Positions 1 to 64,000 of a DNA stretch of 64,000 nucleotides are shown here, piece after piece (the stretch's first letter is position 1; each line of letters begins with the position of its first letter). Made by a program: the position numbers and the translations under genes. Source of the stretch: Lytechinus pictus. Taxonomy: Eukaryota. Location: contig NC_087246.1 in assembly GCF_037042905.1 (NCBI RefSeq), positions 62,496,001 to 62,560,000 on the forward strand. The letters are read 5' to 3'. The notes under the pieces are model-generated. The model did no database searches. It worked only from the letters and a program-made list of their open reading frames with translations, and was not told the origin of the DNA.

Positions 1-39
1 GAACAAAACTAGAAACATTGTGCAAGTTCTACTGTACCC

Positions 40-650
40 TTAAAGGTCAAGTCCACCCCAGCAAAACGTTGATTTGAATAAATAGAGAAAAATCAAACTA
101 GCATAACACTGAAAATTTCATCAAAATCGGATGTAAAATAAGAAAGTTATGGCATTTTAAAGTTTCGCTGATTTTTCATAAAACAGTGATGTGCACAACT
201 CAGAGACATGCAAATGAGACAGTTGATGATGTCCATCACTCACTATTTCTTTTGTTTTTTATTGTTTGAATTATACAATATTTCATTTTTTACAGATTTG
301 ACCGTAGGGACCGACTTGACTGAACCATATAGTGTCTAACAATGCTAATTCCTTATGTATAGGGAGGAATTAATTACTGTTTCTCTTGACAATGAGGAGA
401 AATTTAGAATATTTCATATATCATATAATAAAATACAAAAGAAATAGTGAGTGGATGACGTCATCAGTCTCCTCATTTGCATACCGACCAGGACGTGCAT
501 ACAACTGTTTTGTGAAATTAAGCGAAACTTTGAAATGTCATAACTTTCTTATTTTACATCCGATTTTGATGAAATTTTCAATGTTATGCTTGTTGGATTT
601 TTCTCTTCTTATTCAAATAATTTTTTTGTTGGGGTGGACTTGTCCTTTAA
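40..650. mobile_element. Non-autonomous Kolobok/T2-type MITE (TTAA target duplication, AGG termini)
   Basis: TTAA|AGGTCAAGTCCACCCC at 40 and GGGGTGGACTTGTCCT|TTAA ending at 650; imperfect inverted repeats of about 130 bp; a second copy lies inverted at 41660-42246. Confidence 0.85.
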
Positions 651-685
651 CCATTACATTTTTTATATATCTTTTTTCTTTTCAG

Positions 686-3600
686 ATGAACTGATGAAAT
701 TGAATCTGCTGATTTATGCCTGCCCTGTATGCAAGAAGTATTCCTTTGATCCTCAGCAGATGACCAATCATGCAAGGACAGCACACGAGGGTAAAGTTGG
801 TGTTATGCTTATGTTGCCGCTCCCAGACGTCAATTTACCCAAGCTTGCATCCCCACAAAAACAGCAAGTATTAGCATCACCTCCGCCAACCAGGGTTGTG
901 AGCCCGGCTGCAGAGGGAAACAAGACAATGTATCGCTGCGACAAGTGTGATAGACAGTTTGATCGTGCTAGACAGATGAATATGCACAGATGTCTCCAGA
1001 TGAACAGGAGGAAGTCATCGCCCCGCAGGGGAGAGGAAAGCACATTATCAAAATCCCCCAGTAGAGCAGAAGAAATGTTAACGCTAATGACTCCCAAAGA
1101 GAACAAGAAAGAGTCAGAATCAGAAACAGTCACATCTCACTTGGTCATTGTTGAGAATGAAGCGACAAACACTGATAAAATTAAAGAAAGTGGGGTGGAA
1201 GATGGGAAGAAGATTCCCCCAATACCTCCCAAGACTGCTACTGATCTTGTTGACACTGAATCTCCACAGCAGTTTGGAGACAGCCCTACCAAAGTAAGAA
1301 GCTTTGACGAGGATCCCATGGATAATGGCATTGATGATGATGGTGATGATGATGATGATGGTATACCACCTACACTAGGTGTCCATCTAAGTAAAGACAT
1401 ACCACCAGAGGACAGAGCTGGCACATGGAAACTCTGCAAAAGAAAACATGTGACAGGGTGGAAGTGGGAAGCACAGAAAGTGTCTGATGAAGAGATGAAG
1501 CAGATAGCTGAACAGGAAAATGAGAAAAGGGAAATGGACATGATTGAGAAGGCGAAGAATGAAAAGGAGAAGAGCAAAATGGAGAGAAATAAGGAGGACA
1601 GTGAAAAGGTAGAAGGTGAAAAAGAGGAGAGCAAGAAAGAGGAGGATGAAAAGGAGAGTGGAAAGGAGGAGAGCAAAGAGGATAAGAGCATAGAGGAGAA
1701 TAGTGAAGCTGAAGAGACACACAATCAGATAGATAAGATAGGCAGTCAGGTAAATATTCCTTCTACAGTATTGGGAGAAGATGATGATTACGAGTTTTGT
1801 GAAGATGATTATGTAGAGGATAATGATGATGATGAACCTGTTCCTTTTATACACAACCCAGAAGTGGGAAAGAAAATTGACCCTGATTCATTAATTGGCA
1901 AGTACCAAGCACTATCTGATATACTAGACGATGATATGATGAAGCAGTGGGCTAACAAGGATCCACCTACAGTTGATGAGTTAAGCAAATATATCAAAAA
2001 AGTACACGGTGGACTACAGAGTCCTAATGGGGAAGCTCTTGATTTTTTCATGTGTCTTATATGTCGCAAGGTGTTCAAGACTAAGAATGTTATGACTCCT
2101 CATATATTTTCTCACATCGGATATCGTCCTTACATGTGTGTGCAGTGCGGATACAGTTCTACTCACAAACGTGGCTGGACAACTCACATACAGAAACATA
2201 ATGATAATGAACTCAAGTGCTGGCATGGTCAATGTGTTTATGTTGGAAAGGATGCAGAGGATCTTGATGAGCATAGGAAGACCCACGCTCCATCCTTACG
2301 TTGCATTCTTTGCGATGTAAAGTTCAAAGGTCAAAGCACCATGCTTGGTCATCTGTACATCAGCCATCGGGAGGAAATCAGGGAAGGAAAAGGGAAAGAA
2401 TTCTACACATTAATGGCCACAGCTGGGCGAGCAAAGAGTCAGATTGTTTTATTTGAGTGTGATATTTGTGGGCAGAAGTGCAAGACAAAGAAGAGCTACT
2501 ACACTCATATAAGAATGAATCATGCCCCACAATCTGGCTCAAAGAAAGCTAAAGGACGAAAGAATAAAAATGGAGAAAAAAAGAAGAGGAAGAGGGTGAA
2601 GAAGCGCTCATCTTCCCGCAACTGTCCTATGTGTGGAATGGCGTTTGAAGGTGAAGTAAAATTGACACGTCACTTGAACACGCATCCTTTTATCTACCGT
2701 TGCTCTATGTGTGAAGAGAAGTTCTTGACATATGGCGCACTTAATGAGCATGTTGGATTCCACAGGGCTGATCAGGAAGGAGAGTTCAACCCTCAAGACA
2801 AAATCAATGAGAGTCTACGAAGGAGTATCTACTTGGCTGGGCAGATGGATAAAGCACTGGAAGCAGACAAGGTACAATGGGCGCAGCGCAGAACCGGAGC
2901 AGAAGCACCTAAGAGTGCGATGACAGGCTCCATCTTTGATGATTTAATGTCAAAGATCAGTATTCCTACTGAAATTGTAAGCAAAGAAGAACTAGAGGAA
3001 GTTGGGGAAGACTTTGTCAATCTGAATTACAAAAAACTGACCCCTTCCATATTACGATATATACATTTACGCTTTGGGAATGTTGAATGTGGAGTTTGTG
3101 GGAAACTCTTCCCCAAGGTTGGACTATGTAAGGATCATACTAAGAAGCATACAAAGGTGAAGGACTGCAAATGCCCCCATTGTGATTTTCAAGGTAAAAA
3201 TAAGAAGGCTCTTGAAAGTCATTTGGCCAGGGTCCACAATGAAGGTGAATCTTTCCATTGTCCTAAATGTGATACCAACATAATAGGTGCCGAGCTTTAC
3301 AAGCATCACATGAGGAGACATGCTAAAGAAGACTCTGGACCTTACACATGCACTTGGTGCAACACGGTTGAAGGGAAAAGGGAGGATATGAAGAATCATA
3401 TCATGAACACGCACCCTATGATGCCATTGGCCGAGAGTACTAAGATACTGGGACAGGGGGTTGTCATCCATAGAGAGAAGGGAGCCCCTTTCTTGGTGTG
3501 TGAGGTGTGTAATGAAACCTTCCGCCGTATTTGTGATCTTCGCCGTCACATGTGGAAACATTCTTCTGTGAAGCGATTCACCTGTGATCTCTGTGACTAT

Positions 3601-4296
3601 GGCTCTGACAAGCGTGGAAACATCATAAGCCACATGAGGAAGCACTCGACTGAGAAGCAAGCAGCCTGCCATGTCTGTGGGAAGATGTACAAGACAATGC
3701 AGAGCCTGAAGCTTCATGTCCAAACTGCCCACTTGAAGTTGAAGCCGCACAAATGTGACCTCTGTGATTATGCTGCTGCCCAGCCAGTCCATTTACGTCG
3801 GCATGTTGTCCTCCACCACAACACTGGAGAGCGCCGTCGATTCCGCTGTGCCATCTGTCCCGACTACAGGGCAACTGATCTGCAGGTTGTGAAACGGCAC
3901 TACCAGAAGAAGCATCCCAATCAGAAGATGAACCTCTCCAAGTGCTGTCCACCTGATGCATTCAACCCATCCACTATGAAGAAAGACAAACACCAGGTTA
4001 TCCAGGTGGTGCCATCTGTACCTTCTCTGAATGAAACACCTGCTGTCAATCATGACACACCGATGCTGCCTGAGTCAACTCAAGAGATGGACCATGAGCA
4101 AGTGAACCAATCTAACGAAATGGATCCCGCCATAGTTGAGGTACAGACAGAACAACATCAAGAAATTCCTCAAGACATGACAGTTGAGGTCATTCTCCCG
4201 GAGGATCAAGGCCAGCTGATTGATATCAATTCTTCTCTTCCAGATGTTATCAATGCTTTAGCTTCACTTCAAGATTCTGAAATCATCTCTCAGTAA
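686..4296 (+). CDS. Last coding exon of a multi-C2H2 zinc-finger protein (about 20 fingers, acidic/charged linker, basic NLS-like KKKRKRVKKR); upstream exons lie outside the window
   Basis: Open frame of about 1200 codons with repeated CxxC...HxxxH motifs and linkers such as HIGYRPYMC and HLKLKPHKC; polypyrimidine tract and ttttcag acceptor at 685 (phase 1); TAA at 4294-4296. Confidence 0.92.
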
Positions 4297-5155
4297 TACC
4301 CAGGTCAATTCCAAAAACATTTCTAAACTTAACAAAGACTGATTAACAATAAAACATCAAATTTATAATACTACTCAGTCAATCCAACAAAATCTATTCT
4401 TATCTAAACAATGACAAATTGAAGAAAAGAAATCATGTGCATGTTCATCAGAGTGCTGCTGGTTTGGCAAGTCAAGTATGACACTAGTCACAACACTAAA
4501 ATTATATGACTCTACGCATCCTTAAAGTTAAGTCCTCACTAAATATTACAAATATTGCAAATGGATCAAACGTAATCAGCTATATGTCAAAGACATATAG
4601 GTGAAACCTGCTTAAAGATTGTAGAAAGACTGGTGGAGTAGAAGAATATAGATAAGCAATGCAATATATTGTAAATGTTGGATAATTAGAAATATGCAGG
4701 AAGCATTCTTCATTGAATATCAATTTAATTCATTGAAAATCCAAGACAATCTTGGTTTTGAAAACCCATACAAATTATACACAAGACACAGATAAACAAT
4801 TCAGAACCTTCTTTAAAAATCAAGGTTGTTATTAATTGAAAATGACCTCTATGCAGTATTGATCAAAGTTATAGAATATGAAATGATATACAAAGAAAAA
4901 AAACTGACACAGAAACGCTGTTTCAGTTGCTGTTATAAATTTACTGAATATGATGTAAGAGGTGAAGAAAGAGAATGCTTTTTATTATTTTGTTGTTGCT
5001 ACCCTTGGAGTACAGAAATGGTGCCTGTCCATGCTGCATTGATTGAGCTGATATGAGTTGAATCAACCGGGGTAAAAGTGTCAGTTTGTTTGGTGTGACT
5101 GGGTCTTAGATGCAGAAGGCTCAGGTTATTTGAAACAGAGATACCCTGACTCCAG

Positions 5156-5288
5156 AACCCTGTAACATTAAGCTCAACGATTGATTGTGGGCTGAATTGT
5201 TATGATTGATCATACACAATAGTCAATGCAATTGATTATAGTAGAAATCGGCACTACAATCAATCACTGAGCTTTATGTTACAGAGTC
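5156..5288. mobile_element. Small degenerate MITE (Harbinger-like)
   Basis: Inverted arms ctgtaacattaagctcaacgattgattgt / acaatcaatcactgagctttatgttacag, with CAG on both flanks. Confidence 0.55.
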
Positions 5289-5752
5289 CAGAAGAATCCA
5301 CTTCTACAGTTGAGAGTCAGAAACTAGCCATGTATAACATTTTGCTTTTTGTTAACGAGAGTTGAACAGAAGCTTGTCCTATACTTGCAGTTTACTTTTT
5401 TTTGATGAACCCTGAACATGCCAGATAATTGTTGCTGTTTGGGACTTGTGTTTATGAAGCAGTGCCACTTCTCCATTATTATTCCTTTATCAAGTATAAA
5501 CGTCTATTATCGTTGCACCTCAATAAGATGATGGTTTTGTTTGTGACATTAATGGAACTTATTTACCCATTCTGACTTTTTTTATTCATGAAAAAGATCA
5601 TAAGTAGTGTGTTTACTTTTGAACATAATCTGGCCAGTGTGATGATATGTTTTATATCACTTGGTCACGCTGTTTGGCATTCTAATGAAAGCAATTTCTA
5701 GTCACATTTTAATGATATGTATTTACAAATGATACGTCATTGGTAATAATAA

Positions 5753-6043
5753 GGAGCGTTGTGGCCCAGAGGATTAGTCTCCTGACTTTGAAACAGATGG
5801 TCGTGGGTTCAAATTCCAGCCATGGCGTAATTTCCTTTGGCAAGAAATTCATCCACATTGTGCTGCACTCAACCCTGGTGAGGTGAATGGGTACCTGGCA
5901 GGAATTTACTCCTTGAAATGCCTCCACACTGTTAAGGGCTGCGGGGCTAAAGGCAGGGTAATAATATCCAAGTCCTTTGCAAACGCATAGGGGTGTTTTC
6001 TTATAATGTGATTGCGCACCACAAGAACTGCGTTATTATTATT
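5753..6043 (+). mobile_element. tRNA-derived SINE, family 1
   Basis: tRNA-like head with A box (GTGGCCCAGAGG) and B box (GGTTCAAATTCC); (TTA)n tail; close copy at 46574-46866. Confidence 0.85.
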
Positions 6044-6172
6044 AATGCAAAAGCTTTTGCCTGTTCGGAGTCACAGTTTCGCTGATGTTACTGCAACATT
6101 AGAAAGCTGCTCCAGAATCAGGAGAAATGTGACAATGCCATTTTAACAATATCAACCACAAATAGAGTACAG

Positions 6173-8211
6173 GTGGCCGTTTCATAAAGCTGTTCGTAAG
6201 TTAAGAGCGACTTTAAGAACGACTGGTGATCCTTTCTTACGCGAAAACCATCGCTAATGAATATACCATTTATCCAAGGCTCCACATTAACTTTTTTTGG
6301 TGGTGGCCCGTTCGGGCCACCAAAACCATCAAATAATTTTTTTTGGTGGCCCGATATTAAAGTTTGGTGGCCCGAAAAATATAAAGAAAAACATTAAAAA
6401 TGAATAAAACAAACTTCTGAAATATTAATTCTGCAGCCACTACCACTAAGTTCCTTTCACTTTATACATCTTGTATGTAAACCTTGTTTGCTGTTATTTT
6501 ACTTTGCTAATTGATAATTGTTTCTATCGTTGTAAAAATGAAATGATTGAAAGTGAATAAATGAATTGTATTGTTCGCAGGTTGTGTGGACTTTTTTAAA
6601 AATCTCTGTATAGAGATAATGGTAAAGTAAATAAATAGTGCATAGCAAACTCAGATAGATGTACAAAACAATGGTTTTTCCTTCCTTCCTCTTTGAATCC
6701 TAAAACCTAGATTATGCATGCCCCAAATCCAGTTTATTTCTGTTTTCTCTTTTGCAGTATATAGAAGGAGAAAATCACAGAAAAATATGCTGCAAAATCA
6801 GAACAATGCATAAAAGGGAGAAACAAACGAAAATAAATTTCAAAAAGTATATAACAAAAAGAAAACAAAAATAATAAAAGGAATTAGTGAAATAAAACAA
6901 AAGAAAGAAAATGAAGAAAGAAAAAAACAAAGAACAGGGAAAAAAAGAAAAAAAAATTAGAGAGAAAAAAGAAAAGAAAATTAAAGAAAAATTAATAAAA
7001 CAAAGTTAATATAAAAATGGGGAAAAGGGGAAAATTAAGAAGCCATTACATATATTTTTAACAGCTGTGGCAACAGTCTATTCTGACTGGAATATAATTA
7101 AAAGCCAAGCATATAATTTTCACTTACATTTTGGGAATGGCACATTTCTATTTTTATATCCTTTAGTTTGTATTATTTTATTTTCAGTAGAAACATATTT
7201 TTTAATCAGGCATATTCAATGGGAAGGGGTATAAATGGTTTAACCACTGTCAAAAAAAATGAAAGAAAAAAAAAGAAAACGGCAAAAACTATATTGGAAA
7301 AAAAGTGTGAGAAAAGTCCTTCACTATATTTGCCAAAATGTTGGAAAAAAAATCACATTTCATATCAATGAAATGCCTTCCCAAAGTATTTACTTTCTCA
7401 AGAGTGGTTTAAGAAGTCATTTATAAACAAGAAAGAAAGAAACTGTCTGTTTGTTTAAGGCTAGAAAATACACAGCTTCGAAAGAAACCAAGTATCAACA
7501 TACATACAAATGCACACGTGGGACTGTGATGTACTTGCCTATGTGTTTTTATGTGTATTAATTCATGTGGAAATCGGTCTTTTTGAGTCAAAAGAGAGGT
7601 CATAATTCCTCTTCTTAATACTTGCAAATAATCAGGGTACACCAGATTTTCGTAATATAGACTGTAGAATTTCATTTCATTGGTGTAAAAGGTGACTTTG
7701 ACTTAGATTTTCAAAGTTCTGTGGAAGATTTCTCAGCAGCAACATTTTTTATCGCAGCTCCCTGAGTCTGAATAGGCTGAGCTAGAGTTAGAGCACAGCT
7801 GTATGCAGTGGCTTCATGCAAAGCTCACGCCAGCCGGCCGGCGCGGCTGGCTGGATAATAGCTACTGTATGCTATAGCTGTAGGCCTAATATGCAAACTG
7901 TGTGTGTGTGTATTTGTGTGTAGATCAACAAAAAAGGCGCATGACGAACTGGCTTGCAATTTGAGCTGTAGAAAGTTGATAAATGCGTGCAAAATTGGGA
8001 GAAAAATTGCGCTACTTTGAAAATTATTGGTTGCCCGATTCGGGCCACCAAAACTTAACATTTTATCAATAATGGTTGCCCGAGGTGAATTTTTGGTGGC
8101 CCCGGGCCACCGGGCCACCGCTAATGTCGAGCCTTGATTTATCAAAAGAAAGGATCACCAGTGGTTCTTAAAGTCGCTCTTAACTTACGAACAGCTTTAT
8201 GAAACACCCAC
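6173..8211. mobile_element. PIF/Harbinger-like MITE (CAG target duplication) interrupted by a P-like element
   Basis: Inverted repeats of about 65 bp (gtggccgtttcataaagctgttcgtaag... / ...cttacgaacagctttatgaaacacccac), CAG on both sides; uninterrupted relative at about 59500-59684. Confidence 0.8.
6275..8136. mobile_element. Non-autonomous DNA transposon, P-superfamily-like (CAAGG...CCTTG ends, 7-bp target duplication ATTTATC)
   Basis: Termini CAAGGCTCCACATTA / TAATGTCGAGCCTTG; ATTTATC at 6268-6274 and 8137-8143; subterminal GGTGGCCCG repeats at both ends. Confidence 0.75.
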
Positions 8212-10217
8212 CAGGTGTACAATGTCGTAGGAAGGAATTAGTCAACCATTGTAGAAGACAAATTCCTTCAAGTAGGTGAATTGGTAGTTATTCAATATTC
8301 TTACACATGATAAAAGCAATGGGTTGCTGGTGGATTATAGTGAATTTGTTCATAAATTTGATGAGATATGCTATATAAATCTATATTTGTATGCTCATGT
8401 AAATATTTTTTTTGTATAAATAGACACAGTAATGAACTGTTTTCAATTGATTATCGGTAATCTGTGTTCTTCGTTTTCAGATAGAGAAGTTTGTTCTTTT
8501 TCCGATAAAATTGCTTATTTATTGTAAATGATTTTACATATATTCCCAAAGTGTACCTCAAGGAATTTTTTTCCCCCGAGTATGTGTGAAGCTGTGAGCC
8601 TTACTCCCCTATACAGTAGGACAATTTACGTGAAATTGTGGGTTTACAATGGAGCATTTGAAGCGAATACATCCCAACCTTCTTTGTTGATGAAAATACA
8701 TTACAACATCACAATTTACTTCTATGGGAATTGCCCCCTTTTAAAAATATGATTAATGTTTAACCCTCTTGTTTCTAGCTTAAAAATATTTATCTACATT
8801 CAATTTCAAATAGTGCATCTTTGATGATATTATCAATCTGCCCCCACTTGAGGTTTATGACTCTATAGATATGTTTACAAGTTTGAAGTATATTATATTA
8901 CATATATTTTGTTAAGTTCCTATTCAGTCATTTTACAGGCTACATGTGTGTTTCAATTTTTTCAATATTGAATCAGAAGTTCACTTTAGAACATTTAATT
9001 TGCACTATGTTGTGTTGGTACAATTCTTGGTTGTTGATATGTGACATGTTATTCAGGTAGATGGAGGCAGGGTGGCACAGTTATTACCCCCCCCCCTTCC
9101 CCCAGACCACATGTTTGCTGCTTCACACCATGCAAAGAGTACAATCAGTCTTGAATGTATTCAGAGGAAAGATGTTAATTTGCCATATGTTAAAAAATAA
9201 TTATAATTCTCTTTATTTTCATTTTGAAATTTTATGTCATATTTTTCCATATTCAAAACACTTGGTGAATAATTTTGGATTCAAACTTTACTCTCATCTG
9301 ATGTCCCTAATAGCATTATTAGCAATAAAATTCTGAAGTGTTCGTTTAGATTTTAACTTCAAGGAATAACCATCATTGTTCTACATGGCCTGCACTGTTA
9401 AAAAGAGACATTTTTAAAAGAGCCTTGTTTGGGTCAGACCTCCATTCAGTTGTAGAATTATTTGTAAATAGGTGTCAAACTATGACATTAGATTGTGTAG
9501 TTTGCTGTAATTAAAGAAATTGTACAAAGCTTTCCATGATCATTCCAAGTTTTGCCTTTTTGATGTGTACCACAATTTGCTCTTCAGAGCAGGCACTGAA
9601 TATTATTTCATTTAAAAAGCTATTTTGCAAGGATATCTTATGATGAAAATGGGTGTCATTACAATGTATTTTTGATTAAATGACCCAATACTATTTCTTG
9701 CAGTTATTTTAATTGTAATCATTTTTTATTGTATTAGTGTATGCTTGATTGATCCAAATCGTGCATAAAAGGCACAATTTTATGCCTCTGTCCACCAAAT
9801 AACCAGGGCTGTACACAGATTGAGCCAATTAGTATCAAACTCGCTATTCCTTATGTACATATTGAGTGGATCATAAATTTTATCATAAGAAATATGCGAA
9901 TTTCATATTCAGTTTATTTCTATTTCCATACATTTTATGATAAAGCTATCAGTCGTTCATGATAATCATACAGTTTTGATGGTTTTACACCATACCTGTT
10001 AAGATTCAAACCTGAAAATTTTACAAAACAGTGTGAATAAGGAAAGTATGTATGAAAACAAAATTAAAGGTGACTGCTAACTTTCTTTTGCTCATTGGTA
10101 TTTTGAGCAAATTTTCAGGTATGGACATATAGTAAAATGATTGTTGACTTTTATTTGAATTATGACAAATTTGGGGGTCCTCAAAACTATATTCCTTTAC
10201 ATTACCGTCCATTCTTG

Positions 10218-10412
10218 AAATGAAGATAATGATGTTGATGATGATAATTATGATTGTGATGATGAAGATTATAATGAATTTTATGCTGATGATGATAAAT
10301 GGTGATGGTGAATATAGTGATGAGGATGGCGATGAGGATTATAACTATGATGGTGATGGTAATGATAACGATTGCGGTGACTATGGTGATGGAGATGATA
10401 ATGATGGTGATG
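10218..10412. repeat. Degenerate (GAT/GGT)n microsatellite
   Basis: Run of gat/ggt/aat triplets. Confidence 0.85.
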
Positions 10413-11099
10413 AAGGTGCCAGGGTATGTTGATCCGGGATTTTGATGTGGGCCGGGGATTTGGGGGAGTGGGTGGTCCTCATTCTGCAAATAAACTGAAA
10501 TGTGACATTTTCACAAGTTAGTAATGAGGGTAATGGTTTTGAGACATTTCTTTTCCCACACTATCATTTGACTTCACTACTTGATTTGTGGGGGTAGGTG
10601 CCCCCCCCCCCTATACCACCACCTCTGGATGGTGAAGATAACATTGGTGAATCGAAAGGAGATGAAGGAATGGGTTGAAGGAGAGAAGTGAAAGAGAAAT
10701 CCAAATTGGTAAAAAATATAGAAGAGGGTAGAATAGAATATGATTGTTTGGGAATAAATCTCGTATTTACTGTGAAGTTAGTTTTGGTATAATTTTGCAT
10801 CGCGACCTAGTTTTTATTTCTTCTTTCACATTCATTTTTTGCCTATTTTTTTTATTTTCCCCTTGTCCATATTTTTCATTTCAGGATTTTCTCTTTTCGC
10901 GTCTATTCCTCTTATTATTTTTCTCCTCTTTTCCTTCCTCCTCCATTACATTCTCTTCTTTTTCTCTTCGTCGTCCTCTTCTTCTTTCTCAATTTTTCAA
11001 CTTTCTCATTGTTCTTCACCGGGGTTCTTTATTCTTTTGTCACCTCTTCTCGTCCCCGGTCTCGTTTTCCGTGCTTTGTGTTGTCTCGTCTGTCTGTCA

Positions 11100-11409
11100 A
11101 CGCTCGTAAACATTGCGTAACACCTTTTTTTCGCGGCATTCCCGTTTTGCGAGTGGTGGGTGTGTATCAGATTGTGTGTCCCATACACAAGTACATCCAG
11201 CGCTGTATTCATGTACCGTACCATGGTACTGCACACACGCTCTAGCTCCGTTGATTGCACAATACCCCTGGAAAAACGAGCGTGTGTTGTTTTGAATTGG
11301 ATCGGGGCGATGTGTACAGATTTGCATAGACGATGCAGAACTGACACGTACCGCTGCCTTTCGGCGAAGAGAAACGGTGATAAAACACTCTTAATGTAGT
11401 GAGGTAAGA
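11100..11409 (+). promoter_or_regulatory. Probable promoter and non-coding first exon of CEBPG
   Basis: Local CpG-rich patch, C/EBP-like site ATTGCGTAAC (11112), strong donor GAG|GTAAGA at 11403/11404; the next gene on + is CEBPG with an acceptor at 16366 (linkage inferred). Confidence 0.5.
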
Positions 11410-12889
11410 TCAAATATGAATGCAGTTTTCAGCTTATATGCAATTTAAGATACTATTTATCATCATGTACGAATTTAATGTGATTTAATAGTACGAGAAA
11501 TATGACATCAACCACTCCCAACTTGGTAAGCAATTGAATTGTGTCGTGTGCAGTGCTAAGCCACTGCAATGCATTTACTACATGTACATGTTCAACTTGT
11601 AGTTGTACCGGTACTCCTCGCTATATAAATCTAACTGTTAGGCCTAGATCTAGTCAGTTTTTCGCGCCTGTAATAACTTAAGTTAAGAGAAAGCTCTATT
11701 TTGTATGTGTTGAAAATTATGGAAAGGACTTTTGGGGAAAACCCTAATTTAAATTTGATCAAGAGATCAAGACCAACTTGTCTTTTTTGTCAGACATGAT
11801 GATTGCGCAATGTCAATGTTGATCACCACTTACAATGCATTTCTATCAACAATTCTTGCAAATTCAATGTATGACCAGTATCATGATCCCTGGTCATGAT
11901 CACACACTGCCTTGCCTTGGTACGTTATATATTTTAATAAAGGTACACTAATTTCTCCCGGAACTAAAGAGGGTGTTGTTGGACATATTTTTATCTGCTG
12001 CAGATGGTGCCAGCTGCCCATAAATACCATAGTTATCCAATGCTTTTTGCAGATGCCATGTTCTGACTATCTGAAGATTCTCAGTTCGCGTATGCTTTTG
12101 ACTGCTTTGGGAAGATCCCGGCAGGATGGCGCCACCTGCTGTGTGAATTGATGTCAGCAAATGTTTGGGCCAGCACTGATGAAGCCAAAACGCAGCGCAG
12201 CATACGTATATAGTGAGTGATTGTATTACCGAATGCACGTTACGTATTAATGCATCAGAAAATAATTTTGATACTCTTAAAACTTTGCAACTTAGGCCTA
12301 CATGTACTTTAAGAGGGAATTTGAATTGAAAAATTATGATATTTATATACACACTTTCAAAATCTTTATTTTCTCAAAATGACAGAATATGGTCATAATA
12401 GCTCATCGGTGAGTTTGTGAATTTTCCAACTTTTCCCACATAAAACATCTATTTTTTGTTTAGATATTTGTGTATCAATGGTGGAAGTTGGATGCGTTTA
12501 AAGAAAATATTGTGTTTGATATAATTGAATTTATGAAAATTGTTAGATAATACGATCCACTGATATACATGTACTGTAACTGTGCTGCATTATCACGTTG
12601 CGGATCATGGTAAAGATGTTGGTGAATTTAATCAAGAATTAAAAGATTGTGGAGGGGGGGGGGGTCTTATCAATGTAGATACTTTTTTATGTATTCATAT
12701 GACTTATCAAGTTCAAGTTTGTCTTTATTTATCCATATTGGAAATTTGTTTTGTTCACAACTTCAAGTCAATAAACATAAAAAATGCCATATTAAACATA
12801 TAAAACCATTAATAGTAATTCATTTTTAAGAATTATATACAGTGAAAGTAAATACTCGTTTACATCAAGACTAAAGCCATAAAGTCAGA

Positions 12890-13440
12890 AGTGTTAACAT
12901 TAATTCCAAAAAGTTACTGTAGGCCTACTGCCTCCAAAGAGGTTTAAAATACATGTGTGTTATCAGCGTTTCATTACAGTTTAAAAATTTGCTTCCAATA
13001 ATAATAGCATGAAGTATTACCATGTTAAATCTTAAAAGCTATACTGTTTTGCTGTCAAAAAGAATTAAATTAGATGTGTGTAATTAATATTTCATTACAA
13101 GCAGTTTAGCATTTCAAAAATTCATTTCGGATTCAAGCATGAAGTACATGTATTAACATAATTTCCTAAAAATTACTGTATTGTGTCCAAAAAGATTTAA
13201 ATCACATGTTTGTAATCAATATTACCTATCAAACAATTCAAAAAATTTCACTCCAAAAATAAATGCATTATTAAAAAAAATGTTTACTGTATTACCACTA
13301 AAAAGGTTTTTAGATGTGTATAATCAATATTTCATCACTAACAATTTAAAATTTCATTCCAATAATCTGCATGTAGTATAATTAACATATCAATTCCAAA
13401 AATCACTGTATTGCCTCCAGAAAGGTTTAAAATACATACA
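12890..13440. repeat. Degenerate tandem repeat, unit about 120 bp, about 5 units
   Basis: Recurring aattccaaaaa.ttactgta.tgcctcca.a.aggtttaaaatacatg and gcatgaagta motifs. Confidence 0.7.
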
Positions 13441-14840
13441 TGTATTCAATAGATGCTGAGAAAGAATTAATTTTTTGTAACATACAAATCGATTATTGTT
13501 TTCACTAGTGACACAATGAGCCGCCATAATTAAGGGGGGCACAACACAACCCATTCAAAATGAAATTTTGAAAACATAATTTTTGTGATTGATTTTTAAG
13601 AAGAATAACATCACATTCCTGTAGGAGTGGGCTATATGTTGGTCAAAATGATATGGTGTAAACTGTAAACATGCTGAGTTATCAATTAAATCGTTTTAAA
13701 GTGTAGATTTTGATAAGTTCTACTTCTAGTAAAATGTGTCTGTTGAAGTTTTTTAAGATGAAAACACCTTTACCATTCTGATTTGCAAGGTTATAATTTC
13801 ATGCTGTTAGATGAGACTCACCAGACTTGAGAGTGAATAATTTGCACAGCTTAGAGGTCAGGGAACAGGTTTGGAATTCGGGGGGGGGGGGGTGAACATG
13901 CATAAACTTGATTAAGAAATAATTTGATTGTCATTTTCACAGTTTTTTTATAACAGCCTCCCCTGGTTCTGCAGACATTAGCTTAAATGTAAATCTGTGT
14001 TTGTCCTCCAAAATTTATAAATGGCATGACATTCACATTGTTTATTAGAAAAACTTTAAAAGGATAAACTCTGATTAAAAATGATTATTGTCATATATTT
14101 TTTTACTTTCGAGAGAAATACAGAAAATGTTGAAAATTTGATTGAATCTGATAAATTCATAGAAATTTTGTCTACATTGAAATCAATATTTTATGAAAAT
14201 GCACATGTCTTTTTTTATGGGACTATCTAAATTACGGCACAGGAAAGAAATAAAAAAGCACCAAAATATCTAGGGCCAAATTTAAGCCCCTGCCCTTAAT
14301 TATAGACTATCAAAACTTGTTTTTTGTTTGGCCCATAAAAGAGCAAGAACATTTCACCCATGATAATGTAAGTTGACTTTCAAGAAACTAATAATGCAAG
14401 CCCCAGTCAGTTTCTCAAGAGATGCATATATTCCTGTTGTGGAAAGTGTCAGATTTTGTTTGATTAACCTGTGACTCGGTGACAGACGTAGACTGGCAGG
14501 TCATCTTGTTTCAATTTCTTGTGATCAGAAAAAAATAGGAATAAGATTCACATTCACAAGTATGTTCTTCAGCTCAGCAGGTCAGTTATTGACTCCTGTC
14601 TGGTAGGACAATAACCTTTTGTAACATTTATATTGGCCCTTGTTTCAAGCAATTTTTAGACCAGATTATGCAACATGTATTATGTACCTCAATTTCTCTC
14701 AAGTTATACAGATTTCTGCTGTCCCAAAAGATTGAAATAGATACATGTAGCTCTCCTTCATTAATGTGGAACTTGGTATGGTGACGTGTTGCTTAGATTA
14801 CTCTCTTTTTCAGTTCTTTGTACAAATTGCCACTGAAATA

Positions 14841-15071
14841 TAGCCTTTTGACAAGGCCTTGTGACCTGGCTATATTGCTCGTCAAGTAGTGGCTGAGATG
14901 AGACTAGCTGTCCATGAAGGGAGTAAATATTCTTTTAGAAGGCAAATGCTGTTAAAATAAACACCAACCGAGTCTATAGAAAAACCCGGTTAAACGCGTG
15001 ATTAAATCTTCATTCTGTTTTAGGCATTTGATAAACATCATAAAACAGACACGGGCCTTGTCTAAAGGCTA
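14841..15071. mobile_element. MITE with TAGCC termini (Academ-like)
   Basis: tagccttttgacaaggcc at the left end and ggccttgtctaaaggcta at the right end. Confidence 0.55.
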
Positions 15072-15499
15072 CATGTAGCTCAAATGCTGCTCAGAAGGCG
15101 CTCAGCTCAGCTCTAAACCCTCCCCCCTTGCAACATATCCATTCACAAGCACAGTCAGAGCATGGAGGCAGTGCTCTTGCACCCATAATTTGCGCAATCT
15201 ATTTTGTTAGCTTCCCCGCAGCCCTATGCATACCAATGATGTCAGAGATGTACTCTCACAACTTCTTTTGAATGTTATGTAATTTAAAAGATTCATCATT
15301 CAGTTTATTGTGAATTAGACAAGCAGTGAGGAGTTTGTTTTCTCACCAAAGCTATAATAATTGAAATACCAAAGAATTATTGAATTTGTGTCATCACAAA
15401 CTTTCTCACTTGCATACATGACTCCATACCAGGATTTATGTGCAACACTGTTCTGTAGAAATCAGTGAAACTGAGCAATAACTTTCTTATTAAATGTTC

Positions 15500-16175
15500 A
15501 TTTGAACTAAAATTAATTTGATCTAATCTAATAAATAAAATAAATCCAACAAGCAGAATGTGGAAAATTCCATCAAAATCTAATAACAAAGTTATTGAAG
15601 TTTTTAATATTATAGCAATATTTTGTAAATATCAGTTACATGCATGCCATCTTGAATATTCAATTGGTGGGCTGGTGATATCATGTCCTGACTTTCCTTC
15701 TCTTATGATATGAAATCTTAAAGTCATTTCATACTTCCATGGTCTGTGAGTGTGATCTCCATCTTCCTTGTTACATAATAAGTTTCAGCATTGATTATCT
15801 TAATTGAAGTTGTCAATCTAATTTGTTTATCCTTGGTGTACAAAATTTGAATAAATATGATTTCTATAAGAATAAATAGGGATATATTTCTCATAAATTT
15901 GTTCATTGCATATTCATGAAGACATGCATAAAACTATTTTACAGAAATAATGCCAAATGTATGAAATGTCATAACTTTTTTATTCCTTGCCTGATGTTGA
16001 TTCAAAATTTTTGGTGTTTTGTTTGTCAGATTTCACTTTGTCACTTTAAGTGTTATTATTTTCAGCCTTTGCCCTTTGAGTCCCCCAATAATTTGATGAA
16101 GTTTTCAGTTTTGGCTTGATCGATTTTTTTCTATTTATTCAAATTTCAAATCAAATTTGCTCAGGGTTGGACTTG
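15500..16175. mobile_element. Degraded relic of the Kolobok/T2-type MITE family
   Basis: Diverged matches to the 40-650 element (aaattccatcaaaatc; aaatgtcataactt; tttgatgaagttttcag...gggttggacttgtc). Confidence 0.55.
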
Positions 16176-16404
16176 TCGTCTCCTTGTTACCCATTGATTT
16201 CTCAGTCACCTCAGTTCATCCACAGAAATCCAAAGGGCTTAATGTTTAGACTAACAGGAGACAGATTCCATAAACTCATTGAAATTGTCATTCCTGTTCA
16301 TTTTTCCAAGGATTTTCTTTTATTGTTTGGATTCTTATCATTTTTTTTTTCATTGATCATTTTCAGGTTTTTCTTTGGTTTCTGGTAGCATCACAGCCAT
16401 CACC

Positions 16405-16419
16405 ATGGCCTCCCTGTAA
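16405..16419 (+). promoter_or_regulatory. uORF (MASL*) in the CEBPG 5' leader
   Basis: caccATGGCCTCCCTGTAA in strong Kozak context, downstream of the acceptor at 16366 and 100 nt before the main ATG. Confidence 0.55.
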
Positions 16420-16519
16420 AGCGGTGTGGTAAGTTAGCTTCCTACCATCCCGTGCGGAATACAGATCAGCCACAGTGAATAGCTATCTGCATCACAGTCA
16501 GCCTTGTAGCCCCTAAGAT

Positions 16520-17203
16520 ATGGCATCATCAGTTAAGTCCTCTCCGTTGCTTGGACGCAACATCAAGCAAGAGGCTGTTGTACATGTGATCTGCAAGTCT
16601 CCACCCAGTGAATTGTCAGCAAGTAGCGCTTCCTCATTTGTACCACCTGTAACAGGCAAAGAGGTAGTTGTTGTCACTGAAGACATGCCATCAACGAGCA
16701 ACTCACCATCAGGACAGGAGACTGGCCAATCAAAAAACATGTGTCCTGACTCTACGGGCATCGACTCGGCCAAAGATGAACGCAAGGCTGGCGGCGGGAA
16801 GGTAGGAAGCAGTTCCAAGAAGAAGATGTGCGAGAAGGACAGCGACGAGTACAAACGCCGCAGGGAGCGCAACAATGAGGCAGTGCGGAAGAGTCGGCAG
16901 AAGAGCCGACAGAAGGCCAGCGAGACGGAGATGCGAGTGACAGAGCTGAAGAAGGAGAATGCAGACCTGGAGCAGAGGGTCACCTTGCTCCACAAGGAGC
17001 TGGAGCTACTGAAGGACCTGTTCCTGACTCATGCTAATGAGCTCCCAGATCCAAGTACCACTTTTGGGCTCTTCAGTGCTAACCCAAACCTGGGGTCCAG
17101 TTCTCCTAACCCAGCCCTCTCTCGTGTTGTCCTTAAAACTGATACCTTGACTGTGTCCTTGTCCTGTAAGAATGTCCCAGAGAGCATCACTACCACAACA
17201 TGA
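16520..17203 (+). CDS. CEBPG: CCAAT/enhancer-binding protein gamma (bZIP)
   Basis: C/EBP basic region DSDEYKRRRERNNEAVRKSR followed by a leucine zipper ending ELELLKDLF; short protein with no C/EBP alpha/beta-type activation domain; single coding exon. Confidence 0.9.
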   Translation: MASSVKSSPLLGRNIKQEAVVHVICKSPPSELSASSASSFVPPVTGKEVVVVTEDMPSTSNSPSGQETGQSKNMCPDSTGIDSAKDERKAGGGKVGSSSKKKMCEKDSDEYKRRRERNNEAVRKSRQKSRQKASETEMRVTELKKENADLEQRVTLLHKELELLKDLFLTHANELPDPSTTFGLFSANPNLGSSSPNPALSRVVLKTDTLTVSLSCKNVPESITTTT

Positions 17204-19903
17204 CCTACATTTGACCTTTTGCCAACAAGGTTGTAAAATTTGTGTAAATAATAGTTAGTGGTTACATTTATCCATTGGATCAATTTTTAAGAAAGACTTG
17301 TAGTGCTAAGCACTTTTAATAGATAAAAATTGCATGTATTATGTGGTATTTGCTTTTGGGACATCAGAATCACTTCACTGTGATTTACATTGTTGGTGAA
17401 TATTGTAAGAAATGCATTGCAAATATTAAAGAACTTGAGATGGGTGAAATGTTAAAAATCTAAATAATAAAATTTTTCAATTTTGCTTATTTGCACAAAA
17501 TAGTGATGTGCACATCATTTGTCATATGAAAATAAACCGATGGCATCACACATTCACTTTTTCTAAAATTAAAAAAAAATATTTCAGATATTTCAATTTT
17601 TCCTATTGTAAAATTTGGTTTGGTCGCTCATATATAATCATTATAATTTATTGTGATGTGATGGAGATCTTTATCATCAAATCTATATAAGATGTGATAT
17701 TTTTTATAACATGGGATGACATTACTGTGACATCATCGTTCCCTTTTTTGCATAACAACTAGGTGTACATGTATGTACATGTAATTATTTCATAAAAAAT
17801 AAGTAGTATTAAAAAAATGCCATAATTTTGTTATGTTGCATCCATTCATTATGATATTTTCAGTTCTATGCTTGTCTGATTTTATCTGTATTTGTTTTTA
17901 GTTTGTTATTAAGGAAAACTTGGCGTATAAAGGTAAATATGATGTCGGCGCGGTGGAAGCTAATGAAAGACAGAATGGTAAAAGGAAAAGTATTCTGAGG
18001 ACCTTGTCAACTCAATAATAACCAATTTTATATAAAGTTGTGTTAAGTCATGAAGCATGTGATCTTGTTTAGTAGCTCAATTCATGTACTGCTATTTGAT
18101 TTGAAGTATAATTCCACATGATCAAAAGAAGTCAACTCACTTCAGGGTTAATGCCAAACCAAACATGCTGATAGTCCTTAAATGGGAGAAGTTCATAATT
18201 CAAGAGTGCTTTCTTTTATTCAACTACCATTATCTGTAATTGGCATATTGTCTGATTTGGCACACTTTTTTTCTGCGAAACTGGCATTATTTTCTGGTAA
18301 TTTGGTTACCTAGGTGTTAAGCCATGATATGTGTACAAAAAATGCCTCGTGGCCCCTGCAGTTTGGGGGGGGGGCTTGAAAGTCTGTGTAATACAGGCAA
18401 GCTCTCCTACTGGAGATGTCGATCACATGTTTGGTGTTCTGATATACATGTAGGCCCTTGGGTTTTATTCATACTGTCTACTTGTGATATTTTAATATTT
18501 TTATAAATTTTTGTAAAATTTACGATTCCCTTTTTTTTATTCTAAGAAAGAATAGTTTAAAGTAATTTTTTTTTCTCTCTCTCTCTACAACATATTTTTA
18601 TAAGACTACATGTCCTTACATGATCATAATATCTATTTGAGTAATTTAGGAAATTGAGCTGATGCTATTGGAAGTGACAGTTATAATTAATATTTGGACA
18701 ATGAAAAATAGAAAAATCTTAATTTTACTGCTTGTACACCTGTCTGTCCACCATCATCTTGTTCATGTGTATGTATATAGAAAGAAAGGCCCTGTCACAC
18801 TCTGCTGTTTAACTATATTAGACTTTGTAATTTCTTCTGCTGGGACACAGAAGTACTTGACAGATTGCTCTAGCTTTCAACGTGTTCAAATTTTAATTGT
18901 TTGTTTTCTGTTAGTGTCAGCATATAATGTGCTGGTCAATATTCAGTGTCTGAGACACATAATTGTAAAATGGCAGTCTGTGACACTGTCTGAGAGTTAG
19001 ATGATGAGGTTCATTATTGAAAAGATTTTCAGATTCCAACACTTAATGCTGCATCGTGTTGAATTTGGAAAGTATCTTGCAATTTCCAATAATTTTGTAC
19101 AAAAAGTTTATAAACCATGCTTCAAGTTTAAGCAATTCCCACAAGATTCATGTTTGTTGTTTCTACAGTATTTCATGTCATTTTTATATTTCATTTTGAT
19201 TAATTTACATAAATTAGTTTGGTAACTTAATATCTAGATGAATTTACTCTTGTCGAATGATTGAATTTAATATTCAGCAATCCCCTCCCCTGCAATTAGC
19301 AGTACAGAAATACTATGAATGATATGGATAACCCCCCCCCCCCTCCCATAAGGATAATTAAATATCTGTATAATAGATTATGTGATGGTCTGGTCATAAT
19401 GTAGGCTTTGTTTGAACAGGAAACACCTAGCTCCAATCTGAAACTTGGTAATATAATAATGTTTATCAATATTACATTAGCCCAGTTATTCAAATTTTGC
19501 ATTGTATGACTGTGTTTGTACCAAATTCATCATAAGTGAGTGCACTTCCCATGGATATGTTTTTTTTTCTTCTGTTTTTATTACAATAAATTGAAATATT
19601 AATTAATTAATGACAGTGCATATTACATTATCAATATCATCTAGCATTTCTATGTGCTTCCAAAGGACTTTGGATATTATTACCCAGGCATAACTTTGCC
19701 TGCAGCTTCTTTCATAATTTAAATGCAACATGGTCATACTAAATGATGGTGTCTTGCCATGGCTTATCTACTCTTTGAACAGTTGGAGTTCAAAATAATC
19801 TTTTGGTGAAGTGCTGCACAGAAAAGTTTATGTTTCTTTTGGAGGGAAGGGGGTGTACATGTATAACTTCTGATGGATACTGTAACACAAACTTCTCCAA
19901 CTA

Positions 19904-20091
19904 CCATCAAACCTGTCTAAGACCAGCCAACTGACCTAAGGAATAAACAAAATTGCCACTACAGACAGTTGGCCTTCATGGACAGGCTCTATAACATATT
20001 CCTTTCAAATGGGGGACAATTTTGGTGGTCACTGACCACTAAACACTAAATTTCACTTTAGAAAGGGTGGCTGCTAAGACAGGTTTGTCTG
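19904..20091. mobile_element. Degenerate Tc1/mariner-pogo type MITE
   Basis: TA|ccatcaaacctgtctaag ... ctaagacaggtttgtctg|TA. Confidence 0.55.
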
Positions 20092-20531
20092 TACTTTGTG
20101 TTTACTTAAGTACTTTGATACATGCATGCAGAGATCATTTATTAAAACAATCAATGCAAAGAATGAGTGTTATTATTTGTACAAATGAAAATGTAAGAAG
20201 ATAGTCTTTGCCAATAATGTGCTAATTGTATGTAGGTATTATTGATAATATAGCTTCTTGAAAGTTGTCCGCTCCAGTGTACATGTTATTATTTGTGTAA
20301 ATATCTTTAAAGATTAAAGTGCATTTACCCAGTATCTTTGTGATTCACCCTTGGTATGTTTTTTTATCATTGATTCTAAAGATTTAGTTGAAAGTGGAAA
20401 CTTGAATGGGTGATACACAGGTCTGTATCAATCCATCATTGGTTTCACAAACCCTCTCAAGAGGATTTCAGCAGACAGAAGCAATTAATTTTTTATATCA
20501 TTGATTTTATGCCGTCATGGTAGGACAATGA

Positions 20532-20736
20532 TGCCCTACTTTGGCAAAAGGAAGCAAGTTACAAAAGTATCATTTGTGGTAAATGAGCAATGTGTGTTCG
20601 TCATTTACATAGGCGTCAATGCAATTTAACTTCCCCAAATTTTGCAAGAACGAGCAACATACAAAGGGTGTTACAGAAACAACAATTACTCAAATTTGAC
20701 TGATGTGTCACTTTTTCCTTTTGCCAAAGTTGGGCA
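20532..20736. mobile_element. Small MITE, unclassified
   Basis: Inverted repeats tgccctactttggcaaaagga / tccttttgccaaagttgggca. Confidence 0.6.
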
Positions 20737-21047
20737 GAAAAAAATGAATGTACTGTGATTCTGACATTTTATAAGATAAACACATTCTATTCCAAATATT
20801 TATTTATGCATTTTTAATTTGGGCATGTTAGGACACAAAAGCCTTGAACTAAAATCTCATCTATAGGCCTATCATCGCATTAATCTAGAATAAATGCAAT
20901 TGTTAGAAATGTTACTGTTTGTCAGAAAGCTATTAGCAATAAGGCATTTATTTCATGTGGAGTTTCTGGAGTATGAATAGTTCCAATCGCTTTGCATAAC
21001 GTGTGTGATTGGTTTATATAGTCCATCAGATAATCACCGTTACGAAC

Positions 21048-21634
21048 TTAAAGGGATGCTCCGGGCTGAAAATATTTATAGCTAGATAAATAGAGTGAAA
21101 TTCACAAAGTATAATGCTGAAAATTTCATGAAAATCGGATAACAAATAACTAAGTTATTTGCATTATTCCGGTGAAACAGTTCTAGGCATGTCTTCATGA
21201 ATATTCATTACATGGGCTGATGATGTCACATCCCCACTTTTCTTTTTCTTATGATATTACATGAAATCATAATTGTTTCCTTTTTTCATAAAAGTGTAAA
21301 TGATGTGTCTCCATTATCATGAAATAAGTTGCAAGAAATAACTAATGCACTTAATCAGTTGTCAATTCAATTGTTTTAGTTCTTGGTAGGAAAATTTTGA
21401 ATAAACCTAATTTCATATAACAAAATACAAAAGAACGAGTGGGGATGTGACATCATCAGCCCACCTAATGAATATTCATGAAGACATGCTTAGAACTGTT
21501 TCACGAGAATAATGCAAATTTTGAAATTCAATAACTTTGTTATCCAATTTTGATGAAATTTTCAGCATTTTGCTCTGTGAATTTTACTCTATTTATTGAG
21601 ATATAAATATTTTCAGCTCGGAGTATCCCTTTAA
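21048..21634. mobile_element. Kolobok/T2-type MITE, second subfamily
   Basis: TTAA|AGGGATGCTCCGGGCTGAAAATATTTATA ... TATAAATATTTTCAGCTCGGAGTATCCCT|TTAA; inverted repeats of about 200 bp. Confidence 0.85.
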
Positions 21635-22559
21635 CATAGAGATGAATAGGTGCCCTAAGGTGTAAGTTCCTCTGTTGCAGTAAATGTCCCTATAGCATAG
21701 CATTTAAGGTTGAGTCCTCAACGACCAGTGACTGACTAGAGGATAAGCAAATAGCATTTTCCCGTGTATTTGCTTGGACAAGCAATAACGGTCGTCACTC
21801 CAAACACTGACCCAATATATTTTATTTATTTATTTATCTATTTTTTAATTCATTTGTATTTTCATTTATTATATAGATATATATTTTTTTATGGGGGGGG
21901 GGGAGATGACTTAATGTGTCAAATTTTTGTTTCTCAAATTATAGATGGTTATAGCCTCGTTTTTACACCTCCTTTCATCCTGTTTCTTCAGAGTTTTTAA
22001 TAATTGTTCACTACTTGAAAATCACAGGGATGATCATATTAAAATAGTAAAATCAAATTTTATGATAGATTTTGACTACCGTAGATATTCATAAAATGGC
22101 ATCATACCATATTTTCTTGCGTTGTTATCCCCCCCCCCATGGGTCGTAGAACTTGGGAGGGGGTCATGGCTCTAAGTCCCCATCATTTGCAAGTAATATT
22201 GTGTTGATGTCAATGAATTGATTCTTATTGAGTACATGAGTGGGGGGATTATGAAAGAAATATATTTGGCCCTATTTTTTATGTTGTCGAAGAATACCAC
22301 TCTGAAGAAAAGTAGAAATGTAATCTATAAAAGTTGAACTAAATTTTGAGTAATAAATGGATAAATACTAGTATCGTGGAGAGCCTGGGTGAGACATTTG
22401 CAGCACTTTTTGCCCCCCCCCCCCCGCCCCCAAATGCTCATGATTGGCTCAGGATTATTTTCTACCACTCCATAATTATTCACCGATCATCATTAACATG
22501 AAATGTTCTTTTGAAACACTTCTTACAAATTAAAATATAATATGATAAAATATGATAAT

Positions 22560-22840
22560 CAGTGGCGTAATAAGCAGAAATGTTTGAGGGGGCCAAACAT
22601 GGTGTATGTCGCCAAATTTCTCAAAAGTGTGAATTGAGCGAAGCAAGCAAAAATGTTGACCCTTTTAATTAAAAAATAAAATAAAATTTTGTGATAGATT
22701 TTGATATAATGTTAGAAAAATTATATCATATTTCACCCATTTTTCGATCCTTTCTATTTCATTCATTAGTCTTTTTTTTCTTAGTTGTGAAAAGTTTGGA
22801 ATCCATGGCCTCCGAGCGCCCCAATCAGTACGCCAATCTG
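22560..22840. mobile_element. hAT-like MITE (CAGTGGCGTA...TACGCCAATCTG)
   Basis: Short inverted repeats; atgataat (22552-22559) recurs as gtgataat (22994-23001) beyond the adjacent Harbinger MITE. Confidence 0.5.
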
Positions 22841-22990
22841 GGGCCCGTTTCATAAAGAGTTACAACTGTTTTAACTTTGCCATTATTGGCAACTATAACA
22901 GGGCTCAACAGCCAATCAAAATCAAGGTTACCATGGTAGTTGCCATAATGGCAAAGTTACAACAGTTCTAACTCTTTATGAAACGGGCTC
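22841..22990. mobile_element. PIF/Harbinger-like MITE
   Basis: Near-perfect foldback gggcccgtttcataaagagttacaactgtt / aacagttctaactctttatgaaacgggctc, flanked by CTG and CAG. Confidence 0.8.
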
Positions 22991-24926
22991 CAGGTGATAA
23001 TCATGTCCGTTAAATCGGGTATATGAAAATACATGTTATGCCCAGAAAAAAAATCATAAGTAATGAGAGTATGTTCGTCGCGGATCGTCGATCAGCCCGC
23101 AGATTTGCCCCTAACAAAATGCAAGCTTTTCTTTCCAAATTAGTTATACTCATTTTCGTTTTGAATTTTAGTTAATCTCTCGAGGGTTACATATTATGAA
23201 AATCAGATTTTCACATCATACCCCATGGAAAGTGTTATGCTAAGCAAAAAAAATCAAATTGGTGCGATTATGATCGTGGCTATAGATAAGGGCACATTTG
23301 CCCCGTACATGGATTTGCAGGTTTTCTGTCCGAAACAGTTGTATTCATTTTCGCTTAATTTCCTCTTATGGACAATGAAATGCAAAAAGGTTCACATAAT
23401 ACCCCCTATCGAAATCGAAGGTTGGCGTTGTTGTAGCTAACCCCCCCCCCCCCCCCTTACATCCGTTTCTAGGCGCCCTGCATGCATGGCTTTGACCCTA
23501 TTCATCCCCACTCTATTCCCCAAAAGCTATTTTCAGCGTAATCGTGAATGGAGTGTAGAAACTGATTGGGTGCAATCCTTTCTCGTCGTATATAATCCGA
23601 GCTAAAGCTGATCCAAACAATAATTGTTCGCGCAATCAGAATACTTTGAACAGCTCTCGCAGCTCTCCCATTGACTGATGACTCTTTCTGCTCTCCAACC
23701 CAATGATTTTACACCGAAGGATTGGCCGATTGGTCTCGCGGTACGAGCGCAAACACTGAATGTATCAAACACTAACACTGTGCGAAGTTAGTCTTGATTT
23801 ACAAACCTTTTCATTTCTGGATGATACCAATTACCTCCATGTATATTTTCATGATTCTGACAAAAAAAAAATTGAAGGTTTACACATCATCCATTTGCCC
23901 AATCGATAAACTGGTCTTTCGAAGCTCGTCTTGAGATTTTTTCCCCTAATTTTTTTCTCTCTCTCTCTTCGAGCAGCTATGGGCTTCCGGATGGGCCTAC
24001 AATTGCCAGGGGAAAATGCATCAGTGCAATAAGACAATTGCTTGTCAAATGACACAATCCACGGTATATTTTATCTTAAATAATTGAATTCAATGTGAAT
24101 AAGATATTGTTTGATTGTAATTGCACTGTAGGGCCTACATTCATTTTCCTATATTAATTTTTCAAAATTCAAATACTGGGCCTAAAGCTGACTCCCTGCA
24201 TAATATAAGCATAGGCACAGGCGTATCTACATGTATAATTATAGGGGTAAGGGGCCCTAGGCAAGTGCCCACTTTGGTCATAACAAAAAATGGAAAGGAA
24301 CGGGAAGTACAAAAAGAAAAAAAAGAACAGAAAAACATCTTGCAATGGTTTCTTTCATGGCCGTTCGCATAATTTTTTCGCTGGGGGGAGGGTGCAGCAC
24401 GCGTTTACTTTTTCGAATTTTTTTTACAGCAACCGAGCTTGTCATTAGGGCGCTCTTGCATTTTGTAGAATGAAATTGAAGAATTTCATGCATACCTTGG
24501 ATGAATTTTGTGAAAATTTTCAGTAAGATTTTTTTTCTTCAAAATTCAGTCGGGGGGGGGGGGGGGGGGGCTAAGTCCGGCCAACTGCCCCCCCCCCCCC
24601 GCTGCGTATGGCTGTATATGGTTTCTTTTCCACAGATCTAATCATCCAATTACCCCCTATTACCAAAACTCGGTCTATATAAACCACTGAACATCTAAGT
24701 AGCTAAAAGTTGAAAGATTAGAGCTACCCATCGTTTCATGTTTTGGCCCAGTTTTTTTAATTGGTGCAATATTGAAAACCCTCAGGCACCGATTTTGCTG
24801 GATATGATCATACTGAGAGTATGCACTTATAAACGGTTTGATTTGTACGCCTAATCCATCCGCCTCGACATAGAACACCAAAGAAAACCTTTGCGCGGCG
24901 AGCTCCATTCATAGCAGGTGCAACGA

Positions 24927-25296
24927 GTATCCATGGAGATAGCACTACGGGGAGCGCCCTCGCCGTAACGACAACACAAGCTTCGCCAGTTTGCCATTAG
25001 CAATCAACGAGGTCACGGAGGCCTGACGTGTGGAATTTTTCTCAGCGACAAAGAACTCAGAAATCAACCGAAAATGTTCAAAAATACGTTTCAAAGTGGA
25101 TTCCTGTCGATTCTATACAGCATCGGCAGCAAACCCCTTCAGATCTGGGATAAGAAGGTGAGTTTTGGGGTATTTTTGACGATTTTATTATAATGGGGAA
25201 TCCGGCATGCGCGCCTTTCTTGTCAACGAGTACACCCCTCCATATTGGTTGTGGTAGTGGTATGCATGCACGGAGAAAGGGGTGTTGCTTAGCAGC
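24927..25296 (+). promoter_or_regulatory. CFAP20-A promoter and intron-1 RFX X-box-like motifs
   Basis: GTATCCATGGAGAT (24927-24940) and GTTGCTTAGCAGC (25284-25296) in a CpG-rich patch around exon 1. Confidence 0.5.
25074..25157 (+). CDS. CFAP20: CFAP20 copy A, coding exon 1 ([28 protein letters not shown])
   Basis: Manual translation matches the conserved CFAP20/BUG22 N-terminus; donor GTGAG. Confidence 0.96.
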
Positions 25297-26182
25297 AGCA
25301 ATGGAGGAGCGATCATGTGCCAAACAGTAACCCGCTGGTCCCGGTGCCTCTGATTTATGTTGTATCCTCTTAGGAATGGTTGTGATTTCTACTGTTTTGT
25401 TGATATGATTAAAAAAGGAATCATATATATGTTTCTTAAACCTGATTCAATTAAATCAATTTCTTTCAATTGTATATCCAAATACAACATACATGTACAT
25501 GTTAATTTGGGAAGCCAGAATCCAATTTCACTTTTCATGTTTTTTATGAATCGTGATTCTGAAGAAATGTGGATGTGTGAAACCAATAAACCCTCTTCAC
25601 TTTTGATAATCCAAAGTAAATTGCAGAAATTAGAAATCTGTTGAAAATACTTTAGTTCATTTTCAGAACCTAACTCTGATTCAGCCTGAAAGGAAAATTC
25701 AAAGTTATGAGTTTATTATTCCATTGTCAGATAAATTATTTCTAAACTCTAAATTTAAAGTTATTTTGTCAATCATGAATGTTTTTTTTTAATTCTGGTT
25801 GCTATGATTGATTATTATTTGTTATTTAGGATTTTTTTTATTATTATAAGTTGTGCTTGATAGAATTCTTGGTTTCTTTGTTGTGATATAGCCTATACAT
25901 AGTAGTTTATATCCTTCTTCCCCTTGATTGTGACAAACAGCTTTTATGATAATTATACCTTAATATTGATAAGTAGTATATAAATAGTATATTAACCATT
26001 GAAACTTTTTTTTTATTTTAGTGACGGTACATATGAAATTCTACTAGAGTCAAGAATTGTACAATGTATTATGTTTTGTTTCTGTTATATATTCCACTTA
26101 AGCCTTAATGAAAGATAAGGAATATCAATATATATAATTTTACTGATTTTGATGAATTTTCATTTTTTTTCCCCCTTAACAG

Positions 26183-26497
26183 GTCAGAAATGGACACATA
26201 AAAAGAATAACTGATAACGACATCCAGTCATTAGTTCTTGAAATAGTCGGCACAAATGTTAGTACCACATTCATCACATGTCCTTCAGAACCAAAAAAGA
26301 CCCTTGGTATCAAGCTCCCATTTTTAGTCATGATCATCAAGAATCTCAAGAAGTACTTCACGTTTGAGGTCCAGGTTCTCGACGATAAGAACGTCAGGAG
26401 ACGTTTCAGGGCGAGCAACTACCAGAGTACGACGCGTGTCAAGCCTTTCATCTGCACAATGCCCATGAGACTAGATGACGGCTGGAATCAAATTCAG
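26183..26497 (+). CDS. CFAP20: CFAP20 copy A, coding exon 2 (VRNGHIK...GWNQIQ)
   Basis: Canonical AG/GT boundaries, 105 codons of CFAP20 sequence. Confidence 0.96.
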
Positions 26498-27185
26498 GTA
26501 GTTATTTTGTTTTATTGAAATAATTTGAAAGTATTGATTATTATTTATAAGTTTATGTCACTTATTTACATGCCAAGTTTGTCTCTTTTAGTATTATTAC
26601 ATCTTTGCCGACCCTATTATGAGGCCTAATCATCTCTATAAAATGTATATTTTTACCCTCAAACAAGTTCATACCCTACAATTTTTGGTAATACGGGTGA
26701 AATCCATTTCAGTATAGAGCGATTCACATTTTGTCAATTCCCTTTCGAACAAAAAAAATCTGAGAAATGTATCTGAGTATGAAATTATATTGATAGCACA
26801 TGTATTGAAATTTATCAGTAGGCATAATTACTTTTGCCCCTTTTATTGGGTTGAAAGTGATATTGTATACAAAATTAGACTTAGTAATATATTTTTTTTC
26901 AATTAAATGGATGATTATTCAATAGTGATATGCTACTCAACATTGTAAATGCTAGGAAGCTCTATCAGCGGAACAAATATGAAAGTGGGGGGGGGGGGAC
27001 TGACCATGCAAACAATCGCAATCAGATGGTAATTTTTACTTTTTTGTACACAGTTTAAAAAAAGTGGTGGCTGAAACCCACCCAGTGCCCCCCCCCCCCC
27101 CCCCGGTTCTGTGGGCCCTAATTCAGATGTTATCTCACTACCATTTTCTATTAACGATTCCTGTTTTTCTCCCTTTAACACACAG

Positions 27186-27251
27186 TTTAATCTATCAGAT
27201 TTCACAAGGAGAGCATATGGAACAAACTATATTGAGACATTGCGAGTTCAG
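27186..27251 (+). CDS. CFAP20: CFAP20 copy A, coding exon 3 ([22 protein letters not shown])
   Basis: Canonical splice sites, in frame. Confidence 0.95.
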
Positions 27252-28205
27252 GTATGTTTCATCTCTTTTTCCAATCTCCAAATATGATTCATTTAGTTTT
27301 GTTATTCCCACATTTAAGTGAAAACACCAAGAAATTTTATTAAAATTAGATATCAAATCATTGAAGCATTAATGCAATGATGAACATTAATATATATATT
27401 TCCATCTGCTGTGTTGATGTGTATGATTTCCTTGTATTCTGAGCTTTAAAGGGAATTCTGGAGCATGATTCAATTTGAAAAGGTGCAAAAAAAGTCCAGC
27501 AATGAAGCCCAGTGATATTTCATTTTTAAGCTGTGTTTTATAACATTATCCAGGCATGCAACATACTTTTGGTGGCAGGAGTGGGATGTGATATAGATTG
27601 AATGACAACTAAAGGCCATGGATGTGTTATTTATTTACTAATAGTTGATATGAGCATCTTGTGAGGATCAAAACCAATGCAGTGTTGCTTCAATGTCTTT
27701 GAACCTAGTGCCATGCTGAATAAGACTGTAATCTAGATAAATGAAGGCACTTGCAGTACATGTCAATTTCATAAGAAAGACTGTAAAACCAAGGGTAATT
27801 ATCAGTGTTATCACAGATCTAAATCTGGTACAGCTACATTAACTGAACAATAACACTCTCCATCAATAAAAGATTGAAAAAAAGGATAAAGAAATCAGGA
27901 AATCTAAGCTGAAAAATAATCACACTGAATATCACCAACACAGATAAGCACATGTTGTGGAACAGAGTATTATATTGCTTGGGAAAAGACCTAACATTGT
28001 GCTCGAAATTCATGCTTGTTTTTCATATTTCTCAGCAATTACACAATTTCTTCCAGAATCCTTTGGCACATACACCTTAGTGGTCATTTGATTGGATTCT
28101 GTACCATAGGCATTAAAAATATATTTCATTTACAAGTCATTGAGTTTTTTTAGTTTTCAACTTAGTATTTCCATTGTTTTTTAAATTTTATTCACCCTTG
28201 TACAG

Positions 28206-28328
28206 ATCCATGCTAACTGCCGAATCCGACGAGTATACTTCTCCGACAGACTGTATTCAGAAGACGAACTACCTGCAGAATTCAAACTTTACTTGCCTGT
28301 TCAGAAGGGTACCAACCAAAGGAGTTAA
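28206..28328 (+). CDS. CFAP20: CFAP20 copy A, coding exon 4 (IHANCRIRR...[11 protein letters not shown]); 195 aa in total
   Basis: Acceptor tacag, conserved C-terminus, TAA at 28326-28328. Confidence 0.95.
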
Positions 28329-30509
28329 ACCCCCCAATGGGTATGGACATTCAAAGTGAAAGCAAAGACACTTTAGAACTCATTGTCAGCAATAGGGAAG
28401 AACCGATCCACATTGTTGACAAAAACCTCATTCAACTTTTCAGCCCTCATGCAGAGAAGTCGAACGTCTATGGTACGACTACTGTCGTGATCTGCGTATC
28501 GTTTTGATAAAGCAGGGTCGTTGATCCCTTCTTCAATTTGCGCCAAGAGAGGTGTAACAAAGTTTAAAGTGTATCTCTCTTTAACATGTGTTAGTGAGGC
28601 AAGTCTTAACTCAAAATGATATTTATGATTGTGAAATCCTGTCTAGTTTGTCAGGAAATTAGGTGAGCTTACCTTAGCAATAACTGCCAAGGAAATTGAA
28701 AAGATTTGCGATTGTCTAATGTGAACGAATATGTTCATAACTAGGCTGATGGACTGAAACTCGAGAAAATATGTTGAAATCAAAGCAGGCCTTTGCTATT
28801 TCCATTGCTCTCCCTTTTTCAGATGTTATGGAAATGGTTCCTTATTTAGATCTTGGATTCATGCTAAATGATCTTAATGAAAAGCATGCAATTGTAACAC
28901 TGAGCTTTCTCTTCATTTTAGGACTGCTTTTACCCCCAGTTTGTTATACATTCAAGACTTTATATGCATGTACCAGTACTTGAATTGAAAGCTGTAGAGA
29001 AAGGGCAACCATGATCGAGTGACATCTGATTTGAAATTCTTTCAAAGACTATCTACAAGAAATGAACAAAGAATGTTGGTCACTTACAAAATGCCTAATT
29101 GAAAGTCACCTTATGCTTTATTTCATTGTTAATGTAGCTGTTATAACATAAGTACTGTATGGTATATTGTATTTTTGTCTGTGTTTGTCTGTGCAGTCTG
29201 GCACTTGAGTCAAAGTTCATTAAATTACTATTCACTCCTTTGCATGCTTAGTACAGGTATTCACAGTTTGTGCTAATTGTTGCTACATTTTTAGTTGAAC
29301 AAAAAGTTGGTCACTATTAAACATCACATCATAATTTGGTCATAGATTGTATAGTGAGTTTAAATATGTATGTCAATAATGTCACCAAAGCTGACTAAAA
29401 ATGGGCTGCATGTCTTCATGAATTCTCAAAGCCATTATGAATCGATCAAGATAAGGAATTGTCCTTTGGATACAAGATTATATTGCTCTGCAATGATTTT
29501 TGGAAAATTAGTTAGTTTTTCAATACAACTCTAGGGTTATGCTAACTGATGATTCAAAGTTTCAAACGGTCCATTACAAATGCTCTACTTTTTTTCTTCA
29601 TTTTGATGTATGAAAATCTTTGGTGGTTAGAGGGAAACTGGGAATCAATCATCTCTTTTTTTCCTAAATAGGTAATATATTTAGCGTAATACATTAATTT
29701 ATTTAATTATAAAAAGTAATATGATTGAATTTGTTACTTTTAATACACTCTTTGCCTAAATATCAAATGAAGGACAATGCAAGTCTAGTAGACTAGAAAA
29801 GTTATCTGACATTTGTACTGTAATCTAGGGTAAGCTTATTGTGTATATAAATATCTCAAAATGACATTAATATGCCTGTAAATATATATATGTTATGTAA
29901 CTAAAGATTATGTCATGTAACCATGTTACAATACTCAGAAATATTTATGTTCTCTTCAGGCTTTTTCATATCAGACCATGATTTGACATGTGCTGATTCT
30001 AATAATCCAAATAGTTATTTTCTGAATTTAAATGTAAAAGAAGTTAGATCATGTTTACATATTAACTTTGTATTATGAACAGTGTTTTTAATGAGATGGT
30101 GCCATGTGATGTCTTTTTAAATTACATATCTTTATTCTATTATTTGGTTTTATCAACCTTATTTGCCTTAGGTTTTGAAGATTTTGTATTCAAAATGCAC
30201 CATCAAAAGCACTGTGCATAAGATAATAATATATGTTGTACTCTTACTATTATTTAAGTAATTGCTCTGCTCTTATGGAGTGCAGGATAACTTATTTTAA
30301 ATCACTGAGAATTGTCAATTATGTTCATGTAATCTGTGTACAATCAGATTCTACTTTGTCTTTTTTATATAGTTCAAGACAAAAATACACTTTATAAACA
30401 TGAAAGTTCTTGGCCTGTTATAGAAGTGAATTACTTTGTGCTTTGGTGAAATTTGTTTGAATTTTTGATAGTGTGGATGGTCCATAAATATCAGAATGAT
30501 TAAGGAAAT

Positions 30510-30702
30510 ATGGTGGTGATAAAGTTGATGATAATGGTGTGATGATGGTGGTGGTGATGGTAGTGATGATAATGACTGTGATGATATGGATGGTGTGTTG
30601 ATGATGATGATTGTGGTGGTGGTGATGATAGTGCTGATGAAAATGATGATATTGATTATTCTGGTTGTGAATGGGGTTGTGATGATTATGATGGTAATAA
30701 TA
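30510..30702. repeat. Degenerate (GAT/GGT)n microsatellite
   Basis: Triplet run. Confidence 0.85.
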
Positions 30703-30730
30703 AATTTCATTTGATATATATCTGTATGTC

Positions 30731-30773
30731 AGTCATGATCAAGAATCTCAAGTACTTCATGTTTTAGGTCTAG
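30731..30773 (+). pseudogene. Short relic fragment of CFAP20 exon sequence
   Basis: agtcatgatc---aagaatctcaag---tacttcatgttttaggtctag aligns to agtcatgatcatcaagaatctcaagaagtacttcacgtttgaggtccag of copy A exon 2. Confidence 0.65.
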
Positions 30774-33662
30774 CGGGATGTATAAGCTATTTAAATCCCT
30801 GCTTCTGACTGGTTGAGAGTAAATTTCACTGACAAGATGCTTCATTATCTCACAAATGAATTTGGTCTGATACCATTTTGCACAATAACCATTTGGTCCA
30901 TCAGTCAATTTGTCCGTGTAGTGGTCTAACTGCAATTGGTCTTATTTAAGTTTCTCTAAACTAACCTATTACCTCTCATAACCAAATGATCCAATTACTC
31001 TTGGTTTATTTATCATTTGGTATGGATGACAACGCGTTTTAAATATTTTACTATTTGCATTAAAAAAATGTTTTTCATTCTTTTCTTCTGAGTGGAGGGG
31101 TACAGTAAGGCAAAAACCATAGACATTGTTTTTTTTTGGGGGGTAAACAATATAGTGGCAAAATGTACCAACTTTATTATCCCACACCCATTCATGAAAT
31201 ACTGGATTTGCTACTGTCGCCCATATCAATTCTTTAATTTTATCTCTTACTTTACCTTCAATTACATATCTTTAAGTTTCTCTTTAACTAGTTTATGTTT
31301 CACACACACACACACACTCTCTAACACTTCTTTCCTATATTGCTCATCAAGTTTCATGCATTGTTCTTCCCGTTCCCTCAACTTTTATTTCAATTTTTCT
31401 TATTTCCTCATTCTTTTATTCCCTTTCCTTCCCCTTATTACTCTCGCATTCCACATATCATATTCCCCCACCCATTCACATCTATTTCATTCACTCTTTC
31501 CTCTTCAATCTCCCTAATTTCCAATTCAATTCTTCTGTTTTTCTCTTTCTTCTCTCTTTCTCTATCAATCACATTCCCTTCCAATGCTTTCACTGATTTA
31601 TGTTTCACAGTTCACACTCTCTCTTTTCAAGTTGTATTTCCTTTATTTTTCATCTAATTTTCCCATCTTTTGAATTTACTCTCAGCATAAGAACCTAATT
31701 CTTTAATCAATGCCTTTTAAAATAAATGCCACTGGATTGACAAGGCCTTGCATCTCTCTCTCTCTCTCTTTTTTTTTTGGGGGGGGGGTATCACTTTTTT
31801 AATAACAGACAACATCTCATGATTTCTTGTATTGTGCCATGTTAAAGAGGGACTTTCCAATTAGATAGTATTTATATATCTGACTTGTTTTCTCAACTTC
31901 CCAAACTCCTGAGGGTTCAATTTAAATCAGGTCTAAAGCTGTGTTATCAATATGGGAAGCCAATCACACAAATTCTTCAAAGTGCAGGTTCAACTTATCA
32001 GCTAATATGACACACAAATTATTCATAAATGTCTGGAGATCAATATCTTAAAATAGTTTTGTACCCCAATGATGCAAGAGAAAAGAAAACCGTAAAATGT
32101 TGGAAACGTAAAATGTTAACAAAATTTTGACATTTTGGTTTCCCATAATTTTCTAACAGAGCTAAACCATGGCACATTAAGTTGAACTGGACTTCAGAAT
32201 AAGGGCCACGGCTTTTTGAAATACAATGTTCAGTTGCCTGGGCAGTAATAAATGGAATACAAGAAGGAGACCATGTATTAAGTGAATTTTAAATAAATAT
32301 ATTTGAACATGAATTGTAACAATGCATAACAAGAGAAACATGCAACTTTAAGTCAATATAAGCATGGACTCATAACATGCTATTCCGTACTTAAAATTTG
32401 AATGAAAGAAATATTTACACCCTATTAATATAAGTATATACAAGTGAGGTATCTACCTCAACATTAAATTTCAGTTAAAACAACCACCAAAATAAAAAGA
32501 AAATAAATTGAAAATGAAAAAAAAATCTTAAATCCATTACATTTGACATACAAGTTGTGTCTCACACACAAATATATATGAATCAGTGTTCATTACTAAG
32601 AATAAATGCCTAACCCACAATTTGGCAATGCAGCATAAATAAATACACCACAAACAGTTTCAACATTTTCTTGAACATATAACTGTATCAAAGTAAACAC
32701 AAGTCCTTTGGTAATATGAGGTCAATACATTTGCTTGTCAATCAAAAAATTAATTAAGATAAAAATTTTCCAAAACAATTCTTATACTAGGGTCTGTAAA
32801 ATACTGTAACTTGATTCCAATGCCATGTGCAATATTGTTTTCCTTGGTGATTTTCTAACAAGGTTTCAAAACAAGTAAACATGTGCTCAATTAACATTTC
32901 CACTAACTTATGGTCATTACACACCTTGCAATTCGTCTATGCCCCAATAGTAAAAGAACATGTATTGCATATTTTGTAATGATATTGTAAATAGCTTTTT
33001 ATTTATTTAAGGTTCAGAATAACTATTTGAACACAAATGTCAATTTGTTATTGAAAGTTCAGAGCAATCGCCAAATTGGCTTAAGTCGTAGTCAATTGTA
33101 CAATTGCTATGATGTCATTACTACTTTAGAGTGAATTTGCTTTTATATTTATGAGGAATGAAATAACAATTTAATGCTACCTAATGATATCTAGAAATTT
33201 GGACAGTAGTATAGAACATGTTTTAATTTTCACATCAAATGTTAGAACACTTTTCTCTCCAAATCGAGTCATAAACCAGTTGTAAGGTATCCATTGGTTA
33301 TTACATGAATCCAAGTGCATACATCTGTTTGCTGAAGCATATTCTCCTTAGCACATAATTATAAATTCTAGACACTGAATTCATTTACTTCTTTCTCTAT
33401 TTGCCTAGGACCCTGATATCTAAAACCTTACTGAGTCAAATTGCACCAAAACATTTTTCAAACAATTCAACATTTCCCATTCATAGTAATATCAAGAAGA
33501 TAATTTCATAAAACAATTTTCTCCTCTAAAGTGAGAAGAAGGCGCACCATGAGTTTGCGTGAAGCACAAAATGTCTTCCAGCGACATTGTAATGTTCTTG
33601 TACATTGTCCAAAACAAATTTGATTTGGTATTGCAAGTCTTTTGTATGTTCAAGGTTCTCCG

Positions 33663-33785
33663 CTAATTCTTGGTTGCCATACCCTTTTGAATGGGCAAAT
33701 AGAGTTTGAATTCAGCAGGCAATTCGTCTTCTGAGTACAGTCTATCAGAGAAGTATACTCTTCGGATACGACAGTTGGCATGGAT
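33663..33785 (-). CDS. CFAP20: CFAP20 copy B, coding exon 5 (IHANCRIRR...[11 protein letters not shown]); 195 aa in total
   Basis: Reverse-strand translation; acceptor cccag; stop TAG. Confidence 0.95.
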
Positions 33786-34267
33786 CTGGGGAGAAAAAAC
33801 AAAATGTGCCAGACAATTAGTTAACTAGATATCTTACTGAAAAGATAAGAATGTAATTCAAATAGCCTGCACACATTAACTAGAAGTATAATTATTAGAG
33901 AACCTTTAAGAGACACTTTTGCATTAACCTCCAATCCTGAATAAGTTGTTAAAGTTAAGCTAATCAATACAATATCTAATTCAATAATATAATTAAAAAT
34001 ATTAAAATAATACTTATTAATGGAAACTGAAAATGCTTGAATAATTATAGTTATCATTCGTGTAGGCTAATGGTACATCCAGACTTTTTCCTTCAAATTA
34101 TGAGAATTTCAAAGAATAACAATTGTTTTCAATTCGAAGGGTGAAATCTTACTTGAGAAAAATGGAAAGTTCTGTACGTGAATCAAGTAAGAAGATTTTA
34201 CTAAACAAAGGTGTTGATTTTTAAATCATAAATCTAGTATTTTGTAAAAATAAATGATATTACTTAC

Positions 34268-34333
34268 ATTTACTCTAATGGTCTCAATGTAGTTCGTTCC
34301 ATATGCTCTCCTTGTGAAATCTGACAAGTTGAA
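34268..34333 (-). CDS. CFAP20: CFAP20 copy B, coding exon 4 ([22 protein letters not shown])
   Basis: Canonical AG and GTAAG boundaries, 66 nt. Confidence 0.95.
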
Positions 34334-34539
34334 CTGTTTGATATAAACAAAATGAAAAAATATGGATTATAAAGTGCTGAAAGTAGACCCTACATGTATG
34401 TCGATATGCTTTGTTGTTCAGAAATAAAATATTCATGTTGAAGATCTGCAACCAATGTCTCCATCAATGTTATACAAAATAATAGTAAAATTTTATAGTG
34501 CTGAATACTATGTTGGCATGCATGCACACAATTCATTTA

Positions 34540-34722
34540 CTTTCTCCACTCCCTGGGGAGCATTCCAATAAGAGTTCCAAAACTCATTTATCAACTTGGT
34601 GGAGAGTGGCAAAATGTGGATTGACGCCTTGTCAAAGAGCACTACATGTAGGCTGCGATGGGATTCAATCAAACACACACGACCCTCTGATTACAAGGTG
34701 AGAGTCTGAACCACTACACAAT
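34540..34722 (-). mobile_element. Partial, degraded tRNA-derived SINE, family 2
   Basis: Matches the 44354-44711 copy (tggagagtggcaaa..tgtggattgacg; cacacgaccctctgattacaagg). Confidence 0.75.
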
Positions 34723-35410
34723 GATAATGATCAAAAGACAACCTAGTCATGATTTCCATGTAACTACCACAGTAGCAAAGTTGCCTTCAATGTGCAAGGC
34801 CCTTCTTTTGCCCCAACCCCCCCCCCCCCCCACAAAAGAATTGGAGTATGTACATGCATGAACGGTTTCAGAAGGAATTCTACGAAGAGAAAAAAACGTA
34901 ATTCAGCAAAGAATATGTAATCAAAGACAATTCTGTTCATTTGTCAATTTCAAAGATACTGCACAAGTCTAAAAACATTAAAACACATCAAGAAAGTACA
35001 TAACACAAAGAAATTAACAGTCATTGAAATTTTAAATTATTTCAAAACATTGTTAAATATGTGAGGATAATTACTTCACTTCAGAACAAGGAGGTTTCAT
35101 TTTAATACATCTTTGTTATGAATGAGCCTAAGGCTTCGCTGCCCATTCCCCCAAGCAAAAAGTGCCAATCACATACATTTATTTCATTCCAGAAATCAAA
35201 GAAACTCCAATGAAAGTTATGTTGTTGGAAACTTATTTACTGAAAAAGAAAATCAACTTTTGTTAATTATCTTTTAGGGGATAGCATCCCCCAAGCCCAA
35301 ACCAGTGCACCAGTGTAAAAAAAAGAAGACCAACACCCTCTTATTCAGAAAACAAATCCCTCTAAAACCAAAGTTCTTCCATGAAATACAAATTGAGAGT
35401 AAATAACTAC

Positions 35411-35645
35411 CTGAATTTGATTCCAGCCGTCATCTAGTCTCATGGGCATTGTGCAGATGAAAGGCTTGACACGCGTCGTACTTTGGTAGTTGCTCGCCCT
35501 GAAACGTCTCCTGACGTTCTTGTCGTCTAGCACCTGAACCTCAAACGTGAAGTACTTCTTGAGATTCTTGATGATCATGACTAAAAATGGGAGCTTGATA
35601 CCAAGGGTCTTTTTTGCATCAGATGGACATTCAATCAAAGTTGTG
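35411..35645 (-). CDS. CFAP20: CFAP20 copy B, coding exon 3 ([16 protein letters not shown]...GWNQIQ)
   Basis: Acceptor cacag, phase 2; donor GTAGTT; 235 nt. Confidence 0.95.
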
Positions 35646-35984
35646 CTGTGGGCAAATGAGAGATTTTTATAATATGGAGTTACCAGGTAAGCATTTTCAA
35701 CCAACAGAGAATTGCACAAAAAACATCTAGGGGTCTCCATTTCTTTAATGCTTTAAATATCTCTCTTACAATGATTTGTACTACCAATTCCTGAATACCA
35801 AGAACATAAAAAATTGTATCAACCACTAGAAAGATAGAACAGTACATTTAAAATGGATGACAATGATGATGATAATGACAACAATCACTCACTTGATAAC
35901 AGTCACAAAAAATTTTAAGATAACATCTTTAATATTTTAGCAACTACGAGAGAATCTTCAACAATAAATTCTTAAAAATAATTG

Positions 35985-36080
35985 TAATGATAATGATGAT
36001 GTCAATAATGATAATGATAATAATAATAATGACAATAATGATAATAATAATCATAATAATAACAATGACAATAATAATAG
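35985..36080. repeat. (AAT/GAT)n microsatellite in the copy-B-specific intron
   Basis: Triplet run. Confidence 0.85.
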
Positions 36081-36303
36081 AAGATTCTAAGTTATAAAGT
36101 GCAAAGAGAGGATACAAAGAAAAAATTTGAACTGTAAAATATAGATTAGAAACATGTGAAGCAAGTTTATTATGAATAGGGTCTTGATCTAAACAAAGAA
36201 ATAACACTGGAAACAATTCCTACAAGTCAAAATTGAAAATAAATATAGATTAATCCTGAATACAATCATTTCAAAATTGAAAATAGAACAAAAAAAAACT
36301 TAC

Positions 36304-36383
36304 CTGACATTTGTTCCTACAATTTCCAGTACAAGTGACTGGATGTCATTGTCTGTGATTCTTTTGATATGGCCATTCCTCAC
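36304..36383 (-). CDS. CFAP20: CFAP20 copy B, coding exon 2 ([27 protein letters not shown])
   Basis: 80-nt exon with AG and GTAAG boundaries. Confidence 0.95.
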
Positions 36384-36637
36384 CTAAAACAAATAAATGA
36401 AAATAAAGTCACACACAAAAAAAATCAAATCTACTCTTAATTTGTGAGAAGCGTAGCTGCGGGGTACTAAAAGACAAGTTTAACTTCCTGATTTCAACTT
36501 CTTATCTTCAATTCTATTTTCATGTGGTTATCATCTTCCTGTTCCTTACTCCACTTAAGGTCCAATTCCGACTCAAGGAATACAAGACTCAGAGAATAGG
36601 AACCAAGTCCTGTTAAAAAAAAATTCTGCATATTGTC

Positions 36638-36726
36638 TACCTCGGGCGATGTTCGTGCAGGCTAGGTGGAGCGTAGTGTAGCGGTAGTGAAGTGGAGTGG
36701 AGCCTGCACGAACATCGCCTGAGGTA
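36638..36726. mobile_element. 89-bp hairpin mini-element with a 9-bp target duplication (CATATTGTC)
   Basis: 26-bp inverted repeat with one mismatch; CATATTGTC at 36629-36637 and 36727-36735. Confidence 0.8.
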
Positions 36727-37012
36727 CATATTGTCTAAATATGTACTAGTGAGTCTATCCACACATTTGTCCAGACACACTGAAAAGCAGTAGATTCTTT
36801 CTCACAAGATAAATCAGCTGCATGTCTTAATCTCTAAAAGTTAAAATCTGTAGTCTGCCCATTTTGGCAAGCTTCTCAAGATAGACCATGGTTCTGACAG
36901 AAGCCACCCCGCTACCCCGGGCGTTGTTATGCACAGAAAATATGGTCTGCAAAATCATTTGCTGCTGAATAAAAACACCTTACAATTTTTAATTTGGAAC
37001 ATCCAAACTCAC

Positions 37013-37096
37013 CTTTTTATCCCATATCTGCAAAGGTTTACTGCCTATGCTGTATAATATGGACAAAAATCCACTCTGGAATGTGTTTTTGAACAT
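37013..37096 (-). CDS. CFAP20: CFAP20 copy B, coding exon 1 ([28 protein letters not shown])
   Basis: Reverse-strand translation identical to the copy A exon 1 peptide; donor GTGAG. Confidence 0.96.
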
Positions 37097-37169
37097 TTTG
37101 GCGAGTTGAAGTAATCAATGAGTTTGAAAATTTAGAGAACGCTCTAACGTAACCGTGCTTCGTGGCGTC

Positions 37170-37293
37170 TTGTTGCTAACTGACAGCACTATTTTGTGTT
37201 TTGCGAGAATACACACATCACACACGTGTGTTTCGCACTAGTGACTTATCACAATAGACCCATGGTCGCTTAGTTACGTAGTGAATGGCAACG
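37170..37293 (-). promoter_or_regulatory. CFAP20-B promoter with RFX X-box-like motifs
   Basis: GTCGCTTAGTTAC (37265-37277) plus GTTGCTA and TGGCAAC half-sites just upstream of the ATG. Confidence 0.5.
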
Positions 37294-38406
37294 CCAAGCG
37301 GCAATCTCGTCATCATCATCAATCGATGAGGTTATTTCGGGGGTATTAAAATTTTCATTCATTGCTCCCCATCCCCGGCGGCCGCGACGGCCGGGCCGGT
37401 GCCCTTCCTCATCAAAACAGGGGCAGCGCCTGTGTATGTGTGTGTGTGTATGTGGGGGGGGGGGGGGGTTGAAGCCAGAGGGGATGCCCCAACAACCCCA
37501 ACAACGTCCCCAAAAGAAAAAAGGGGGGAGGGGGAAAGCGAAGGGAGAGAACAGAGAAGAGGGGGTTGTTGGGGTTTTTTTCTCATTATTTTTTCTCGAA
37601 AGAAGAATTAAAAAAAAAAACCAGACAAAACGTATTTTCGCTTTATACATAAATATATTTTCCTGGTTCCCGATGTCTGCTTGGTAGAATTGATTTTATA
37701 ATATGCCATTCCCGCAGCTTTCCCGTTTGTTTTCCCACTTCCTTTCTATAGGCCCTACCCTATAATATTATGTACCTACCCCGTTTTCCACCCCGGCCAC
37801 GGCAATACAGTGTATTTTTATATACCGATACCTGGAATAAAAGTAGAAGTTTAAGTATACATGAAAATCATTGTCCTCCAAACTGATGACATAGAATTTT
37901 TGGTCGTACGGGTAAACTATTTTCTACCGCCACTTCCAATAGGCTACTTCTTCCGATTCTCAACAAGATTAGGCTTATAAATACAAGACTAGATTCGATG
38001 AAACTTTACTATATCCTGATATACATACATCTCCTGTCTTGTTTTGCGCCCTTAATTTTGTCTTAATCATACAAAAGGATACTTTCTTGGTATTCTTGGT
38101 AGATTAGCCCTCAATTTCTAAGGGAAGGGCTAGATAGTTTCTTGAAGGTAGCTACTGTAGGTGCAGACACACCAAGTGGAAGTTTGTTCCACTGATGGAC
38201 CACTCTGTTGCTGAAGAAATGGCCCGTTAGTTGTGTTCTGGAACGGCTTTGGAACAATTATAATTTTCTGGAATGACCTCTTTAACTTTTTTAGGTTGAG
38301 AGAAGAAACTTTGGGCTGAATTTCCATAGTACCCATTTAAATATTTAAAAGTGTTAAATAAGATCTGCTTTAATTCTCCTCTCCTCCAAAGATTCAGATG
38401 GAATTC

Positions 38407-40457
38407 CATAGGCGGATCCAGGGGGCGAGCCCCCCCCCCCCCAAAAAAAAAAGGGGGGGGGGAAGGGGGAAGAAAGGGAAAAAAGAAAAGAAGGGAAAAG
38501 AGAGGAAAAAAGGAAAAGGAGGAAGACGAGTAAATAAAATAAGAAAAGGGGAAGACTTGGAAAATGAAAAAAAATCTTTCATGTCACTATATATATAAAA
38601 TTTTTGCTCGCGCTTCGCGCTCGCATTGCATATTCGATGAAAAACATTATTTGCTCAATAAATATGCTGATATAGAGCTTAAAATATCAAGTTTTGAAGT
38701 AAATATACAAAACATATTTCAGCTCGGACATCGAGCTTTCCTCATTTTGTTTGATTACAAATTAATTTTAAAAATTGCTCTGAAAATTGTCCGTTCTATT
38801 GTCTAAGTATCAACATTTACAACTCGCATTATTTGATATGTCAAGTACCTATTCTCTTCGTGGATTCCATAAAGTTATCAAATTATCCCTTTTTAGGGTT
38901 GATTGTCAAAACCTATCAGCTTGCGCTGCGCACTCGCAGTTTGATTTTTTAGTAAGGTAGGCCTATACCTCTATAGCAATTTTATAACAAACTACTTAAA
39001 ATTCCCTTTTCATGAGAGTTTATCAAACATTTCGTCTCGCGATTTGCGCTCGCATTAATTGTTAAAGATATTATATCAACACATGCATCCTATTCACAAT
39101 TACTTAATTAAAATGTCCAGTTTTCAGGCTTTAACAACAAATTTCGCGCCTTCATTAGGTTTATTACATCAGTAAATAAGATAATAACATTTTCATGAAT
39201 TCCTAATAGTTAAATTGTACCTTTTTTAGAACATCAAATCAGAATATCAAATATTCTCAGCTCGCTCTTCGCGCTCGCATAATCGATTTTCATGATCAAA
39301 AAATGTATTTAGAATGCCTAGATTCTAAGTCTAAATCTAAAACACGCGCAAGCATGTTTAGTGAGATTTGCATCACAACTAGGCCTGATCACAACAAATG
39401 TAAAACATATAATTCATTATAGTGAACAGTTTTCTATTACAAATATATTATTTTTGCCCTGACAATATAGGTTTTCAGCAAAAACTTTTGGTTCCACAGG
39501 AATTCGCTTCATTTTTTAACATTTCCAGGAACAAACAAGAACCAAGAACAGTCTAATCAGTAGCGTGCCGTGAGCCGGAGGAGACAAAGCATTGGGGGGG
39601 GGGGGCACTGAGTCTAATATAACATTGATATCCTTATACCCATGTTACACGTATAAAACCCCACTCAGACCAAGTAAGTTAGCACATTGAATATTACATG
39701 CTATGTTACATAAGCATAGGATAGACAAGCACGGGTCAGTTTGAAGTCAGTGTGAAAATTCTGAAATTGACAGCCTCCCCCTTGCTTAAATTACCCAGTC
39801 TCAGATCAGAATATCAAACATTATCTGCTCGCGCTTCGCGCTCGCATTAATGTAGGAACTAACCCATCCTTTTCATGATTTACAAAACGTGATTAAAGTG
39901 TCCTGTTTTTAGGTCTAACTCTCATTTTTCCCCTCGAGCTCATATTGCTTACACTTATCCTGTTCATGATTGCAAACAGTGCTTAGAATGTCCATTGTTT
40001 TAGGTCGGAATGCCAAAAATTTTCAGCTCGCGCTTCGCGCTCGCATTATTTGATTGTTGAAATAGGTATCGTATTCATGGCTAACTGCAAACAGTCCTTA
40101 GCAGGTCCCTTTTCAATCAGACCAGAACGTATATATATTAAAATTTTCTGCGCGCAGTAATTGTATAGTTACGGTACACTCATTTCTAGTTCAGAATCAC
40201 AATCGTTGCCCAGAATGTTCCATTTTCAGGACAAAATATATGAAATAAAAAAAAAAATAGCTCGCGCTAGTCAAATAGGGCATATGAGATTAATATATAT
40301 TTATGTTGTTTTATAAGAATATAGCTAAGTGACTGTTGGGAATACCCCCTTCAAATAAACAAACAAAAGTCAACTTTGAGCGGCCGATCGGGGGAAAATG
40401 TGGGTGAATTTTTTTTTGCCCCCCCCCCCCTATTGGCGAATGCTGGATCCGCCCCTG
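38407..40457. mobile_element. Non-autonomous DNA element with poly-G/C subtermini and internal tandem repeats
   Basis: Ends CATAGGCGGATCCAG / CTGGATCCGCCCCTG; recurring internal motif gctcgcgcttcgcgctcgcat; no clear target duplication. Confidence 0.65.
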
Positions 40458-41659
40458 CATGTCTAAGGACTACTCTTGGTCTTCTACCAGTCAGGAAGCA
40501 TTAATTTTTATCCAATTCAAAATGTTTCCATGGACACCATTGTCATGATTGTGCTTGAGCTTATACAACAACCTACATTGGGGCGCCTTAATTGTTGAGT
40601 GCCTTCCGGAAATCTAAGTACACATCTACTCCTTTAGCTCCATCATAACTTTTAGTCCGGTCATACCATCTATACCTCCATCGTCATACATTCCAATAGT
40701 TGAGTAAGTAATGACGATTTTTTTTTTCTGGAATCCATGTTGATGGCAAGATATCAAATTATTGGTGATGGCGTGATCCATCAGTTTGCCATAAATAAAG
40801 TAATACTAGTATTTGTTGGAAGATAGCCTGTCCTTATTTGAATAATATAGTGAAGGGCTATAATTACACATTTCCTTTTTCATATCCCTCTCTTTACATC
40901 ATTTTTGCTCTATTTTCTTCGAAATCAAGTTTTATAATCATAGATAAATCAATCGAACTATATAGAACAGGTGAAATATTCAGAGCTTATTTTTACATTT
41001 CAGAGCTTCAACGCTATTCTCGAATTATACATATGATGTGAGTTAAAGGAGAATAAAGCCCTTAGATCAAATTAGCTCATTTATGAAAACAGAAAAATCA
41101 AAGAATGAGATCAATGAACGTTTGCGAACAATACTTGTGTTATATATGAATTCTAACAAACTACTTAAAATCCCTCTTTATGACAATTTATCAAACACCC
41201 CACGCTCGAAGTAATTAGTTTATAGTTCCATACGCGTCTTGTTCATAATCACAAACATTTTTATTAGAATGTTCAATTTTCAAGACAAAATTCCCGAAAT
41301 TTCTATAAAATTTGGCTTGCTTCTCGCGATCGCAATATTCAATCAGGGATTATGAGATGCAATTATCTTGTTTCTAAGAATAAAGCTAAGGAGTCACTGA
41401 TCGGACTACCCCTTTGAAGAAGAAAAAAAATCAGCTTTGAGCTGCCGTTTGGGGAAAATGTGAATGAACCCCCCCCCCCCTTATTGGCGAAAGTTCGATC
41501 CACATCTGTATAATTAAATGCATGCACATATAAATATAATGTGAAATAAGTGTCCCCCCTCATTCCGAAAAGTTGGCTACGATGGCTGTGTATGGCCATT
41601 TTGAACTTTGACAAAACAATTTCAAAATGCATCAACACGCCCCTATAGCGATATTTGAT

Positions 41660-42246
41660 TTAAAGGACAAGTCCACTCCAACAAAAAGTTGATTTGAATA
41701 AAAAGAGAAAATCCAACAAACATAACATGTAAAATAAAAAAGTTATGACATTTTAAAGTTTCGCTTAATTTCACAAAATAGTTATATGCACATCCTGGTC
41801 GGTATGCAAATGAGGAGACTGATGACGTCATCCACTCGCTATATCTTTTGTATTTTATTATGTGAAATATGAAATATTCTAATTTTCTCCCCATTGTCAA
41901 GTGAAACAAAGGCTAATTCCTCCCTGAACGTGTGCAATTAGCATTGTTTAATAATATATGATTAAGTCAAGTTGGTCCCTATTGTCAAATCTGTAAAAAA
42001 TGAAATATTGTATAATTAAAACAATAAAAAACAAAAGAAATAGTGAGTGAGGGACATCATCGACTGTCTCATTTGCATGTCACTGAGTTGTGCATATCAC
42101 TGTTTTGTGATAAATAAACGAAACTTTAAAATGTCATAACTTTCTTATTTTACATCCGATTTTGATAAAATTTTCAACGTTATGCTAGTTTGATTTTTCT
42201 CTATTTATTCAAATCTTCATTTTTCTGGGATGGACTTGACCTTTAA
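41660..42246. mobile_element. Kolobok/T2-type MITE, inverted copy of 40-650
   Basis: TTAA|AGGACAAGTCCAC ... TGGACTTGACCT|TTAA; internal sequence shared with 40-650. Confidence 0.88.
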
Positions 42247-42961
42247 TAACTTCTATGATAATAATTCTGCTCTTATACTGGTGTTTGTTAATAGTAGTTT
42301 TCTCGTTGAATGTATTTATATTTTGTTTGATGTTCAGTAATCTTTCTTTTAAGTTGTAATTATTTTAAACATGTTTGGTTTGGTCCTTGTACATATTTTG
42401 TATCATTTTACATTAATCTATGTTTAAACCGGATAGATAAAATGAATAATAAATTAAACATTTGCAGAGCTAGCAATGAGAGAAAAACATGAACTAGCCT
42501 CAACAGCCTATGATCATCCCTTTGAGAGAATTCTGCGTACGTAAACGCCCCTAGTAACGATAGATCAGCCCCTCCCACAGGGGCGGTGAAAGCGGGGGGG
42601 GGGGGGGCAGGAGGCACTTGCACCTCCGAAAAAATCTCCGTAGGAACGAAATACTATTTTTTCCAAAATGGAAAATTCCCTTGTTTTTTTTCAAAATGAA
42701 ATGAGCCGTTTTTCGAAATGAAATAACAATTTTAACGTATACATTTTAGATTAGAAAATCACAATTTTGGGTGTGTTTTTTATCAGTTATTGTTTAGTAA
42801 GGTAAAAATAATAATGCTTTGCTCTACTTTACTCTTCTTTGCTCAGCCGCCTTTCTTTTTGACTCCCCATTCTCATAACAATTGAACAGCAACGGTGTTT
42901 CTCCCCCCCCCCCTTCCACCATGCTTACCCTTCCGGTTTTCCCGGCTTCGCCACCGATTAT

Positions 42962-43460
42962 TTCATTTTTCGGATTAACGAACCTTCGGAATAAAGAACC
43001 TTATTTCGTTTTCGGACTAACGAACCTTCGGAACAACGAACCTGATTTCGTTTTCGGATTAACGAACCTTATTTCGTTTTCGGATTAACGAACCTTTGGA
43101 ACAACGAACCTTATTTCGTTTTCGAATTATCGAATCTTCGGAATAAAGAACCTTATTTTGTTTTCGGATTAACGAACCTTCGGAACAACGAATCTGATTT
43201 CGTTTTCGGATTAACGAACCTTCGTAACAACGAACCTTATTTTGTTTTCGGATTAACGAACCTTTGGAACAACGAACCTTATTTTGTTTTCGAATTATCG
43301 AATCTTCGGAATAAAGAACCTTATTTCGTTTTCGGACTGACGAACCTTCGGCATAACGCCACAAATGTTCGGATTAACGAACCATTTTTCGCTTTCGGAT
43401 TAACGAACATCGAGGTATTATATAGGCAATTTACTTGTTTCGGAATTACGAAGTGTAACC
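42962..43460. repeat. 42-bp minisatellite, about 10 units
   Basis: Unit ttcgttttcggattaacgaaccttcggaacaacgaaccttat, built from two cgga..aacgaacctt subunits. Confidence 0.92.
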
Positions 43461-43599
43461 GTCTGACACTACGTATCTCAACTTCAACAAAGGTGAATTC
43501 CCTTATTATTATTAATTACTCTCATTGCGAGCTCCCAGAATCTCAATCTCTTGAGATGCTAATGCTGCAGGACAAAACTTCATACCTGCTCTCTGCCTT

Positions 43600-43870
43600 A
43601 CATCACCCATGATGCTATTGCTACTATCAGTTTGTACAAGGATCATGCATTTGGTCCTGAACAACTGATTGTTATCATGCACAAATTAGGCATATAATAA
43701 TGAAATTCACAAGGAGATAATAGCTAACAAGTACACATCCATCGACCTAACAAAACTCCTACAGCACTACTTCCTGTTCTTGAGAATCAAGCTGTGCAAC
43801 ATATCGATAATAGCATAGATCCTGGTTTGATAACCCTTGACAGAACGTTATAGGATTTCATGGAATGGGC
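43600..43870 (+). pseudogene. Decayed transposase-like fragment (Academ-like)
   Basis: Frameshifted peptides SLYKDHAFGPEQLIVIMHKLG and QHIDNSIDPGLITLD...FHGMG resemble Academ transposase motifs as I recall them. Confidence 0.4.
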
Positions 43871-44353
43871 CAGATCAAAGTCCTGAAAATGTCAGAAGAG
43901 TTTCAAGAGTTTGATCTTTGCTGAAGTTGAGACACTTAACTTCATTTACTATGATAAAAGCTGCAGCTCTAATGATTGCCTTATATTTAATTCTTCATCA
44001 TTGCCTCTGGCTATTTGAAAACGTTCTCGGATGATGCTTGACATGAGAGTTATGCCTATCCTATCCATTAAGTTGTAGTTTACAGTATTGATTGCAGCAT
44101 TTGAGGTTAGTGACCTGCTACAGAGAAATTAGTACCTTGATTTAGATTTATAAAATGCATATCTAAATGCTGCTACTTTGGAAAACTTAACCATTTCAAA
44201 TTATATCATACATGATTATTTTTACACTGTTATTTGATCTCAATTTCACCTCGAACTTGTATTTTGACATCATCATTGATCAAGGATTCAACTATTAATT
44301 TTGTGTTGATTTTCCACGCAGGCCAGTCTTTTTCCTATCAGATTCACTATGCC

Positions 44354-44711
44354 ATAATAATGATAATAATAAGAATAATCCGCATTTATATAGCGCTTTA
44401 CACATCGGAACGACGTCTCTATAAGCGCTTTATACAGATATATTATTACCCCGGTCATAGGATCCTTGCATGCCCGCATACAATGTATGCACCTTCTCCA
44501 CTCCCCGGGAGCATTCCAACAAGAGTTCCAAGACTCAATTGCTAGGCATGCTATAGGCTTTCGCACCCTACCGGGTACCCATTTAACACCTGGGTGGAGA
44601 GTGGCAAATTGTGGATTGACGCTTGCCAAAGGACGCTAAACCATAGTGGGATTCGAACACACGACCCTCTGATTACAAGGCGAGAGTCAGAACTGCTGCA
44701 CCACGACGCTC
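44354..44711 (-). mobile_element. tRNA-derived SINE, family 2, full length
   Basis: Reverse strand: gagcgtcgtggtgcagcag head, B box GTTCGAATCCC, central cacccaggtgttaaatgggtacc motif, (TTA)n tail. Confidence 0.85.
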
Positions 44712-44949
44712 AAGTTATCGACCTATTTACTTGAATTCCCTGACGTTATTGAAATAGTTGATTGACCTCTAACCCCTAAATATATTTTTCATGGCCATTA
44801 TTTATCCTTATTTCAGAATGAAATTATTAAATATCCAGGTTTTCATTACATATAGCCATCTTTCTTTCTATTATTGTAAAATTTGAATATAATGGATTAA
44901 TTTTTTTTTTTTTTTGGGGGGGGAATCATGCATGATATATAGATATTTA

Positions 44950-45440
44950 TAAACTTTTGACCTTTGACTTTGGATTCTATATGATTATTTTGTGCCTTTT
45001 TGTCTTCTTGCAAAAATAGTTTTTTTACATGAAAATCTCAGAGATACCATTATACGATATAGCCTATGTAAAAAGGTAATTGACCTTTGACCTTGAACTT
45101 TATGGATTAATATGCATTCTAGGTGATTAACTTTATCTTATTTGACCTTCCTGTAAGAATCTGTGCATTTTGACACAACGATCACCAACCTGTGCCGTTT
45201 CATCTCAGAGATATACAGTATGATGCATAATGTAGAAACAGGTCATTGACCTTTGAAAGGCTTTGACCTTGAATGTTATTGTTTAATGTGCATTCTATAG
45301 GTACTTAATTCTATTTTATTTTATGTTCTAGCTGTATAAGAACCTCTGCATTTTGACACCAAGATCATCAACCTGCACCTTTTATCTCAGAGGTATACCA
45401 TTATATCGTATGGTATATAATATTTAAAAAAATGTCATTG
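44950..45440. repeat. Degenerate tandem repeat with TGACCTTTGACCTT motif
   Basis: Motif recurs near 44958, 45081 and 45248, with shared tgcattttgacac/atctcagag blocks. Confidence 0.65.
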
Positions 45441-45599
45441 AGAGCGGGGGAGGGGCTGTATCGCTGTACCGCATTATTCCATTCCTGAAAGTATAGGTCT
45501 AGTTGTCATCATGATTTTTTTAAATCAGTTTTTATCTTCAATAATTACAAGGTATAACTAAGAAGTCAATTCGCCGCCCCCGCTCGGATAACGCAGCGT

Positions 45600-46099
45600 A
45601 TTAGTGTTAGACAAAATGGCTATTGGACCAATTGGCTATTAGACTAAATGACTATTGGACGATTTGGGAATTGTACGAAATGGTTATTAGACGATTTGTT
45701 TGTTAGACGAACTGATTATTGGACCTAATGGGTGGTGGACGAAATGATACCTAGACGAAATGGCAATTGGACGAGTTGATAAGTAGACGATTTGGATATT
45801 GGACCAACTGATATTAGCCGATATGGCTATTGGACTAAATGAACATTGGACGAACTGATTAATGGATGCGTTGGCATTAGCCTAAATGGAATTAGACTAA
45901 ATGGATGGTACTCGAAATGGTTTTTGACGAAATGGTTATATTGACGAACTGATGATTATACGAGATGGCTATATTGGACGAAATGGTGACTGGGCGAAAT
46001 AGGTGCACATGGTAGACGAAATGTTGATAGACGGAATGGCAATAGACAAAATGAAGGTTAGAGTGGACGGGATGGCAGTAAACGAATTGGCAATTTACC
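45600..46099 (+). repeat. Minisatellite arm (unit about 20 bp, t[a/g]gacgaaatgg) of a dispersed repeat element
   Basis: Many degenerate units ending GAATTGGCAATTTACC; the reverse complement of this end starts the element at 61372. Confidence 0.75.
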
Positions 46100-46573
46100 T
46101 TTTGAACATAACCCCGTATACAAAGCCATTGATGTGTAAGTGTCCCCAAAATTTTGAAATATCATCTCAATTTGCTTTCATCCATTTCTGCTCAGACCGG
46201 ATTTACGCACCTGGATGGCAGATCTTAGAATTTAATACCCGCTCAAATTAACCAGAAGCACAGACACTTTGAAAGAAGAAGAAAATGGCTTCACATACCC
46301 TATTTCGGCCTCAGGGGCGGATCTAGCTTTTTTTTTCAAGGGGGAGGGGTTGACTCTGACCAGAAAGAGCATCGCCCGCGAGCTGCTATTTTGAATCCCC
46401 TTAACAGATGTTTTCCTGACATCCACTAACGCAATGGAGGCCATAAAAGGCAGTTCATGTTAAGGAATATATTTGGGGGGGGGGGGGGGTCCAGACATAA
46501 TGATATTATCTTTAAAGCACATTATTTTTTAAACTTGGCAGCCAAAGGGGGGAGGGGTAAACCCCCTATCCGT

Positions 46574-46866
46574 GGAGCGTTGTGGCCCAGTGGATTAGTT
46601 TTCTGACTTTGAAACAGAGGGTCGTGGGTTCGAATCCCAGCCATGGCGTAATTTCCTTCAGCAAGAAATTTATCCACATTGTGCTGCACTCAATCCAAGT
46701 GAGGTGAATGGGACTGACCCGGCAGGATTAATTCCTTGAATGCACTGAGCGCTGAAAGGCAGCTCGAGCTAAAGCCGGGGTATAACAACAACGCACCTCG
46801 GAATAGAATATTTCTAGATAGATGGCGCTATATATAAATGCCTATTATCATTATTATTATTATTAT
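46574..46866 (+). mobile_element. tRNA-derived SINE, family 1
   Basis: A and B boxes (GTGGCCCAGTGG; GGTTCGAATCCC), (TTA)n tail, homologous to 5753-6043. Confidence 0.88.
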
Positions 46867-47424
46867 CCCCCGTAGATCGACCGGGAGATCGACCTGCCAC
46901 TGGGCCTAATTACATAAAAAAGTGGGGTAGAGAAACAAAGGAGAAATAATTTCTCAGAATTATATAACTTGTATATGAATTTAGAAAGCGAGAGGTTGTG
47001 TTTCGTTTGGGTTTTTTATTATTTTTTGAGCTAAAAAATATACCCCAAAACCCCACAAAAAACCTTTCTTACCTTTTACGCTTCGCATTTCCTTTCCCCC
47101 TCCTTTGTTTTTTTTTCCAGTTTAGTGACTTTTTTAGGGGGCGACTATTCGGCGACTATAATTGCCATCGCCCCCCCCCTCCCCCCGGCGAAGTTTTACG
47201 ATACATGTTCCACCATGGAGCCTGCAGTTTTGCGGTTTATGCATACTTATTTTTTGTTTCTATTATTATTATTTTTTAATCAAGAAGACTGTAAAATTGG
47301 TTTTCCTTCATGAGTAGAGGGAGACATTTCAGAATTGTGTTTGATGATTCTCTGGAGCTGGCGATCCGATATGGATGGAACGGTGCGTGTGTATGTTTTC
47401 TGCAGCTTTGTACTGTGTGTGCGT

Positions 47425-47610
47425 CTATGGCGGGCGCGGCGCGCGCACTCACTCTGATAAAATAATGGTGGTGGTGCTGTGAGAGGTCATCTTTCGCCAT
47501 CTTGCGAGAAGCCGGGAAATTCTATGACAATATTGGATGTGAAACTTAGTTGAAGAACAGTACTTCGTGTATATATATCGATAAATAAACCCTTAAGTTT
47601 GGAGGTATTT
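47425..47610 (+). promoter_or_regulatory. Probable CK2 alpha promoter and non-coding first exon
   Basis: GC-rich GCGCGGCGCGCGCA, YY1-type CGCCATCTT (47495-47503), candidate donor GAG|GTATT near 47605, acceptor at 48063. Confidence 0.5.
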
Positions 47611-47834
47611 CTCGTGAATAGCAACGGGTTACATCATTGTATTCGACTCGAAAAGTGGTAAAATGATCAGGCAGTGAAAGGCGGGGTGTGAAATAAATTT
47701 GCAGTTCTCAAAAGAGCGCACCAGGCCCATTGACTATTGCATGGATATGTGGCTGTGTGGTGCTCCAGCACGAGGCCGTAATGAGTGACAAGTTTTGTGC
47801 ACAAAGTCTGGAATAAAGAAGGGCGTGTTTCTGA

Positions 47835-48179
<345 letters not shown>

Positions 48180-51050
48180 TAAGAAATGCTTTTCACAAAA
48201 CTAAAGTTCAGTTCAAGCCAATCAAGGCATAGGCAAGGGAAAAGATTGGTTGATATTAATGAGTAATGATACTAGTAAAAGTGGTAGGCCTACTTCTGTG
48301 CGTAACTCATTATTGAATGAATTGAAAACTTTATTTCCCTTAGCATGTACAGTACGAATGATGTGCGTGGGGTGTCAAAGTTTCTGACACATCTTTGTTG
48401 AATTGGCTTTAGTCAATTTTGAAGCATTTTACTTTTAGATTTACTTTTTTTTTAATCTTTGGATTACACAAAAAAAATTAAGTAAATACTTAATCATCTT
48501 TTAATCTTCATTTTTGTTCTCTATAATATTGCCTAACATTTTTTACTAAAAATCAAAACTTTGCTTGTTAACTTCTCCAAACGGCTGTTTAAAATCGATT
48601 GTCTGGACTGGACACACCACAACTGGGTAGGCCTATGTTCCACTCATTCAATGAACAAGGTTACATGTATGATAACCTTGTTCTCTGTTAGGACTCCCTG
48701 AGCAGTGCGGGGGAAATAAGGTTGGCAATGTTTGGCTTATTTTCTCTTGTTCCTGGAATTGAATTTTTTTTTTACACTGTCAGTTTCCAGTACTACTAGT
48801 CATCATATAACTTGGATGTGAAGTAAATTGAATTCTCTTATGTTTTATAGATTAAAGTTGGACTTAGAGATTGATGAATGACAATTTTCTTGCAATTTTA
48901 CTTTCCACCAAATACCAACAGAGGGCCTCCACAAAAATGTTCAAAATTACAGTTTTGTTCGAGCGCTCTTTTGAAGAAAAAAAAAATTATCCCCAACTCC
49001 CAAGTTACATGTACTAATGAAAAATAAATCACAACTATATGGAAATATGTATTTTTGGTTACAAAAGTGATATTTCAAAGGAGTTTTTAAAACGTTTGTT
49101 GTGTACTGCATAGATCTACATGTAGATTCCCCAAAGGCAGGGTGGTTGCAGTGATTGCCTTTCAGTGGTGCATTACAAATTCAATTTACAAGAACAAATG
49201 AGATGGCATGTTAGCAGAAATGGGGTCTACGTCTAGGCCTAATCATATTTTAACATGATAGGGTTTATGTAGTCGGTGTCTCAACTTACGCATGAGACAG
49301 GCCAGCGTTCGGGGCATTTCAGTGTTGGGCCATCTCTTACATGTAGCATACGTACATAGCATTAGCACAGACATGAAAGGATTTGCTTCCAGCTCCATAA
49401 ACGTGTACATGTACTGTAGGTCTACATGTATGTTCACTTTTCATTTGAAGTGTTAAAAAAAAAAAAAACCTGAATTTGTATTGATGGAATTGGCCTACAT
49501 GTATACTCTACCATAATGAAAATCTGTATGCGTTGGGAAAACCATGCCCCCCCCCCCCCCCCCCCGGCCCCAAAGTTCAGGGCTTTATAGTGAAAGTATC
49601 CTTGCTGTTTTGTGATTGCATGCATCATGTACACTTGTCATGTCTTGCAGCATGATGATTAAAAAGTAGCCAGGAGCAGGACATCTAGCTTAATCAGCTG
49701 TCATGAAAGATGAAATGTAACAAAAGAAAATAATGTCAAAGGGGCAAAGTTCCCCTGTATTTATGATATTTTTTCAAATTCAGTGTAAATTAAAAAGAAA
49801 TGAAGGTAAACTGTTTTCAAACTTTAAAGTAAACATGTAATATTTGTTTTAATACTAAAATTCAAAAGCAATCTGCTTTTAACCAGACTGGAGCTTGCAT
49901 CAATATGTTGCATCAAGTTTGTTTTAATCGCACAAGATTTCTGCATCTGCAACAGCCGATGTCTTTGTCCAAGGGTGCATTTCATGAAGCAAGTAGACAA
50001 CTGCTACATTAAAAGCTACTGGAATACTTGCATCTGATTTGCTGAGAGCAAATTTGTTGGTAAAAACCACTATATGCTTCATGAGATACTGTGGTTCTGC
50101 CAGTTTAGAAGGGCGTGAAAATTATCTTCTAAAAAGGCTGTACTCTGACATCGGGATATATCGATCATCATTCACCATTATTACATAATGTAGTTTGAAT
50201 TGTTTCATGAACCAAGAAGAATCCATTCTTTGTGTATTATTGCCATATTAAGACTTACTATTACTAATGCATGCATGGAAGTTGAAGTTACCTTGAAGTT
50301 ACCTTGATGGCCACATCTCACTGTCTTCATGACGAGGATGTACAGATGAGAGTGGCAGGGTTAAGGAGGCTCTTACTAGAGCCCATTTAAAAATAATTGT
50401 GTCTTAAATTGCAGGAGTGTTGGTGCCTCAACTGTGGACTGTGGGAGTTTATTCCATTGATTGACATCCCTTTGGCTAAAAAAGGGTTTCCTCATATCCA
50501 GTCTAGATCGTTGCTTGGCAAATTTAAGAGTGTCCTCTTGTTCTGGCACACTTTACTCTCTGGAAATAATTGTCCGGGTCTGATTTGTCTATATTGTGTA
50601 ATGATTTGGTATGTTTAAATGAGGTCTCCCCTTTCTATCCTCCTTTCTAACGTAGTGAGGTTTAATCTGGCAAGCCTGTCTTCATAGGATAGATCATGGA
50701 TATCAGGGATCATTTTCGTAGCTCTTGCTTGGACCTTCTCCAGTATTTTTGTCCTTTGCTAGGTATGGATTCCAAGTCTGCATTGCATAGTCCAAGTGTG
50801 GACGTACCAGCGATTTGTACAGTTTCAGGATCACTTGTCTGTTTTTATATGTAAAGTTGCGCTTGATCATCCCTAGTACCATATTGCCTCTCTTGGCCGC
50901 TGCTGCACATTGAGAAGCAACTTATAGTGATTTATTGACAAGAATCTCGAGATCTTTCTCTTCGACTGTTTCTTTTAGTGCAGAGCCATTCAGTGAATAC
51001 ACATGGTGAGGGTTGTTGGATCCAAAATGCATGACACCACACTTGTCTAT

Positions 51051-52536
51051 CAGCGAAAAAAATACACGGGGGCGGCGGGCGAATTCGCCCTCGAAATGAC
51101 CCAAAATCATGCTTTCGGGGGCGACATAGATGTCGCCCCCGAAATTATTGAAAAAGCGAGGAGCACAGTTTCAAATTCCGAAGTTGGGTTTTTTTTTTCT
51201 GTACCATGTTTTTCCATACACATGGTATGAAAAAAAATAAACGCAACGGTTGGGAACGGTTGCATGTATAGGGGTCCATTATGACTACCACCATATGCAA
51301 TTTCTAATGCACCTTTCCCCTACAGATATCACAATTCTGTGATAAAATAATTTGAATTACACAGGAAATAAATCCCAGAGTCTAGTAACCTCGCATTGGT
51401 GAGTTGTCATTCGGCTTTGCTTTTCAAAACGGCCTTTTAACATCCAAAATAACTTACCTTATTTATTGATTACCGGTATTACTTAAAAATCATGGCCCGT
51501 ATTCTGAAGTTGGGTTTAACTTAAACTCGGGTTTAAAGTTGTGGTTTAAGTATGGGAAGCCAAAAGTATCAATTTTTTATTAAGTTGTATGTTTCTTATG
51601 TTTACTGTGCTCTTTCCTGATTCATCGATGGTGAAGACAATAATCTTTTTATACTTCCTAGACAATTATGAATGATTTGAGAGCCAAATGAGCTGAAGTA
51701 TGATATCTCTACTGTTTGTGATTTATGTAACAATTGGCTCTCCATACTTAAACCACAATTTTAAACCTGAGTTTAAGTTAAACCCGACTTCAGAATACGG
51801 GCCAATTTGTTTTATTTTTCTAGGGGATGAGGTAAATATCAGAGTAATCAGACAATAAATCATCAAACAAAGCTCCATCTATTTTACAAGGCCGGCGGGA
51901 GGCTCATGCACGCCCGCATTGGCGCTTGTACTAGCTAGTCAGTCTGAGCTCTGTCTCTCTGCCAGAGCTCTGGGGGACAATTCGCTCAGTAAAGGCCTCA
52001 ATGATGGTGATTTTCTGTTTCAGACAGAGTTTACATTTCTGGTATATTATTAAAAACTGCCAATAAAGTTTGATGATTTCTACTTTGTCATGTATATTTA
52101 AGTTATTAATGAGTTCATTCTCACCAAATTTAGACTCCCCCATAGAGAAATGCAATTTTCATGGAGATCTGCGTTTTCAAAGAACTTTAGGAAAAGTTAG
52201 GGTATGTGGGCCTTTTATAACATGGCCAAGTACAGGTTATTGTACTGGAATAGATGGAGTAGATATTAGATATTGAATTCATTTATATCCAAGTTCAACT
52301 CACAGTCACACCCACACAAACACACACACACCCACGATTCTAAGCATGAAAAAAATAACTTAAAAAATCATACAATATTAAACAATAAGTAATAATTCAT
52401 TAATAAGTGAACAGGTATTCCTCAAAATACAAAAAAATTATCATTTGAAAAGAGCCCCCGAAAGGTAGAAATGGAGCCCTTGAAATTTTACAAAAAATTG
52501 AAAATGGAGCACCCAAAAAAAATAATTTTTTCCCTG
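51051..52536. mobile_element. Non-autonomous hAT element with 8-bp target duplication TTGTCTAT
   Basis: CAGCGAAAAAAATA / TAATTTTTTCCCTG ends; TTGTCTAT at 51043-51050 and 52537-52544; the LINE reading frame rejoins when it is removed. Confidence 0.85.
51494..51803. mobile_element. Harbinger-like MITE nested in the hAT element
   Basis: Inverted repeat of about 60 bp ggcccgtattctgaagt...ttaagtatgg / ccatacttaa...acttcagaatacgggcc; degraded relative near 31910-32207. Confidence 0.82.
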
Positions 52537-53130
52537 TTGTCTATGTTGAATCTCATCAACCATTTTGCTGCCCATCTATCGAGGTGATTGATCGACTGTT
52601 GCATACCTTGTATGTCATCGTCAGTTTGTACAGCATGTATAAGCTTGGTTTCTGCAAATTTGCTGATTTTTGAGTCAATGTTGATTCCAATATCCATATC
52701 TTTTACATACTGTACATCAAAAAACTGATTGGGGCCCAGCACAGAGCCTTGAACAACGGAGCTGGTAACTTGCCTCCAATAGGATTCTGCTCCCTGTGTA
52801 CTAACTCTTTGTTTACGATCATTGAGCAGGTTTTACAGGTAAAATAAAATGTGATATTCTAAATAGTTTAAAATGATGATCTTCGTTTTTCAGTATGAAT
52901 GGGGGCTGATAGGTATCATATAAAAAAACACGGTAGCACTGAACATTTCCAGCAAATCCAGCAAATAATTGATGTAAAAGCAAAGATAGGCATATATTTG
53001 TGTAACACATAAAATGTTCTTTGAATAATCCAGTATATAATTGTTGGTATACTATAATGTTTCTCTCCACAAATGTGTCTGAATATTAAAGCAGTTCTGG
53101 TACATGTTTTTATGCAAAATTGGCCAAATG

Positions 53131-53181
53131 CTACACTACACCTATGTGTAGTGTAGATCTACACCTATGTGTAGTGTAGAT
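53131..53181. repeat. 23-bp tandem duplication overlapping a short hairpin
   Basis: ctacacctatgtgtagtgtagat twice; ctacactacac / gtgtagtgtag inverted. Confidence 0.75.
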
Positions 53182-54090
53182 CTTTGATGAATCAATTATT
53201 ACCCAAGCTAGAGTTAACAGTTAGGCCTCCAGCATATGCTAGTGAAAAATGGTATAACCTAGTAAACCTACACTGTATTAGTGTATACATGTAGTTGTGC
53301 TTTACCATCGGTTTTCTTGTTTTACAGTCCTTAAAGTCCATTGCATTTGGTCACTATGTTTAATCTTCAGTAGATCTAGATGTATTGTAGAGAGAGTCAC
53401 TTCGGACATCCTGCCCCTTGCCTGCTTTCTGCAAAACTTTCAGTAAGATCAAAACCTAGTAAAAATAGAAGTCAGGGATCCCTATTTTTCTATCAACATA
53501 TCTTCTTCACTACATGTACTGCATGCGTACTAAGCAAGCACTGCAATTAAGATATGACTATCCATACCATGAAAATAACATTTTGTGTAACACGTAAAGT
53601 ACAATTGAATTTCTTCGCTTTTTTACCTGTACAATGTACATGTATGTCCATGATAGCCAGAGCAGTGAGTGTCTTTCCTATTAACTACATGTATTCATAT
53701 GGCCCCTGTTAACGCACCTACATGTATTGCCTGTATAATTAAAGCCATGTTCCATTTGACCAATCGTAATGGATTATTCAACTTTTTGAAAAGATACATG
53801 AAAATTAACTGGAATAGTGAGTCAGTGATTAGTACATTTGAGAGGAAAATAAACTTGGGAGAGGTTTCAATAAACCTGACTTAAAAATAGCAAATTTAAG
53901 ATTTTTTTTTTTTTTTTTTTTTTTTGGGGGGGGGAGAAATTCATGTAGTTATTAAAGATGAGATATGGTCGAAACAAAATAGAAATGATGTACATGTATT
54001 CTATCTACATTTAGATTTCTTCTAAATTGATCATAGATGCATGTACAATCTAACAATTTAGATTCAGAATTATAAGAAATCATATGCATA

Positions 54091-54937
54091 GGGGAAGGTG
54101 GGGTAAGTTGAGCATAGGGGCAAGTTGAGCCACCACCCCCAGGCCAATAATGAGTCAGACATTGTGGTGGTGTCATGTATTGATGACCCATTACATAACC
54201 CTTAACCCCACCACATTGTTTTCAACTTTGAAATAAAATGTATTTTTTGAGAGGGAAAAATACAAATTTCAGCCAATAAAGTAAAAAAGGGTGTGAAATA
54301 GATAAGTGCATTATTTAAATATAATAAAGAAATAATAACAATATTGTTAGTCCAGGTATGGATTCTCATTCTTGTCATAGTCTTTTACATGATGGATGCA
54401 TAAGAAATGTGTGGATGTGAAAATATTGCATTAAGTTAAGGACTGGGGTAATTTGAGCCAGCCAACATGGGGCAAGTTGAGCCATAGTAATTCTTATGGT
54501 AATGTATAATAATAATTGAAAAAAAAACCTTAAAAAGCCATTGATATCCAGGCAGAAAGGAGCAAATTCACATGACAGTTCTTTTACTTTTAGAGGATGT
54601 TAGTATTTACAGAGAATTAGCAAGTGAAAAGACTTTAAATGAAAAATTGACATGCTGGTTCTTCCTCCATAAATTTTGTACATAGTTTTTGTTGCTCAAC
54701 TTACCCCAGAAGGTGGCACAATTTACCCCACAGATGGGGCAAGCTGAGCCATTTGACATCGGTTTTTTTTCAAAGGTCACAATGACTTTCAGTGTGGGGG
54801 TAGAAAGTTATATATAGGTGAAAAATATTTCCCAAGATTCAAATCTAAAGGCTAGGTACTTATTTCTACAATATTATTAGTCATATAAATTTAACATGCA
54901 AAATGCAAAAAGTGTCACAACTTACCCCACCTTCCCC
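54091..54937. mobile_element. TA-duplicating non-autonomous DNA transposon with GGGG...CCCC ends
   Basis: TA|GGGGAAGGTGGGGTAAGTTG ... CAACTTACCCCACCTTCCCC|TA; internal GGGG(C/T)AAGTTGAGC repeats. Confidence 0.85.
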
Positions 54938-55005
54938 TACTGTTACAATTGTACAATGTACATATTTCACTGAACACCTACATGTACATGTGTACTGTAG
55001 ATCTA

Positions 55006-55530
55006 CAGTGCGTCCCAGAAAAAAGGAAACCGGGATTCCCATGTCTTTTTTCTTCAAATCCAAATGTATTGTGATATTTCATTTACATCATCATACAATC
55101 AATCATTCTACTTTATTTTGATATCAAACATGAGACAAACACTTCAAGAATTACTGAGCAAGACGAGTTTGAAATTTTAGTGTCAAAACCAGTTTGCGCA
55201 AAAAAATTGAACAAGATTGGTTTGTGATAAGAAGACTGCTTATTTGGCGATTGGCTCATGAGCATTTCTTTTGTATTCTTTAGTTTCTCTCACTGATCCC
55301 TGAAAAGAGAGTGGATTCAGATTCACACCCAAGTTTCTGCACAAAATGTTTCTGATATGCCCCAATATTTATTGTTTGTAATCCGCCATGCGTGAACAAT
55401 ATGCTAAGCCGTTGGTTCAAAATTCAAGATGAGATTCCACTCTTATCATAAGTATCAAATTATGGTAAAAACATAATTGTTAAATCTACATGTATCTTTG
55501 AAACAGATTTCCTTTTTGTGGGATGCACTG
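55006..55530. mobile_element. Tc1/mariner-type MITE
   Basis: TA|CAGTGCGTCCCAGAAAAAAGGAAA ... TTTCCTTTTTGTGGGATGCACTG|TA. Confidence 0.8.
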
Positions 55531-57086
55531 TATAGATAGACTGCAATACATGAACATGTAGAATTATTGACTGGGTGAATGCCAGGTGCCCTTATCAGTG
55601 TAATTAAAAAACCTGGCCTGTCAGCCTCTAAACTTGTCTGGTAGTCGCCAAGGAATGACACCATTCTCAAATTCACATCCGTGATAAAAGGATGATAAAA
55701 AGATGAATAGAATCACTACGAAGCAGTTAGTATTGATATGATAAAAGTCAGGTGATTCATTATGTGTATAATGTGATGTTACTACGTTGCATACATTGCA
55801 CACTTTAACAAATAAATCTTTTGTTGGATTATCAATTAGCAAAATTCATATTTAAATTTTCAGTTTTATTTTGTACTGTATTATACAATTTCAAGGGATT
55901 TTATATAGGCCCTATTATTTCCCCTATATTTTTTGTTATGATGAAATTTGGATACTCAGAGGCAAAAATAATTGTAGATATCTCTTTTGAAATCCCATGA
56001 TTGTTACAAACAATAAGATAATCTGCTTCGTGTAAGACGTAGGCCTACATGTCACACTTTTGTTCCTAAAAGAAAATTACATGGATGGGAAATATATTAA
56101 ATCACATGTATATTTATTATTCAAAATAGATTGTTTATTATGATCTTTCAGATTGTCTCCCATTTGACAGATGTTGAATAATAATTGTACATTGTACTTT
56201 ACCAATGCTCTGTAACTACACCTACATGTATTACCTGTACCAAATTTGATTTCTGTGAGAACAACACTTTTTACAGCCAATCGTACATGTAATGTACATG
56301 AACATACAGATTTGTGCACTGTTATTTATACAGTGTTGTGATTATGACCACCAGCATTCCCCATCCAAGAAAGAATGTTGAGATGACAAAGATGAAATTG
56401 TTTTGACAGTTCATTTCCTAGTTGAGCAATTGTATTCTAAACATCTACATGTATGTATGTGCATGATTGAATGAATGAATTTGTGTGAAATTATGCCTTA
56501 TGGATTGCAGATATTTGTGTGTTGACCACATGGTGAATTGAATATTATCTGCTATCCAGCCAGTCATTGTTTAAAATATGTCCATATTTACTCAAAAAAT
56601 TCACATAAGGAAAGTTGTACATAAATATGCATGTATGTCTCGTAGATGTTTTATCTCCTCTGTTTTGTAACCTGAATACATGTAGAGTATCTCATATTTA
56701 CATTCAGTGTACATGTTTTGCTGAAGACTCTCAGTCAGACTTATTGTTCAATTGATTGTATCCTTTCTGTTAGTGTGCTTATGACTGTTCAGTTGTTGTC
56801 TTTATTCTCCAATATCTGCCCAACATGTAATGAATGGTACTGAGGCAAGTATCAGTGGTATTTGTAGCATTGTATTTGTAACAAGGGTCGACCAGCCATA
56901 CTCACTGTCGCAGCTATGTGCATGCCTTCAATATTAATCATGGGTAGATGACTTAAAAGATCATATGGCTTATCTGAGTCAAAGCATACCCAAAGTCCAA
57001 GCAAAGATCTTACATATACATGTACATGTAGAAGCTAAAAGGCAATGAGACTCATTGTTGTGCATTTGATGTATACCGGTAATATA

Positions 57087-57905
57087 CAGTGCGTCCCAGA
57101 AAAAATGAAACCGAGATTTAGCGATGATTTATCATAACTTAATCGCAAATACAATAGACAAATGACCTACCATTTTAAAGTTTAGAATCTCCTCTTTCAT
57201 CTGAAATTACTTAGATTATTTCTCATTCACGCATGAGTGAGCAAAAACAATTTGAAAAGGGGATACCAAAAAGTCACTTGGCGGGCCGTATCTGGGTTTT
57301 AAAAAGAAAACCACATTTCTAAAAAGTTCAATATCTGCTCTTTTATTTGATACCTCAATTACAGAAAATGGTCAAGAAATAAAAAAGTTCTGGTTATTTG
57401 AAATAAGCCTTGAATTTCAATAATTTCATAAAATGAAGAGGTTTTACAGACTAGCGTTCAAACTCACTCGACACTCCGTTTTGTTGACGATCAGCCATGC
57501 ATTAAGTCTTTTGTTAACGTGCGATAGCTTCTGTGGGAAACCGGTGAAAACACGTTTATTTAATGAAATTATGGAAATACAAGCATTGTTTCGAGGGATC
57601 ATAACTTTTTTACTACTTGACCATTTTTTGTGATTTAGGTATCAAAGAAAAGTGAAGATATTGAACTTTTTAGTCATGTGATTTTCTCTTTGAAATTCAG
57701 ATACCCCTCGCCAAATGAGTTTTTGGCATCCTTTCTTCGAATTGTTTTTGCTCAATCATGCGTGAATGAGGAATAATCTAAGTAATACCAGATGAAAGAG
57801 GAGATTCTAAGCTTTACATTGGTAGGTCATTTGTCCATTTTATCTATGATTAAGTTATGATAAATCATCGCTAAATCTCGGTTTCGTTTTTTCTGGGAAG
57901 CACTG
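57087..57905. mobile_element. Tc1/mariner-type MITE with very long inverted repeats (about 350 bp)
   Basis: TA|CAGTGCGTCCCAGAAAAAATGAAACCGAGATTTAGCGATG ... CATCGCTAAATCTCGGTTTCGTTTTTTCTGGGAAGCACTG|TA. Confidence 0.9.
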
Positions 57906-59499
57906 TATGAAGACCTACATGTATGTGCCTGATGTATACATGTACATGTAGGCATTATTCCTTTATGTTTCCTATCTTGTGCTACATGTACATGTCATGT
58001 CAGACCACTCCAATTATTGTATGAAAAGGGGTTGTACATCACATGTACATGTAGATCAATCCTTGTGTGTTGATTTTTTGTATTGTTCTATCAATGGTAG
58101 TGTTTGTATACATAGGCCATATTGTAGGCCAATTTGTTTTCTTTTGGATTATCATATTTATATTTTTTTTCTATTAAAGACTTATGCCCTAATTCTTTTC
58201 TCGTTTAAAAGGATGATTTTTAAAGAATGTTTTCTTCAGTCTTTTTTTTTCCTTCAATGTTTATTTGTAGTCAATTGTATGTACATTGCACTCTTTAACT
58301 CCATGTATGAAAGATTTGACTACCCCCCCCCCAAAAAAAAAGAAAGAAGAAACGCCCTTGTGGTGTTCACTTCAGTATGGTGATCATAATGGTCCATCTC
58401 ATTCTATCATTCTGCACAGTGCATACATTGTACCTTCCCAAAATAATTCTGTAAATATAAGGTAATATGAAATCAATTATTTTGTATAATTTCATGGGGT
58501 GATTTGCGATGCATCTCCCTTGAATACCTTCACAACTTCACAATATCATGGGACCTTGATACTGTTGTAAATATGTCAAATCAATGGTACTCTCTGAGTT
58601 CATGTTTAGTGCATATGCTCATCTCACCTGTCAGCTTTCCCCTTGTTTACCCGACCTTTAAGAAAGGGGTTAGTCTCTTGGAAACCCCCTCACTTGCAGC
58701 AGGCTGTGTCATTTGTTGTTTACTTGGAAGTAGAAGTGTTCCAAATGTACATGATCAATGTGATCAGTGTCTGAAAGTGGAGTAGGCTAGTAAGGCTACA
58801 GTAGGACTACATTATCTAGAGAGCTTATTTTTGCCCTGTTTGAGTACATGTACATGACAATCATAATTTCCCAGGTTTCTAAGCTCAGCAGCTACATGTA
58901 TTTACTGGAGAGTTGAGAATTCCATTTCCATGATTTTAAAGATTTTTCTGAGGCCTGTTGTGCTCAGGAAAAACTACAATTAAACATGACTTGTTTTTCA
59001 ACAATCAAAAGCACAAACTTTTTATTTGTGCTTGATTTTTTTTAAATTGTTATCAAACACTACACTTTCCGCAAGGAGCCCTGACCTTCCAAACCAAAGA
59101 AAGAAGAAAAAAAAGATGCAGGATTTTTGAATTGTGAGTTGAACAAATTGAGAGATTTTTATTGAAATCTAAAATTTCATTTAGAATTCTGAAATTGGGA
59201 GGGATTGATGCAACTTTACAATATGCAAGAGAAGTGCTCATCTATTCAATTTTTATGATAAAAAAGGGAAAACTTATCTTGAATTTGTTAAGTCGGTGCA
59301 GGAAGGGCAGTTAAGGGCGTTTCTGCACCGGCCAGGTGTGCGGAAGTGTGGTGCACCGGCACAACGAATTGTCTTCCATGCTGGTAAGTCCCACCCACCC
59401 CAGTACAAGTCACCTGAACCACCTTTAAACAAGGAATTCTATCCCCTTGATGAGTGTATGTTATAAGAGAAAGAGAAATACATTTACCAGGTTGGTGTC

Positions 59500-59684
59500 A
59501 GTGTTTCATTAAGCTTTTCGTATGTTAAGAGCGACTTTAAGAACAACTGGTGAACCTTTCTTATGCTCTAAATAATCACCAATGAACATTTAATGGTCAA
59601 TATCATTTACCACAAGAAAGGATCGCCAGTCGTTCTTAAAGTCGCTCTTTAATATCTTACGATAAGCTTTATGAAACAGCCCCC
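59500..59684. mobile_element. Harbinger-like MITE, uninterrupted relative of 6173-8211
   Basis: gttaagagcgactttaagaacaactggtga / ccagtcgttcttaaagtcgctctt inverted arms. Confidence 0.78.
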
Positions 59685-60405
59685 TGGATGGATTTATTTT
59701 CCCCTTGCATTGTCAGTCAGATTGTAGCCAACTCATTTATGTGACATCATACACTTTACATACTATTCTCTACCTATTTTTACTATCCACCGTTGCCCTC
59801 ACATCACATGTCATCCATACGTGTTGATGTATTTAGAAAATGATGTATATTTAGAGTTCACTGGATTTAACAGGCATGTTAAAGGAAAGCTATGCTTCCA
59901 GGGACCATCTTGTGAGTGATATTAAACTCTGCCAGCACTGGTAACTTCAGACTGTACCCGTGTCTTTGCACTGTACAAGCCTGTATGTATCATATACCCA
60001 GTTAACATTCTGGATGGACCAGAGGTCAATGATCAATTAACCAAGAGCCGTAAGCCCAGGCAAAACATGGCCCCATCTGATGATGCTCCCTGTCGACCCC
60101 CATCACTCTGTGATGCAGATTCCTCAGATATACTAGATGCAGGCACCCTACCAGTCGTTAAAACACATACAGAACAAGATACAGTCCTGCCTCCAGACTG
60201 GATATATGAATGTCTATTCGATTAAGAGTGAACAGTCTGTGTCCATGAGAGCCAACTCCTGCTCACTGTGACTTGTCTGTAGTAGTGTCATTTATCCTCT
60301 CCATGTACACATTGTGGGGGTGGAAGGGACCATGTCCTCTGCAATCAAGGGTTGCATCATTGCCTTAATGGCCGTTCTTTTCTTTTTCTTCCAATGCTGT
60401 TGCAG

Positions 60406-60517
60406 GCAACAGGATGACTATCAGATCGTCAGGAAGCTGGGAAGGGGGAAGTACAGTGAGGTCTTTGAGGCAGTTAATATCACCAGCAATGAAAAGTGTG
60501 TGATCAAAATCTTGAAG
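60406..60517 (+). CDS. CSNK2A1: Casein kinase II alpha, second coding exon ([38 protein letters not shown]); the gene continues beyond the window
   Basis: GRGKYS glycine loop and VIKILK; acceptor tgcag with phase matching exon 1; donor GTGAG. Confidence 0.96.
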
Positions 60518-61371
60518 GTGAGTTGATCTTGATCTACATGAATTGTTTTTCGAAAGAAACTGGCATGACATTTCACATTGATAAATCTAAAATTGAATCG
60601 TAAATTTGGACGAGAGGTATGTAATTTGAGTAAGTTACATATTCACATAGAAACATACCCAGAAAGATTAAGGACTAAATGTGAAACATGTGCTCAAAGT
60701 TACAGTTGCTCATCTTGTAAAGAAAAAATGATTTTTTTTTTTTTAGTAATAGAAAGTAAAGTTTACTCTGACAGTTTATTCAATTATGCCATTTCTGTGG
60801 AATGTTTCTGAACTTGTATAATGATTAATGAATTCATTTTATTATTTATTTTTTTATTTATTTCTTTTGTATGAAATGAAATACATGTAGACTTACATGT
60901 ATTTCAAATTTTGTAGATTGATAATAAGAGAGTATTTTATTGAATTACAGTAAATGTAAGTTGCAACGATGGTAATTCTACATGTTCAGGGTGAAATCAA
61001 CACCCCCCCCCCACATTCAAATTAGATTTTGACAGTGGAATATTTTGATGGGGGTGTACATATACCTCATGAAACCACATAATGGGGGTCCAAGGAACTG
61101 ATTACAAGATGTAAAATTGGGGAAACTTGGATCTATCGGGCAGCGCGAAAGACTCGGGTAATGCATATTGATGTGTGTATGGGCTGTGCACCTTGATAGA
61201 GAATGAATGCCTATTTTCCTTAGTGAGCCCTCTTTGTTTATTTGACTACAGTCCATCTCTCACTTTTGTATTGGATCACCAGTACATGTATATGCCACGG
61301 CGAGTGCCCTACTATTGCAAGGTGCTGTGGGTGCACATATAGGGCCACCAAGTAAGCTAGATTGTGTGAAT

Positions 61372-62395
61372 GGTAAATTGCCAATTCATCCACTACAAAC
61401 TCGTCCACTCACCACATGGTCTACCTTCATTTAGTCTAATGCCATTTCGTCCAACATTTCTTCTTTAACAACCATTTGGTCCAATCATTACTTCGTCTAA
61501 TCACCAGTTTGTCTATTACCATTCGTCTAATATTGGTCTAATACCCATTTTATTTTCCTTCATTTTGCACAATTAACACTTTGGTTTAATTGGACCAAAT
61601 GCAGACCTCCCAACATTTTCGCTTTTTTTATTCTTTTAGGATTTTCCGCTAATTGTCCATTATTTTCTGCAAAATAAGATTTTGAGCAATGTACATGTAC
61701 ATGCCTTTATCGAAAGAGGGCAGTAGACATATTCATTCAGCAGGTTACGGTTGTATAGCACGTATGCACACGCACGCCGTATGGCGAGTAATGAATTTCT
61801 AGCGTGTAGCAAGAGCACCGCTCTGGTGACCTCGTCGCTCACAGCCACTTTCAATTCGTTATAGATCTAGACCCCAATGTCTAGAACTATTTGCGAATTG
61901 ATTTTATTAGTATATTGCTGCAAACTATTTTCATGGTAGCCCTAATCAAAATTAATATCTGAATGATTTGAATACTAGATTGTCACTAGATCGACATTTT
62001 TGCTTTACTCTTTTCACCTTTTTTCAATTTGGTTTTGTTTACTAGTTCAAGGTAAGGATATACATGAGAAACCTGCTTGTATAACAAACGCATATATTTT
62101 ATGCAAGTGTATGCACCAGATTGAACCATTTGGGGGCCAAAATAAAAAAAAATGCCCTTACCGCTCTGCTCCCTCGTACAGTTGCAATTATTCTAGGATT
62201 TTTGTTGTTGAAATGTTGGGAGGTCTGCAAATGGTATATGGACTAAATGGCTATTGGACCAACTGGTTATTAGACGGAATGGCATTAGACTAAATGAAAG
62301 AAGACCATGTGGTGAGTGGACGAACTGATGGTAGACTAAATGATAGTAGACGAGTCGACAATTGAACGAATTGGCATTAGATGAATTGGAAATAA
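61372..62395. mobile_element. Foldback-like element whose two arms are inverted minisatellites (unit about 20 bp)
   Basis: Left arm ggtaaattgccaattc...ttcgtctaa units, right arm ttagac..aatgg units; same unit as 45600-46099. Confidence 0.65.
61602..62227. mobile_element. Non-autonomous element with a 6-bp target duplication (CAAATG), nested in the foldback-like element
   Basis: CAGACCTCCCAACATTT / AAATGTTGGGAGGTCTG perfect 17-bp inverted repeat; CAAATG at 61596-61601 and 62228-62233. Confidence 0.82.
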
Positions 62396-63132
62396 AAAAA
62401 TAAATTTTTAACGTTGCACTACATGCTCGTTTGAACATGTAGTACTGAATGCCATATTCTGGTGAAGCAAACAGAAAAAAATATTTTTTTTAAATATTTA
62501 AACTAGTTTTGAATTTTGATGCGGCATTACGCCATGGAACACGTTTTGCCCAAATGACTGATGACCTTTCAAAGTATGCATTGGTTTTAGTTGTCTTTAA
62601 ATAAGCACTTGCATGTACATGAAGTTGATTAAACATTGACTTTTGTGTCACAGTATTTACAATTCTAGCATTAATACTGATTTAAGATATACTGTATATC
62701 TTTATGAATACAATAGTTCAAGTACAGTATGTGCATTACAGGCAGATCTCATCTCCATACATGTATGTTTGTACATTCACCTCATTAGTACTGACAGGGT
62801 ATATATATGATGGTAACGATTACTGTATGATGGCATATTTGAGAGGTTTTTGAAGTAGATACAAACACAAAGCACAGGTTCAGAGAGACATACAGTTGAA
62901 ATGGAAAAGATACATGTATGTACAACTATGAGAGGTCCCAGTTCGGTTGGGGGTATTAGAAATCTTGCCTAAAATGCAGTCAGTATGAATGCTATCTGAA
63001 TTTCATAAAGATATTCTGCCATATTGATAGGCCTGCAAACACTTCAAATGTTTAAATACATGTAGTTCACCAACAATTAAGAAGGGTAGTATTTCACTTC
63101 TCTGCCATTTCAGTTTTGTGTGAATGTTATTT

Positions 63133-63338
63133 GGGTGGTGCAACATTTGCTCTAGCAACAATTGCTCTGGGCTTTTTTTTCATTTAAAGATTTAGGGTTA
63201 AAGTTGCAATAGGGTTTTATGTTAGGGTAAGGGTTACATTTAAGTTTAGGTTCTAGTGAATCCAGGGTTGAAGTTAGTCATTACATTTGTGGAATTTACA
63301 GCGGAACAAATTGTCACCAGAGCAAATGTCATGGAGCC
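63133..63338. mobile_element. Small foldback element with internal degenerate TTAGGG-like repeats
   Basis: acatttgctctagcaacaattg / caaattgtcaccagagcaaatgt arms; tttagggtta and gttagggtaagggtt inside. Confidence 0.55.
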
Positions 63339-64000
63339 ATTATTTGGATATATTATGCACTCACAGTGGGGTATTTCACTTTTCTGCTAAATTTCAATGT
63401 TGTGTGAAAACTGATGTCAGAACACACAAAAATCACAGACAATATAGCAGACTAAAAGTGCCATGTTCGTTATTTTTTCTTTCAATAGGAGGCTCTTTTG
63501 ACAGTTTGGGGGCTTATTATATATAGTACATGGACTTAGATTAATTTTTATGTAAGCTTTGTGCTGATATTAAAAAAGATATTGAATATTGTAATCCTAA
63601 ATTTACCAGGATATGAAAGTCCTACATGTAGTACTCCTTAATTCTTATTTTTAATATTGATTCAAGCTTGACTGAATTGTAAGATGAGATACAGATACAT
63701 GTACCATGGGTGAATTGAATGGAAACTGGTCAGTGAGTCAAGGAAAACAATTTTCAGCCTTGCATTCATATGAAAAAGGGCTTTCAAGGTGACCAAGTCC
63801 AGTGACAAAGCAATCACTCATCTGAGGAATCGGGGGGGGGGGGAAGTTTATCTTAGCCATACTTACTAAAACTTGAAGAAAGGGAAAAAAAAGAAGATTT
63901 GTACCTGACTGAATAATGTATATTTGAGCCATGCATTATGATCAGAGGAGCGTGGAGTCGTGGATATGTATGTATAAGTTGTTTTTCACATTCTAGTTTA

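What the first reader, a model, noticed from the sequence alone, without database searches (positions are those of the whole stretch)
25074..37096. Two intact, anciently diverged CFAP20 paralogues in a tail-to-tail pair
Seen: two complete 195-aa CFAP20 genes on opposite strands, with 5.3 kb between their stop codons and all splice sites canonical. Exon 1 differs at 16 of 84 nt, all synonymous, and the introns do not align, so the duplication is old and both copies are under purifying selection. Protein differences (A/B) are F58L, T60E, E64D, P65A, L152I, Q155N, V187I and the last 5 residues. Established: CFAP20 (BUG22/FAP20) is an extremely conserved doublet-microtubule inner-junction protein that alternates with PACRG and is usually single-copy in animals. 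Inference: the copies may be specialised, for example sperm flagellum versus embryonic cilia, or axonemal versus nuclear roles.
Basis: partly seen in the sequence, partly recalled or inferred. Interest (0 to 1): 0.8.

Follow-up and report, generated by a model that had tools for sequence, protein, structure and literature searches.

The report
Old duplicated CFAP20 pair, sea urchin
A sea-urchin chromosome carries two intact, tail-to-tail copies of the very conserved cilium gene CFAP20: one keeps the ancestral protein, and the other is an altered version nearly identical to the CFAP20 modelled in sea-urchin sperm tails, which makes this a real but moderately interesting lineage-specific duplication.

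Summary
There are two complete 195-aa CFAP20 genes on opposite strands, with 5,334 bp between their stops and GT..AG at all introns. They differ at 12 residues and at 88 of 588 nt.

New findings:
- **Intron loss in A.** Copy A has 4 exons and copy B has 5. The sea cucumber gene has B's structure, so A lost an intron.
- **Old duplication.** Outside one tract, synonymous sites are saturated (pS 0.75) and dN is 0.04.
- **Gene conversion.** A 206-nt stretch of the large exon has dS of only 0.135. It is not constrained between species. It stops just short of the paralogue-specific loop.
- **A is ancestral-like, B is derived.** B carries L58, E60, I152 and N155. L58 and E60 occur in none of 215 other CFAP20s; I152 occurs in two and N155 in one.
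- **B matches a solved structure.** B is 193/195 identical to the CFAP20 chain in PDB 8SNB, the sea-urchin sperm doublet.
- **A occurs in other urchins.** A-type genes sit at the same place in Lytechinus variegatus and in a strongylocentrotid-like contig.

The duplication therefore predates the split of those urchin families.

The parts
25074..25157 (+). CFAP20-A exon 1 (codons 1-28)
   Evidence: ATG in an A-rich Kozak context and a GT donor. Identical protein to PDB CFAP20 chains, residues 1-28.
26183..26497 (+). CFAP20-A exon 2 (codons 29-133). It is the fusion of ancestral exons 2 and 3; the lost-intron site lies between 26262 and 26263.
   Evidence: AG/GT boundaries. Pfam PF05018 at 170 bits. 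The same fused exon occurs in L. variegatus and in the strongylocentrotid-like ORF P0014.
27186..27251 (+). CFAP20-A exon 3 (codons 134-155, ...IETLRVQ)
   Evidence: Identical to mammalian CFAP20 residues 134-155.
28206..28328 (+). CFAP20-A exon 4 (codons 156-195 plus the TAA stop)
37013..37096 (-). CFAP20-B exon 1
36304..36383 (-). CFAP20-B exon 2 (codons 29-54 plus 2 nt)
   Evidence: The same exon exists in the sea cucumber (L004 10988-11067).
35646..36303 (-). CFAP20-B intron 2 (phase 2, 658 nt). This is the ancestral intron that copy A has lost.
   Evidence: GT..AG. An intron at the identical position and phase occurs in Apostichopus japonicus. It is also implied by the read-through or boundary ORFs P0131 and P0128.
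35411..35645 (-). CFAP20-B exon 3 (codons 55-133, begins [12 protein letters not shown])
34268..34333 (-). CFAP20-B exon 4 (codons 134-155, ...IETIRVN)
   Evidence: Identical to 8snb_3A residues 134-155.
33663..33785 (-). CFAP20-B exon 5 (codons 156-195 plus the TAG stop)
   Evidence: Identical to 8snb_3A residues 156-195.
26292..26507 (+). Gene-conversion tract, A arm (CDS nt 194-399 plus 10 nt of the following intron)
   Evidence: 97.6% identity over 206 nt against about 80% elsewhere. dS is 0.135 against saturated. Fisher p = 1.6e-9.
35401..35616 (-). Gene-conversion tract, B arm
   Evidence: Same calls as for the A arm. The tract ends one codon short of the paralogue-specific loop (codons 58-65).
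28329..33662 (.). 5,334-bp spacer between the two stop codons. No similarity between the two 3' flanks.
   Evidence: No convincing ORF.

Best explanation
**Shown**
- This is an inverted (tail-to-tail) tandem duplication of the inner-junction gene CFAP20.
- It arose in the sea-urchin lineage after the split from sea cucumbers (less secure) and before the Lytechinus and strongylocentrotid families separated.
- Both copies are intact and under strong purifying selection.
- Copy B keeps the ancestral five-exon structure, but its protein is the derived one. It has L58, E60, I152, N155 and its own five-residue C-terminal tail.
- Copy A lost intron 2 but keeps the ancestral, vertebrate-like protein.
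- A 206-nt stretch of the large exon has been homogenised between the copies by gene conversion. This happened a little before the two Lytechinus species split. The tract stops just 3' of the paralogue-specific loop.
- The B type is the CFAP20 built into the sea-urchin sperm doublet-microtubule model (8SNB).

**Inferred**
- B is the sperm-flagellar inner-junction subunit, alternating with PACRG between protofilaments A1 and B10.
- A serves embryonic and somatic cilia and/or the other CFAP20 sites.
- On this reading the pair is a cell-type paralogue replacement, driven by divergent regulation plus a few surface changes in B.
For: **Gene models and differences:**

**Age**
- Only exons align between the copies.
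- pS = 0.75 outside the tract, as saturated as urchin against cucumber.

**Selection**
- dN = 0.043 outside the tract.
- A against L. variegatus A: dS = 0.075, dN = 0.003.
- B is 193/195 identical to 8snb_3A.

**Polarity**
- Among 215 CFAP20s from across eukaryotes, none has L58 or E60, two have I152 and one has N155.
- A has the common residue at each of these sites.
- The cucumber has Y58, L152, Q155 and V187.

**Intron loss in A**
- The cucumber gene has B's five exons.

**Distribution**
- An A-type gene lies downstream of C/EBPgamma in L. variegatus and in a strongylocentrotid-like contig.
- No second copy lies within 10 kb in the cucumber.
- A and B share a derived QKG+5 tail against the cucumber's QNKAK.

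**Conversion**
- Third-position differences are 5/68 in the tract against 62/128 elsewhere, p = 1.6e-9.
- The tract is not slow between orthologues: A against LvA gives dS 0.105 inside and 0.055 outside. Urchin against cucumber gives pS about 1.0 in the tract.

**Sperm link**
- 8SNB is the 48-nm sea-urchin sperm doublet.
- All 7 CFAP20 chains in it share the one B-type sequence.

**Plausibility**
- Sperm-specific paralogue replacements of axonemal proteins are known but few.
- The inner junction is reported to be the most stressed part of a deformed sperm doublet.
Against: - I found no expression or proteomic data for either copy in this species.
- I could not read the paper that deposited 8SNB. 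I therefore do not know whether the B type was chosen on density or mass spectrometry, or merely taken as one of two database entries.
- Nothing shows that A is absent from sperm or that B is absent from embryos.
- B differs at only four conserved positions, and three of the changes are conservative (F/Y to L, L to I, Q to N). A functional difference is not required to explain retention.
- The B orthologue was seen only as a PDB protein sequence. The B locus could not be fetched from L. variegatus or any other genome.
- The upper age bound rests on one sea cucumber locus and a shared tail motif.
Confidence: 0.55

Rival explanations
1. This is a redundant or dosage duplicate. Both genes are expressed wherever cilia or flagella are built and their products are interchangeable at the inner junction. 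The pair is kept because sea urchins need very large amounts of CFAP20 (ciliated blastulae, cilia regeneration, sperm). B's substitutions are nearly neutral drift in a tolerant loop and strand.
For: - The proteins are 94% identical, and identical over all PACRG-contact residues reported for FAP20.
- Residues 63-66 vary freely among species and between orthologues.
- Ongoing gene conversion shows that the copies still exchange sequence.
- Both 5' regions carry a weak X-box-like site.
Against: - The four B-specific residues sit at positions that are almost invariant across eukaryotes. They are conserved between two urchin families, while synonymous sites are saturated.
- I152 and N155 flank R153, where a human missense variant causes disease.
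- The conversion tract stops just short of the B-specific loop.
- Upstream regions share no alignable sequence.
- Only the B type is modelled in 8SNB.
Confidence: 0.3
2. The copies divide the work by site rather than by cell type. Both are in the same axoneme, but they occupy different CFAP20 positions: inner junction versus central apparatus versus the ARMH1-CFAP20-DNALI1 site on the doublet surface. This would be analogous to the PACRGA/PACRGB and CFAP106A/B paralogues of trypanosomatids.
For: - CFAP20 has at least three distinct binding sites in mammalian sperm axonemes.
- Paralogous inner-junction proteins with fixed positions exist in trypanosomatids.
- B's changes are few and local, as expected for an altered partner surface.
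Against: - All seven CFAP20 chains in the 48-nm sperm doublet model are the same B-type sequence, so there is no alternation at the inner junction.
- No urchin central-apparatus or doublet-surface model was available to check.
- There is no direct evidence of any kind.
Confidence: 0.1
3. The pair is an artefact or a dead copy. Either it is an assembly duplication (haplotigs collapsed side by side), or one copy is an unexpressed pseudogene in waiting.
For: None beyond the general frequency of assembly duplications in highly heterozygous urchin genomes.
Against: - The copies differ in exon number, have non-alignable introns and saturated synonymous sites. That is far beyond allelic divergence.
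- The A type is found at the syntenic place in another species' assembly, and the B type in a solved structure.
- Both ORFs and all 14 splice sites are intact, with dN/dS below 0.06.
Confidence: 0.02

Closest known systems
CFAP20 / FAP20 / BUG22 (Pfam PF05018), the inner-junction protein of doublet microtubules
   Same: - Both copies are full-length, single-domain CFA20 proteins of 195 aa.
- They are collinear with every solved CFAP20 chain.
- K20, H33-R36, T38, Y86, R102, R113 and R153 are all preserved.
   Different: - There are two genes instead of one.
- B carries L58, E60, I152 and N155, which are absent or nearly absent from 215 other family members.
- Both have an urchin-specific QKG+5 C-terminal tail.
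PDB 8SNB chain 3A ('CFA20 domain-containing protein', sea-urchin sperm 48-nm doublet)
   Same: Copy B is 193/195 identical to it, and shares all B-specific residues and the whole C-terminal tail.
   Different: - Two loop residues differ (S63A, K66R), so it comes from another urchin species (Strongylocentrotus purpuratus by my recollection).
- Copy A differs from it at 14 positions.
Sperm-specific paralogue replacements in mammalian axonemes (RSPH6A for RSPH4A, CIMIP2A/B, DNAH8/17 for DNAH5/9, CCDC63 for ODAD1)
   Same: - Two paralogues exist for one structural position.
- One of them is found in the sperm structure.
- The differences are small, and their purpose is unclear even with structures in hand.
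   Different: - Differential expression is not shown here.
- The lineage is an invertebrate.
- The protein is one of the universal 'core MIPs', for which I found no description of such a replacement in the papers I searched.
Trypanosomatid inner-junction paralogues PACRGA/PACRGB and CFAP106A/B
   Same: These are lineage-specific duplications of inner-junction components.
   Different: - Those paralogues alternate within one axoneme.
- There the duplicated proteins are CFAP20's neighbours at the inner junction (PACRG, CFAP106), and CFAP20 stays single.
- In the urchin sperm model, all CFAP20 sites carry one sequence.
Interlocus gene conversion between inverted tandem duplicates (concerted evolution of part of a gene)
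   Same: - There is a sharply bounded tract of near-identity inside otherwise saturated paralogues.
- The tract is not explained by constraint.
   Different: - The tract is short (206 nt).
- It is bounded on one side by non-homologous intron and on the other by the paralogue-specific loop.
- The high GC3 of the tract is not a conversion signature, because the single-copy cucumber gene has it too.

Membership tests
CFAP20/FAP20/BUG22 (PF05018) | Match to the Pfam CFA20 domain above the gathering score | tested here: met
   A exon 2 scores 170 bits and B exon 3 scores 125 bits (cut-off 24). The C-terminal exons score 45.5 bits each. Together the matches cover profile positions 30-184 of 185.
CFAP20/FAP20/BUG22 (PF05018) | A protein of about 190-195 aa, collinear from end to end with solved CFAP20 chains | tested here: met
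   Every exon aligns without gaps to residues 1-28, 29-133, 134-155 and 156-189/195 of the bovine, human, Chlamydomonas, Tetrahymena and urchin chains.
CFAP20/FAP20/BUG22 (PF05018) | PACRG-contact residues reported for FAP20 (K20, strand H33-R36, T38) are preserved | tested here: met
   The residues come from PMC6994238. A and B are identical to each other and to mammals over residues 1-49.
CFAP20/FAP20/BUG22 (PF05018) | Residues hit by human pathogenic missense variants (Y86, R102, R113, R153) are preserved | tested here: met
   The variants come from PMC9633640. All four residues are present in both translations. In B, R153 is flanked by the derived I152 and N155.
CFAP20/FAP20/BUG22 (PF05018) | Physical location at the A1-B10 inner junction of doublet microtubules | not testable with these tools
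   By proxy only. B's orthologue (193/195) is a chain of the sea-urchin sperm doublet model 8SNB. There are no data for A.
Sperm-specific paralogue replacing a general axonemal protein | One paralogue is present in the sperm axoneme | tested here: inconclusive
   The B-type sequence is the only CFAP20 in 8SNB, at 7 chains. The basis on which the depositors chose it could not be read.
Sperm-specific paralogue replacing a general axonemal protein | Reciprocal, tissue-restricted expression of the two paralogues | not testable with these tools
   No transcriptome or proteome could be queried. Full-length spliced proteins could not be handed to the exact-match look-ups.
Paralogues with interlocus gene conversion | A contiguous tract with far lower synonymous divergence than the rest of the gene | tested here: met
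   dS is 0.135 in codons 66-133 against saturated (pS 0.75) outside. Fisher p = 1.6e-9.
Paralogues with interlocus gene conversion | The low divergence is not due to constraint on synonymous sites | tested here: met
   A against L. variegatus A gives dS 0.105 in the tract and 0.055 outside (small counts, 4 against 3 changes). Urchin against sea cucumber gives pS about 1.0 in the tract.

The most novel reading that the evidence does not exclude
Sea urchins build the inner junction of the sperm flagellum with a dedicated CFAP20 isoform (B: L58, E60, I152, N155 and its own outward-facing C-terminal tail). Embryonic and somatic cilia use the ancestral isoform (A). That would be a cell-type paralogue replacement of a universal core microtubule inner protein. 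It would sit in a genetically tractable urchin for which a sperm doublet structure from a related urchin species already exists. Gene conversion would be kept out of the few codons that distinguish the two.
Probability: 0.35. Interest if true: 0.6.

Novelty: new member of a known kind. Interest (0 to 1): 0.42.

Why it matters
CFAP20 is one of the most conserved proteins of the axoneme and one of the few 'core' microtubule inner proteins. It is normally treated as a single invariant part. A recent structural survey states that it is unclear why sperm and epithelial cilia use different paralogues for a handful of axonemal proteins.

A conserved A/B pair that differs at only four otherwise near-invariant positions would give a minimal system for that question. 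One member is already placed in a sperm doublet structure from a related urchin. Swapping four residues or the tail, or knocking out one copy in Lytechinus, would allow separate read-outs of larval swimming and sperm motility.

The locus is also a clean small example of three processes acting on one gene pair: asymmetric protein evolution, precise intron loss and bounded gene conversion.

If expression turns out not to differ, this is simply an old, redundant tandem duplicate.

Tried and rejected
1. **GC-biased gene conversion.** GC3 is 0.67 in the tract against 0.41 outside (p = 0.0005), which looked like a conversion footprint. I rejected this because the single-copy sea cucumber gene shows the same contrast, 0.62 against 0.41.

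2. **Urchin orthologues from the large protein database.** I searched with exon pieces of A and B. Neither the window's proteins nor any B-type protein appeared. The 90% clusters merge most animal CFAP20s, and only representatives are listed.

3. **Full-length spliced proteins.** These could not be passed by reference, and I did not type them. The exact-match look-ups (clusters, encoding contigs, transcript contigs) were therefore unavailable for A and B. As a result, the B locus of L. variegatus and any RNA-derived contigs could not be fetched.

4. **Strongylocentrotid-like ENA contig.** It carries C/EBPgamma and A-type CFAP20, but no DNA is held for it.

5. **Diadema antillarum C/EBPgamma locus.** No CFAP20 lies within 10 kb, so this was uninformative.

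6. **The paper behind 8SNB.** It is not held.

7. **RFX X-box scan.** There was nothing at one mismatch or fewer near either start. At two mismatches or fewer there is one site upstream of each gene, against 0.26 expected per 300 bp. This is too weak to use.

8. **Possible relic of a third copy at 30731-30769.** It is a 45-column gapped alignment (39 nt on the spacer side) at 82% identity to CDS nt 228-275. It abuts low-complexity sequence and has no companion fragments, so it is unproven.

9. **CK2alpha identity of the sea cucumber kinase.** I could not confirm that the kinase upstream of the cucumber gene is CK2alpha.


Full report
**1. Observation**

I rebuilt both genes from the raw sequence.
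- Copy A lies on the + strand: 25074-25157, 26183-26497, 27186-27251 and 28206-28328.
- Copy B lies on the - strand: 37096-37013, 36383-36304, 35645-35411, 34333-34268 and 33785-33663.

Both give 195-aa open reading frames. All seven introns are GT..AG, and both ATGs have A at -3. The stops are 5,334 bp apart.

The CDSs differ at 88 of 588 nt, which makes 64 synonymous and 12 non-synonymous codons. Exon 1 differs at 16 of 84 nt, all synonymous. A blastn of each gene with 3 kb of 5' flank and 2.5 kb of 3' flank finds only the exons. All exon pieces hit Pfam PF05018, and they align collinearly with every solved CFAP20 chain.

**2.

*Exon structure.* A has four exons and B has five. B has a 658-nt phase-2 intron after codon 54, and A lacks it. 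The sea cucumber Apostichopus japonicus has a CFAP20 gene with exactly B's five exons, including that intron (L004). Two unrelated database ORFs also betray an intron at that spot (P0131, P0128). A therefore lost the intron. The loss is shared by L. variegatus and by a strongylocentrotid-like contig (P0014).

*Uneven divergence.* Third-position differences are 5/68 in CDS nt 196-399 against 62/128 elsewhere (Fisher p = 1.6e-9). By Nei-Gojobori the tract (codons 66-133) has dS = 0.135 and dN = 0. The rest has pS = 0.75, which is saturated, and dN = 0.043 without the tail.

Constraint does not explain the tract, for two reasons.
- Between window A and L. variegatus A the tract is, if anything, faster: dS 0.105 against 0.055. 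The counts are small.
- Between urchin and cucumber its synonymous sites are fully saturated.

The explanation is interlocus gene conversion. The ratio 0.135 against 0.075-0.105 dates it to a little before the two Lytechinus species split. The tract runs 10 nt into the downstream intron, and it ends one codon 3' of the paralogue-specific loop.

I first read the high GC3 of the tract as biased conversion. I withdrew that reading because the single-copy cucumber gene has the same GC3 contrast.

**3. Where it comes from and who else has it**

The intronless bZIP gene at 16520-17203 is in NCBI. It lies on a 70.6-Mb chromosome of GCA_037042905.1, which I recall as Lytechinus pictus. It is 95% identical to the L. 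variegatus protein.

In L. variegatus the same C/EBPgamma-like gene is followed about 7.7 kb downstream by an A-type CFAP20, annotated as 195 aa. I could read its first three exons, which differ from window A at 8 of 465 nt and at one residue, K66R.

An ENA contig carries a bZIP protein 92% identical to that of Mesocentrotus nudus. About 7.5 kb downstream it has an A-type fused exon with F58 and T60.

The B type turns up in the PDB. Chain 3A of 8SNB, the 48-nm doublet of sea-urchin sperm, is 195 aa long and is identical to window B at 193 positions. The matches include L58, E60, D64, A65, I152, N155, I187 and the whole tail. Only S63A and K66R differ. Both paralogues therefore predate the split of the Lytechinus and strongylocentrotid lineages. 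From memory, that split is usually put near 50 Myr.

The cucumber locus has no second copy within 10 kb on either side, and its tail is the vertebrate-like QNKAK. A and B share a derived QKG+5 tail. This points to a duplication on the echinoid stem or later. The evidence for that upper bound is thin.

**4. Polarity**

I aligned 215 CFAP20 sequences sampled across eukaryotes.

| Position | Residues in the sample | A | B |
|---|---|---|---|
| 58 | Y or F in 209 | F | L (in none) |
| 60 | T in 174 | T | E (in none) |
| 152 | L in 166 | L | I (in 2) |
| 155 | Q in 156 | Q | N (in 1) |

A has the common residue each time. With the cucumber as outgroup, B has four unique changes, A has none, and three sites are ambiguous.

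Residues 63-66 form a freely variable loop. The C-terminus of FAP20 points to the outside of the doublet. I152 and N155 flank R153, where a human missense variant causes retinal dystrophy. Evolution has thus been asymmetric. B is the changed copy even though it kept the old gene structure.

**5. How it most likely works**

*Shown.* The pair consists of two functional genes under purifying selection. They have unrelated flanking sequence and one bounded conversion tract. The B type is the sequence placed at all seven CFAP20 positions of the sperm doublet model.

*Inferred.* B is the sperm-flagellar inner-junction subunit, and A supplies embryonic and somatic cilia. This would be a paralogue replacement of the kind known for a few mammalian axonemal proteins.

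A selective reason is conceivable. The inner junction is reported as the most stressed part of a deformed sperm doublet. CFAP20 also has further binding sites, in the central apparatus and on the doublet surface.

I put this reading at about 0.55. Simple redundancy or dosage stands at about 0.3, and division by axonemal site at about 0.1. An artefact or pseudogene is essentially excluded.

**6. Comparison with what is known, and novelty**

Both copies meet every testable defining feature of the CFAP20 family. Gene A is annotated in the two Lytechinus assemblies I could see. The B protein sequence of another urchin is in the PDB under a generic name.

My literature searches found no description of a CFAP20 duplication in echinoderms or of paralogue-specific residues. 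I searched for CFAP20 with sea urchin, CFAP20 with paralog, Bug22 with evolution, and the full protein name with urchin. The deposited structure's own paper could not be read.

I class this as a new member of a known kind, namely a lineage-specific paralogue of a known family. It has a testable, moderately interesting functional hypothesis.

**7. Limits**

- I could not obtain expression or proteomic data.
- I could not fetch the B locus from another genome.
- I could not map the substitutions onto coordinates.
- Counts in several comparisons are small: 3-7 substitutions in the orthologue comparisons.
- The species names for GCA_037042905.1 and for 8SNB come from my memory, not from a tool.

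Noticed in passing
window 16520-17203 (+): An intronless 227-aa bZIP gene, C/EBPgamma-like (Pfam bZIP_1/bZIP_2). It is the conserved upstream neighbour of CFAP20-A in two Lytechinus genomes and in a strongylocentrotid-like contig. In Diadema antillarum the orthologue has no CFAP20 within 10 kb.
   Followed up: partly
window ~48090-48179 (+): The first coding exon of casein kinase II alpha (E = 1.5e-14 to PDB CK2alpha chains). It lies 11 kb from the 5' end of CFAP20-B, in divergent orientation. In the sea cucumber a protein-kinase gene lies upstream of CFAP20 on the same strand; I could not confirm that it is CK2alpha. From memory, human CFAP20 is also next to CSNK2A2, so this may be old microsynteny with an inversion in urchins.
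   Followed up: partly
window 30731-30769 (+): A short stretch in the spacer between the two genes resembles CDS nt 228-275 of CFAP20. It has 15-nt and 11-nt exact blocks and 82% identity with two 3-nt gaps, and it reads TAG where the gene has a Glu (GAG) codon. It could be a relic of a third, decayed copy, or it could be chance next to ATC-rich low complexity.
   Followed up: partly
window 24990-25004 and 37265-37277: One weak X-box-like (RFX) site, with 2 mismatches, lies within 300 bp upstream of each CFAP20 start. The expectation is 0.26 per 300 bp. Otherwise the two upstream regions share no sequence.
   Followed up: partly
L004 ~14027 (Apostichopus japonicus MRZV01000605.1): The sea cucumber assembly has a frameshift at codon 164 in the last CFAP20 exon. 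The annotated protein (P0025) also starts inside intron 1. The database protein is therefore wrong at both ends.
   Followed up: yes
P0014 (strongylocentrotid-like A-type exon) against 8snb_3A: The A-type loop in that urchin reads GDAN, with the Asp-Ala that the B type has (SDAK or ADAR). Lytechinus A reads SEPK. This may mean that the conversion tract reaches two or three codons further 5' in that lineage, or that the change arose in parallel.
   Followed up: no
window 586-4296 (+): A 1,236-aa open reading frame in one piece with many C2H2 zinc-finger-like Cys/His motifs (judged by eye). This exact sequence is not in the protein collection, so the annotated gene probably has other ends.
   Followed up: no
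window 30351-30710 and 35944-36216: ATC/ATT-rich microsatellite-like low complexity (runs of Ile/Thr codons in translation). One stretch lies in the intergenic spacer and one lies inside intron 2 of CFAP20-B.
   Followed up: no

What the first reader, a model, noticed from the sequence alone, without database searches (positions are those of the whole stretch)
26294..35614. Gene-conversion tract shared by the two CFAP20 copies
Seen: over the 68 codons KKTLG...WNQIQ (A 26294-26497; B 35614-35411) the copies differ at only 5 of 204 nt, and identity runs 10 nt into the intron (GTAGTTATTT in both). Exon 1 differs at 16 of 84 nt, and the codons just upstream of the tract differ even in amino acids. 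Protein constraint cannot explain synonymous and intronic identity. Inference: localised ectopic gene conversion between inverted copies homogenises the core while the segment with paralogue-specific residues (58-65) escapes.
Basis: partly seen in the sequence, partly recalled or inferred. Interest (0 to 1): 0.78.

Follow-up and report, generated by a model that had tools for sequence, protein, structure and literature searches.

The report
Old gene-conversion tract in CFAP20 duplicates
Two very old, tail-to-tail copies of the ciliary gene CFAP20 in a sea urchin share one ~216-base stretch that was copied from one gene into the other. This is a real and clean case, but an ordinary example of a well-known process.

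Summary
Exact-protein look-up identifies the window as Lytechinus pictus. It holds two intact, expressed CFAP20 genes in convergent orientation: A on +, 25074-28328, and B on -, 37096-33663. They differ at 5 of 204 nt over CDS 196-399, against 83 of 384 nt elsewhere, where synonymous sites are saturated. Identity runs 10 nt into the intron.

A local synonymous or RNA-level constraint is excluded:
- Between L. pictus and L. variegatus orthologues the tract changes at least as fast as the flanks.
- The ratio of paralogue to orthologue differences is 12:8 in the tract and 166:8 in the flanks.
- The tract shows no deep nucleotide conservation against bivalves, no Rfam match and no unusual fold.

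An assembly artefact is excluded. The independent L. variegatus assembly and RNA reads from other individuals show the same tract and the same two haplotypes.

The best explanation is interlocus gene conversion. However, the tract groups weakly by paralogue (2 sites to 0), so the last full event predates the split of the two species. Ongoing homogenisation is not shown. The tract covers most of the longest homologous exon block, and its 5' end abuts the conserved paralogue-specific residues 58-65.

This is a new member of a known kind, of low to moderate interest. The scan had already noted the paralogue pair itself (s1-322077).

The parts
25074..28328 (+). CFAP20 copy A (NCBI 'CFAP20', protein P0198). 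It has four coding exons: 25074-25157, 26183-26497, 27186-27251 and 28206-28328. The protein is 195 aa.
   Evidence: Spliced ORF rebuilt. Exact protein found in L. pictus. A-type transcripts are seen cross-mapped in RNA reads (joint 34324>35411 carrying 9 A-type letters).
33663..37096 (-). CFAP20 copy B (NCBI 'CFAP20-like', protein P0197). It has five coding exons: 37096-37013, 36383-36304, 35645-35411, 34333-34268 and 33785-33663. The protein is 195 aa.
   Evidence: All four introns are confirmed by stranded RNA reads and contigs (joints 33785>34268, 34333>35411, 35645>36304, 36378>37008 +5). The protein is identical in L. variegatus.
26292..26507 (+). Converted tract in copy A: CDS 194-399 plus the first 10 nt of the following intron, about 216 nt.
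   Evidence: The last upstream difference is at CDS 193 and the first downstream difference at intron +11. Inverted repeat I1.
35401..35616 (-). Converted tract in copy B: CDS 194-399 plus the first 10 nt of the intron. It starts 29 nt inside B exon 3.
   Evidence: Logan contigs from both species end at these borders (records 5 and 9).
26371..26386 (+). A 16-nt patch (CDS 273-288) that holds all four read-supported A/B differences inside the tract. Sites 273 and 279 are paralogue-specific in both species. In copy B the patch is 35522-35537.
   Evidence: clustering P = 0.0035; the A-type letters always occur together (cleanest = 3).
26270..26293 (+). Codons 58-65 of A (FITCPSEP), directly upstream of the tract. 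The B counterpart (LIECPSDA) is at 35615-35638.
   Evidence: Each type is conserved in L. variegatus. The B-type residues 58, 60, 64 and 65 are conserved in the PDB 8snb chain.
35646..36303 (-). Intron 2 of B, phase 2 in codon 55, which copy A lacks. The corresponding point in A is 26262|26263.
   Evidence: The splice is confirmed by RNA. A bivalve and a sponge have an intron at the same position and phase, so it is ancestral and was lost precisely in A.

Best explanation
The tract is the footprint of interlocus (ectopic) gene conversion between two ancient CFAP20 paralogues that lie tail-to-tail, with the two tracts 8.9 kb apart.

Inferred mechanism: a break in the large exon of one copy was repaired using the inverted paralogue as template, without crossover. 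About 216 nt were overwritten (CDS 194-399 plus 10 nt of intron).

Why this exon: B exon 3 (235 nt) is the longest uninterrupted homologous block between the copies. The other exons are 66-123 nt, and the introns are unrelated.
- The 3' end of the tract coincides with the end of homology.
- The 5' end lies 29 nt from B's intron and immediately after the last paralogue-specific residue (codon 65).

Timing: the last event covering the whole tract happened in the common ancestor of L. pictus and L. variegatus, at roughly 1 to 1.7 times the age of their split.

Consequence: the 68 residues encoded by the tract are identical in the two present-day copies (and in the bivalve and bovine proteins), so homogenising them is silent at the protein level today.

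Shown here: the young age of the tract relative to its flanks, the absence of local synonymous constraint, its presence in two species and in reads, and expression of both genes.

Inferred only: the repair mechanism, the direction of transfer, and whether there was one event or several.
For: - Divergence: 5 of 204 nt in the tract against 83 of 384 outside, with saturated synonymous sites outside. Fisher 1.3e-9; permutation 5e-6.
- Rate-independent test: paralogue-to-orthologue differences are 12:8 in the tract and 166:8 in the flanks, Fisher 2.3e-5.
- Orthologue synonymous differences: 6 over about 81 sites in the tract against 6 over about 163 in the flanks, so the tract is not slower. P for a 10-fold constraint is 5e-6.
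- Synonymous divergence between the paralogues in the tract is 0.10-0.12. Intron divergence between L. pictus and L. variegatus is about 0.10 pooled.
- The borders are sharp and identical in all four genes.
- The genome holds only two copies.
- The independent L. variegatus assembly and RNA/DNA reads reproduce the tract and both haplotypes.
- There is no deep nucleotide conservation: identical degenerate codons between urchin and bivalve are 38-47% in the tract and 43-54% in the flanks.
- No Rfam family matches, and the fold z-score is -0.41.
- GC3 is 0.62-0.68 in the tract and 0.39-0.45 in the flanks. This is compatible with GC-biased conversion.
Against: - The classical signature, in which the tract groups by species, is absent between the only two species I could reach. 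The 2 informative sites group by paralogue.
- The intron identity of 10 nt is barely longer than the 8 nt shared by an unconverted donor site.
- Counts of orthologue differences are small (12 synonymous in all).
- Part of the GC3 excess is intrinsic to this protein segment: bivalves show 0.50 in the tract against 0.37-0.40 in the flanks.
- Neither the donor nor the number of events can be determined.
Confidence: 0.85

Rival explanations
1. Recurrent conversion bounded by selection. The tract has been converted many times since the duplication. Events that carried the paralogue-specific residues 58-65 were purged. GC-biased repair raised GC3. This is the reader's model, and it is a refinement of the best explanation rather than an opposite.
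For: - The tract begins directly after the last amino-acid difference.
- B-type residues 58, 60, 64 and 65 are conserved in L. variegatus and in the PDB 8snb sea-urchin chain.
- GC3 is 0.66-0.68 in the tract against 0.40-0.43 in the flanks. In single-copy bivalve genes the gap is only +0.11 to +0.14.
- The remaining differences cluster in a 16-nt patch (P = 0.0035), as expected from patchy or nested events.
Against: - No site groups by species, and sites 273 and 279 have stayed paralogue-specific in both species. There is therefore no sign of any full-tract event since the split.
- In the RNA reads the A-type letters occur only as the complete 4-site haplotype, so no recombinants are seen.
- The GC3 contrast with the bivalve is only marginal.
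- The boundary is explained equally well by the nearby end of homology.
Confidence: 0.25
2. Crossover between the inverted copies. Reciprocal exchange inside the exon inverted the 8.9-kb interval and swapped the 3' halves of the genes. The tract would then be the heteroduplex footprint at the breakpoint.
For: The inverted orientation, with a 216-nt near-identical block in each gene, is the substrate for such inversions. A single tract located at one point of the gene is what a breakpoint would leave.
Against: The locus is collinear between L. pictus and L. variegatus. Nothing in codon usage distinguishes the 5' and 3' halves. There is no outgroup to show a swapped arrangement, and non-crossover repair is the commoner outcome (general knowledge).
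Confidence: 0.08
3. Local constraint on the nucleotide sequence, such as an RNA structure, a splicing element or an embedded non-coding element, keeps both copies alike without any transfer.
For: The tract groups by paralogue at its 2 informative sites. GC3 is unusual in the tract.
Against: - Orthologue synonymous change in the tract is at least as fast as in the flanks.
- The paralogue-to-orthologue ratio is 12:8 in the tract against 166:8 in the flanks.
- The tract is no better conserved than the flanks between urchin and bivalve.
- No Rfam match, and the fold z-score is -0.41.
Confidence: 0.03
4. Assembly or polishing artefact that made the two exons look alike.
For: The near-identical inverted segments are longer than short-read k-mers, and Logan contigs break at their borders.
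Against: - The independent L. variegatus assembly shows the same tract, borders and two fixed paralogue-specific sites.
- RNA reads from another L. pictus sample show both haplotypes at 273-288, and exon junctions that tie the tract to A-specific and B-specific exons.
Confidence: 0.01

Closest known systems
Mosaic paralogues shaped by interlocus gene conversion, e.g. GOT1p1/GOT1p2 of the copepod Tigriopus californicus (PMC3728101)
   Same: Old duplicates have blocks of very low divergence next to blocks of high divergence. The divergent islands are read as regions where conversion does not occur or is selected against.
   Different: In the copepod, conversion looks ongoing across populations. 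Here a single short exon-limited tract predates a species split, and the converted part encodes identical protein in both present-day copies.
Gene conversion between adjacent inverted paralogues in Caenorhabditis (hsp16 modules, hsp70-7/-8; review PMC3966223)
   Same: The paralogues are adjacent and in opposite orientation, a few hundred bases to kilobases apart. Conversion is confined mostly to exons because the introns have lost homology, and the tracts are short.
   Different: Those pairs are mostly homogenised over whole genes. Here all but one part of one exon is saturated at synonymous sites.
Genome-wide interlocus gene conversion in teleost duplicates (PMC10503786) and a model of mosaic divergence in tandem paralogues (bioRxiv 10.1101/2025.10.29.685298)
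   Same: The same process and the same consequence: local under-estimation of the age of a duplication.
   Different: Those are statistical or model-based treatments. This is a single locus with mapped borders.

Membership tests
Interlocus (ectopic) gene conversion tract | A discrete segment whose paralogue divergence is significantly lower than in its flanks, synonymous sites included | tested here: met
   5 of 204 against 83 of 384 nt. Degenerate codons 5 of 64 against 58 of 113, Fisher 1.3e-9. Permutation 5e-6.
Interlocus (ectopic) gene conversion tract | The low divergence is not due to a locally low substitution rate (comparison with orthologues) | tested here: met
   Orthologue synonymous differences: 6 per 81 sites in the tract, 6 per 163 in the flanks. 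Paralogue-to-orthologue ratio 12:8 against 166:8, Fisher 2.3e-5.
Interlocus (ectopic) gene conversion tract | Phylogenetic incongruence: the tract groups by species while the flanks group by paralogue | tested here: not met
   With L. pictus and L. variegatus the tract has 2 paralogue-type sites, 0 species-type sites and 8 singletons; the flanks have 78 paralogue-type sites. The event is older than this split. Older outgroups could not be reached, so incongruence at deeper nodes is untested.
Interlocus (ectopic) gene conversion tract | Similarity extends beyond coding sequence into non-coding flank | tested here: inconclusive
   10 nt of intron (GTAGTTATTT) are shared by all four genes, but an unconverted donor pair also shares 8 nt.
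Interlocus (ectopic) gene conversion tract | Both loci really exist and carry the tract (not an assembly artefact) | tested here: met
   Second species assembly. RNA reads and contigs show both haplotypes and copy-specific splice junctions.
Interlocus (ectopic) gene conversion tract | Non-reciprocal transfer with an identifiable donor and recipient | not testable with these tools
   This needs a species with unconverted copies. The flanks of both copies have similar GC3 (0.41 and 0.43), so composition gives no direction.
Synonymous-constraint or structured-RNA element inside a coding exon | Reduced synonymous rate between orthologues and deep nucleotide conservation | tested here: not met
   The tract evolves at least as fast as the flanks between the Lytechinus species. 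Identical codons between urchin and bivalve: 38-47% in the tract, 43-54% in the flanks.
Synonymous-constraint or structured-RNA element inside a coding exon | A known RNA family or an unusually stable fold | tested here: not met
   No Rfam match in 24800-37400 apart from a chance-level SNORD96 hit elsewhere. Fold z-score -0.41.
GC-biased gene conversion signature | GC3 is raised in the converted segment relative to the flanks, and relative to unconverted orthologues | tested here: inconclusive
   Urchin: 0.62-0.68 in the tract, 0.39-0.45 in the flanks. Single-copy bivalve genes already show 0.50 against 0.37-0.40, so the excess over the bivalve is marginal.

The most novel reading that the evidence does not exclude
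The tract is a long-lived 'conversion island'. On this reading it has been converted repeatedly, with GC bias, since an ancient duplication. Its 5' edge is held in place by selection on residues 58-65. These residues distinguish the B-type CFAP20, the type modelled in the sea-urchin sperm doublet microtubule of PDB 8snb, from the canonical A-type. The locus would then be a natural marker of which residues make the two inner-junction proteins functionally different.
Probability: 0.2. Interest if true: 0.4.

Novelty: new member of a known kind. Interest (0 to 1): 0.22.

Why it matters
Mostly as a caution and a small lead.

The caution: the two CFAP20 genes of Lytechinus would be misdated, or mis-grouped in trees, if this exon were used, because it is far younger than the rest of the gene. 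The example is unusually clean because the borders are mapped to the base, two species are available, and both genes are expressed.

The lead: CFAP20 is one of the most conserved ciliary proteins, and sea urchins keep two copies whose few differences (residues 58-65, 152, 155 and the tail) are conserved. The B-type is the one in the solved sperm doublet. L. pictus is described in its genome paper's title as a genetically enabled model (reference cited in PMC11310861), so swapping these residues is feasible.

The conversion process itself is textbook biology.

Tried and rejected
- Reaching other echinoid genera failed. Three protein searches returned only 90%-cluster representatives, because CFAP20 is so conserved that urchins, oysters, insects and fish fall into one 803-member cluster. 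One of these searches was misspent on a 40-aa exon fragment and found only unrelated exon fragments.
- The exact look-up of the A-type protein found nothing outside the window's own genome.
- The run search gave only two organisms.
- The bivalve L005 and sponge L007 codon maps were out of register and were dropped from the codon comparison. L008 looked vertebrate-like and was not used.
- I considered that the intron loss in A and the tract came from one cDNA-mediated event. I rejected this because CDS 165-193, between the lost intron and the tract, is the most diverged stretch (11 of 29 nt).
- A B-gene polymorphism at CDS 531 that matches A's letter is not a micro-conversion, because the diagnostic site 2 nt away stays B-type (cleanest = 0).
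- The paper describing PDB 8snb is not held. I recall its source species as Strongylocentrotus purpuratus, but this is not verified here.
Full report
**What is there.**
- The window contains no N.
- A self-comparison shows five pairs of matching exon segments in inverted orientation between 25071-28319 (+) and 37099-33670 (-). One pair, 26278-26507 against 35630-35401, is 96% identical; the others are 77-85% (inverted repeat I1).
- I rebuilt both genes. Copy A has four coding exons and copy B has five. Each gives an intact 195-aa CFAP20 (PF05018).
- The genes are convergent, with about 5.3 kb between their stop codons.
- Exact-sequence look-up places both proteins in Lytechinus pictus. The B-type protein (P0197) is also present, unchanged, in L. 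variegatus.
- DNA and protein searches of the whole 812-Mb assembly find only these two copies, so there is no third donor.

**The observation.**
- 5 of 204 differences over CDS 196-399.
- 16 of 84 differences in exon 1.
- Amino-acid differences at residues 58, 60, 64 and 65.
- GTAGTTATTT at the start of the following intron in both copies.

Outside the tract, synonymous sites are saturated (pS 0.57 to above 1). The two copies share identical codons at only 49% of degenerate positions. That is no more than the 43-54% each urchin copy shares with bivalve CFAP20. Inside the tract pS is 0.12. The contrast is far beyond chance: Fisher 1.3e-9, and a permutation test on the 60-codon window with fewest differences gives about 5e-6.

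**Second species.**
- The look-up of encoding contigs returned the L. variegatus locus (L003, GCA_018143015.1) with both orthologues in the same tail-to-tail arrangement.
- The tract, its 5' border (between CDS 193 and 194) and its 3' border (intron +10/+11) are the same in all four genes.
- Inside the tract, two sites (CDS 273 and 279) are paralogue-specific in both species, none groups by species, and eight are singletons. The flanks have 78 paralogue-type sites.

**Constraint or transfer?** Under constraint the tract should also evolve slowly between orthologues. It does not.
- There are 6 synonymous orthologue differences over about 81 sites in the tract, and 6 over about 163 in the flanks. 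The chance of this under a ten-fold slowdown is 5e-6.
- A test that does not depend on the local rate gives paralogue-to-orthologue differences of 12:8 in the tract and 166:8 in the flanks (Fisher 2.3e-5).
- Against single-copy bivalve genes the tract is no better conserved at degenerate codons than the flanks: 38-47% against 43-54%.
- Rfam finds nothing in the tract, and its predicted fold is ordinary (z = -0.41).
- The tract is therefore young, not slow.
- Its paralogue synonymous divergence (0.10-0.12) is about the same as the pooled intron divergence between the two species (about 0.10, range 0.06-0.19).
- Together with the two shared fixed differences, this places the last full event shortly before the species split, at roughly 1 to 1.7 times its age. 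The counts behind this estimate are very small.

**Reads (runs).** I laid one stranded RNA run kept as raw reads, two sets of contigs from the same organism, and one set from the second organism on gene B.
- All four B introns are confirmed, including the one that A lacks. B is therefore transcribed and spliced as modelled.
- A-derived transcripts cross-map onto the tract. They are recognisable by a junction carrying nine A-type letters of A's next exon, so A is expressed too. Depths are comparable in one sample: about 150 for A and 148 for B in X1.
- At CDS 273, 279, 282 and 288, about 20-30% of reads carry the A-type letters, and always all four together. Two clean haplotypes exist and no recombinants are seen.
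- The reference B allele at CDS 327 is absent from 30 of 30 reads. The supported A/B differences in L. pictus are therefore four, all within 16 nt (clustering P = 0.0035).
- The contig from the second organism reproduces four of the five letters at which L003's B copy differs from L. pictus B (CDS 264, 288, 327, 336), but not the one at CDS 294. It ends exactly at intron +10.
- These data, with the independent assembly, exclude mis-assembly or mis-polishing.

**Why this exon.**
- B's intron in codon 55 (phase 2) sits at exactly the same position in a bivalve and in a sponge. It is therefore ancestral, and A has lost it precisely.
- As a result, the only long uninterrupted homology between the copies is B exon 3 (235 nt, CDS 165-399). 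The other exons are 66-123 nt, and the introns are unrelated.
- The tract fills this block from 29 nt after its 5' end to its 3' end and 10 nt beyond.
- That is what break repair limited by homology would give (inference from general knowledge of homologous recombination).
- The 5' end also falls immediately after the last paralogue-specific residue. Those residues are conserved: each type is kept in L. variegatus. The CFAP20 chain of the sea-urchin sperm doublet structure, PDB 8snb, is B-type and differs from the L. pictus B protein at only two residues. A-type is closest to the bovine protein.
- Selection against conversions that reach codons 58-65 is therefore plausible, but it cannot be separated from the mechanical explanation with these data.

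**Composition.**
- GC3 is 0.62-0.68 in the tract and 0.39-0.45 in the flanks, in all four genes.
- Bivalves show a smaller excess in the same segment: 0.50 against 0.37-0.40.
- This fits GC-biased conversion, possibly repeated, but it is only suggestive.

**Comparison with what is known.** Interlocus gene conversion producing mosaic paralogues is well documented. Examples include adjacent inverted pairs in Caenorhabditis (PMC3966223), divergent islands that persist beside converted blocks in Tigriopus GOT1 (PMC3728101), and genome-wide estimates in teleosts (PMC10503786). My two literature searches on this found no report on CFAP20 gene conversion. This is a new instance of a known process.

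**Verdict.**
- Gene conversion is supported, with about 0.85 confidence for non-reciprocal or recombinational transfer as the cause.
- Ongoing homogenisation and selective 'escape' are not demonstrated.
- Interest is low to moderate.
- The scan had already noted the paralogue pair on this same DNA (s1-322077).

Noticed in passing
window 26262|26263 (A) versus 35646-36303 (B): Copy A has precisely lost an intron (phase 2, codon 55) that B keeps. A bivalve (L004) and a sponge (L007) have an intron at the identical position, so this is a clean intron loss in one paralogue.
   Followed up: yes
whole proteins P0197 (B) and P0198 (A): The CFAP20 chain in the sea-urchin sperm doublet-microtubule structure PDB 8snb is B-type: 2 aa from L. 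pictus B, with the same tail. A-type is nearest to bovine CFAP20 (7rro). The source species of 8snb was not verified here.
   Followed up: partly
window 35483, 37085, 33720, 33753: The reference alleles of B at CDS 327 and CDS 12 are absent or in the minority in RNA reads of another sample (0 of 30 and 2 of 9). Two further B-exon SNPs segregate at about 50%. This indicates high polymorphism, or private alleles in the reference.
   Followed up: partly
window 34433-34789 and 36575-36812 (introns of B): Dispersed repeats show depth hundreds to thousands of times that of the gene in every run, including RNA, with many reads running off into unrelated sequence. ARAGORN finds no tRNA there.
   Followed up: partly
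L007:1-3335 (sponge Corticium candelabrum): Two CFAP20 genes lie head-to-tail within 3.3 kb. This tandem duplication of the gene is in a different orientation from the urchin pair and in a distant phylum, so it is probably independent.
   Followed up: no
window 26975-27105 (A intron 2) and about 34812-34835 (B intron 3): In A's intron, long G and C homopolymer runs (11 G ... 17 C) flank a segment of about 100 nt. B's intron has a similar G run. This may be a repeat family or an error-prone sequencing context.
   Followed up: no
window 27371-27447 (+): Sub-threshold SNORD96-like match in an intron of A (24 bits against a gathering score of 43, E = 0.82). Probably chance.
   Followed up: no
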